Of a stretch of DNA of 64,000 nucleotides, positions 1 through 64,000 are shown in pieces (the stretch's first letter is position 1; the number at the start of each line of letters is the position of its first letter). The stretch is from Callorhinchus milii. Its lineage: Eukaryota. The translations under genes and the position numbers were made by a program. Where the stretch lies: assembly GCF_018977255.1 (NCBI RefSeq), contig NW_024704743.1, forward strand, positions 15,874,001 through 15,938,000. Reading direction: 5' to 3'. The notes beneath the pieces are model-generated. The model saw only the letters and a program-made list of their open reading frames with translations. It was not told where the DNA came from and made no database searches.

Positions 1-70
1 TTCCATTTGAATTGGCATTAGTGTTGAACTAATGTGGTAAACTAATTTAATTAGCGTTAAACACATTTGT

Positions 71-447
71 GGAGTCCTGTAACGTATTGGATAGAGCACT
101 CGCCTCGCAAGCGAGAGGACCTAGGTTCGATTCCCAGGCAGGGTGTGACAATGGGCAAGTTTCCTTACTCCACACGCCTCTGTTCACCTAGCAGTAAGTA
201 GGAAACCGGTTGTTAGTCGATTGGCGGATCGCTTTTTTGAGGGTAATAATCCCTTAAAAAAAATAATAATTTGGTCACTCAATCCACGAATGTTTACGGG
301 ACGCTGCTGTGCACAATTGGCTGTCGCGTTTCGCCCACGAAATATACAGTCAATTCACTTTACAGTATATTCTGTGAAGCGCTTTGAGACGTCTCGAAGA
401 TGTGATACGATGCTATATCAAATGCAAGAATTATTATTATTATTATT
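71..447 (+). mobile_element. Full-length tRNA-Ala-derived Deu-domain SINE, long subfamily
   Basis: tRNA head with ctcgc-ctCGCaa-gcgag anticodon arm and ggttcgattcc B box, Deu-like core ctgtgcacaattggctgtcgcgttt, L2-like tail and (ATT)n end. Many related copies in the window. Confidence 0.9.
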
Positions 448-779
448 AAACTACTCTAGAAGTTGTTATTCCCTTGTCTGTATTTGACATTTGTAATGCT
501 CATACGTTTTGGAATAAAAAAATACAACTTTTAATCTGGATTCTTTTACCACTTACTCTTAGACAGACTATTTGTGGTTAATGTGTGTTCATCAATTTCG
601 GTTCAAGTTGTACCTCAAAAAAATAAAATTACTTCTTAATTACTTGTTCACCTCATGGTTACTTGTGAGACCTTGCTGCCGTGTTTGCCTATACAAATAG
701 CCACCATGCTTTCCAGTAATCACTTGTGAAATACTTTGAGATGCTTTAACCTGCTAAGGCAGTATAAAAATGCAGGTTC

Positions 780-1920
780 TTTCTTTCAGCGTCAACTTTC
801 AAGGTTCTGTCCTTGACTGGTTCAGGTCCTACCTTTCACACCGCCTCCACTTCATCTCTGCAAACGCCCTCTCCTCCAGCCCCTGCACCATCTCATGCAG
901 CTTTCCTCAGGGCTCTGTCCTCGGTCCCCTACTCTTTACCCTCTACATGCTCTCCCTTGCTGACATCATCTGCAGATAGGGGGTAAATTTCCACATGTAT
1001 GCGGATGACCCCCAACTCTGTCTCTCTGCTTCCACCCTCAACTCTGGGACTACTGGTGTCCTGAGCAACTGCCTGTCCGACATCAAGTTCTGGACGAGGG
1101 ACAACTTGCTCCAACTGAACGCCACCTCGGGCGCTAGCAGCATCAGCCTCCACGGCTGTACACTCAACCTCACTAAACCAGTCAGGAACCTGGGTGTCTT
1201 GTTTGACTCTGAACTGTGCTTTCTGCCCCACATCCGCACTATGACCGGCAGTGCCTACCACCACCTTCGCTACATTGCCAGACTCCGTCACTGCCTCACC
1301 CCTCAGGCTGCCAAAACCCTCACCCACGCATTCATCATATCAAGGCTCGATTATGGAAACCCCCTCCTCATCGGCCTTCCCAACTCTTCCGTTCATCCAA
1401 AACTCTGCAGCTCATGTACTCTCGCGCACCAGGCTCCGTGACCCCATCGCTCCCACCCTTACCTGACTCCACTGGCTCCCCATCCCCCAGAGGATTGAAT
1501 TCAAAATCCTCGTCCTCACTTTCAAGGCCATCTATGGCCTTGCCCCCTTCTACCTCTCTGACCCGCTGACTCCCTTCCAACCTGCCCACTCCCTTCGTTC
1601 AGCGGACTCCGGCCAGTTCCATGGCTCCTGCCTGACCTGCCCTACCATCGGTGGCTGGGATTTCAGCCTCTCTAACCCACACTCTGGAACTCCATCCCAC
1701 AGTCCCTTCACCTCGCTTCCTCCCTCACCTCGTTCAAAGCTGGTCTCAAGACCCTCCTCTTCAATCATACCTTCAGGCGCCCTCCCACCTCTCTGCCTTC
1801 CCTCAACCCTCTCCCAACCCTCCCCCCTGCTCGGGTCCTGACCCCTGACTGTCCAGCGCCTTGGGACGTCCTCTCGATGTGAAAGGCGCTCTATAAATGT
1901 AATTTTGTTGTTGTTGTTGT
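780..1920 (+). mobile_element. 5'-truncated, decayed L2 LINE (RT C-terminal half and 3' UTR)
   Basis: Translations [32 protein letters not shown] and SRLDYGN, with stops and frameshifts. Ends gcgccttgggacgtc...aaaggcgctctataaatgt followed by (TTG)n. Confidence 0.92.
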
Positions 1921-4900
1921 TTTATATTCCTACATTAATAGTCTTTTAATAGGTTTTTTTGGAACAAAATTGAGTCAACATTAAACGGTTTAAAAGAATT
2001 ACGTAAATTTGAATTTTGGAAGTCCAATGTGGCAACAAAATTCTAATTCCAATAAGACTGTGATATAAAACGTAGTGTCTTCTTTATACCGATTTGTTTA
2101 CAAACTAGCGTGAGGGTGGTCCAAAGGGTTTGTAGGAACTTCAGACATGGCTTTAGAATACAGTGTTTGAATCGAAAAGATGAACTGAGTGATATGTATA
2201 ATGACCACAAGAAAAAAGGTTCCAGGCAGAAGCTATTGGTCAAACCGCTTATTGTTTTCAAGTTGGTGGAATGAAAAGTTGCTTCAGGTATGAGTCCCTC
2301 TCACCTGGAATATTTTTTTCACAACATGGTAGAACATTGCAGTGTTCGCTGAAACTCCCTCCCAAATTCTCTCCTTCCTTGTCCCTGCTAAAAATGTACC
2401 TCCTTGAACCTCTGTTTGCCTCCCTCCTTTGCCCCCACCTATTTCCCCTTTGCTTGTGTCTCCACGCATCCATGTAAAGGGCTGCAAAACTTTGCCCTGC
2501 GTGAAAGGTGTAATTACTGCAAGATGTTGCTGTGTGGAGCTGGATTTGAAGCCTTTTAAGAGAAATGAATGTGCTGCAAAGTACTATTTAATCCAACCTT
2601 CAAGTAAAGTATACAATTTGGAGCACATGTTCAGAACCTGCGTCCGAGACCTAATGAAGTTGTGTGTCCTCTCATTTGCCTACATTTCGTATACAATCTT
2701 GGAATGGCACATAGGGGGATGTTCTGCATTGTTTATCTAGCAATCACTGGACAAGTATATGGCAAACTGTTACACATTACCCATTCCTCCCCCCGAATCG
2801 CCCACGAATATTATTAAACGTCCATCATTCTTTCAAGCTAAGAAGTGGACATCAGTGGACAGAAAGCATTGATGAGGAGAATTTATTTGGGGAATTTAGA
2901 AGCTTTTATAACAGAAAGATTTAGCAGCCAAGAACATTAGTATTCCAAAAATTAGTACAGCTGGTGCATTCCTTGCAAATAAAGCTGGAGATGCCCTTGC
3001 CAGCTTTTGCAACCTCACAATAGAGGATTAATTAATAAATACTTTCAGCTTGTACCGTATCTCCAGCGGAACAACATAAGAGAATGCTAACACGCTGCAC
3101 TGAACAAACATTGGCCTAATGGCATGTTTAAGAATCATGACTGCCTCAGCTCCGTTTATCAAAGGCAAACTGAGTCTGTCCAGGGGACGAACTCCTTTTG
3201 AAGGCAGGAAGGTCCATCCTGTGGGCACAAAACAATCCGTGGTATGCAGCATAAAGTTTGAACTGATAAATGTTGACTTGAATCAACAGCATTGAATTGT
3301 AACAACAAGCTGTTTTATGGCAGATTATTTTAATCGTTTTTGTTGCTCTTGGCATGGAATGAAACCACTATGGCATCATTTTCCTGTGACAAACTAACAT
3401 TACTTAAACAATAAATTTTACTTATTAGTCTTTTTAGCTATAACCCCCCACAAATAAGGAACTATCAGCATGATAAGCAAGTTCAAAGTAAAGAAAGAAT
3501 GTTACCAAAGGGGTTTGGAAAGCTAAATGCTCTACCTCCCATACAATGAACATCAATTATTTCATGTGCAAAGCTATCGCTGTATGACTGACTGCCCACA
3601 ACTACCCAGATCTGGACAAACATGAAAACAAAGGCATTGAAAATGAAGTCTTCCATTCAGTGTACATGGATAATTTTGAGAGTAAAAATAATCTGTGTCA
3701 TGATTGTATTTTAAAGATCAAAGAAAATCATTTATTGAAACCATTTGCACACTTCTACCACAAAATATAGTCAATTCACTTTATAGTATATTATGTGAAG
3801 AGCTTTGAGACATCTCGAAGAGGTGAATCCAATATAAAATTATATTCAAGAATTCACTTTAGTAATTTATAGTGTGTAGACTGAGTGCATAAGGAATTAA
3901 ATGATTCCAGCAAACTGAACAAATAGTGAGGGAGTGTAATGTAAGCCAAACTCTGCCTCGTGAAGAATATGTTTTATGGTTTTCGCTGTCAACTTTTCTC
4001 GAGGCAAGATCTTTTTTTTAAAAAAATAGAATAAACTGTGTAGGAGATTTCCGAATGAAACTTTGTCGATCAGCTGAATTTACTGTCTGCCTTCGACTGA
4101 GACGGACAGGATTACTCATCCAGTGTTGTCTGGCCCACACAGAAGCAGCACCCGCTTCCAGGTTTACATGCAAGATTTTGTGCCAATGATTGGTCCGGTC
4201 AAACCTGAGTCTGACCTTTTCGTTAGTGAAAAAAAACTGCCAACGGAGACAGTTTGCAACCACTAATAAAACATTATACATTGGTCCCACCTCCAGATTG
4301 GATGGTGAACGCAGGAGGCAGGAGAAGAATGCTAAGAATTTTACAGCTACTAATACTTGGGAAGAAAAAGGTCAGAATAGATAGGATTGAGGTAGAAGAA
4401 TGTCAAATAAAAAACATAGCAAGAGATAGAAACTAGGGAAATAATGGCAGTTCCATGTGCTTAATTTTGTCATTTAAATTTTATTCTAATATTTCTTAAT
4501 ATTGTAAAGCTACTCTAATGTTTGAGCTCAAATGTATGTTAACCATTCTATACTCTAAAATTGCAGTGCAAAACAAAATTAAATCTAAAACTGAACATTG
4601 CACAATTGCATGTCAACATTTAATTTTGTAATTTAAATTATATTTTTTTAATATTATAAAACTAGTCTAATGTTTTATTAAGCATATGGTAGTCTAAATC
4701 CCCAGTGGGCAACAAAATAAGATCTGAAACAGAACATTGCACAATTACATGTCAATGTTCTTTTTCATATGAGAACTATTTACTAAAGATTCTGTATTGA
4801 TAATGACTGTAATACTGTATTAGTACTTTTCCTAATGTCAGTGAATGAGCTGAATATATACTGAAACACCCACTGGAGATGTTTTCCTATAGGCTGACAG

Positions 4901-6309
4901 TTTAAAGATTAACTTTTGAACTGAACTGAAATTAAAATTTTTAACTTTTGTAACGGATAGTTTTAATCCTGAAAGACCAACTATTTTTTACACTCTTAAA
5001 ATATACATTTGATTTAGCGTCGTTGAGATGCCTTAAAGTGTTTCACAGAAAAGTTGTAAAGTGGATTGACTCTATTTTGTGGGCAATAATAAAAAATAGT
5101 GGGAGGGGTAGTGTCCATGACACAGAGATCTGACAGCCATCAAGTTGAATGATTTTTAGAGAATTGAATGGTCAATGTCATTTGATATCACATATCAAAT
5201 ATCTGCATATCACAACTTTTTAGTATGAGGGGAAGGAAATGAAAATCAAGAAACTGCTACAGATGACAAAATGAAATTGGTGAGAATCATTGTGCCAAAT
5301 CCACAGTGTAGCAGAGAAAGAAAGACTACTAATTATGAGCAATGTTAATTATCCTGAATAAAATGTAATGAGAGAGGAAACCTTTATAAATGAAGGTAAT
5401 GGTATAGCACAAATACAGAGCCATTTCTTAACACGTGTTACAGGGCAGGAAAGAGGACAGACATATTTGATCTAGTATCAGTGGTGAGCCTGAAATATTG
5501 GGGAATTTAAAAGTAGAGGAACACATAAGCCTTTAAGACACCAATCTGGCATTGCAGCAACTTACAAAAGAAAACCTTCATCCAAAAAGAGGGAGTTCCC
5601 ACACCAAAAACAGCCAACTTTTGCATTATTAGTCACAACACAGTACACAGGAAACGCCTTTGGTGGTGACTTGGCAGTTGGCCTTTGTTAAGCACAGGAA
5701 CTCATCAGTGGAAAAGAGCCAAGCTACCCAGCTGCATGGTGAAATTGACTATCACAGACTCATGATAAGATGGGTTGAATGGACCCCAACATTATAATGA
5801 AGTTGTACTGTATTGGGCAAGTGGTGTGAACCGTGTGTAAATACATATGTGCAGAGGTAATTACTGGTACCCTTAATTATGTAACTAACAATCAATGAAA
5901 AGGGTTCCAAAACTTGTCATTGTCTCTGCATAAATGTATTTGCAATTTGGTTCACACAATTCATATAATACACATAATGCACTTGTGTTTCCATAACTCA
6001 CATATTAGACCCATGTCTTTTTAAGATGCAATTTTGCTTGTTGTGGCCCATTTGGAATTAATCTCAACAGTGCTCAGAATTTATTTCTCTAAAATAGATA
6101 ACTACTGGACTCCATGGGAGAGCACTATAAATATAATTACAGTATTCGATCATTCAGCTGGTGTAGAATCGGTCTACTCAATCATTTTGACTGGTAGCGG
6201 ATTTCTGGTGTGATCAATTTCATTAATTAATTTAATTTCATTAATCAATTTCATTCTAGTTCCTTAATTTCATTAAGGAATTTCATTAAGGAACTAGAAG
6301 GCCTTTGTT

Positions 6310-6590
6310 AAGTGTGCTGGGCCAAAATGGGAGGAGGTATTAAATGGGGTGCCTCAGGGGTTTGCACTGGGACCCCTACTATTCCTTGTACACATTAGTG
6401 ACCTGGATTTGCAGACCCAGTGTAAGAGAGCTAGATTAGAACAGGTTGTTAGGAAGGCTGGTAGAGGCCAGGACACTGAGTTCATTAAAAAGCAACTTCA
6501 TGTTGTGAAGGAAAGACAGTAGTTTGGATGTTCTGGGAGGATGTGATCAGATGGGCTAAAGGGCCTTCTTTATGTGAACTAACCTTGTGA
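6310..6590 (+). mobile_element. CR1 LINE fragments (RT motif plus 3' end)
   Basis: ggggtgcctcaggggtttgcactgggacccctactattc encodes a GVPQG.ALGPLLF RT motif, followed by a CR1-like 3' end similar to 25560-25700. Confidence 0.65.
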
Positions 6591-7132
6591 TAAGACACTG
6601 GGCAATGCATTTACCAATTAAGGCAGCTGATCTCAAATGGAGAAGCAAGAGGCTTAGCGTCAGGCCCCAAAGGCTAGGAAAGTGGGGGAGCGGGGGTGGA
6701 ATCAGAAGGGTTCCTGCTACTGACCTCCTGATAGGAAATACCCAAAGTGGACATTAAAGGAAGAGAGGACTGGCTTTGACTTTGAGGCGTCCGCAGTCAT
6801 GTTGTCTGACAACAGCAATGTCCACACTAGCATTTGAAGAAGGAGCAATGGAGGGTGTTGGTGGAAATATACTCCAGCATGAGTCAGTATCCTCAGAATA
6901 AAAAGGAGGAAATTAGTCGTAGAAAGCCATGGTTAATTAGCTGCGATTTACGTTGGGTTAAGTACTAACCACACCTTATTCCTCTTGTAACGATCAGTGA
7001 TGAGTGTATTCCTAGTGAATGGCTACTCCTGCTGATGAGGTGTTGGAGCAAAAGGCAGATTGTTTGATGAAATGGATAGGACACATGGAAATCTACAGAG
7101 ACTTGGGAATTGTGTAATTGATACCTTTTTAG

Positions 7133-7423
7133 TTTTGGTCAGCCGGGTGTCTAACACATCAGAAACCTATCACCATGCATAAGAGTATCCAAACCAAACT
7201 GAGAATTCCATGTATCCATCCTACGCATGGAAATTCCAGAGATAGATTATCGGAATGTAATGCGCACTCTCTCCCTGGAGGGACCTGCTTACCTAATTCC
7301 GGAACGTATTAGGCACAGACCTGCATCCTGCTTACCTAATTCCGGAAAGTATCAGGCGTAGGTGGCAGGAACCAAGATGTGGGGATCCCAGAGTGTGCGT
7401 TGGAGGTACTGCCAGAGTCTAAT
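7133..7423 (-). repeat. Unidentified dispersed repeat family X, copy 1
   Basis: Closely similar to 46330-46708, 24706-24933 and 30907-31020. Internal duplication of cctgcttacctaattccggaa. Strand assigned from the A-rich end. Confidence 0.85.
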
Positions 7424-8049
7424 ATCTAATGTTCAGTACTTTAATAAAATTTTAATGATGTTAAAATTGAAACTACTATTGCACAGTACTGTATATGATT
7501 AATTCATGTAAAATAGAACCATTTGCAAGTGATGGCTGGTCAGATTGAGAAAAGCTGTATTCAGTGATTGTTAAGGAAAATAAGTTATGATTTATGAATA
7601 TAGCCATAGAATACAAATGTAATGAAGTAGATCTGTCAATCTGTGAAGAATGTATGATAAAATAAACAGAACATTTTGTCTGATATTGGTCACTAAACAT
7701 AGTGCAAAACATATGGAAATACAAAGAATCAAACAAAGGGAATAAGTGATGGTTCCAGGTTTTAAATCAGTGAGTTATGAAGATGACTGGAGAATTCAAT
7801 ATATTCTCAAGGGAATAAAGAAATTAACACAGGGTTTGAGACAACTTCCTAAAATCATAGGGGGAACTTGCAGCTTGTAATAGAGAGATATTATGTATAG
7901 AACCAGGGAAAACACTTGTAAGAAAACTATGAGCTTACTTTAATTTAATGAACAACTTCTTACAAACAGACTTCTTTTCTGGAAAAAGAAAGCATTGAAA
8001 GCTGGCTGTACTTTGGATTTACATTCTAAATATTGGAACAAAAATAATA

Positions 8050-8600
8050 GTCCTTCCATTAGATATAGTGCCTTTCACATCAGGAGGACGTTTAGAAATG
8101 CTTCACTGGGTACATTCTAACGGCTCCGAAACACTACCACATGAAGGCTGCTATATAAATGCAAGTATAGTGACTGCATTTGTAGGCAAACTTTGTAGCC
8201 CAAACACGCGCAGCAATGTACCACAAACCCCTTGAAACGAATGACCAATTTTATTTGTGGATTATTGGCCAGTTCACCGGGAGAAACTCCTTACTCTCTT
8301 TGAGTATTGTCATGGAATCTTTAATGTCTATCTGAAAAGGCAAACGGGACCTCGGATTAACATTTACCCACAAGATATATAGTCAGACCACTTGCAGTAC
8401 ATCCTGTGAAGCACTTTGAGATGTCTCGATGACATATATCAAATGCACAGATTATCATTAACATCTTATTCGAAGGACAGCACCTCCAGCAATGCAACAC
8501 ACCACCAACATTGCATTAGAGTGCCAACTAGACTATGAGGCTTGAACCTTCAACCTTCTGATGTAGAGGCAAGATTGCTACCAACTGAGCCAGGCTGGCA
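8050..8600 (-). mobile_element. Older Deu-type SINE with nested SINE/L2 tail pieces
   Basis: Similar to 26205-26620 and to the reverse complement of 53665-54065; degraded tRNA-like head near 8540-8600. Confidence 0.7.
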
Positions 8601-9446
8601 CTCCTACAATCTCTATCTTGTTGGAGATAATTACATTTTTATTATTGATTCTCCTTGTTTTGTGGAGATCCACTATTTCACATACTATTTCAAACTTGCG
8701 TATAGAAATGTTCCAAAGTCACAGATATAGTAAGTTGGGGATAGCTCTTCAGAGGAAATTAATGTCTTGTAGAACTGGCTTGGATACTGGAAAAGCTAGT
8801 ACTTTTAATACAGCCAAGACTAACTTTTCTCAGCTGAGGTGTCTCCAGGCCAGTAACAAATACCATTTTTTGTGTTTCCCTATGTGGTCACTCACTTAGG
8901 CGAGGAGAGAGATAAAGTGGTCCCACAGTGGAAAAGCAATAATGAAAACTACAGTAAACTAAGAATATAATATTTAGATAAGCAAGATTATTTTTGACTG
9001 AAAGTCCTTCTCTCTCAACTTCTGCGTCTTTAATGTTCATCTTTCAAATAGAAGCAGAGAGATATCGAGCCATAACAGGGGAGAGATTAAAATGGTCGGT
9101 CTGGGTTCCAAAAGAGGACCTAAAGCCAGGGTGAGATTGATGAGTTGAGGTGTCCAGGGTTTCCCAAATAGCAGATAGGAGTCCGATCCCAACCTTAATG
9201 TCCCTGTGCCTTACTGAGTCCCTTTTCCCCTTTTCATTTATTTAAAATGTTATACACTCATATACTGTGATCTGATTCATGGCATTTGGAGTATGCAGAT
9301 TGTGATTGGTGGCTGGCTACCTGTTAGGTCTGGGGTCTGGCTGAAGGTTCAGAGGATTTCCTAGTTTGTAACTCTCTTTTACTCTTTCCGTGCCTAGCGA
9401 TTAGATGGGGTTGGGATCAGAAATGTGTGAAAATATCCCCAAGCAG

Positions 9447-9715
9447 ATCCTTGCATTTGATATAGTGCCTTATCACATCGTTGGGATTTCTCAAAGCGCT
9501 TCACAGAATATAGTGTAAAGTGTATTGACTCTGTATTTTGTGGGTGAAACACAGCAGCCCATTGCACACAGCAGCATTCCACAAACAGTTGTGGATTGAG
9601 TGACCATTATTATTATTATTATTTTTTTTGGAAGGGTTTATTACCCCTGGAAAGCAATCCGCCAATCAACTAACAACCAGGTTCCTACTTACTGCTAGTA
9701 AACAGAGGCGTGTGG
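9447..9715 (-). mobile_element. 5'-truncated SINE, long subfamily
   Basis: Reverse-complement match to roughly 170-430. Confidence 0.88.
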
Positions 9716-10434
9716 CAGATAGAGACAGACACAGCAGATTGATGATAACCTGACTGATTTAGCAATGAGACTTAGATATCTAGATATGTCCTGAAGCCCA
9801 CAAGCCTAAACTGGACAAGTTACAGGAACCTCATCAGTGCTTCATGCTGTCTCCTATCCTTGAATCATTCTTTCCCAGCACCTAAAGAATGAAACTTTTC
9901 CTACATTGCACACATTTTTAAATCTCAAGCTTACCTGACTGCAAGTTTTTTTTTATTTATTTCATTCCCTATCCTAACCTTTCAATTTCAGTGGATATCT
10001 TGAAATATGGACTGTAGACTTCTCAATGAAAAATATTATTTTTAATCACAGTTAGTCAATTGTTGCTGAGATTGAATCTGAAAGCCTGGACATTGTTTTG
10101 ATAGCTCCAACAATATCCCAAAACATTAGTTATATAATTTTTTATGTTGGATAAACTTTCCATGTCTTTTAATAATACAGCAGCTTTGGTGGAAGTCCAG
10201 TCTGCTGCTGAATGAATGACCCTAGGGGAAAGTAGAACACTTCTGAATCAGGGATTATGCATCATATGTACAACAGATATCTGACTACCTTGGATCAGTG
10301 TCAGAAAAAATACACAGGTACTGTCAGCCCTCTGGGGTGTGTTGTGGGACTAGAGAACTGAAACTCCTAACAATTAAGAAAATAAGGGCAAGAGTATATG
10401 TTGGGTGATAAAATATTTTAATAAAAAGGGGCAA

Positions 10435-11070
10435 AGCAAAGGGACTTGGGGTTAACATGCATAACAGTGAAAAGGCAGTAGGACAAAGCTGTCAAAACAG
10501 GGATATAGAATATGAAAGCTAAGAGGTAGTACTAAACTTATATAAATTATTAGTTAGACCTCAGTTAGAATATTGTATCCAGTGTTTTGTCACTCCTCTT
10601 TAGGAAAGATGTCAAGGCGATAGAATGAGTGAAGAGGAAATTTACCAGGATAATACAGCAGAGACTGGAGGAACTGGATCTTTATACGTTGGAACAAAGA
10701 AAGTTCAGGGATGACCTTTTAAAGTGACCTTTAAGATGATGAGGGGTTTTGATAGAGTCAATAGAGAGAAATTATTTCCACTGGTCGATGACTCAGTGTC
10801 TAGAGGGCATCAATTTAACATAAGTCACCGAGCAAATGGGAAGTTAGGAGAATTGTTTTCACCCACAGAGTAGTTAGGATATGGAATGCCCCGCCAGGAT
10901 TGATGGTTGAGCCAGTATCTATATTAGCTTTCAAAAGGAAACGAGATATATATCTTAAAAGGAATAAATTATAAGGATATTGTGAAAGGGCATGTAAATA
11001 GGACTGAAGGATCACTCTTATAGGAGCAGCGCAGATACGATGGGCCAAATGGCCTTCCATGCTGTAAATT
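10435..11070 (+). mobile_element. CR1 LINE 3' fragment
   Basis: Encodes LYKLLVRPQLEYCIQ-like and FTHRVVRIWNA-like CR1 ORF2 C-terminal motifs; 3' end gggccaaatggccttcc. Confidence 0.85.
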
Positions 11071-11309
11071 TCTATTTATAGTAAAATCTGTGAAGCGTTT
11101 TAAGATGATAAGTTCTGGACTTGATAAAGATACTATATCAAAATTCAAAGATTTTTTAAAGACCAAATTTAATTTTTCCCTCCAATTTTCTGCAAAATTC
11201 TACATGATCTTAAAAGTTAAGACAACAGTCTTAAGGCAAGATCAGGAAGCATTTAAGCTCTCGGGTACCTCTTGTTAGAATGGAGGTACTCAGCAATGAA
11301 TCCTTGATC

Positions 11310-11895
11310 ATCATAGAATATTAGAGCACAAAAGGAGGCCATTCCGCCCATCGTGCCTGTCCCGGCTCTTTGGAAGAGCTACCCAATCAGTCCCACTCCC
11401 TTGCTCTTTAGCCATTCCCCTGCAAATGTTTCCTTTTCAAGTACCTATTTAATTCTCTTTTAAAAGATGTTACTGAATCTGTTTCCATTACCCTTTCAGG
11501 CAGTGCATTCCAAACTGTAACAAGTCTCTGTGTAAAAAAAACTCATCTCTCCTCTGGTTCTTTTGCCAATTATCTTAAATCTATGTGCCCTGGTTACCAT
11601 CTCACCTGCCAGTGGAAACAAAACTCCTTATCTACTCTATCAAAACCCCTCATAATCTCTATTAAATCTCCCCTTAACCTTCTCTGATCTAAGGAGAACA
11701 ATCCCAGTTTCTCTAGTCTCGCCATATAACTAAAGTCCCTCAGCCCTGGTACCATTCTGGCAAATCTCCTCTGCACCCTCTCCAAGGCCTTGATATCATT
11801 CCTAATATGTGGTGATCAGAATTGGACACAATACTCCAGCTGAGGCCTAACCAATAACTTATAAAGGTTTAGCAGAACTTCCTCGCTTTTGTACA
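11310..11895 (-). mobile_element. CR1 LINE 3' fragment
   Basis: ORF 11594-11785 reads LERVQRRFARMVPGL...LGLFSL..RRLRGDLIE; CR1 tail at the left end. Confidence 0.9.
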
Positions 11896-13674
11896 TGATA
11901 AAGTATTTTCTCTATAAGTAAAAGTGGTGAATCTCTGTCTAAATAGCACTTATGTACACACACAGGTATGGTTGGCTGACAGAGATTTTCTATAGGAAAA
12001 AAATTAGGACAGAGTCATACTAGCAGGACAAAAGAGGGTTCTTTTATAATGATGTGATAATTATAACTATAATATGATAACAATAATTAAGACCAGCAAT
12101 AATGATTACTATGTCAGTTTTGTTTTACCCTAAAATTGTAATAGGATTTGGTTGTGCTCCCTATGGTTGCTTATACTTTTGACCACCTCAGTATCACCAT
12201 GGCCACCGAGGAAAGGCTCTGTAAGTAGGAACTTGGAACCCTGCCAAAGAAAATAGTGAGCCCCTGTTTGAAATTTCAAGTTAATTCCAGTTTGTCAGCC
12301 ACAACCTAGACACAGTAGTTGCTATAGGTAATTCCTTCTGCAAGAAGCTGGAGATGTAACTCACACCAGGTTGTCTTACCTAAATATTAGTTGCCTGTTT
12401 TTTCCACTCTGTACACTCCCAATACCTACCACAATAAACAATCATCAATAGGGTTCCTAACATACGCATCTTCCTGACATACTTGAGAAGCAACAAGTCC
12501 CAACATTAAGCACTTAATGCAGGCATTGATTCAATCATGTCACTACGCTGCTTCAGCCGGTAATCTGGGCAGCGCCTGAACATTGTTTCATGCTGTAAGA
12601 GGTAATACCTTCTGCAAATGCCTTTACCAGCTTGTGAACATTTCAATATATAAATGACTGTGCTCCCAAATATAGGCCTAAGTGTTTCCCACTAGAAGAC
12701 TGAACCCATGAGTAGCACTTCTACAGAGGAGTTTTGTCGACTGCTCTAAAATCTATGTAGACTCCCACTGGGAAGCGTGGCTTTTGTAGCAACAATTGCA
12801 GACTGTTTAGGTTGTTCCTAAAACAGATCAATAAAATCAAAGATTGGGGTGGAAATATAATGCAAATACGAAGACCAATGTGTTTGTCAACAACAACGAC
12901 AGCAACTTGGATTTATATAGCTTTGTCATGCAGAGCAGTGTCTCGGAGCGCTTAACAGTGGCAGAGCCTGACGCTGAGCTGGAGGGAGGGAGAAGGTGAC
13001 CATAAACACAGTGGAAGAAGAAGTCGCCGGTCATGATCTAAAAGAGGGAAAGGAGGGAAGAGAGTCCCATAGCTTCGGAGTGTAGTGGCTGAAGGTTAAA
13101 ATAACCTTTTTAGTGCCAACTTAGTGTAAATCTTTTTACACTAGGACCACAATGTTAAAACTATCCGAACTTCAAAGTTGAAAAAATAATGGCAAACTCA
13201 GATCACTACTGCCACCTACTGACTGGCCCATTGGTTTACTTTCTCTCTAGTGGCCAATAAAGACATCACAGGGACTTTGGTCTTGGTTATGTAGTAATTG
13301 AGTTTAGATCTAATCCCTCCCTCAGAGAATTAGCAACCAAAGCTGTTTCATACTCTTTCACATACCCTATAAATACAACTTTAATATAACTTGAATATAA
13401 CCAACAGTATCCTTTGCTGTACTCATTCTGTTCTGCTATCTGAAACCACTTTCACTATCATGTCAAAGACTATTGATTATTTAAAAGTACAGGATCAAGA
13501 ATTCTCTGGAAAGATCATTACTGCTTTCTTTGTCCTAGTGCTCAAAATGTACTTTCATGATGCAATATTCATAAGAGCATGGCTTTCTTTAAAAACAATC
13601 AAAATGAATTAAGGCCATAAAACTCTCTTAAACTAATGCACCCATTAAGTGATGATGCTACATATTTGTATCAG

Positions 13675-14035
13675 ACGGCTCAGAGGGTAGCATTCTCTCC
13701 TCTCGATCGGTGCATTGCTGTGTTACTGGGGGCACGGTGCATTGTTAGAGCTTTGGATAAAACGATAAACCAAGGTCCTAGTTGCCTATTCTTCAGGTGG
13801 ACATCAAAGATCCCATAACATTGTTGAAAAAGACAGGGAGTTTCTCCTGGTGTTCAGGCTAACAATCCTCCAGGTAAATTCACTTCATGGCTATTTGGGG
13901 AAGGCTGTTTGGGGAAACCTGCTGTGTGACACTGCAGTGTTTGCCTATAAATACACAATTGCTTGAAAGCAATTACCACTGAAGTGATTTGAGCTCTTTA
14001 ACTATTTTAGGCATTATCTTACATGCAAATATTAT
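13675..14035 (+). mobile_element. Older Deu-type SINE, degraded
   Basis: Colinear similarity to 53665-54065 and 20920-21190. Confidence 0.65.
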
Positions 14036-14359
14036 TACAATAGCAGGCAGAGGGGTGGTAGACACAACATCATTGGTAAAACAATCAACTTTCTTCAACC
14101 ATTAGTAGAGGGTGCCCATGCTGAGGGACATCAGCTCCCTTTCAAAATGTAAGGATTATTACCTGCTCCAATCTCAATGTAGTGTTCCAGCACATGAAAA
14201 TGCCCTTTTTCCCCCTAAGCTCCTTCCCAGCCCCCCCCAATCGGGTTCTTTTACAGGGGAGCCTGGCTCATCCCATTGTGGAAGGGCAATCCTTCAGGCC
14301 ACCGGAGGGCACTATAGCTGATATGTTTGAAAGAACAATCTCAACGATGTAAAAGTATT

Positions 14360-14700
14360 TAGAATCATAGAATCATACAGCACAGGAGGAGGCCATTCGG
14401 CCCATCACATCTGTGCCGACTGTTTGAAAAGATCTATCCAATTCAATAACACTCCCCCGCTCTCTCCCCATAGCCCTGGAAACTTGTCCTCCACAAATAA
14501 TTATCTATTTCTCTCTTTAGAGTTGTTATCGAATCGTCTTCCACCACCCTTTCAAGCACCGCATTCCAGATCCCAATAACTCGCTGTGTGAAAAAAATTC
14601 TCCTCACCTCCCCTCTGTTTCTTTCTACAACTATTTTAAATACCGAGTCACCCACCAGTGGAAATAGTTTCTCCTTGTTCACCCTAACCTCATTCTTAAT
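14360..14700 (-). mobile_element. CR1 LINE 3' fragment
   Basis: FFTQRVIGIWNA motif, tagaatcatagaatcata tail; very similar to 62060-62400. Confidence 0.9.
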
Positions 14701-15414
14701 CAACTTGCTAATTTACTGTACAAGTACATAAAGTCATCAATACTCATATAAAATGTCCTTTGAAAATGTTGCTCAGCATTTGAATAAATTCATTACAACG
14801 TCACAGAGTAAGGTTTGTGATGTTTTAATCTTGTTCATTTATGTGGGTGTAAATAACCACTAGTTGGCAGGGCTTTTTTCTGAGATGTGGAATAATCTTC
14901 AGTCCAGGATCGCCACCTTTTTCATATTCCTGAAGCGGAAGCAAGGGTCTTTAGGAATTTAGGGCATAGAGTGTTGAAGTGATTTTGTTACGTAATGATT
15001 TTGAAGTGGGTTTAATATTTATTTTCTGATATTGATATGGCAAGGAGGAGTAAAATCCACACTCTCCCCAGCCAAAAAAAATATTTTGTAGCAAAGGCAA
15101 CAGAATGGGATAGACCCCCTTCAACTGCTTCACAAAATGAGTTGTTTTGAAGTGTAGTGACTATTATAAAAGAACTCGGCAGCAACATTCCCTGACAAAG
15201 CAATGAAATGAATGACCAAATGTAATAGTTTTTTGTTTTATGAAATTGCATGAGTGAGAAATAAGGCAATAGTGCCCTATGAACTTTAACATACACCTAA
15301 ATTACCAGAACAGATAGGATATTGCTTTAACATCTCGTCCAAAGAATGCTATCTCCAATAATCTCCCGCAAGAAAGAAAGAATTTCAGTTACTTATCACA
15401 AAATATACAGTCAC

Positions 15415-15559
15415 TGCATTCTGCTGTGTGCAATTGGCTGCTGCCTTTCGCCAACAAAATATACAGTCAATTCATTTTACAGTATATTCTGCAAAGCGCT
15501 TTGAGATGGCTTGAAGATGTAATAAGGCGCTATATCAAATGCGAGGATTATTATTATTA
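15415..15559 (+). mobile_element. SINE 3' fragment (Deu core and tail)
   Basis: Matches roughly 300-447. Confidence 0.85.
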
Positions 15560-16439
15560 TGTTGAAATGTCTTAAAGCATTTCATAGGTAATTACTGTTA
15601 AGAAGAGGAAAAACTGACACACCATGGCTTAATTCTGTTCACTGAATCCGATTACATATTAATACATGAATAAGATAACACTAGAGATACAATAAGGAAA
15701 AGGAAGTGAGGAAAATAGTAGCACAACTGACTGAACAGTTTCGAATAGCAGCACAAGCTTTAGTTTCAGCAAATATTAGAAAACTTAAAGAGGGCATCTT
15801 ACGTATGTGGTGTATTTGTGCGGAACAACTATAATTAGCTGCTAATTTTTGCCATTGGATCGTTTCACCAATGAAAAAAAGAAACCAAAGAGCTGAAAGG
15901 CCCAGCTTCACACCGTCCCACAGCCCAGCGATTGTATTTGGGAAACACTGTGATATTGCACTGTACATTCAGATTGTTCCACAACAAAACATCCGGCTCT
16001 GTGGCCAATGTTTGGTTACTTGTTTTAATAAGTGGATCGTGTTTGAGCAGGGACCAATGAAACGCTTTAATTATTTCGGCATCGCGCACCATCTAAATAA
16101 CAAAACCTCAAGCTTGTACCTAAAATAAAATATTCTCAAGAGATGCATTAGTTCACGTACTATGAACAAAATGTAACCACAAAGACTGTACTTGGATATG
16201 ATGTGCATACAGTCTGCAGTCTCAAGTTCTCCCTGTACTGTGTGAAGCCGAGGCAGCTTCATGCAGGCTTCATAATGGTCTGGCACTAGTTCAGCTCATT
16301 ATATGTGAGTTTCTGAATAGTGTATGCTTTCACTGTACGTTTTCAAGGTTTCAAATTAACCAAAGCGCATGGGATAATTGGATTATGTGGGGCCCACTAT
16401 TAAATAACGGAGACCAAAATAAAATCTTTAGACTTTAGA

Positions 16440-16958
16440 TATCAAACCAGAGGCATAGAATACAAAAGCTAGAAGGAAATCTTGAACTTCTGCAAGACCT
16501 TAGTTAGGTCACAATTGGAGTATTGTGTAGTTCCCCATTATCGGGAAGATATAAAAGTGATGGAGAAGGTTCTGCATAGATTCACGAGGATGTTACTAAG
16601 AATGAGAGTTTTTTTCTCCCCTACTGGAGCTGGGAATATTAAGGGGTGACCTGTTAGAGGTTTCGAGTTTCTGAAGAGTTCTGATAGGGTAAATAGTAAT
16701 AGATTATTTCCACTGGTGGCAAATCAATAACAAGAGGGCAACATTTTAAGATAATCACAAAAAGAATTGAAGGGGAGGATAGAAACATTCTTTACATTGA
16801 GGGCAGATGTGATTCTGTGTCCCAAATACATTGCTGTGGCAGAATCCATAAATGATTTTAAATGGGAATTGGATAGAAGCTTGAAAAAGAATATTAAAGG
16901 CTATATGGAGTGAGCAGGAGAATGGATTAGATTAGCTACACTCTGTATTATGATTCTA
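16440..16958 (+). mobile_element. CR1 LINE 3' fragment, degraded
   Basis: KTLVRSQLEYCV-like segment; colinear with 10500-11000. Confidence 0.8.
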
Positions 16959-19139
16959 TCAATTTTATTTACCATATTTATGTGTAAAATAATGCATTTT
17001 TAAGTCCTGTCCTGATCCAAAATCACCAAGAATCAGTTATTTTTTTAGAGATGTGGTGCTATCAAATACGCTTTTCCTGCCATAACCTTGTCTTGTTAGC
17101 ATGATAATTCTCAATTTTCTTTAGCATATTTATATGTAAAATAATGCATTTTTAAATCCTGAGCTGATCCAATATCACCAGGAATCCCTTGTCTTTTCAA
17201 ATGCTGTAGTATTCAACACTGATCAAATACTGTCAATGAAGAGGACGCCCTGCTAACAGCACAGCTGGTGAGCTTCCTGAAATTGGCCATCTCTGGGCAT
17301 GGATCCACATTGACAGTCTGGGCAAAATGATGGAACATGCCCTCTGGGAACGTTCCCTCTGCTTTGATTTGTAATAAGATAAACAAGCAGGCAGTTTATT
17401 CATATTTAACATAATATTACTATTCAGAACTGCTAATGGAAAATACACTTCTAAGTTGCATTTTACCTGATTAATTTACATTATTCAAAATGATTTGAGT
17501 CGCTACAAAGTATTTTTTTATTACTGAAAGAAGAAACTGCAAATAATAACATAAAATGTTGGAAATGCAAAAATTATGTTAAAATATTGTAGACTGATAT
17601 GGGGTGATATTGTAATTTTTTTAAATAAGAAATCTGAGTGAGGACTCCTTCTGGTACCCAGAATTATATATCCTGTGCCTCATGGTGACTCAAGCTGAAG
17701 CTGGAGATCACAAGTCAGCATGATGTACTTCCAGTTTCTTATTTAAGAAAGGACGAGGGAATGGGTTGGGTCTGTGAAGAGCAATTTTATCACAGAGACC
17801 AGGAACTATTTCGTGACACAGGTGATAATTAATAGCTGGAAGAGGTTATCAGATTGAGGCAAGGGCATGGGACTCATTTTTTAAAAAAGCTTGATACTGT
17901 AATGGCAGTAGTGTGGGCATTCAGGAAGGATGAGATCAAATGAGCCGATGGGCCTTCTTCAACATTATCACCTTTATGTTTATATGAGTGGATACATCTG
18001 AGTGGCTTTAGATATTCTCACAGAACATATCAGCAGTTGGAAAGAGGCCTATTAGCCTTCCAATGTCATGTCATGGTTTGTAGATGCACAACATCACAGG
18101 AAGTGACATTGAGGCAACCCATTTGAGTGTGGAAGTGTGCAGGTAATTTGAGGGCCAGCTGCGCGCATTCACAGTGAACAGAGTCCATAGTGGAACCTTG
18201 TTATAAGTGAATTTGCACCATAATGAAGCTGGTTATAATGAGGCTGCCTACACTTTAATATGTTCATACTAACTGCTGATATATTCTGTGAGAATTGCTA
18301 AAAAGCTACCAAGCTGTATCCACTCATATAAACATAAGCTAAACCAAAATGTCTAATTTCCAGTCAATCGGTAACGAACGTCACATCCTGTTTTGCGTAG
18401 GCACGAAAAACAAGAAGTGACACTGGTGGTGATCCAATGAACTGGAAATCAGCCATTTTTCCTTTTGGTGTGGAAACCAGTTGTCCAGCTGCATTCTTGT
18501 GAAATAAAATCCGCGATCGGGCCTCACTATAATGCGAGTTGAGCTTTTATCGATCCCAAACACAGGGTTATATCAAGGCTGCACTGTAGTTATCACTAAA
18601 ATGTACCTATCTTTAAAATTCACTTTATCAACTATGAAAATAAAGACTCAAAACTCAATGTGTTTATTTTGTGTGATCAAAATTAATTTGTAGCTTTTAG
18701 ATGCTTGAACATACTTATCCTAGTCGAATTGACTGTGTGCTATGACGTGTTTTTTTCATTGTGGCATTTTGATAAGGCATAATTCCAACCTACTCTACAA
18801 ACTTGGTCCTCCACATATCTAAAAACTATTTGACTCGATTATTCAATTGCAACAGCGCAACAGGAATTCTCATTAGCATAACGCATTGTGTAAAAGACTT
18901 GGCTGAAGAGTGACATCTTGTCAAGAAAACACAATGGGTAAAAGCTAGCTCCCTGGAGACAATAACACAGTTCACAGCATCATGCTAGGCAAGTTCTCAT
19001 GGCATCCATAGATGTTAATTATAAAAGTAACCTGGGGCACAGCAAATGTTTGCCGCTTCCAATTCCTCATTCTTTACTAAAAGGCAATCTGAATGTCCAG
19101 GAAACTGAAACCTATAGTGAATTACTATTTACATGCATC

Positions 19140-19445
19140 ATAGGGGCAGGGATTCACGGTGCATGTTAACCCTAGCTGGACAAGCGGCAGGAAGCTTGCA
19201 ACAACAACAAATGACATTTCTATAATGCCTTTCACGTTGGGAGGACGTCCCATGGTGCTAGAAAGTCCTAAGCAAGTCCCACTTGCTTTTTGGCTTTAGT
19301 TTGGTAAACAACAGCAGTATCCCAATGCACCTTGAAGCCTTGGCCCGTCAACATGCATCCAAACTCTCCGGGATTAGGTAAGCAAAGTGCATCCATCTGG
19401 AGAGGCAAGTGCACTCTATCACTGGACACAGGGTAACCATACATA
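19140..19445 (+). repeat. Family X diverged copy interrupted by an L2 tail (about 19200-19260)
   Basis: ctagctggacaagcggc, gccttggc and ggattaggtaagca align to the reverse complement of 46330-46708. Confidence 0.65.
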
Positions 19446-19745
19446 TAGTGACGCTTTGTTATAATGCACTGGTTAGGATCCATAAAATACCTATCTCAGG
19501 GAATACTTCTGGTTTCACAACACATGCATGTAGCCGGCTAGCTTGCTTTCTGGGTTCTGGCCATTTTCCCAATTTATAGAAAGCCAACTTCCAGAGCATC
19601 AAACTGCTGCAGCTGACATCACTTCCTGTGTGCTGATCATACACAAGAATCAGTTGGCATGCAGGCTTAGTGAATAGGATCTACACCAAACATGTTGTAA
19701 CTTTATCAGCGTTATAAAGACGCACATTATAACAGGGTCGCACTG
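19446..19745. mobile_element. pogo/Tigger-like MITE
   Basis: Imperfect terminal inverted repeats (tagtgacgctttgttataatg ... cattataacagggtcgcactg) flanked by TA. Similar termini at about 18188-18248 and 18565-18588. Confidence 0.55.
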
Positions 19746-20411
19746 TATGTGGAACTCTTATTCGTTTGGTTTTGAGACTCATAACAATGATGATGGTTTT
19801 TAGGGAGTGTCCGATACCCAACATAAAGCTTCACATGAAGTGATCACCCAATTTCCTGACTGAAAAAAATCTTATCAATTGTATGCTATCATTAGTGAAT
19901 CTAGTCACACAAGTACTTTATAGTAAATATAGTCTGATCACCCTATGGCAAGCACCTAATAACAAAACTGTCTAGAGTCTCGAGTTACATGGAGATTGTC
20001 ATAATGATAATAGTTATCCTTACATTTGAAGAGGATGTCTCAAAGCACTTCACAAGATACAGTGTAAAGTGTAGTGACTGCATTTTATAGGCAAACACGA
20101 CAGCCAATTTTCATACAGTAATGTCCAATGATGTGGGTGGCCAGTCTTATCTGGGGGATCGTTGGTCACGCCATCAGGAGAAACTCCCTTTTCTTTCCAA
20201 GCAGTGCCATACAATCTTTAGCATCAATCTGAACAGGTGGTGAGGAACGGTGTTTAATGTCTCCCCCGAAATACATTATTGTTTTGGATGGAAAGAGCCA
20301 AGATGTTGTCTAATTTTCATCAAGATGACATCAAGTTCAATTCATATGACACATATGACACCTGTATCACTTTGCGTTTTATAGTAAACAGAAAAAACTT
20401 TTCAGGAATTA

Positions 20412-20763
20412 AAATAATAATAATAATCCTTGCATTTGATATAGCGCCTTATCACGTTTTCAAGACGTGTCAACGTGCTTTACAGAATATACTGTAAAGT
20501 GAATTGACTGTATGTTTTGTGGGGGAAATGCAGCAGCCAAATGTGCATACAGTTGTGGATTGAGTGACCAAATCATTCTTCTTATTTTTTTGAAGGGATT
20601 AGTATACTCGGAAAAGCGATCTGCCAATCGACTAACATCCGGGTTCCTACAAGGCAAACAGAGGTGTGTGGAGTAAGGAAACTTGCCCAACGTTTCACCC
20701 AGCCCGGGAATCAAACCCACGTTCTCTTGCTTGCGAGGTAAGTGCTACAGAGCTACAGGACTC
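20412..20763 (-). mobile_element. Near full-length SINE, long subfamily
   Basis: Reverse complement of 71-447, including the tRNA head. Confidence 0.9.
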
Positions 20764-23700
20764 TACAAATCCCTCTCTAAATACCTTCATCAGTATCCAA
20801 ACAAGACAATGCTAAATGAAAATGGTGCTTTGGGAATCAGCTACAAACTCATTAATGGTCTTCATGTTAATCAGAACATTCAATTTAATCTCCATAACTT
20901 CTACTAGACTGACACTCCAGTCCAGTACCGGGCGAATGCTGCATCGTCAGTTGGAAGTTTTGTCTTTTGGATGAGATGTTAGACCAAGGTTTCACCTGCC
21001 TGCGTTTCAGATGGAGATGAAAAATTCCATAACACTACTTGGAAAAGAGAAGGGGATTTCTTTCTCTGTGTCCTGGTTCGTTATCCTCCAAATTAATTGG
21101 TCATTCACCTCATAGCTGTTTATCTAGAATCTAACAGGCACAAATTGCTGTGGTCTTGGCCAACAAAAAACACTCATCACATTTATACTTTGTTGTGTTT
21201 GATAAGAACATTGGGCACAGTGGTCCCGCTATCACACTTTAATGAATGAATGTCAGTGGGTAGCAACTCAAACTATTTTTGATATAAAATATCGCAAACA
21301 ATCTTGCATAGCAAAGTAACTATATGACTAAAAATAATAATCCTTGCATTTGATATAGCCCCTCATGTCCCCAACTCAAAATGCTTCAAAATGTTTTCGA
21401 TAAAGTGTAGTGACTGTGTATACATTGGCAAATTCAACAGCCAATTTGTGCATAGCAATGTTCCACAAACAGCCATGAGCTGATTAACCAATGTATCTGG
21501 AGGATTTGTTGGTAGGCAGATAAACTCCCTTCGCTTTTCAAATTGTGTCATTGGATCTTCTATCCACCTAAACAAGGAGAAAGCAACCTTGGTTTAATGT
21601 CCCATTTGAAAGCCAACACCTTTGAAAAGTGCACTCCCTAACACTACAAGTTTTATAGTAAACAGAAAAAACTTTCAGGAATTAAAATAATAATAATCCT
21701 TGCATTTGTGAGCTCAACTGTGAGCTCAAAATCCCTGACACGTATCGTTAAGCTTTATCACATCAAAAGAGCATCAAAATTAATAACTGTCAAATCGAGT
21801 GAATCATTTGCATATCGCTAAATCCCACAAATTGCCTGGGATAAATGCATGGGCAAAATGCCCAATTAAACTGGAGGATTGTGGCTATGGCACTCAGAGA
21901 AACTCATTCTCTTTTCAAATGTCTTAACAGGCAGATGGGACCTCAACTTGATGTGTCATCTGAAGGACAGCACAATTTCGCGCTCCCTCAGTAGTGGAGA
22001 GGTTAATTTATGAGTTTGGTTGTACGGTAGATTTGCTCTCTTTAGAAGAAAGATATTTTGAAGAGGTGAGGTGCAGTAAAATAAATTCTCTCCCTCTCCC
22101 TAGATTTGTCCTATTATTAAATTTATCTCAGATTAATTATGTTTAAAGGTTCCTTTGTAGAAAATACTGGTGTGCATTTGTTAATTTGAGCAATGGTCCA
22201 GACATGATCCAGTGGCATCTGCACTTTCAGCAGCACTCCACTTCCCATCACTGCAGTCAATTTAATCAGCCTGTTATCCGGCAGATCAGAAGTTGGCTCT
22301 TCTTTTTGTTGTCGTTTCCCCACCCCCAATCTTCACCTAAGTGTCTCACTATGCTTGAGTCTCCAAAAAATGAAATAGCATAGCCCTGAGAATTTACTTT
22401 TCTCATTAAACATTCAAATATATACACAAACACACAACACTTCTGCATGCAATTCTCTTAGGCTTTTGAAGTAGCAAAATCTTGTATGAAACAAATTAAG
22501 ATACTTTCTGCAACAAATGAGACAATTGCGTGTGAAATTGTCAAAATTAACAGAGTTTCTCAGGAAAGCTTCCTGAGCTGGTTTGGCGAGGAAGTTTAAA
22601 CCGGAATCAGCCTAACCGCAAGCTGGGCATCAGAACCTATTAACTCATTCACTCCACATGTCCATGTGAAATCACTTGCCCGCAACCATTCCACACAGTT
22701 GAAGTAAAGTTGCCATCTGGTTTCATACAGTGCAACTGGAACCACAGTCAAGCTAAGTGTTTAGAAGTTAATTAAATAAAATAATATTTGTGGAAGAGAA
22801 TCTTTTCTTGTGCATAATATTCCCCGCCACATCTGACAAGTGCATTGAATTCTTATGAACCCATATGGTAAAAAAACTATTAATCTCTTTTTCCTTCAGC
22901 ACATTCATGCATATTATACCTTCAACAGATGCTCTCTGGGATGTTACTTTGCAATGACACACATTGTAAATAAATCTGCAGGTTTCCTTCTGAAGATGAG
23001 TGATCTCATTGCTGGGGAATAGAACACTTTTCCTCTTTTGACACCCAGTATTATCATCAAGCATTCCCAAGATAGGGAATAATACAGTTCAGTGCACAAT
23101 AAACTCTATCTTTATCTACAGGAATAATTATAACTAACAGATGCAATTTCTTTTAGTAAAGTTAACTTCCCTCCAAACTGACATAAAGAACTGCAGTTAA
23201 AATTTTAAGCCATGTATAAATCTCAATGATCAGAACCATAGCATGGTCCGATAACATCTTTTGTGGCAGTTGGTGTTTTTTGCATTTAAAATAGTGTACC
23301 ACAGACAGACATATGTATCAAATACCATATGTGCCACCGATATACTTGGTCATAGTGTAAATACAGTGTCTGAAACACTTCCTAATAGTTATAACGACAG
23401 AATATATTTTGTACAGCATAAGAAAACTGCAGTCATCTCCAATAATAATAGGATTATCAGGTACATTTCGTGAAAATATAGAAAAAACTCCCCCTCCAAA
23501 CATCAATGCCTAAATGGTGACAGGCAAAATCAGAGACAATTTCAACAGTATAGAATGTCCATTCATCAAAATAGAAGTTGCAAATTTCTGCCTTGAGGTA
23601 AAAATATCAGAGAGAGGTTCCCAAAAACCTAGCTGAAAACTGTAATTAAGGGTCTTAATTGATGTTGGAAACTCATTCAGGCAAGAAAAGTATGATTTTC

Positions 23701-24705
23701 CAATACTTCTAAGGCAGTCTCAACATGGGGGCATTTCATGATGGTAATGAATTATGGACAGAGAAGGCTAAACTCTATGAAGTGTGGGCTGTTGCTATGG
23801 CAAAGTGTGTAGGAAGGTTTATTTCAGGTAAACTGAAGCTGGCGTTGTAATATCTGAGAATGAGAGCCCTTGCGAGGTGGGTTAGGGGCTACAAGCAGAG
23901 TATTGACACTGCTCAAGACAGCATATTTGCAGAAAATGAAACCCAGAAGGGTTAGCAAGATTAACAGGGCTTGGAAAGCCCGAGCAAAAGCAACGGTTGA
24001 AGCAAAATTCGTAACAGGTTTTAAAATGGAATTAGACAAATATTTGAAAAAGGACATGCCACAGCACTGGACAGTCCAAGCTTTGCACTAAACAGCTCAG
24101 ATTCCTTCCCTCCAAAAGTCCTGTCTGAACCTCACAGATCCTGGCATATTTTGTTAATGATGGGAATATTGATGTCAGCTTCCAAACTCACCACACCCCA
24201 GCATTGAGAAGGAACCACGGTGAGAATTGCCAAAGCCGATTAAATTCTGATGTAAAATTATCACGAATGAGCCCTCAGGACTGAAGAAATGCTTTCAGTA
24301 TATTCCACATGTCTCAGGAAACGATTGTTTTTGTGTGTTTCTTCAGTTCAGATACTAAAATAAAAATCTGATCTGCCAAACCTTACTTCAAAGCCCTCGT
24401 GTCCTATTATACAAAATGAGGAGAACAGACACAAATACTGAAAGGAATTAAATAAAAAGAAAAATAATTTGTTACTTTTTTTAAAAAAAAGGTGTTATTT
24501 TCTTCATGCTCTCCCTGAGACTGAGAGGGTGTGGCAGACCGACAGATAACCTGCTGGAAAATCTCTGCCAAAGCCCCTCTTTACTAGGTATAAGGATGTG
24601 CCTGAGAATATCTTTTGCAAGATCACTGGATTGAGTCAGATGAAGAAGGCTCTTCAACCCATGTGATCTCATCCTAACCTACAGTCCTCCCAACATGAAG
24701 CCATT

Positions 24706-24933
24706 TGCACACTCTGGGGTCCCCAAGCCTTGGCACCTGCCAACCTCCACCTAATACTTCCTGGAATTAGGTAAACAGGATGCATCCTCCCAGGGAGAGA
24801 GTGCGCATTCCAACAATCTATCTCTGAGATTTCCATGTGTAGGTGGGATGCCTGGAAATCTCAGTTTGGTTTGGATACTCTTAAGCATGGTGATGGGTTT
24901 CCACATGTGTCAAACACCTGGCTGCCAGCCCAA
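24706..24933 (+). repeat. Family X copy
   Basis: Reverse-complement match to 7133-7400 and 46330-46560. Confidence 0.85.
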
Positions 24934-25204
24934 ATATATATATATTTTTATATAATGGGTCCTCTACCATTTCTTTATGTGCTGAAGAGGTTAGACTTTG
25001 TAGCTCAGTTAAAATGGAGAGCTCACGATGCAGCAATTTTTAACACAATTGCTAAACGGGAATTCCCTTTGATAGTCTTAAAGACGTCACACCTAACCAC
25101 AGGAATTTGCTCCACACGTAAATTGTACCGTACCATCGCAAAGTTCTTGCAGGGTTGATGGTTACCCATTTGAAACTTGGAAGTCCTTATTGAGAAATGG
25201 TTAC

Positions 25205-25700
25205 GTAACAATTAGATAAGCTAGAGCTCTTCAGTTGAGAGAAGATGACTCTGAGAGGATCAGATAGAGGTGCATCAAATTTTAAATGGACCAAAAAAGT
25301 AAACCCAGAAAAAACCCACAAAAAAGTAAACCCAGGTAGGAGGCATGGAACAGGCCAGAGCCCATTGAGAGGAGTGAACAGACAGGTCGTATTAATGTAA
25401 TGCTTTCCATAATACAAGCAAAAATGATAAAGGTAGAATGCACCAACGCAGTGGAATACGAGAACCTAGGTTTAGAGTTGCAAAGGGCAATTTCAGGGCA
25501 GATACCAGGACGTGTTTCTTTACTCAGAGGGTAATTAATGACTGGAACAGGTTGCCTGGAAGGGTGGTTGAGGCCAGGACACTGATCTCATTTAAAAAGC
25601 AGCTTGATGCTCTGATGGGAGAATGGTAGGGCGAGTGTTCTGCTGGGATTAGTCCAGATGGATTGAAGGGCCTTCTTCATGCAAACCAATCTTGTGATCT
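25205..25700 (+). mobile_element. CR1 LINE 3' fragment, second subfamily
   Basis: ORF 25438-25629 reads FFTQRVINDWNRLP..VVEA....FKKQLD. Related pieces at 37860-38195 (+) and 58790-59180 (-). Confidence 0.8.
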
Positions 25701-26204
25701 TGCCATGATGTGATTTACGTCCAGGTATGAAAAATTGTGAGCAACAACCACAAATCCTGATAGGGCTATTTAATCCCTCACTGCACCCTGTATACTGGTG
25801 AGATTCTCCCCCCACTGCATGGATAAAATAGATCTTATCTCAGCCAAGTAGAACAGCTTGATTTGTTACTCAGTTCTTGAGTGGGGCAAGACAATCTCAA
25901 AATAACAAATTACATTTGTATAGAGTCTTTCACATCGGGAGGATGTCCCAAGGCGAGAAACTGTCTGATCATTCCAATCCTCCCAAAACAGCAGAATCAT
26001 ATCTTCCAAGTGTGGCACTGGTGGTGTGCTGCATTGTTAGAGAGATGAGATGTTAAACCAAGGTCCATATAACACCTTTTATATTGTTCCACCTAAGATA
26101 TTGATTTAGTTGTTGTTCAATTTTTATTTAGTTTGGGGAGTGAGGACTGCTGATCAATTTTAGCACCAGTTGTCACTGGGTCTTAAATTAATAATCAATA
26201 ATAA

Positions 26205-26620
26205 TAGCCATCCTTGCATTTGATGTAGTGCCTTTCCATGTCACAAAATGTCTCAATGCACTTAACAGGATTTACTGTAAATGTAGTGAATGTGTATTTT
26301 GTAGGGAAATGTAATAGCCAATTTGCACACAGCTATGTTCCACAAACAGCCATGAATGAATGACCAATCTTATCTGGGGCAATTGTTGGCCAGGGTACCA
26401 AGAGAAACTATCTTCTTTTCGAATAGTGGATGGGCGGATTTTAAGGTCTACCTAAACAGGCAGAAGGGACCTCAGTTTCACTTCTTAATTAAAAGATTTC
26501 CAGCAATGCAGCACATCCCCAGGACTCCATTGGAATGTCATCTTAGACTAAAGTCCAGAACTCGGGCTTGAACCCACAATCTTTTGATTCAGAGCGAGAG
26601 TGCTACCAGCTGAGCCAGGT
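26205..26620 (-). mobile_element. Older Deu-type SINE, near full length
   Basis: Head (reverse complement of gagagtgctaccagctgagcc), Deu core gccaatttgcacacagc and tail atccttgcatttgat. Confidence 0.75.
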
Positions 26621-27764
26621 TTAATTAGTTTAATGAATAGGCTCCATTAGCAGGATGCTAAAGTTAACCATTAGTGCGGGTTGCACTGAATTCAGGGCAG
26701 AGAATATCTCTAAGTTTACTTCTTAATATACAGCATACGGACATAAAATATATTTGTAAGCTTGATGGAGTAAAACACCTAATGTGAGCCAAAGGGAGAT
26801 TCTCATAACTGGAGCAGCCTGCCAAGTTAGAGTGTTAGATTTATGACTGAGGTACCAGAGTTTATTCTCCTTTTTGTTGGTAGATTTATTGGCCTTAGTG
26901 GATGAGCGCATCTGATTCTCCATTAAGCAGTCCTGCTCCCAGACTGACCCAATCCACTGCTGCTCTAGATTCACAGCTCACAAATAACTGCTCACAGCTA
27001 GCCAATAACTGCTCACAGCTAGCCAGCTCTTTCCTTCAGGGAGGCCTCTGACTTCCCGGTGAGTTTAGTAATGAGACTCCCACAAAACAGCTAAAATAAA
27101 TCTGGTGCAAAACTTGTTGGGTTATATACTATGGTGGTGAAGGTGGAATCATCTATTTCAATAGCCATTGTTGATTTATTTTGAATATGGGGAAGTGGTG
27201 CTAACCTCCCATTCCTTCTCCCTCAAACTCTGATATCACTGTCCTGCTATATTATTCTCTGCATGAGCACCTGCAGGGTCACCGCCAAAGAAAATGGCAT
27301 CAAACAATTGTTTCAAACCTTTTCCAACCATTGGCACCAAGCCACTTTCTCCAGCAATTCCGCATTCCACAGCTGGATGCATACATGTTCTTCCTTTCAT
27401 ACGACTCATCTTTGAGGCAGACATGAAAATCTCATTATTGCAGGTAATTTAGCCGACGAGCCCCCTGATGTTAACATGAGCAAAACAGCACTTCTCTCAA
27501 CCACCCTTTAGCAATGCCAAGAGGCACATGCAATTTCAATGTTACTTCAGCCAAGTTTGCCCGGCTTTCTGTCCGGTTTTAACAGCAAGAGGAATGTCAG
27601 GCCCCATAGTGCAGAAATATTTTCATCCTGCATTTATTTCTATCACTGTAGGCTATTAAGTGCAGCCTAAAGCTGTTTTCAATAAATAAAGATGAACAGC
27701 TAAAAGCAGATTTTTCTATAATCCTTTCTAATCTAAACAAATCATGCAGCAACACATCATGACA

Positions 27765-28900
27765 TTTTGTCCATCACCTCGTCCTCTTTGACCTCTCTGC
27801 TGCCTTTGATACAGTTGATTATTCTATCCTCCTCCAACACCTCTCCACTCACGTCAACCTTCTTGGTTCTGTCCTTCAGTAATTCAGATCCTATCTTTCA
27901 CGCACTCCCCATGTTGACTCCACAAATGGCTTCTCCTCCAGCCCCCGCACTGTCTCATGCGGCGTTCCTCAGGAGACTGTCCTTGGTCCTCTTCTCTTCA
28001 ACATGTACGTGCTCCCTCTTGGTAACATCATCCGCAGAAATGGGGTCAACTTCCACATGTATGAGGATGACACCCAACTCTAACTCTCGGCCTCCACTCT
28101 CAACTCCAGGACCACTGCTGTGCTGACAGAATGTCTGTCAGACATCAAGTCCTGGATGAGAGCTAACTTTCTATCGTTGAAAATCAACAAGACCGAGGTC
28201 CTCCTGATTGGCTCCCGTCAGTGCCTCCACACCTTAGGCACTGACAGCATTTATGGATGCACACTCCACCTCACTGAACCAGTCTGGAACATTGGCGTCT
28301 TGTTTGACCCTCAACTCTCCTTTCTACCCGACATCCATGCCACGACCCGCTCTGCCTTCCCCAAACTCCGCAACATCCGTCACTGCTGAAACCCTCATCC
28401 TCGCATTCATATCATCGAGGCTCGATTATGCCAACTCGCTGCTTGTCGGTGTTCTCAACTCTTCCCTCCACAAGCTGCAGATCACCCCCACCCTCGCCCA
28501 GCTCCACTGGCTCCCCATTCCCCCAGAGGATAGCATTCAAAATCTTTGTCCTCACCTTCAAGGCCCTCCATAGCCGTGCTCCTTCCTACCTCCGCTCCCT
28601 CCACTCAGCAAGCTGCTGCTTGTTCCGTGTCACCTGCCTGGCCCGCCCCACCTTCGGCGGTTAGGCCTTCAACCTCTCTGACCCCACTCTTTGGAACTCC
28701 ATGCCCCAATCCCTTCGCCTTACTCCCTCCCTTGCCTCCTTCAAGACACCTCTCAAAACTTTCCTCTTCAACCAAGCCTTTGGCCAGCCTCCTACCCTCC
28801 CTCCCTGATCCCAATCCCCTGCTCGGTTTCAAATCTCTGACTGTCCAGTGCCTTGGGACATCCTCCTGACGTGAAAGTCACTATACAAATGTAATTTTGT
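27765..28900 (+). mobile_element. 5'-truncated, decayed L2 LINE
   Basis: DLSAAFDTVD, GVPQ and DDTQL motifs, LSDIKSWMRANFL.L.INKTEVLLIG; same 3' tail as 780-1920. Confidence 0.92.
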
Positions 28901-30906
28901 ATTGCATCATATTATCTCAACCATAAAAGGACTTTCTAAAACTGTCTTGGAAATATTGGGAGGCGTTGAGAATGTGGTTAATGGATTATTATGCATGTTT
29001 TTAACAACTTGGCACTAAGTGAAGATAAACTGATAAAGCCAAGAAGAATTCCTTACATTCTTTTTTTGCTGACAATGTATGTTCATGACCAATCATAGAA
29101 TTAGGCTCACTAGGTTGATTTAATGCTCCCACACCCTACCCACGTGAAGCGCTCTATATAAATACAAGGTAGTTATTGTTGTTAACACTCCAAAATGCTA
29201 TCCTGCCTGAAGGACACTATATAAATGCAAGCTGTTGTTAACTATCCATCCACATTGCACCGATACAATTCACAATGATGGTAGATAACATGAACAGGAA
29301 TGTAAAATGGCAGGGGAATCACTATACTTTAAACTGCATTTGTTCATTCCTTTTTCTTAATGAACAGTGATTACATACATCAGAGAAATTTATGGGCCCA
29401 TAATGTTTCCTGAAGCTACAGGGTTACATGGCTTCTGAGAAATTCAGAGCAAGAACAATTTTACATTGTTGTGAGTCACTAAGCAACTGTTGAACATGAT
29501 TCATGCCATTTAACTCAAATAATTCCTCCAAATTCCAAACATTTTTTGAAGACTACATATCACCAAGGCTTAAATAGTTATTATAATCCATTAAGTGTTT
29601 CCTTCATAAGCCTTAAATAACTGGCATGCCTTTCTAAAAATATGACTAGCTCTATTACAATCATTCCAACTTTTGCAAAATACCTAGATGTTGAACCTAC
29701 AGTTAATTAAGCCTCTAACTTGTATCTACTGGATACTCGTCAATTTCAATATCAATCCTGTCTGGAAAGATTGATGAAACATTCCATGGGGATTTGCTTA
29801 ATGTCTAAAGCATGAATTTTGCTCTTGGCTGGGAGTAATGTTTTCACTGACAGTAAATTTGTTTCCACTCATTTTAATTTTTCATCACTGGTAATAACTC
29901 GAAGATAAAATATTACAACAATTACCCCACAGTGTTCCACTAGATTTTAGGCCAAATAATGTGCTTGCATATTTCAGGAGAACGTGTGAAGTCCTACAGA
30001 GAAGGCAAGTAGGGGCCATGGTACAATAGGAGGAACTACTTTGTTGCAATATCCACCTCAATGCTGCTGGTCAGAATAGCAGTCAATACATGTTTCTATT
30101 CCTGTTCTCTAGTTCTAAGCTGAGTCTAAACTAAACAGAATGTTTCATCCACAGTACGTACGGGCAGTAAGGGTCTGTGTTCACTATCAGGCTTCGTCTG
30201 CTAATAATCATCCTTTTCTCTCGTTAGTGGGAAAGCTCTAAAATAAAACAAAAATTTAAATAAAAAGTAAAACCCTACAGAGCATGATTAAGTCACCATG
30301 GCAAAGGTGTACCGTAGATTTACTGGGATTTTACAAAGATGGAAGAGTTTCATTTATGAGGAGAAACTTGAGAAGTTAAGAGTTTTTTTTTGCATTCTTC
30401 AAAAGTTCAGATATGGAACTTTATTAAATGCCTTCTGACAATTACAGAATTTTAAATTACAGATTTGTGTAACACCTCTTCACATCAAACTTCTCCAAGT
30501 GCATCATAAATAACTATGGTCAAGAGCAGTGATTGTATTTTTCAGCACACATGGCTCCCAGCAAGGAACCACATGTCGCTCTGAGGCAAATGACCAATAA
30601 ATCTGGAGGATTTCTGGCTATCACCAGGATGAAACATATCCTCTTTTTAAAGTATTTGGAGTATCAATAACTTACTGTCAGTCAAAGTATTTCCATCCAG
30701 GCATTCAGGGCACTACTGGCAGGAGTGAGCATTGCATTATTTAATGGATTCGAGTCCAGTTTAAAAGTGCCAAGATTTTTGCCCACTTAATGTTTTCTGC
30801 CAGCTAATATTTAAATGTTTCACAGAGGTTGATGAGAAGTAGGAGAAAGCTCATAAGAAGAAAGCAGGGATTTTTTTTTGCTTGGATCGGTTAGTAGATA
30901 GATCGG

Positions 30907-31020
30907 TCAATCTATCTCTGAAATTTCCATGTGTCGGTGGGATTTCAGCTTGGTGTGGATACTCTTAAACATGGTGATGGGTTTCTGCATGTATCAGACA
31001 CCCAGCTGACCAAAACAAAA
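30907..31020 (+). repeat. Family X short 3'-terminal copy
   Basis: Ends cagacacccagctgaccaaaacaaaa; matches the ends of the other copies. Confidence 0.85.
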
Positions 31021-31950
31021 TTACTTTTCTTATTAGCAGTTTTATGGTGCTGTGAAAGGTACAGAAACCAAGCACTAGGCTTGTTTTCAGCTCAGATGTT
31101 TTTTTGCTAGCGATCTGTAACTTAAGCACACAAAGTCAGACGTTGCTGTCTTCAGAATATCCTCCCTCCTTCAGTTTCCTGTATCATTCCTGCCACCTAT
31201 TGCTCATCCCATCCTCCTTAAACAACCATGCTATTGTGGATTTATAAGCACTACTCCAGATGATTGGGGAAAGGATTCTCCTCCTCAAAAACTGCTCAAG
31301 TATTTCATCTCTCATGGAATACTTTGCTCGCCTGAGCTGCAACAGCCCCTGGGTCACACCTCCCTGATTCCCTGGGGGAAATAGAAGTCATTTACATTGT
31401 ACAATACTCATTTGGCAACATCTCGTGATGGTGAAACTGCTGGAGGTTAATATGCAGCAATATTTTTAATAAGGAAGCAGGAAATAAGTCATGCCAACTC
31501 AAAGGAACTGTCTTTCAGAGCAGAGATCCTGTGAATCTGTGTGATGTACTTTCAGTGACTGGAAGGAGTCCCTACTCAGATTCCTTATTAACAAATTCTG
31601 TTTAAAATTGTCACATATTAGAGACCAATATCTATAAGGTATCATGTTACAAGTGTGAAAGGATCACTGGATGATTTGCGCCTTGGGAAGTCCTTCTGAC
31701 ATGAAAGGGGCTCTATAAATGTAATTTTGTTGTTGTTGTTGATTTATAATAATCCTAAAATAATCCTTGCATTTGATATAATGCCTTATCACGTCTTTGA
31801 AATGTCTCAAAGCGCTTCACAGAATATACTGTAAAGTGAATTGATTGTATATTTTGTTATAATTATAAAGTAGCAGTCAATAAACACATCCGAAAAATGG
31901 GAGAATCACTGATAGGAGAGACGTAAAACACCTTTGAGAAAACATACAAT

Positions 31951-31992
31951 TTCCCAGAAATGATGTGCACTATTGATATCACTCATATTGTC
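31951..31992 (+). mobile_element. Possible PIF/Harbinger transposase relic
   Basis: Translates FPEMMCTIDITHIV, resembling the Harbinger DDE motif FP...GAIDCTH. Only 14 codons. Confidence 0.35.
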
Positions 31993-32014
31993 ACATACAT
32001 TATGGAAAAAAAAA

Positions 32015-32262
32015 CTTAAATGGGGTAGAGGAGCAAAGAGATCTAGGGGTACACATACACAATTCACTAAAAGTAGCAACGCAGGTTAATAAGGATTAAA
32101 AAGAGCAAACCAAGTATTGGGGTTCATTTCTGGAGGGATAGAAATGAAAAGCAGGGTAATTATGGTAAACTTCTATTGAATCTTGGTTAGACCACACTTA
32201 GAATACTGTGTGCAGTTCTGGTCCCCACATTATAGAAGGGATGTAGAGGCACTGGAGAGGGT
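32015..32262 (+). mobile_element. CR1 LINE ORF2 fragment
   Basis: EEQRDLGV and [27 protein letters not shown] motifs. Confidence 0.88.
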
Positions 32263-33605
32263 TTCTCTCAGTACCCTGACCAACAGTCCCCCAGATTAAA
32301 ACAAATATTCACATGGGACATTACTGTGCGCAAACTAGCTGATGTTTTCAAATATGCAGTTACTAAATTTACAGATTATAAATGTCAACCTGAAATCTAA
32401 ACAAGTCAGACAGTTAAAAATATTGTTGCACATTTCTAAAACTACAAGAGTTTGGAGCTGCAAAAACAAAGTTGGGAACAAAACCTCTGTGGGGCAGCTG
32501 TTTCACATTATTTAATTGAGAATGTAAATATTCCTTCTGATGCCTGGTTATTGAAACCTTTCCCACAGAATGTTTCTCTCTTCTCCGCCTCCCCCACCCT
32601 CCACTCCCAAACTCCTGCATAGCTTTTCAATAACACCTGCCCACTGCAAGAATGGCAGCCAAGATTCAAGCAACCGAAGCCTTGTTAGCTAATTTACAAG
32701 TTTAAAAAAAACATGCAGATACACCGTGGCAAGCTGGAATTTCTGGCTAAGTGTAATTACAATGACGGTAATGCAAGAAATGCATATGGAGTGCCAGAAA
32801 ATGCCAGTAATGCCTTTGCTGCCATTTTCGTTTCGCCCACAAAATACTCAGTCAATTCACAGTATATTCTATGAAGTGCTTTGAGACATCTCTACGATAA
32901 GACACTGTATCAAATGCAAGGATTATTATTATTATCTGCCATTGCACATGTATTTCTACCATTGTGTACAAAAACGTAGTTACTTACCCACACGGACACT
33001 GGATGTTAGACATAGGATGATGAGATGGGAAGCTACGGAGATGATGTCAGCTGCTCAGAGTAGCGTTAGCACGTTCTAGGAGAATTGGGCTGACAGGAGG
33101 CTACGAGCAGGCCAGGGGGTTCACTGTATTCATTTTCAGCATTGAACACTATCTCACCATGTTCCACTGCATATCTAGGGATAAAGGTGCGTATGTGCTC
33201 CACCTGATTGAATATGACAAGTCATGATAGGGAAGCTAGCAATAATTCACTTGTACTGGTTGGCGAGATAGTAATGAAAGGCATAAATTTAAGATAATCT
33301 ACAAAAGAATTAAAGGGGAGGTTAGAAGAAAATGTCTTCACACAGAGTACGGTTACAAGGTGGAATTTTTTGCCATGAACCGGATTGAAGCAGAGTGCAT
33401 CGATTCTTTTAAAAGATGATTTAAGATCAGTGGCTGTCACGTTAACCTTGTGAATCAGACCTTTTTCCTTTAACACCATTGCTTCAAGGGCTTCTGTCAT
33501 CTCTTGGCTTGGTGCAAAGAATGGTCACCCAGGAACCTAACATGTGGAGATCTCCTGTAAGTGGCTACAGTCCATCTACTGAAAACTGGAAAGAAAATCT
33601 GCAAC

Positions 33606-34450
33606 TCTAAAGCACGGTTGAAGAGGAAGGTTTTTAGGTGGGCCTTGAGAAAGGGGAGAGAGGGTGCAAGGCGGAGGGATTGAGGGAGAGTGTTCAAGAG
33701 TTTTGGGGTGTAGCAGCTCAATGTGCGATGTCTGACGGTGGGGCGGAGGGTGTGAGGGACGAGCAGGAAGCTGGTGCCAGTTGAGCGGTGGCACCGGGTG
33801 GTGGATTGGGGAGTGAGCAGGTCAGAAAGGTAGGAAGGTGCCAGAGAGAGAAGGGATTTGAACACAATGTGAGGGTATTAAACAAGCTGATAGAACATTG
33901 GCGGACCTGGAGTTGGTACTGGAGGAGACAAAAAGATTTGTGTGTCATCCGCGTTCATGTGGAAGTCTGCGGATGACATCGCCCAGAGGGAGCATAAGGA
34001 AAAATGGAGACCTGGGGCACCCCGCAGGTGACCGGGCGGGGGTGGGAAGAGAAACCATTTGCTGAGATGAAATGGAGGCGGATGCTTAAGTAGTACTCGA
34101 ACCATGCGAGTGCAGTGCCACTAACGTGGATGAGAAAGGAGAGGCGGTGGAGGAGGATGGCATGGCAAACTGTGTCGAACGCGGCAGAGAGATCCAGGAG
34201 GACGAGGAGGCAGAGGAAGCCCTGGTCACAGATAGAGAGGACGTTGTTTCTGATTTTGACAAGCGCTGTCTCTGTGCTGTGGGCAGTTCCAAAACCAAGC
34301 TGCAGGGGCTCGAGGAGGGAGATGTGTGATCGAATGTGACCTGCAACAATGTGTTCCAGGACTTTGGCAAGGAAGGCTAGGTTGGAAATGGGACGGTAGG
34401 GTGAGAGATTAGAGGGATTGAGGGTGGTTTTTTCGAGGAGGGGTGTAATA
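33606..34450 (-). mobile_element. Decayed L2 LINE with internal deletions
   Basis: Minus-strand HSTETAL..., LLDLSAAFDTV and ADDTQI motifs; 3' region similar to 1500-1780. Confidence 0.88.
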
Positions 34451-37400
34451 ATAGCTAGTGTCTAGATTCCTAGTGTCCTGGCCATCAATCCTCCAGATAA
34501 AATTGTTCATTCATTTCATGGCTGTTTGTGGACATTGCTGTTTACAAATTGGCTGCTGCCTTCCCCTATAAAATACACAGACACTCCACTTCACAGTACA
34601 TCTTATGAAGCACTTTGAGACTGTCTCCTGACATGTAAGATACTACATCAATTGCAGGATTTATTATTATGAATTAAGCTCCTAAATTCTTTATTAAAAA
34701 AACATAGAGCTAAAATAGACGACTGTGACATTTTTAAACTAATATGACTATTTTATTTTCCCATTTATATGATTTTGTTTTCCCATTTGTATGATTAGTT
34801 GAGGTACAGATTAGCTATGATCTAATTAAATTGCGAAACAGGCTCGAAGGGCTGAATGGCCTCCTCCTGTTCCTATGTTCCTATTTCTTGACATAAAACT
34901 GCCAAATTAGTCCAATGTTTTGAGAACTTAATAGCACATCATCAAGAAACTGAACTGAAAGTAATAAACATAATCCTTGCATTTGATAAATTGGACTAAT
35001 TTGGCAGTTTTATGCCGAGAAATAGGAACATAGGAACAGGAGGAGGCCATTCAGCCCTTCGAGCCTGTTTCACAATTTAATTAGATCATGGCTAATCTGT
35101 ACCTCAACTATCCTGTCATCAAAATATCTCAAAGACATTGTATTTGTAGGCAAACGGAGCAGCCAATTTGCGCACAACAATTTCCCACACGCAGCCATCA
35201 AGCTTTTCGAATAGTGCCATGAGATCTTAACTCATATGTATTTCACTAAGGACCTTCAACTGACCAAGAGCAAAAGGATTTTCATCTGAGCTATCTGGAC
35301 TGGATTCAAACCCAGATACAGATGTGTAAGGAGAGTGCTTCAACATTACTATACCATTGATTACCATTCTCTTGCAAAATTACAGATGTATAATATGTAA
35401 CTTTTGAACAAATATTAATATACAAGCAGATGAGAGCAAAGAAAAAAAAGGTTTACTTTTAAAAAAAACATCCTGTTTCTTTAATCAAATTTTCAATAAT
35501 CTGGAAATAATTGAGCAAATGTTTGCCAGACAAAATCGGAACAGCAGAACAGACCACTGAATAAAAGCAGCCTTCGATTAAAGAAATCAAACGAAAATTG
35601 GAAACTTTCACATGCTCTTATAACTCAGGGCACAGAAGCTAATCCTAACACAACTTAAACCTTCATAATATCTGACACTTTTTTCCGGTATGTGTTCTTT
35701 TCATTTCCCCCTCTCCTAACAACCACTCCATCCTCATTTGGGAAGGGAAACAGCCCAACAACAACTTGCATTTATGTAGCGCCTGTCACAAAGGATTACA
35801 TTCTCAAAGCATTTTACAAAGACAGAGTGGGAGTCTGAGCTACTTGCAGGAGGGGATTTGGGGTAGGATGGAAGTGACTGAAGGCTCAGTCATGGTTAGG
35901 TTTAGTAAAGGTTTTGAAAGCGGAGAGGGCGGGGAATTTCGGAGAGAGTTCCAGAGAACAAAGGCTAAGTGGCTGAAAGCTTGTGCATTAACAGAGGGAG
36001 CAGGGAAGAGGAACAGGACTGAGTTAGAATGAGTGTGTGGGGAAGGAGGACCACAGGAGATCACAGTGGGAAGGTGGAGCAAGAGTGTGGAGGGATTTAA
36101 AAGTTAGAAAAATACACATTATAACATATCACCTCAGATGATTGTAATTTGGTTGATGAGATTGTTGAACTCACTGGCCGCACCTATGGTTGAAGGAGAA
36201 GGTACTTAAGAGGAATCATGAGGGAGAAGGGCATGATACATTCAAATGTCCCCTTGGTCAAATCCAAATCCCTGACTGTCCAGCACCTTGGGACATCCTC
36301 CTGATGTGAAAGGCGCTATACAAATATAATTTTATATTGTATTAGTCTCACCCATCCTACCTTTGTCACCTCCTTCCCCCCATCATCTACCTCCACTCCC
36401 ACCCCTAGCTCAGGTACTGAACCAGCATTTTCGTGCACCTCGAGATGTCTTCCTGATGTGAAAGCTGCTATATGAAAGTAAACTGTATTGAGCAAGCATA
36501 ACACTTTTATGCCAAATTATAACCACCAAAACTTTTGGACTCTATCCCCAAAAGCCCAAAAGTAATATGGACTTTTCATAATAATTTAAGAAAGAACATA
36601 CATTTAGCATATAATTACTTTGGACTGGGCTCAAATCACTTTGCAAATAATTATCAAGTTTGTTTTGAAAAATATCAATGATTTTGCCTTCTTTTTTCAA
36701 ATAGTGTCATGCCCGCAAGAAAACAGGCAGACAGGACCTTGGTTTAATGTCTTATGTGAAAGACAGCACTTGTGGCAATGCAGCGTTCAACCTGGAATGT
36801 GAGCTCATCTCAATATCACTTACAAACCTCATAAAAAAACTACAACCTTCTAACCCAGAGGTGAGAGTGCACCCAACTGAGCCAAACTGATGCACTGGCC
36901 AAGCCTATGTAATATTCACAGGCTTGACTTGAGATATTTGGAAGTTAATGTAATACCATGGTTAACATTCCATAGAGGCACCAACCACCTCCTTTCACAA
37001 ACCAATGATTAACGATACAGCATTCCCCAGGTCTACATAAATCACATATTATTGGAATAAGCTTTTGTCATGGTAAAACGCACGAGGCAGATTTTGTTTT
37101 CAATTTCCACAACAAAAATCCATCTGCATAACCTCTCTGACCACAACTCGAGAGATTCTGACTCAGAAATCAATAAAGACCACCTGAACTTAGTCCAACA
37201 GACAGTTAGTTCATCACAGACACGTTTCTCTCTGTATTGTCACACTAAAGAATTAGTCATGTTAAAAAGTATGTACAAACCTCAAACAAAAATAGGTACT
37301 GCTAGTACAAGAACATTAATTATGGATTGAAGGTAGCCTCCAGGAGGGGAAAACAGAGATCTTAGGGCGAGAAGTGACAGATCAGGAAGAGAGGCATTGG

Positions 37401-38559
37401 CTCAGAGAGAGAAAGCACACATCTATGTCAGGGTAATGAAGAATGACAAGCAAATGGGGTTCGTTGCAAACTGCAGATGTGGAAGTTTGAATGTAGCAAT
37501 AAATTTACCGTTTATGAGTTGTGTTCTTTTTATTCACATTGATGTTATAATAATGATTTAAGGTTGGGACTAAATTGTCTGTTAATTCATGCAGGAGTTA
37601 GACCATTCGTTCTTTTAGTACAACCATCCAATTTCTCAAAGATTTCTTCGACATATCAATCTCATAATTTAACCTTGACTTATCTGGGTCCTCATTGAAA
37701 CCCTTTATGCAGTAATTCTTTGTTCCATCACCTGCAGAGGTAGTTTTTCCACATGCCAATCATCCTTTTACTAAAAAACAACCTGCCTGGACTTATCGGT
37801 AATTTAATAACATACAAAACTACAGGTATGATTCATGTTTTTTTTGACGGAAGGAGATAATCCAGGTCTTTTCCAGAGTGAAGGTGGATCAAAATACTGA
37901 AAGATGTTAGATGGGATAACCCAGAAGAATACTTTCAAATATGCCAAGGCAGCAGGACACGAGGGTACAGACTTAGGGTTGCCCAGGGCAATTTTAAGAC
38001 AGACACCAAGTATTTATTTACAATGAAGGTAGTCAACAGTTGGGACTGGCTAACAGGAAGGATGGCTGATTCCTGGACACTGGACTAATTTAAGAAATTG
38101 CTTGATGTGATGATAGGAGGGTAGGTATTCTGGATAGATGATATCAATTGGGTAGAAAAGCATTCTTCATCCAAACCTCTTTTGCGGTCTTGTGAATTTG
38201 ACATCCGCAGAAAGGCAAAACAAGGCTGCCGTTACAATGGTTGGTTGATTCTTGTGTTAGTGAATATTACTATTGTAAATCATCCTGCTGTGAGCAAAGA
38301 TATATTTTGCCAGTAAACACATGAAATGGTAGTTTTGAGCAGATTCAGTAGATATATCCGCCGTAAAGCAAGAACACTAGATTTCAGTACTTTCTAAGAA
38401 AACATAGATTAGGTAAGTAATCAGCATTCATTTTAAAAAAAACTTTTAAATAAGATGGTTAATTCAAACAAATATTTTCTTTTGCACTATGTTGTTTAAA
38501 TACAGCAGGAATATAATGCATCACTTTCACAGGTGGCTAAAAGAAAATGAAGAACTAAC

Positions 38560-38662
38560 CTGAGGTTCGGAGAACACTTGCTCCATGGTGTTTATGGGAC
38601 CACATGGTACGCCGTTACCTTCAAACAGCTGGAGCCAATCTCCTATTGTCTTCTCTACAAAT
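38560..38662 (-). CDS. SUGCT: SUGCT internal coding exon (103 nt, phase 2/0; equivalent to human exon 12)
   Basis: ctcttttatgcttag|ATTTGTA...CCTCAG|gttagt completes the split AG|A Arg codon and gives FVEKTIGDWLQLFEGNGVPCGPINTMEQVFSEPQ, containing the family III CoA-transferase GVP.GPIN motif. Confidence 0.96.
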
Positions 38663-39159
38663 CTAAGCATAAAAGAGTTCTGTGGTTTACACATGATGGT
38701 CTGATGTTAAAAATGCACAGCAGCACATCATTTAATTTGCAGTAGCCACAATAAAACAAGATACACATTTCTTTGCAAAGCAGAGTTCTGCCCTCGGGCT
38801 TTTAGACATCATAGTCTCCAGACCCGATGTTTCCGTGCCTTGAACACAACCCACATTTACAAAGTCAGCAAAACTTTTTTTCATCTGCGATGGTTGTTGA
38901 TCCAATGATACAAATTCACATTCAGTTATAAACAGTACTTTTTAAAAACTGAGGCAGAAGATGTAAAAGTCTTATTAAATTATTTAACAAAGATTAAGTG
39001 GTTCCAAAACTCTGTATAAGGAGGATGTGTATGTGAACAAAAATACTGCATATCATTACTATAAATTACTGATCTAAAGAAAGTTATCATCAATTTTAAT
39101 TTGCAATAATTGCCCTTAGGATAAGATAAATGCATTTATTTGTTTTAAATCTTAATACT

Positions 39160-40850
39160 ACCTCCCGGTATTCAGTACAGAGAACCGGTTTGCGAGTGCC
39201 ACACTCTCAGGGGATTTCTGCACTGCCTGTTTCCTCTTCCTACCATCCTAGGTGGTCACATTTGTGCAAGCAAATGGATGCACAGAGGGACACAGGGAAG
39301 AGTGTCAATGCAATTGTCATTGGGAACCCAATGGTGAAAGGAGTAGAGAAGCTTTTCTACAACCAAAGACATGACTCTCGCATGGTATGTTGCCTCCCTG
39401 GTGCCAGGGTTGAAGACATCACGGAACGGGTGCAAAACATTCTGCAGAGAGAAGGGGGACACTCAGAAGTCATGGTCCGTGTTGGGATCCATGACATAGA
39501 GGAAAAAAGTCCTGAGATCCTACAGGGAGAGTGTCAGAAGCTAGGGAAAAAGCTAAAGAGTAGAACCTCAAAAGTGGTGATCTCTGGATTACTCCCAGTG
39601 CCTCGTGCAAGCGAGTATCAAAATAGTAGGATCAAACACATGAATGCATGGCTGGAGAATTGGTGCAGAAAGGAGGGCTTCAGGTTCCTGGATCAGTGGT
39701 ACCAGTTCAGGGGTAGGTGGGACCTGTGCAAGGTGGATGGTTTACATCTGAACAGGGCTGGCACCAATGTCCTCGCAGGGAGGTTAACTAGTGCTGTGGG
39801 GAAGGGTTTAAACTAATTTTGAAGGGGGAAGGGAATCAGGATGCAGCATTAGAGAGGACAAACAACTTACATAGAGGGTTGGAAGAGACGAATAGCAATA
39901 TAATCAGGAGTAGTCCAGAAAAAGGAGGGATTAGATGGAGGAGAAATGCAGAGCAGACTCAGTCGGTCTTGGAGTGCATGTGCGTAAATGCACAGAGTGT
40001 GACAGATAAGGTTGGTGAGCTGCAGGCTCAAGTTGCCACATGGGGTTATGATATAGTGGCAATAAACGGAGACCTGGCTCAAACAAGGGCAGGAATGGGA
40101 GCTGAATATTCCTGACTACAATATATTCAGGAGGGAAAGGGAAGGAAAAAAAAGGACGGGGGGGGGGGGAGGCAATATTGATTAAAGACACGGTTACGGC
40201 CCTGGAAAGGGACAATGTGCTTGAGAGTCCAAAAACAGAATCTATTGGGTTAGTTAAGGAGCAGAAAAGCAGCTGTTAATCTGTTAAGTGTATACTATAG
40301 ACCATCAAATACTGGGAGGGAGATAGAAGAGCAAATCTGCAAGCAGATTTCAGAAAGATGCAAAACCAATAGAGTAGTGATAATGGGAGCTTCAATTATC
40401 CTAACACAGACTGGCAAAATAACAGTGTGAAGGGCAAGGAGGGGGAAGGGTTCCTGAAATGTGTGCAGGATAACTTTCTGAATCAGTATGTTTCCAGTCA
40501 ACAAGAATTCAGTTCTGGGGAATGAAGTGAAGCAGGTTTTAGTAGGAGAGCATCTGGACAACAGTGATCACAATATCATTAGGTTTAGAGTAATTATGGA
40601 AAGGGACAAGGAACAATCAAAGGTGAAGATATTCAACTGGAAGAGGGCTAATTTTCAATGAGTTAAAAAGGGACCTAGCCAAGGTGGACTGGAAAGAAAG
40701 ATTGTCAGGTAAAACAGCTATTGACCAATGGGAAGCCTTCAAGGAGAGGAGATAGTTTGGGGACAAAACAAATACATTCCCACAAAGGGGAAAGGTAGGG
40801 CATCCAAACCTCCCTGGATGAATAAGTAATTGGGATTAAAATAGATACAG
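39160..40850 (+). mobile_element. CR1 LINE: ORF1 SGNH/esterase domain and ORF2 AP-endonuclease region, RT absent, 5' segment inverted
   Basis: ORF 39130-39816 reads IVIGNP..CCLPGA..VVISGLLPVPRA..DGLHLN (CR1 ORF1 esterase). Then CVNAQS..KVGEL..YDIVAI/ETWL (APE domain) with frameshifts. A separate CR1 3' end follows at about 40880-40952. Confidence 0.92.
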
Positions 40851-41665
40851 TTTGGGACACGACTTGTCAAGGGACTGCCAGGTTGGTGGAAGGTGAACTA
40901 GATGGACCTTGATCTTCTTTCGCCTAACTTATTCTTATGTTCTTATGCTCTTACTGGCAACTTACCCCATATATTTTTATAGATTCAATCACTGATGAAC
41001 ACAAAAAATTAAAGTGTAACATTTCAGGATATTGCCTTTAAGTGTTTCCCACATTCACACTGCCCAAGCTCAAAGAATTCAAAGAAACCAATGAAGCAGT
41101 CCTTCATTATTATATTATACACAGAGATGGACAAAATACACTCACACAACACACCCACACACACTCTCATGGGTCTGTCACATGCAGGGCACTAAATTAG
41201 CATTTATTTTCATTATCTCTTTATAAGGGACGAGTTTTTTTCTGACCTATCTCTTAATCTTTCAACATTTAGTGTGTATACATGTATATATGTTTTAGTA
41301 AGATTTCATTTTTCAAATAAATTTGGTCATTCACTTTATTGCTGTTTATGGGACATTGCAGTATGCATATTGGCTGCTGTGTTTGCCCACAAAGTACACG
41401 CTCACTCCACTTTACAGTATATCCGGTGAAGCGCTTTGAGATTTCTTCCTGATATGAAAAGAGCGATATCAAATGAAATAATTATTATTAATTATTGTTA
41501 TCATTAAGTGGAGGAATTTAAACAATTTGTATTAATCTGTTAGAAGTGATTTAATTGTTGGGACCATTCTGTCCCAACAATTAAAGCTCCACCTATGGAT
41601 GTTTTACATGAATTCAGCTATCCTTTCAATTTGTATGCAATAGCTGGAAAGAAAAGAAAGGCAGT

Positions 41666-41705
41666 ATACATACATACATACATACACACACACACATACA
41701 TACAT
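41666..41705. repeat. (TACA)n/(CA)n microsatellite
   Basis: Seen directly. Confidence 0.9.
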
Positions 41706-44613
41706 GATGTTGTTCTAAAGGCAAGAAGCTGAGTGTACAGTCTCCCAAATCATAGCTAGAGAATAACTGGGAGAGTTGAATTTGCAACAGTATCGAGAGC
41801 TGCTGTTACGTACTTAGATGCTGTACTATCTCATGAAATGCTTAGCCAGATATCTCCACCCCATTTAACAGAATATTATCTGTTCAACTATTCAACTGCA
41901 TTCACTGACCTTAAAGATTAAATAATCTTGCAGAGCAAGCAACTGTTGCAAATAACACTGTTATCCTTTCCCTCATTCTGATAAATCCAGTGACTGTTGA
42001 GCAAGACTGAACAGGATGGTGGAATTTGCATATGAATGTCATGATTGACAATGGGGACTACAAATGAGGAACAACAATATCTGCTCAAAGAAAAATGATT
42101 TGAATTCCATCATCTTTAAGGTGAAAGCAGTTTGGGGAATACTAACAAATTAAGTGGTTGTTAGTATAGTAATATTAAACCATAAGTTTTGGAAAGCTTT
42201 AAAAGTCTCAATTTCGCTAAATATAAACGTGAATTCTGACAGCTAGAAAGTTTTGCACTATGATTTACGAACTGAATTTAGCATGGGGGAATTACCCTCC
42301 GACAAGAACTTCATTCAGTAACAATATAAAAAGAACACTTAATATTTTAGTCCATTACTTAACACTGTGCTGAACAATGTAAGCCAGTAGGCAACAAAGG
42401 AATGAACAGAAGCAAACATACAATGCGTTTCTATAGAGGCAAATTAGAGGAGCATCATGATTTCATTTATTTCCACTCAGAAATTGCAACCCGAGCCTGG
42501 GGCTATACCTACAGTAAATTACAACAAACATTCTGTCCTCATTTTCTAATACTTTATTTTGCATGACCGCAACGCTGCTGAGCTGCTGGAATAATAATGC
42601 AAAGCACACATTTTGTTCTTTAAATTGCCTCAACTGGTTTAAGGCCATTGTAGGATTGTTTCATGAAAAAAATACAAGTTCCTAGTTCGAATTCCATCAT
42701 CCTTAAGGTGAAAGCAGTTTGGGAAAAACTAACAAATAAGTGGTTGTTAGCATAGTAATATTAAACCATAGGTTTTGGAAAGCTTTAAAAGTCTCCATTT
42801 CGCTCAATATAAACATGAATTCTGACAGCTAGAAAATTTTAATTTAATATTAAATAATATTAAGTTTTGGAAAGCTTTAAATGTCTACATTTTGCCAAAT
42901 ATAAACTTGATTTCTGACAGCTAGATGATTTTGCAATATGATTTACAAACTGGATTTCGTGTGGGGAAATTACCCCTCAACAAGAAATTGCTTAATTCGG
43001 AGTCAAACGCGAAGGCAGAATTGCTCTCTGGCTCCACACATTTCTGCTAAGTGCACTCCTCACAGTGCTGAACGCATACCACTGGCAGCTTTCTAGTGTG
43101 TACCAGAAGCACAAGTGCAAAACGTTTGCCTGTTAGCCAGATGATTATGTCCAAGAACCAGAGCTATCTGCTACTTGAACGCACAAGGCTAAATGGGGTG
43201 AATTTCAGCATTTTTTTTAGAATTGAGACAAAGGTACTGGATTAGAATCCATCGGTCTACTATTTGTATTCTCAAAATACTTCAGTATTCGAGAGGGCGT
43301 CTGCACTAGTTTCTCTCAAAGGCCACCCCCCCTCCCGAATACAATCAGCCCTTACATGAGTACGCAGAACCAGGTTAGAGACCCCAGTAAATTGCAGTCT
43401 TCACATTGCAGGTCGTTGCCAGGTATCCATGCCAACCTCAGAATACCAGCTTCCCTGCCTGCCTGCTTGACCTGTCATACCAAAGCCTAGAATGCATCAC
43501 AGTGACCAACGCAGACTCAGCTGAAGGGGAGGCAAACAGAGGTCTAAAGTCCTCACTCCACTGCCCTATTCAGCAAATGCCAACTGGTTCCTGGGATAGT
43601 CCAAACTTTGTTTGGGGACTTTTCCATTTTAAAGTTCTTTTTAATGCAGCCTGATTACCTCCATTCCAACGCCACATCTCCTGCCCCCACTACACACCCC
43701 TGTTCATGTTCACTCGTGAAAGAAGTTCAAACCCAGCAGGACTTTTCCTTCAAAACAGTCAGTGGGGATCTAGTTTTCAGTAGAAACATACACATAAATG
43801 TATACACATGCATAACACATACATGCAGAAACACACACAAATAGACCCTTCTCCCTTGTTTGGCATCCAAACCCGTTATTTTGAAGTACTGTGAGATGTT
43901 GATCTATAGGAAGAGCATTATATAACTGCAAATTGTTTTTGCTGTATAAAAATATACAAATACAAAGACATAAAAATACACAAACAATTGATAGGGATAC
44001 AGCTACTGTTAGTTCTATAAGTAAAGCCACAGTTCCACATGAAATAGACATATAGAAGAGATCCCTGGTCTGTATTGAGTTAGCTCATATCAGACAAGGC
44101 AGCAATTAATAATAATAATCCCAAATGAGTTGGAATGTAGGGGCATATTCCACCCTAATATCTACTCTCAGAAAGGATGACGATTCTCCTGACAGACTAT
44201 GTTCACATCGTTGAGACGTCTCAAAACGCTTTACAGAATATACTGTAAAATGGATTGACTGTGTACTTTGTGGGCAAAACACGGCTGCCATTGGGGTGAG
44301 AGTCTTTGATATCGCTTGGGTGGGGAGGGGGCACGGAGAGGACATCATTTGTCACCCCTGCTGAAATTATATGGGTTCCGTTATTATGCTTCCCCCCCAC
44401 CCACATTGTCACATAGTTTATTGACATGACTGTCTCGGCTCATACATCTAGTAGAGAAAATGTGAAGTAAATTTCTATTAAAAGGACTGAAAATGCGTTC
44501 TGATCATCGACGTTTCTGAAGTAAGTTTCAATTGACGGTAAAAATCTTTCAGAATGGCGTTTGATTAGAATGTCTATTATAACCAGAAACGTATGCACAT
44601 CACTGGCACTAAC

Positions 44614-44711
44614 CTAGCCGACAGGACATCAATAAGTTCTCTTCTGTTCTGAACCCGGAGCTTGTTGGTTTGGTACCTGGGGTCTCCGCTCAGTGCAGGT
44701 AATGACATGAG
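44614..44711 (-). CDS. SUGCT: SUGCT internal coding exon (98 nt, phase 0/2; equivalent to human exon 11)
   Basis: cctctttgctctttttcaag|CTCATG...GCTAG|gttagt translates to LMSLPALSGDPRYQTNKLRVQNRRELIDVLSA(R). In frame with both neighbouring exons and similar to human [33 protein letters not shown] (recalled). Confidence 0.95.
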
Positions 44712-45868
44712 CTTGAAAAAGAGCAAAGAGGAAAGGCCAATGATGTAACAGTCATTTTCAAAACAAATCTCTGTCTGCTATCTGTTAAACCATAGCTCGG
44801 GGCTGTTTTCTATTTTTTTTGAGTGAAGAGCTTGAAGTTACCAGGAAGAGTGATAGAGGATAGGAAACTGGACTCATTTAGGGAAAATTTAAGAGATTGT
44901 AAGAGATATGTTAACTGGCTTGTTAATTTAGTATTAAACTAAGAACATCTTCTACTCACATGGGGCAAAATCCTCCCAAATGAGTTGGAATGTAGGGGCA
45001 TTTTCCACCCCAATATCTACTCTCAGAAAGGATGACAACTCTCCTAACAGACTATGTTCAATTGTATTTTTATAGCATATTCTTATGTCAAAATGTCTCA
45101 TAGCACTTTACAGTTAATTACGATCAAGTGCAGTGACTGTTTCTGTAGGCAACTATGGCACACAATTGTGGCTAGCAAGGCTCCACACGCAGTCATAGGT
45201 GATTGCCAAATTCATCTGGAGGATTGTTGGGAAACTGACTTCTCTTCTCGCAAAGTGTTGTGAGAATACAAATGTCCACCTGATTGGGCACAACGGAACT
45301 TGATTTAATTTGCCATCCAAATGACAATGCAGCAACTGCCCTCCATGACAGCTTAGCTCAAATCCAGCCATGGAACTTTAACCCAAAGGAGTAACTGAAT
45401 GATTCATATAATTTTTCACATCTCCAAAATTACACACTGGACATAAACAAACAGCTAATATGTAAAATACAGGATACCATTTTGGTTGTGTCTTTGGACC
45501 AGAGGTTTTGTGATTAAATCACAGTGGGTTCCCTCAATGTTTCATCTTTTGAAAGTCAATAAAATAAGTACAGGGACATGTGGGGGGGCGCGGGGGCAGA
45601 AGGTAATCTTCTTGCGGGAGGGTGGGTTGGGAGGAGCTGGGTTTGAGGAGAGATGTCTGGCAAAACCAAACAAACAGGTTTCCAGTAATCCAATGCATTG
45701 GTATTGGTTGACTAGCTTCTCTGGATCATCAATGCGAATTAGAGCCGCAGACATTCCTCAACCATACGGTTATTATCCGTATAACCAGCCATATGATTAA
45801 ATAACTAACTCGTAACATTACAAGCTATCTGATATTATGTGTACATTGTTTCACAGAAAGTAGTTCAC

Positions 45869-45940
45869 CTTGCAAATAATTGAAAATTGCTGGTCATTTC
45901 CAGCGCAAATCACAAGGAAGCCGTCCTTTGTCTTGAAAGC
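45869..45940 (-). CDS. SUGCT: SUGCT internal coding exon (72 nt, phase 0/0; equivalent to human exon 10 by recall)
   Basis: Minus strand ccctattttatag|GCTTTCAAG...TGCAAG|gtgaac translates to AFKTKDGFLVICAGNDQQFSIICK, matching the vertebrate SUGCT segment [24 protein letters not shown] (recalled). Confidence 0.95.
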
Positions 45941-46329
45941 CTATAAAATAGGGTTTAAGTTAAAAGAAAACATGTTAAGATATATCTGCATTAATGTGTA
46001 AGGAGGGAAAAAAGCAATAGATTTCTTGTTAAGGTCTAAAGTCAGACATAAACTGGAAGAACAAGCATAAGCCGAGGTTCGACGGCCTCCTCCTCTACTG
46101 TAACTTCTATGTTACCATCAACAACACTTTCCCAAGGTCTGCAGGTAAAGACTGTAAACCAATCCACAACATCAACAGTATGCTGAAGTAATAGATTGTT
46201 TCCATTGGTCAGCAACACAGTAATAAAAGGACACAGATGTAAGATAGTCACAAAAGGATGCAGAGCATTTGGTTGGAATTAGGAAGTCCCAGGCACAAAC
46301 AGCTGTTGAAGCAGAGTCCATCAATACTT

Positions 46330-46708
46330 TGTTTTGGTCAGCTTGGGGTCTGACACAAGCGGAAACCCATCCTCATGCTTAAGAGTACCCAAACCAAACT
46401 GAGAATTTTGTGCATCCCACCTATACATGGAAATCCCAAAGATAGATTGTTGAAATGGAATGCGGACTCTCTCCATGGAGGGACGCTTCCTGCTTACCTA
46501 ATTCCGGAAAGTAATAGGCACAGGTTGGCAAAACCAAGGCTTGGGGACCCCAGAGTGTGTGGTGGTGTACTGCTGGAGTCTAACCAGTTAAAACCACATA
46601 GCTTGCCATTGATATTGCTGTTTGGAAAGTTTTCCCGCTGCTTGTCCAGCTTGGACCACGCACACTACCCTTTAGAGCTTTGGCTTGTAGGGTTAAAAGG
46701 GTAGCCCT
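46330..46708 (-). repeat. Family X longest copy
   Basis: Overlaps the other family X copies; lies about 390 bp upstream (in transcript sense) of the first SUGCT exon found. Confidence 0.88.
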
Positions 46709-47401
46709 TTGAGGGTCTCAACAACGTGATAAGGCGCTACATCAAATGCACTGATTATTATTATAACAGGAGTTGAGTGGGATGATTCCCTGCCCCCCCA
46801 GTGACTGGTAATGCACCAGGCTGTCATCAGCAGTGCTCTGGAGTAATGCGGACCCACCTGGCACAGGAACAGACTAAAATGGAGTAGGGATTATTAATAA
46901 TAGTGCTTGTATTTGAGATAGTTAAGTAACTTTCATGTCTCAAAGCGATTCACAGGATTTACACAGTGATGTCTTTCAAACAGCTGTGAAGTAAACGACC
47001 AATTTTATCTACAGGATTGTGTGTCAAATATGGAGAACACCAAGGCAGACTCAATGGACTGTATGGACTGTTTGTGAGGAGCAAACAACAACTTGCATTT
47101 ATATACTGTAAGCAACTTTCACGTGAGTAGCATCTCAGGAGTGCTTTAAAGGATGAGAAGGCCATACAAGTGTCCTGCTGGTGCTTCTGCCTTTCATTGT
47201 GCTGTAGTATTTTAAGATTAAGTTGTTTTAGGCATAGTGATTCGATAGTGTCATACTGTATTCCACATGATACATGATCAATAATTACACTGTATTCAGA
47301 AAGTGGCAGAGTAAAACATAGAGATTAGCTGAAATTGTATCGAAAACTATATCAAACTGCTAGATAAATGCAATTGAAAATCTGAAAAACAAACAAGTGT
47401 A

Positions 47402-47630
47402 CCTCTCCCTGGAGGGATGCATTCTGCTTAGCTGATTCCAAAGAGTTTTACGTGCAGGTTTGCAAGAGCCAAGGCTTTAGAGAACCCAGAGTGTGCGTTG
47501 GGGCACTGCTGGATTCAAACCAGCTAAAGCTTACCATTGGCAGCACTGCCTGGCAACCTTTCACACTGTTTATCCAGCTAAGATCTCCCTTTCTATTAGG
47601 GTTTTGGGGTTTGCAGAGTTAACGGGAGCT
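47402..47630 (-). repeat. Family X copy lacking the 3' end
   Basis: Colinear with 46470-46705. Confidence 0.8.
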
Positions 47631-48220
47631 CAAAATAACTTTGAGTTAATTCTATGACTGGAATTGCAGCTGATTGCTGGGCATAATGTGGCAGGGCTGA
47701 ATTTCCTGATTCGTGTAAGAAAATAACCAAATCGATGTTGCAACTTCCCCATTAGTAGGACAAGCTGCCAAGTTTTGAAATGTTATTGGCAAGGAAAAAA
47801 TGACTCCTAATACGTTCAACAACAACAACAAATTGCATTGATATGGTGCCTTTCACGTCGTTCAGTGCAACTCAGAGCTTAACCCAGACAACGACACAAG
47901 CAGGGGTCTCCGATTGCATCTACCCAAACCAACCTGAAACAGTGAAATTAAAGCTATACTCAAACTATGTTTTATCAAAGTGTGTTCCGAAAAGGTTAAA
48001 GGCAGCGATGACTGTATCAACCCTTTGTATCAACCCCATTGAGACATCCTGAAGATATAAGGCACTATATCAAATGCAAGGAATATTATTATTATTTACG
48101 GTACTTTCTATGAAGCGCTTTAGGACATCTCGAAGATGTGGTAAGCTGTAATATCAAATGCTAGTATTATTATAAATATAAAAATCCCTACATTTGATAT
48201 AGCGCTTTTCACATCTTCTA

Positions 48221-48236
48221 CTTATTTATTTATTTA

Positions 48237-48300
<64 letters not shown>

Positions 48301-48405
48301 GTAGAAGATGCGAAAAGCGCATTTATTAAATAAATAAATCCCACATAGGTAGGTAGGTAGGTAGGTAGGTAGGTAGGTAGGTAGGTAGGTGGGTGGGTGG
48401 GTAGG
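48221..48405. repeat. (TTTA)n/(TAAA)n and (AGGT)n microsatellites
   Basis: Seen directly. Confidence 0.95.
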
Positions 48406-48599
48406 TGGAGTTGAGAGAGTGACTTCTAATTTTTTAAAAAAGTTTCAAACAAATATCAATACAGGTGGAAGACTAAAAAGGATTAAAATAAAAAGGCAGG
48501 AGGTTAGGGAAAAAAGAGAGAATCAAAGGAAAAAAGGAACAAAAATTGTGGTATTTATAAACCTTATGATTACCAAGTTCCTTATTTAAAGAATTTTGT

Positions 48600-48875
48600 T
48601 GAGAGATGCTTTGAAATAAACCCACATCCATCACTCCGGCCTCCTGTTCTTCCCTCGCACTACCCCACGAAACTCTGCAACTCTCTCCCTCAGTCCCACC
48701 CCTTTGCCCCATTCCTCCCCACTTTCAAATCCTGCCTCCAAGACTTTCCGTTTTGATCGTGCTTACGGTCACCTCTCCCCTCCCTCTCCCCCAGCTCGAG
48801 GTCAGACTCTGCCACTGTCAAGCGCTCCGGGACTCTACCCCACGTGAAAGGCGCTATATAAATGCAAGTTGTTGT
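48600..48875 (+). mobile_element. L2 3' UTR/tail fragment, second L2 family
   Basis: aagcgctccggg...cacgtgaaaggcgctatataaatgcaagttgttg. Related tails at 12890-13095 (-), 35755-36100 (-) and 59930-60030 (+). Confidence 0.75.
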
Positions 48876-51800
48876 AAATATTAACGGTAGCATCATAAAA
48901 GCTTGGGAGTGAAGATGGTGCTTTCTCCCTCCCTACCCTCAATATGTACCTGTTTGACCATACTTTTGGTCATCTTTCCCTTCCTCACCTCGCTGAGCTC
49001 CCATTCTCAGCTCCGGTGCTGAATTGTCGAGGGCTTTGGGTTGTTCTGCTGATGTGAAAAGTGTTATAGAAGTGTAAACTGTTCTGTACTGTGTTTTCAA
49101 CGTGCTGCTTTACAAGACAGCGATTTAGTTAAATCAAATTCTCTAAGGTAGCATTGAAAGGTTCCCAATTGTCACCCTTTTATAAAGTGCTGCTTTAATA
49201 ATAATTATACTACTTGCATTTGATATAGTGCCTCATCACGTCTTCGAGACGTCTCAAAGCACTTCACAGTAAACAGTACTGTAAACTGAATTGACTGTAT
49301 ATTTTGTGGGCAAAACATTTTTGAATGGAATACCAGCGCAAGAGACTCCAGGAACATGGCCTATGAAGATGGCAGTCCAGGGCTGCACTACAAAGGTGGT
49401 GCTGCCCAGATCTCCCCTGCTTGTACAGCTGGCAGTGAGTCTTGGATCCTGGTTTAGTTTATCGACTTTTTATCATAGAAACCATTTCTATTTTTAATTT
49501 GCCAAACAAACATTGTTTCAAATCTTGAAACTGCAGTCATTAGCATTTCTGCTTCAGATATTTCTGACGTTTCTGGGAAAATCATTAGTTTACCTCTATA
49601 ACTCTGAGATATCTTTTGAAAATTGAACAATGAAGTGTGTTTCTCTTTGTGAGAATTTATTTAACAGCAAATCGATGACAAGCATTTACGGAAATAAACT
49701 TTTTTTTCATCTTTCTGCAAAATCCATAGAAGTTATCTCACTGAGTACAGGAATGTATTTCCTAAAAAGCATTTGTTTGTTTTATTTGAGGTTCTTTGAC
49801 CACGAATTTTGAATCACCATAGAAGTTTCATTCATAATTACTTGATTTTGTACATATTATTGTACATTCACAGCGAGCTTCATTCAACCGTACACAAAAT
49901 AAAATAAAAGGGCAAATGCCAGAAACAATATTTAATGAGACTTTGTTTTGACAATCTGTGGGCCATCAGCTCAAATTATTTCAAATTGGCATGTAAATTG
50001 GTACCTCTCACACAAAACCAAGATGCAATTCTTTCCTATGACGTTGAGTTAACCTTTAGGTAACCCTGTCAAAGTACTATAAATGTAACAGACAATGAAT
50101 TGCCTACTAGATGTAAGATAAGGAACAATAATTCAAAAGTTAGCTGTTTTGACAAATGAAAAATGGAAACACCTTATTAAAGATCAAGAATTGAATCCGT
50201 TTATTTTAAGAACATTTTAGGAGTTCCTTGGATACAGTACATAATTCCGGAGCAATTAGCAAGTTCTCTTCAATGAGAAACCGGCACTTCTTTTATCACT
50301 CCAAACTAGAAACCGACAACGAAAGATGTCTTTTTAATGTTGTAAAGTTTGCACTGAGATCAGATCCAATCAGTGTTTGGGAAATAGTTTCCACATAATT
50401 ACCGCACAATGTCTTTTTATATCGAGTTTACTGACCTGGGATCAGTGTTGATTGAAACATAGCTTTGTAAACACTTTCACAAATTGTGAGAAAAATGTTG
50501 ATTGAAACATAGCTTTGTAAACACTTTCACAAATTGTGAGAAAAATGTTGTTGGGAAATGCTGAAGTACAGTGGAAAGTACAAAGCTAAGCAAAGATGGA
50601 AGGGCTCAGCTTCTGATAACACCCGCTTCCGTCTGGATTGAACCAACTAAGAATCAACATTCCAGACTTTATTCAGAGTAGTCAATTAGTCTACAGAGAG
50701 CGCTCAACATACATGAATGGCGCTAGTTAACCTGTATCCATTCAAGCAGTGAAGCGCTTTGGGATGTCCTGCTGATGTGAAAGGCACTATACCAAATGGA
50801 AAGATTATTAGGATTATTATTAAGTATTAATGTTGCCTTAACGGATTAAGGAAATTGATTTTCTTAACTGTTTCTGAATGGAGCACGTGTCACACACTGC
50901 CAGTCCATCGCAACGGAAAAAAGAAGTCAGCTAAGAAACTGATCTCATCCAGTCAGAGATAACACAGAATCGTTTCCATTTGCAGTGCTACAGGTCTGTC
51001 AACCAGACTTTGCTGGGTAAATTAAGTTTAAAAAAAACCTGCAAAAGAAATTTGTCTTGCAACTTCTTTTGGTTAGTGTAACCCAGTTATACAGAGTACT
51101 CTAGTAACATTTTAAATACACTAAAGGTCAATCTTCCCATGTGAGATGAGGGCTCCAGACTCCAACTGATCTCAGCCAGTGCATGTCTCATTTTCCATTC
51201 CTTCCCAAGCTCACTGTATGAATACAATGGCCAATAACAGATACAATCAATTAGTCACGTTAGGTCTCACCACACATGGGGTCAGAATGTCAGGCGAACA
51301 TACCACAAGGAAAACAGTCAATGTTCAGTGCTCCTCTGAGTACTCATATTCCTCAGAAACCAAAGGAAAAGAAAGCACCAGTGAAAGGAGGAAAGAAGCC
51401 AATTAAGGTTTGGAAAGGGCAATAAGGAGAAAATGTGTCATGTTCCACAGCTGTGAAGCATCAAAAGGCAAGTATGTTAATTTATACCTTTGAGAGCAGT
51501 GACTTGTATAGTATTTATCTGATGGACCGCGTGGGTGTACAGGCCACTGTCAGTAACATGTAAGTCACAGGCAACAATTGTGCTGTAATACTGTGAGTAT
51601 TCTGGGCACGCCAGGGGATCAGTATCCGAGCATGCTCAGAGTGATTATCAAGCCAAGGAAGATTACTGCACGCAACTAAAGCAAGCTCGGACTACATTGA
51701 TGAGAAAAGTTGCTAAATACCTTCACAGCCAATCTTTCTCAATATATATTAATTGTGGAATTTTCAATCCTAAATCCATCATGCCATCTACTCTTTTGCG

Positions 51801-52097
51801 CACAAAACACACAGTCACTCCATTTTACAGTATATTTGTAAAGTGCTTTAAGAAGTCCTCCCAATGTAAAAAAAAACGCTATACCAAATGTAAGGAACAG
51901 TATTATATTCTTTCTGTATGTCAGTTTGAGTTGATTAATTCTTCCTTTCAGTTGAGGACTTAACCACTTTGCAAAGGATGATGTATTCAGCAAAGAGAAC
52001 AATAGAAAGCACAGAATATCCATTTATCATGAGCTGATATTATTGTCCTCTAACAAAGTCAAATATCCAATTCATCAGCACACCAGATATATCCTGT

Positions 52098-52370
52098 GGA
52101 GTCCTGTAGCTCAGTGGTTCAAGCACTCGCCTTGGGCAAGTTTTCTTACTCCACACGCCTAATAATAATCCCTCCAAAACAAAACAATAATAAATTGGTC
52201 ATTTTCAATCCACGACTGGTTGTGGGACACTGCTGTGCGCAATTGGCTGCCGCGTTTTGTCCACAAATATACGGTCAATTCACTTTACAGCATATTCTGT
52301 GAAGCGCTTTGAGACGTCTAGAAGACGTGAAGAGCACAATATCAAATGCAAGGATTATTATTATTATTAT
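52098..52370 (+). mobile_element. SINE, short subfamily, lacking the 3' half of the tRNA head
   Basis: gcactcgcc|ttgggcaag junction removes the anticodon loop and B box relative to 60102-60420. Confidence 0.88.
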
Positions 52371-52779
52371 ATCAGCAATGCAATATGAAACCCTCCTGAA
52401 CTGTCAAAGACTGCACTCCAACCTTAGGCTCAGCATTCGAGAATTACTCCACTTCAAGTGAAGTTGACTGGTTTTCTGACATCTTCCCGACGTGAAAGGC
52501 GCTATACAAATGTAATTCTATTGTTGTTCCTCTGCAGCCAACCAGATAGCAGGTTATAGCTTTTCACAAACATGATATAGTTCAACATAATAATCATCAG
52601 CACCCTTGCATAACATCATATAAAAATTACACAACTTGCGAAAACTTTTACTTTAAACTTTTTCATACATTTGTTTACCATCTATTCCACATGATAATGA
52701 AACCCTTGGATTATATGTACCAAATCACTTATCCTAGCACCACAAAATACTGATGTTCATAGGAACACCTGCTCACAAG

Positions 52780-53016
52780 AGACTTGAAATTCCAGCTAGT
52801 CTTAGCTTGCAAGAGTATTTTGCGTTAAAATGTAAGATAACACAGAATTGTGGAAAATTTTTGAATTCAGTCTTGATTTGGAAACCGTTTTTTTTAAGAA
52901 TTGCAGAAAAGCAACTTCTAATTAAGATTGAGTTCAAGAAATTTCCACAATTTTGTGCAATCTTGAATTGAAGACAATTCAGCATAGCAAGCTAAGATTG
53001 GGTGGAATTTTGTCCC
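52780..53016. mobile_element. Palindromic MITE-like element
   Basis: Imperfect inverted repeat along its length (aaattccagctagtcttagcttgc ... gcaagctaagattgggtggaattt; aattgtggaaa ... tttccacaatt). The ORFs on both strands give similar peptides for this reason. Confidence 0.7.
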
Positions 53017-53664
53017 TTATGTATTCAAGTAACCACAATAGGTTCAAACGCTTCAAAAGGCCTAAAAACAAACAGGAAACTTTTTTTTATAAACAGCATA
53101 TGTCCCTGTTGTGAGTGGAATGGATTTTTTTAATTTAATATTTCAATTGCATATTTTTTCAAAACAAGATTGGATATCAGATACTGGGAAATGCTGTACA
53201 TATTTTAAAATAAAACCTGATCCAGAGTGATCCCTGAAGCTTCAGATCCTTAAGATTATAGAGGAGAAAAGGGGTTTATATGTAACAGCTATTATCAATT
53301 TATTCCCGCCTGACAGGACCATCAACACCACAGTGAGAACATCTGGAGCAGTACCACAAAACAGGAATGATGGGAGCAACAGAGCTAGATGAGTGATGAG
53401 ATTTTTGCGGGCAAACTTCAGATACTTGTCTGAAATTCAGTCAGTCCCATAAGTCTTACCGCTGGGTAATTCAATAATTACAGGCTCCAACTCCTTGATC
53501 AAACAAATATGCCATTCAAAGCCTCTGGGATATATTTTTTCCAAGGAGAAATTATGCACTAAATACTTTTTGGTTTGGGATAAACCTTGTTTCCATCCAG
53601 TAGTTGATAATTGTAATTCCACACGCAGGTGTGAGCAGGCTGTGTCGTTTGAAATAAATAAAGC

Positions 53665-54065
53665 CTGTCTCGGTTGGTAGGGAGGACTCTCGCCTCGAGG
53701 TCAGAAGCTTGTAAATTGTAGCTCACAGTCCAAGCTGAGAGTCCATTGCAATGCTGAGGGTCTGCTGCATTATTGGAGGTACAGTCCTTCTTACGAAACA
53801 AACTAATGTCCTGTGTGCCGGTTCAGGTCGATGCTACTTGTCCCAAAACATTAACAAAAAGAGAAGAGAGTTTCTTCCGGTGTCCTGGCCACCAGTCTCC
53901 CAGATAAAATTGGTTATTCACTTCACGGCTGTTTGTGGTACATTACTGTGCACAAATTGGCTACCGCCTTTGCCCACAAAATACACACTTCACTTTACAG
54001 TAAATCCTTTGAGACGTTCCCCTGATGTGAAAGGCAATACATCAAATATAAAGATTTATTAGGAT
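53665..54065 (+). mobile_element. Older Deu-type SINE, near full length
   Basis: Degraded tRNA-like head, Deu core ctgtgcacaaattggct and L2-like tail. Confidence 0.75.
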
Positions 54066-55598
54066 TATTTAGTAGTGCAATTCCATATTGCTTGTAACTA
54101 AACAACAGTGTACATGTATGTGGTGAATTTCATACTGGGAGGATATCCAAGAGCACCTCACACAGCTGACTGGGAGGGTGGGGGAGGGAGTCCAAGCTGG
54201 TGAGGAGCTGAGGAAAGGGAAAGGTGGTCAAAACGCACTCAAAGCTCTAGAAAGGTTTGATGGTGGGGACAGGAGTCAGAGAACATCTGGGGTGGAGCTC
54301 CAAAGAGTGGGGACAATATGGCTGAAAAACCCACCCATTGATGGTGGGCAGGTTGGACAGGGGTCAATGTGTTTGTTGAATAGAGATTTTCTTTTTCTGA
54401 TGTTATTCAGAGGATCCTAGCCTAAATCAATCTGCATTAAAAAGATCATTTTCAGTTTTCGACTGTGTTCCCATTTATCTGGAATCCAATACAAGATTTG
54501 ACAACACACTTCAACAGCAATCTTTAAAAAATATTGACTCTTATATCATCGATAATAAAATAGCATTTTCTTCAATCTCTGAAAGTAGTGGGCACCATCA
54601 TTCACCATGGCTCACCAACATACACTGAATATAGGATTGTACCTGTCATCAACAGCAAAATGTGATTACAGTGAATACCTCATAAAGTGCAATATACCTT
54701 CAAGAATGACATCATTTCCTCACAGGAAACCTTCAGCGCTCCCAAAAATGTTAAAGAGAGCGATGTACAATGTTAAAAAATAAACAAAACGACACAGATT
54801 GCAGCAAATGAGAGGTACCAGAAGGGTGAATGGATGTAACCTAATTGTGGGACACACATGACATTGATAAACTGTGCTGCATTTTGATTGTTTATGGAAT
54901 CAGCTAAACCTCATGTTTGGGTTACAGGCTTGGAACTCGCTCCAATGCACCCGCGTACTGTGGTCTATTCTATTCTATTTGTTAAGCAGTTCAAAATAAT
55001 AGAGTTTACCATCTTACAGACAATTTTACCTAACGGACTGATGTAATACTTACTGTAATCATTCCCAAATCAAAAGAAATTACGCTTAGATTTCAAATTG
55101 TGCAACCCCAACTGAAAAATGTGAGTGAGAGTACACAGTGTACAGTCTCTCAGTTTTCCATGGGACGTGTGTTTTTAGAAAGGTTACCAGATGTATGCAA
55201 GAACAGATTGAATTATCTGGTTGCAACAGCTGAATATTCTTTTATGAATGAATCAAGTGTTCAAATGTGTATTCGGGAATTTCAGGGGACTCTGCGTGGG
55301 TTAGAAATAACATAAACAAACAGATGTCAGTAATTAAGCAAAGGCCATGCCTGACATTAATGCAGAATCACTACAGAGCTATTTGTGCGCCTGCCATACC
55401 CACAGGAATTCCTAGCACTCAAAGATAAAGCATACTCCCTACTGTGGTATCTTTCCACATCTGCATTTAAACTGTTTAAAATATACTAGAAGCAAAAATG
55501 CGAACTGCATCATTAACATTCTGAACATTTTTTTAATATACAGATTTTACATGTATATTAGAGATTAAATAATTTTCAGAGCTGGCAGGTTTCCAAAG

Positions 55599-55911
55599 TA
55601 ATAATAATAATAATAATCCTTGCATTTGGTATAGAGCTTTTCACGTCGGGAGGACGTCCCAAAGCGCTTCACAGAACACACTGTAAAGTGAATTGACTGT
55701 ATATTTGTGGGCGAACGCGGCAGCCAATTGCGCACAGCAATGTCCCACAAACAGTCGTATATTGAAAATGACCAATTTATTATTGTTTTTTGTTTTGGAG
55801 GGATTATTATTAGGCGTGTGGAGTAAGGAAACTTGCCCAAGGTTTCGCCCTGCCTGGGATTGAACTCAGGTCTCTCGCTTGCAAAGCGAGTGCTCTAACC
55901 ACTGAGCTACA
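55599..55911 (-). mobile_element. Young full-length SINE, short subfamily
   Basis: Near-identical reverse complement of 60102-60420. Confidence 0.92.
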
Positions 55912-56115
55912 AGCACTTTATACATTTTACTTTTGATGGGGATTAATATTGATTTGCCAATCATGTCACTTTATTTTCATAAATAATGATCTGCTAATAT
56001 GCTAAAATATTTAATTTTGCCATTGAAACTGAGCATAGACAACTGACACAACTGTTTTTGTACTTTAAATACCCACCCTTTCTACAAAACAAACAACTCC
56101 ACTCAGCAAAATATT

Positions 56116-56248
56116 CTGACGAAGGGTCGTGGACTCGAAACGTTGACTCACTTTCCTTCCTCCATAGATGCTGCCTGACCTGCTGAGTGTTCCCAGCAAC
56201 TTCTGGTTTTGTTTCAGATTTCCAGCATCTACAGTATTTTGCGTTTTG
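56116..56248 (+). mobile_element. Short Penelope-like terminal-repeat-derived insert with minimal hammerhead motif
   Basis: CTGACGA-A-GGGTC-gtg-GACTC-GAAA-CGTT core, flanked by the direct repeat aaaatattctg (56108-56118 and 56249-56259). Confidence 0.7.
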
Positions 56249-57438
56249 AAAATATTCTGGGTATTTGGAGATGGACAAATTATCAATGAAGGAGCATTGG
56301 GTACTGCAATGGGTTAATGGGAAACCTAACCTTGGATCTCACAGAATTGCAAAGTCTTCAGAGTGAAGAAACTGTCCAGCATGGTATCAAATCACACCAT
56401 AAGGTTCAAGCACCGTGTCCTTTTTAGGCTGGCAGATACAGGTCCCAGAGTCCTCTGTGTTTTTCCATCAGATTACACAACTCTTAAGCCTCTGAGTTTT
56501 GTTTCAATATCATGCCTCCAAATCCAAGCCGTTCGATCTCTGCAATGACTGAAGTGTGTTTGAATTCATTAGGTTTGTGGTTGAAAGTCTCAACCAGATT
56601 GAAGATTTCCTGGCAATCTGTACCATAGAAGAGCTCTGCTTGATTTGCCAAACACTGTGCCTCATGCGTGCCCAGAAATTGAGTGTCTATCCCTGCAGTA
56701 AGAAGAACAATGTCCTTTTCCTTTTGAAGCTCAGGGTAAAATACAATGGCTGTACGTCAGGTAGCTTTTGCTCTTTGCTCCATTAAAAGTCCAAAATTAG
56801 AAGTTAAAATTGAGCATCCATTTCATGGTTGTTGTGAGACACTGTGTACAAATTGTTTGCTGTGTTGACATACAAGTACAATCACTACACTATACAGAAG
56901 ATCCTGTGAAGTGCTTTGAGACGTTTCAATGACATGACAAGGAGCAATATCAAATGCAAGGATCATCATACTGCATTGTCACGAGTCTCAATGCTGATGT
57001 CAATTTTAAAAATGATCTTTCACAACAGTGGAAAGAGTCCTGTCTATGATTTGACCATCATTCGTACTTCAGTACAACTAATGGAAAAAGCATTGTATGT
57101 TAAAGAGTATGCATTATAAAATATTCTGGGTGACCTGGGGTTCACAATAACAATATTACAAAACAAAAGACATAATATCATTCAACTGAGGTTTAAAAGA
57201 TACATGAAGCTCTTTCCTGTCAAGATGCTTATTTGACACTTGATAATATGCAAGTTTTATCCAGATAAGCAAAACATGCTTTGGAATCTGAATTGGGTTC
57301 AGGAAAAATAGCCTCTAGCTCCAGGTGAATTACAAGCCTGTCTGGCATGAATATTCCTAATGCAGTGCTATAAGGCAACCTATATAATTAAAACTACTGA
57401 CATTATCCTGATGGCAGTCCCCAATAAAATAAATAATC

Positions 57439-57681
57439 TAATGATCCTTGCATTTCATATAGCTTTGGACTTCTCAAAGGGCTTCACAGAATATACTGTA
57501 AGTGAATTGACTGTATATTTTGTGGCCGGAATTCAGGAGCCAATTGCGCACAGCAGTGTCCCACAAACAGTCGTGGATTTGCGTGACCAATTTATTATTA
57601 TTATTTTTTTTGGAAGCAATTATTACCCCTGGAAAACCAATCCACCAATCGACTGACAACCAGGTTCCTACTCACTGCTGG
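57439..57681 (-). mobile_element. 5'-truncated SINE, long subfamily
   Basis: Reverse-complement match to roughly 190-440. Confidence 0.85.
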
Positions 57682-58104
57682 TAACAACAATAACAACAAC
57701 CACAACTTGGATTTATGTAGCACTCTCCATGTCAGGCAGTATCCCAGAATGCTTAATGGTAATGGTAACCGCAGAAGAAATAGCAGCTGTAATTGCTCTC
57801 CACCACTTCACAGATAAAGGGAGAAGCAGGATTTGAATTTGAGGAGTGGGGTGTTTGTTTCTGAAGTTGCTATAAACTTTCAAAGGGAGTGCTACCATTA
57901 TTGAACAATGGGTGAGACTTTTGCTTCAGATCACAAAACACAAGTTGGGATTCAGAAGAGCATTCCCAATGTTTATGTGTACCAAAGCAGATAAATAAAG
58001 TAGGTGCCTTCAACTGCAGTGTTGCATTTTACAGCTCCAAGAGTTGAAGAAGACCACCCATCTGCCTTATTAAACACACACTGAAATAAACTACAGTATA
58101 ATAG

Positions 58105-58356
58105 TAATAATAATCCATGCATTTGACATACTGCCTTATCATGTCATTGAGACTTCTCAAAGCGCTTCACAGAATATATTGCAAAGTGTATTGATTGACT
58201 GGGTATTTTGTGGGTGAAACCCGCCAACCAATTGGATACAGCAGTGTCCCACAAACAATCATGGATTGAGTGGACAATATTTTTTTGAGGGATTATTACC
58301 ACCGGAAAGCGAGCCGCCGATCGACTAACAACTTCTTACTGCCCGGTAACCAGAGG
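58105..58356 (-). mobile_element. 5'-truncated SINE, long subfamily
   Basis: Reverse-complement match to roughly 175-440. Confidence 0.85.
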
Positions 58357-58789
58357 TTAAAAGTTAGAACTCTGTTATAAGGAGATAGTTAAGGGGTGGA
58401 GGAAGTTCCGTAACACAATATACATCAATATGACTTGTGTTGTCACTGTACATTTGAAATGATTCCATTACCAACAAAAGTGACCTAGGGCCAAATGAAG
58501 GAGAGTGTCTTCTTTCCTCCATTCCCACATGTTTTTTGGCAAATAAAGAACCACACTGCAGCTGTGACCACGATGGATGAAAATATTAATTCTCTCAGCC
58601 ATAGAGCACAGCAAGAGTCCATTCTAATCATCCACAGAATTACAAGTAAACATGCAGCCAGGAAACAAAACAACAACAACAACACAATTACATTTATAGA
58701 GCACCTTTCACATCGGGAGGACGTCCCAAAACTGATGATCATGAGATAAATGTCTTGATGGGAGATTCTCCCTATGATTGTAGTGAGAT

Positions 58790-59180
58790 CACAAGATTAG
58801 TCTGGTGAAGAAAACCCTCCAACTCGTTCAATCTCATCCTTCCAGAACGCCCATTCTACCGTCCTCCCATCACATCAAGCTGCTTTTTAATTTTCAGTGT
58901 CCTGGCCTCTGCCACCTTTCATAGAATCATAGAATTATACGGCACAGAAGGCGGCCATTCGGCCCATCGTGTCTTGTGCCATGTCTTTCCTGGCAACCTG
59001 TTCCAGTCTTTGCTTATCCTCCACATGAAGAAAAACTTCCTGGTATCTGTCCTGAAATTGCCCTTTACAACTCAAAACCTATGTCCTCTTGTTTCACTGT
59101 CTTGATACATCTTAAAGTATTGATCTGGATTTATTTTTTCGACACTATTTAAAATGTTATACATCTTTATGAGGTTTCCT
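58790..59180 (-). mobile_element. CR1 3' fragment (second subfamily) with a nested CR1 tail at about 58919-58985
   Basis: Reverse-complement similarity to 25260-25700, interrupted by catagaatcatagaattatac...ggccattcggcccatc. Confidence 0.75.
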
Positions 59181-59182
59181 CT

Positions 59183-59480
59183 CCCGGGTTCGATTCCCGA
59201 GTAAAGGCAAGTTTCTTTACTCCACACGTCTCGGTTTATCTAGCAGTAAATAGGAGCCCAGTTGTTAGTCAATTGACAGATCGCTTTCCAGGGGGTAATA
59301 ATCCCTTCAAAAACAAAAATTTGGTAACTCAATCCACAACTGCTTGTAGGACACTGCTGTGCGCAATTAGTTGCCACAAAATATAGTCAATTCACTTTAC
59401 AGTATATTCGGTGAAGAGCTTTGAGATGTCTCAAAGATGTGATAAGGCGCCATATCAAATGCAAGAATTATTATTATTAT
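59183..59480 (+). mobile_element. SINE, long subfamily, starting at the B box
   Basis: Matches roughly 120-447. Confidence 0.87.
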
Positions 59481-60101
59481 AATTCCCTTTATCTGTAAGA
59501 GGGGTAAATTCCTAGAAGTAAAGGTGAATGCTGTATGTCAACTAGAAAATGTTTAATTGTGTATGTGTACATCATATCCAGCAGCAGGGATTATTATTGA
59601 AGAGTATGAGAAAAAGAGTCAAAAGGACAGTGAGGCACTGTCCATGAGAGGGAAAAGGGTTGGCGGCCTTGGGAAAAACAGAAAAAGTGTTACTATGATG
59701 ACAGTATAATTCCTGATGAAATAATTTTTGGTTAGTACTATGGCTGTATTTCCCATGATAGCTTGCCAGGCAGTGCTCTCAATGGCACGCCATGCAGTTT
59801 TAGCCAGTTAAACTCCAGCAGTACCCAATACGCACTCTGAGATCATCAGCAGGACTTGGATAGGCAAAGTGTTCACTAGGTGCAGGGATTCTTCCCATAA
59901 AACCCTGCAAGTCAAAGTCTTAGCAGAGTCTCCCTACTCCCTCTCCCCTTGGTTCGTTGTCAGACTCCGCCACTGTGAAGCGCTCTGGCACGTATGAAGG
60001 CTGCTATATAAATGCAAGTTGTTGTTGTTAACAGGTAAGAGTGTTCCTGGCTAAACAGGCAGCAGGAAGTTGCCGAACAGTGCTTTCAACAACAATAACT
60101 T

Positions 60102-60420
60102 GGAGTCCTGTAGCTCAGTGGTTAGAGCACTCGCTTTGCAAGCGAGAGACCTGAGTTCAATTCCAGGCAGGGCGGCGAAACCTTGGGCAAGTTTCCTTAC
60201 TCCACACGCCTAATAATAATCCCTCCAAAAAACAAAACAATAATAAATTGGCCATTTTCAATCTACGACTGTTTGTGGGACATTGCTGTGCGCAATTGGC
60301 TGCCGTGTTCGCCCACAAATATACAGTCAATTCACTTTACAGTGTGTTCTGTGAAGCGCTTTGGGATGTCCTCCCGACGTGAAAAGCGCTATATCAAATG
60401 CAAGGATTATTATTATTATT
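60102..60420 (+). mobile_element. Young full-length SINE, short subfamily, inserted into an L2 tail
   Basis: A box tagctcagtgg, TGC anticodon arm, B box gagttcaattcc, Deu core and (ATT)n end. Confidence 0.92.
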
Positions 60421-60462
60421 AATGTAGTGCCCTTCACACTGGGTAGCATCTCAGAGCACTTA

Positions 60463-60685
60463 AAATGGCAAGCTATGTGATTTTAGCTGGTTAAACAATA
60501 ATAGTACCCTAATGCACACTCTGGGGTCCCCAAACCTTTTGTCTTGCCAATCTGCTCCTATTAATCTCTTGAATTGGGTAAACAATTAGCATCCATCTGG
60601 GAAAAGAGTTCACATTCCATTCTAGACACAGTGAAATTTCCATGTGGAGGTGGTACACACAGATGAAACTTTCAGTGTGGGTTGG
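60463..60685 (+). repeat. Family X diverged copy (further fragments at about 59760-59845 and 59870-59925)
   Basis: aatggcaagctatgtg, gcacactctggggtcccc and atttccatgtg align to the reverse complement of 46330-46708. Confidence 0.75.
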
Positions 60686-62059
60686 ATAGTTAACCAAAAT
60701 AATATTTCCCATGATGAACTGATGTCCGCATTGATAGCCAAATGGGGCTGCGTCCCAATTAGAACGGATGTCAGGCTCTCTCCATTATATATTTTTAAAA
60801 AGTGTGTCTTCAGAGGCCCAACACGGTGTATAAGCCTTAATTGTCACAAAACTGAAGCTGTTGCAATTTAATGCTTGATGGACCACTGATGGCATTTAAC
60901 AGTGCAAAAAAAATAATAACATGCATACAGTGCCCATGGTGTTGCCGCTTGAAAATGATATTCTTACACTAGCTAATGCAGTGTAATTAAACTTTTCAAG
61001 CAAAGGTAAATATTGTGACACCAGCGTGTTGTCCGCACAGCCAATATAATGTTGGGCATAAAAATGAAAAGATAATTTCTGAAGAAATTTGACTGCATTC
61101 AGGAGCAGAATCTCATCTGTCACTCACTTGCCAAGAGAGTCTTGTTAATTCAGAAATGTTCAAGGATCCGTTCGCTTGTGAAGTGGGTCAGTGTTCCACC
61201 CGTGGCCGTATTTTATCCTCTGGCTCTTTTCAAGTAAACAAATTTCTCTTCCCACTTAATTATTCCTTTTTTTAAAAAAAATTCTTTCTCACTTCCCTTT
61301 CTCTTTGCGCTCCTCATTTTAAGTCTCCTCTTTGTCCACCCCTTGTTCTCTCTCCTTCATTAGTTTAATTTTCCTTTGCGTTTGCTTTCTCTCCCTGCCC
61401 CTGTCAGAGTTAATCAATTTGTCTGGAGGCACTTGGCTCCTAAAAATAGAAGCATATTAGCCAAGTTTTAAAAAAATTTGGAACCCAGCCACAAGTTAAT
61501 GAAAGTCAGGTGGCAACGGTGACTAAGTGGAACATTTTGTAGTGCCAAATAAGCCACTTACGAACACCGGCAACCAAAAGAATGAAACGTTTTAAAATGG
61601 CTTTTTTCCTCTTTTGTCCTCCCACCCAGTTTTCTCCAGTCTCTACGCTAACCATTTTTTTCTAATCTACAGACATCATTCTACCTCCTGTCGTACATAC
61701 CCCTTTCCTTCTCTTAACTTGCCAAGACTCCTATCACTGTTCACCTTCCCAACTTTCTTCCTTTATGGATCAACATGCTGCAGATGGTAGGTAGATTGCA
61801 TCTTCAATCTACTCATCCAACACATGCCGAAACAGTAAACTGAAACTTTCCAGGTATATAATGCTGGCACCACATCCAACTACCAAGGTATAACATTTCA
61901 TTCAAAAGGAACATGTTACTTCCAGAACTTATGAGACAGAATAAGAGAGAAGATTGAGTAGCCTAGGTCTTCTCTTGAACAGAAAAGATGAGGGGAACTT
62001 GAGAGAGCAATTTAAAATTATGAAGGGTTTGGAAAATTTGGATATGGATACCTGTTTCT

Positions 62060-63330
62060 TAGAATCATAGAATTATACAGTACAGAAGGAGGCCATTCTG
62101 GCCATTGTTGCTGTGCCGGCTCTTTGAAAAGAGCTATCCAAATCAATCCCAGCCTCCTGTGCTCTCCCCATAGCTCTGCAAACTTGTCCTCCCCAAATAA
62201 TTATCTACTTCTCTCTTAAAAGTTGTTATTGAATCGGCTTCCACCACCCTTTCAGACAATGCATTCCAGATGCGAACAATTTGCTGTGTGAAAAAATTTC
62301 TCCTCACCTCCCCTCTGTTTCTTTTAACAACTATTTTAAATCGGTGTCCTCGGGTTACCAATCCACCCGGTTTCTCCTTGTTCACTCTATCGAATCCCCT
62401 CATCATTTTGAAACTTCTATTAAGTCTCCTCTTAACCTTCTCTGCTCCAAGGAGAATAATCCCAGCTTCTCTAATATCTCCTGATGACTGAAGTCCCTCA
62501 TTCCTGGTACCATCCTGGAAAATCTCCTTTGCACCCTCTCCAATTCCTTGACATCCTTCCTAAAGTATGGGGGCCAGAAGTGAACACAGTACTCGAGCTG
62601 AGGTTTAACCAGTGTTTTATAAAGGTTCATCATAACTTCCTGACTTTTGTATTCTATGCCCCTATTTATAAAGCCGGTATCCGTATGCTTTTTTAACAGC
62701 TTTATCTACCTGTCCTGCCACCTTCAAAAATTTACTCATATGAACCCCCAGGTCTCTCTGTTCCTTCAACCCCTTTAAGATTCTACCATCAGCTTATATT
62801 GCCTCTCCTCATTCTTCCTCCCAAAATGAGTCACTCCGCATTTCTCCAAATTAAACTTCATCTGCCATGTGTTTGTCCATTTTACCAGTCTGTCTATGTC
62901 TGTTTGCAGTCTGCTACAACCTCTTCACAGTTTACTACTTTTCCTAGCTTAGCATCATCTGCAAACTTGGAAATTATACTCCCTATACCAAGTCCAGGTC
63001 ATTTATATAGATCAAAAACAGCAGTGGTCCCAATACCGAACCCTGGGGTACACCACTGCACACTTCCCTCCAGTCAGAAAAACAACCATTCACCACTACT
63101 CTCTGCTTTCTGTCCCCAAGTCAGTTCTGTATCTATGCTGCCACTGTCCCTTTAATACCATGGGCTTCTATTTTGCTTATATGTCTGTTATGTGGCACTT
63201 TATCAAACACCTTTTGAAAATCCATATAAACTACATCAACTGCATGCACTACCTTCATCCACCCACTGCATTACTTCATCAAAAAAACAGGTTTGTTTGA
63301 CAAAATTTGCCTTTAACAAACCCATATTTT
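62060..63330 (-). mobile_element. CR1 LINE 3' portion (RT motif region to tail)
   Basis: Minus strand [45 protein letters not shown] and FFTQQIVRIWNAL, with frameshifts; CR1 tail at 62060. Confidence 0.93.
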
Positions 63331-64000
63331 TCTAAGTGAAAATTTATTTTGTCCCAGAAAATTTCAGGAAATTCATTGATTCATTGAAATTTCAGCAGTC
63401 TACTCCTGTCTGATACTGTTACTATGTAAGTTGCTTTGCGGTTTAAATAAACGATCAATTCTGCGTACCAGCTGTGAAATTCAATTGCAAGTCTAACCAG
63501 TATCATGAAAATCTCCATTCTCTATTGCGAATGGGGTGGTGCTGGTGGGGAGGGGGAATCCATCTCCTGCACATTTGGATATATTAAAGATAATAATTAT
63601 CAAATTGTGAAATCGATCCCATTTGTCATGAGTAACTGTGAGTGCAAACCTTGTGACATCACTGCAGCCATAAGGATACAATGCTATGAATTAATTCACA
63701 GGCAGGGAAGATATGCCAAGTTAGAAGCACGCAAACATGAAATTTCATGGCCAAAGGCCAACTGTTTTGTTGAGCTAACATGGTATCCGCTACGCTCTGG
63801 AAGTGCAGGAGATTTGTCTTCAAAATGTCCTCTGGATTTTCCCTCCAGTGTGTTGTTTAGGTGAGAATGTAAAACTGAAAAGTGAGCTCTTAAAATATTC
63901 AGCCCATATGTTACAACAACAACAGCTTGCGCCTATCACTCAAAGTAGCTCCCCAGAGCGCTCAGCAGTGTCACAGGACTAGAGGGAGGGACAAGGTGAC

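Follow-up and report, generated by a model that had tools for sequence, protein, structure and literature searches.

A likely truncated Penelope-like element end bearing a minimal hammerhead motif, probably carried into a SUGCT intron by an ATPAF1 retrocopy

Introduction

Minimal hammerhead ribozymes (min-HHRs) in truncated ends of Penelope-like elements (PLEs) have been known since 2014. In the original description, the metazoan motifs pair 4-5 bp in helix I, have one additional base between positions 9 and 10.1 and a palindromic 15.2-16.2 segment, and are reported to be inactive when single and only weakly active when dimeric (Cervera and De la Pena, 2014; PMC4209133). Most of them occur alone in truncated copies, or else in pairs on opposite strands. 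PLE insertions more generally display 5' truncation, inverted partners, short target-site duplications (TSDs) and microhomology (PMC8557442; PMC3846280; PMC11167929, each in excerpt), with TSDs of 8-10 bp accompanied by 5' microhomology in the relevant section of PMC3846280. For a PLE of the anole, the available text reports that reverse transcription begins 111-118 nt into an ORF which starts at the hammerhead, that the template RNA is uncleaved and that the targets are AT-rich (PMC11167929). Cartilaginous fish are not among the hosts named in the accessible text of PMC4209133 and two of its three supplementary files, and our literature search for Penelope hammerhead ribozymes in Callorhinchus or sharks found none.

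Here we analyse one such motif in a stretch of 64,000 nt from Callorhinchus milii, referred to throughout as the window. An initial annotation had proposed that a non-autonomous, ribozyme-bearing retroelement monomer was inserted here with a target duplication. We conclude instead, with a probability of roughly 0.85, that the insert is a PLE stub with a broken min-HHR which first entered the 3' UTR of ATPAF1 and was then moved within a retrocopy of that gene. The insert is real and ordinary, familiar debris apart from one minor complication.

Results

The features discussed below are collected in Table 1. On re-reading the sequence, all coordinates previously given for the core, the extra A, the stem, GAAA, ACGT and the two 11-mers proved correct. 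The conserved core CUGANGA...GAAA...UH is present, and helix II is closed by G10.1-C11.1 and comprises 5 bp, one of them a G-U pair. A56123 is unpaired between positions 9 and 10.1, and ACGT at 56140-43 forms the palindromic 15.2-16.2 segment without a loop 3. The predicted cut falls after U56144, giving the cut triplet GUU; the H of the hammerhead UH may be U. Pairing in helix I is found at only two of the first six positions. These features fit the PLE kind of minimal type I hammerhead, as had been suggested: like the metazoan motifs in the available part of PMC4209133, this one combines an intact core, an extra base after A9, G10.1-C11.1 and the lack of loop 3. It differs from the Schistosoma families described there, whose helix II has 7-8 bp.

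Table 1. Positions of features in the window (+, forward strand; -, reverse strand)
Feature	Position	Strand	Basis or remark
Left TSD copy, 11 bp	56108..56118	+	final 5 nt (56114-18) shared with the repeat family
Right TSD copy, 11 bp	56249..56259	+	exact direct repeat
Repeat-family stub	56114..56248	+	contig pile-up, loose ends at both borders
Hammerhead core	56116..56144	+	CUGACGA, extra A, 5-bp helix II, GAAA, self-complementary ACGU; pattern scan and literature features
CTGACGA	56116-22	+
Extra A	56123	+
GGGTC	56124-28	+
Loop GTG		+
GACTC	56132-36	+
GAAA	56137-40	+
C-G-T-T	56141-44	+	follows GAAA
Helix I 3' arm, GACT	56145..56148	+	pairs with family AGTT (4 bp); 2 bp in the window copy
ATPAF1 processed copy, 5'-truncated	55932..56740	-	Pfam ATP11, protein identity, contig ends and alleles
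Full-length tRNA-headed SINE	55600..55918	-	tRNA match 55854-909; 97% to a copy near 60.2 kb
Three SUGCT exons (residues 267-358)	38557..45940	-	Pfam CoA-transferase and protein match

Using a self-made min-HHR pattern (CTGANGA, an optional extra base, a stem of at least 4 bp, GAAA, a complementary pair, TH), we found that the motif at 56116 is the sole match on both strands of the 64-kb window; no match occurred in any of 150 sequences of the same length simulated with a third-order Markov model. An Rfam scan of 55000-57500 at up to E=10 returned no hammerhead family. Pattern scans for other copies gave 0 and 11 loci in viral contigs, 14 in metagenomes and 0 in prokaryote genomes; all 25 of these loci were dismissed as chance, their resemblance being limited to the 17-24 nt pattern itself.

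The family to which the insert belongs was followed in contigs from 4 of 24 listed public runs, compared with 55915-56865 at a likeness of at least 80%. X1 and X4 (organism A) behave as DNA, X8 (organism A) is a guessed RNA run and X16 is from organism B. Matching contigs numbered 10,944, 11,967, 3,857 and 23,279, respectively, with nearly all depth on 56114-56248. Summed contig depth in X1 was ~6e5 on the insert and ~11 on the flanks, and although this depth is not a copy number, the family is very abundant in both species. Its borders are marked by loose ends: in X1, 308 contigs leave upstream of 56114 and 292 downstream of 56248, and the numbers in the other three runs are similar. The consensus of the loose ends behind 56247-48 is featureless and AT-rich, the flanks being unrelated to one another. 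Upstream, the loose-end consensus finishes in CAG in all four runs (agreement among loose ends is low, 0.38-0.59), and therefore the family continues 5' of 56114, with AGTT preceding the core.

By this loose-end consensus the family has a helix I of 4 bp (AGTT/GACT). Among the variants listed, position 56135 carries C rather than T in 96-99% of depth, restoring helix II to GGGTC/GACCC, so that the G-U pair is private to the window copy, and a second family consensus, AGGTC/GACCT, represents a two-sided change in the same helix. A family consensus lacking the core or helix I had been named as grounds for rejecting the hammerhead; in the contigs of the four runs, the family pairs 4 bp in helix I and shows covariation in helix II. 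The repaired helix I and the compensatory changes between subfamilies are again like those of the PLE motifs in PMC4209133, and so is the make-up of the family, in which truncated copies mostly stand alone or are paired on opposite strands. All 15 joints listed (83 further ones exist) are strand inversions, 6 of them starting from 56114; the inverted partners belong to other family copies and the window copy has none. Partial repeats adjoin each other in a few contig joint rows. Within the 64-kb window we found neither a second copy nor a tandem array of the insert.

The insert is bracketed by the exact 11-mer AAAATATTCTG, the two copies lying 141 nt apart. Taken alone, such a repeat is weak evidence: a third copy of AAAATATTCTG is present at 57118, and exact 11-mer pairs 100-200 nt apart are not rare in the window (n=22, grouped in 5 loci). 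What identifies it as a TSD is its position at the two borders of the family, together with the empty site seen in another species. In organism B, a contig of depth 26.5 joins 56095 to 56262 through 33 letters in which one diverged copy of the target stands in place of the insert, this empty site being one contig of one run (X16). The empty-site check proposed with the initial annotation thus came out in favour of a target duplication. Organisms A and B are 12% apart over the analysed stretch, and the empty site in organism B makes the insertion younger than their split. The TSD is 82% AT (9 of 11 bases). Microhomology at the 5' junction is present as had been claimed, at a length of 5 nt (TTCTG, 56114-18) and not 3; since family and target have these letters in common, microhomology produced a 5' junction that falls within the first part of the core and replaced the outer two pairs of helix I.

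The window copy is predicted to be inactive as a ribozyme, as first supposed. Compared with the 4-5 bp helix I of described min-HHRs, it has 2 bp where the family, by its loose-end consensus, has 4. In the predicted fold of 56108-56160 the best structure (-10.8 kcal/mol) is a different hairpin and the pair probability of helix II is 0.002; the fold z-score of the plus strand is only -1.1. The window also holds no partner for a dimer. The motif lies on the strand opposite both ATPAF1 and SUGCT, therefore neither transcript contains the ribozyme; its antisense orientation to SUGCT, noted at the outset, is borne out by the three minus-strand exons.

Two observations concern sequence just downstream of the core. 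A splice-acceptor-like tract (CTCAC, pyrimidines, TAG; 56146-56170, plus strand) lies directly 5' of an ATG at 56168; it closely follows the ribozyme cut site, and the family 3' end is 81 nt further on. Tract and ATG are reminiscent of PLE pseudo-LTRs with their intron and start of the ORF. The ORF of the anole element begins at helix II (PMC11167929), whereas the nearest ATG of the window copy is the one behind the acceptor-like tract.

The surroundings of the insert turned out to be a processed copy of ATPAF1. A Pfam scan covering 300 of the window's 458 frames between stop codons (at least 50 aa) placed an ATP11 domain at 56487-56756 (minus strand), in a frame 95% identical to residues 233-319 of Callorhinchus milii ATPAF1, and no further ATPAF1 exons occur in the window. 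The copy comprises ~84 C-terminal codons, still open, the stop codon at 56484-86 and then 3' UTR; the insert lies ~225 nt past this stop and before an AATAAA near 55975. The window and one X1 contig (record 7) are continuous across 56673, the Leu/Gly codon boundary at which contigs break in X4 and X8, so the retrocopy lacks a parent intron at 56673/56672. An X1 contig carrying the 56692 allele stops 21 letters away, at 56671, an end that is likely to mark the same exon junction.

Contigs with other alleles than the window indicate that the parent gene already carries the stub. In X8, one contig (55932-56158) crosses the left insert junction by 40 letters and another (56213-56673) crosses the right junction by 36 letters, both with non-window alleles, one of which (K at 56591) agrees with the C. 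milii protein; these parent-gene junctions lie on two separate contigs, neither spanning the whole insert. A third X8 contig (56643-56740) crosses the exon junction and has E at 56692, as in the C. milii protein; such a spliced contig fits the guess that X8 is an RNA run. X8 does not cover 56747-78, which X1 and X4 cover through a junction contig. In X1, X4 and X8 the contig that runs from 55932 into the insert continues in the other direction for 536-541 letters unlike the window, and matching in organism B likewise begins at 55932. The retrocopy is ~1.6% diverged from the parent contigs. These observations make a strong, though indirect, case that parent ATPAF1 is interrupted by an intron at the Leu/Gly boundary and bears the stub within its 3' UTR, and that the window holds a spliced, 5'-truncated copy. 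The initial annotation placed the insertion at the window locus, and on this point it does not stand: by the contigs with parent alleles, the insert was already part of the parent 3' UTR.

Some smaller observations bear on the history of the two ATPAF1 sequences. The contig at the 5' junction of the retrocopy (region 56710-56865) has half the depth in X1 (5.7 versus 11.2) and full depth in X4 (11.5 versus 11.3); the half depth may reflect heterozygosity, and we saw no empty allele. Organism B has two ATPAF1 3' versions over 56323-56741, at depths of 26.5 and 15.5, which may be alleles or reflect a separate retrocopy and which temper the reading of the empty site. At 56591 the retrocopy has Glu and the C. 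milii parent Lys, and Glu is also found in organism B and in two shark proteins; judged from these residues, the change may have occurred in the parent, later than the copying event.

The retrocopy would itself lie in an intron of SUGCT. Of the three exons in the window, two have CoA-transferase Pfam matches and agree with the Callorhinchus milii protein, one at 36 of 36 residues and the other at 24 of 25; with the upstream exons outside the window, the insert would fall within the intron that precedes these three.

Discussion

The anatomy of the insert and its family suggests that it is likely the 5'-truncated 3' end, part of the pseudo-LTR, of a PLE. As expected of PLEs that encode an endonuclease (EN+), there is a fixed 3' end shortly behind the hammerhead with family sequence extending 5', and a short TSD at an AT-rich target with 5' microhomology (11 bp and 5 nt). 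The available descriptions of Poseidon of Anolis (PMC11167929), Penelope of Adineta (PMC3846280) and other EN+ elements (PMC8557442) similarly have a 3' end ~100-130 nt past the hammerhead, an uncleaved template, AT-rich targets, short TSDs and 5' microhomology, and also inverted 5' partners, which here occur in other family copies. Family membership in the PLEs is assigned on this anatomy. No GIY-YIG Pfam match was found in 300 of the 458 window frames of at least 50 aa, and searches from the frame that opens at ATG 56168 (MLPD) found no reverse transcriptase or GIY-YIG ORF linked to the family; with queries of 30-49 aa, a weak test, this frame gave no match among longer proteins and no usable atlas match. 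One match in a 1.84-billion library was rejected as an unrelated tandem-repeat protein.

The reading as a PLE stub has to be weighed against the monomer first proposed, that is, an independent non-autonomous unit (a non-LTR retrozyme or SINE-like monomer) which is self-cleaved, possibly as a circular RNA, and served in trans by PLE proteins. The insert does resemble the non-LTR retrozymes of PMC7229834 and 10.64898/2026.07.22.740005, in the parts available, in being short and non-coding, with a type I hammerhead and kinship to PLE pseudo-LTRs. Its family is very abundant in two species, partial repeats do adjoin in those few joint rows, and both retrozyme monomers and retrozymes derived from PLEs have been described in vertebrates including one chondrichthyan (10.64898/2026.07.22.740005). 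However, a cleaved monomer should start downstream of 56144 and have the core as its last part, whereas the insert reads through the cut site and carries the core at its 5' border, and the family continues beyond that border while its flanks behind 56248 are unrelated. None of the 15 listed joints is head-to-tail, and the window has a single copy and no array. Retrozymes, by contrast, occur as tandem repeats whose type I hammerheads are for the most part canonical (PMC7229834), with at least two complete hammerheads, unlike the solitary, truncated copy with a minimal and broken motif seen here. With the family extending 5' and a fixed 3' point, a 5'-truncated PLE end fits better than a monomer in the retrozyme sense, which we regard as quite improbable. 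That motif and direct repeat arose by chance is hardly credible: the silence of Rfam, the 11-mer repeats at such spacing at 4 other window loci and the unremarkable plus-strand z-score would allow it, but none of the 150 simulations yields the motif, and the idea is refuted by the helix repair and covariation in the family, the borders that match the repeat and the empty site.

Accepting a PLE stub, it might still have been inserted directly into the ATPAF1 retrocopy at the window locus, the parent gene having none. The TSD is intact in the window, and an assembler can merge contigs of two similar loci. Against this, the contig at the left junction runs on beyond 55932 into its 536-541 foreign letters in three runs, the right-junction contig of X8 bears parent-type alleles and that of X4 stands at twice the single-locus depth (23.8 versus 11.3-11.5); moreover, a joint in organism A that skips the insert is not among the rows listed. 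Direct insertion at this locus is accordingly very improbable, and it is likely that the insert first landed in ATPAF1 and that the retrocopy then carried the stub into the SUGCT intron.

On the preferred reading, in which a PLE stub entered ATPAF1 before the gene was copied, events may be reconstructed as follows. By analogy with PLE biology, the PLE endonuclease would have nicked an AT-rich site in the ATPAF1 3' UTR, and the reverse transcriptase would have started at the family 3' point, 104 nt past the cut site, copying ~135 nt of uncleaved RNA before the other target strand was joined through the shared TTCTG. Of this step, the sequence itself shows the borders, the duplication of 11 bp and the microhomology, and the second species shows the empty site. 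Truncation would have deleted the outer half (two pairs) of the helix I 5' arm, leaving the sequence observed and the inactivity predicted. Subsequently, in the order we favour, a spliced ATPAF1 mRNA bearing the stub would have been reverse-transcribed and landed, 5'-truncated, in the SUGCT intron. The mechanism of the initial annotation was therefore mostly right for the original insertion; the contigs speak against its monomer and its insertion site.

The retrocopy is unlikely to have been moved by PLE machinery, a candidate that we rejected on the grounds that the copy derives from a spliced mRNA in which the stub is antisense and internal. It resembles LINE-made processed pseudogenes, as covered in the accessible part of a review (PMC3747384), in being the intron-less, 5'-truncated 3' end of an mRNA with its UTR, and differs from them in having no clean poly(A) tail or TSD and a full-length, young SINE 13-14 nt after its 3' end. 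Behind the 3' end there are 14 A-rich nt and then the SINE, on the same strand. No TSD was found around the retrocopy, or around retrocopy and SINE together, and the parent ATPAF1 contigs have no SINE at the matching point. A literature search for ATPAF1 retrocopies found none. It is conceivable, though doubtful, that ATPAF1 copy and SINE form one chimera, a LINE enzyme, whose usual template is restricted to its own 3' tail, having begun on SINE RNA and switched to ATPAF1 mRNA. The shared strand, the spacing and the similar apparent ages (1.6% from the parent; 97% between SINE copies) speak for this; the missing shared TSD and the parent contigs without the SINE speak against it, and an independent SINE insertion into the A-rich tail explains the arrangement equally well. 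Were the chimera true, a PLE hammerhead stub would have moved to a new locus without Penelope protein, in a three-element relay (PLE stub in an mRNA, SINE tail, LINE machinery) along a processed-pseudogene route that needs no poly(A)-reading L1.

The locus offers a clean worked case, with an empty site in a relative and a 5' junction inside the ribozyme core, and with a nested order that runs from the species split through the entry of the PLE stub into the ATPAF1 UTR to the ATPAF1 retrocopy. It also illustrates that a perfect TSD around an insert need not mean that the insertion happened at the present locus. As for ATPAF1, its 3' UTR appears to be expressed with the antisense stub included, and the stub could at most be a putative target there of small RNAs against the family.

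Other retroelement remains are scattered through the window. A 228-aa open frame at 39130-39816 (plus strand) has SGNH/GDSL-like esterase and OSK matches, and we take it to be the likely remnant of a LINE ORF1. Decayed LINE reverse-transcriptase fragments with RVT_1 matches occur at 758-1838, 27737-28866 and 33500-34461.
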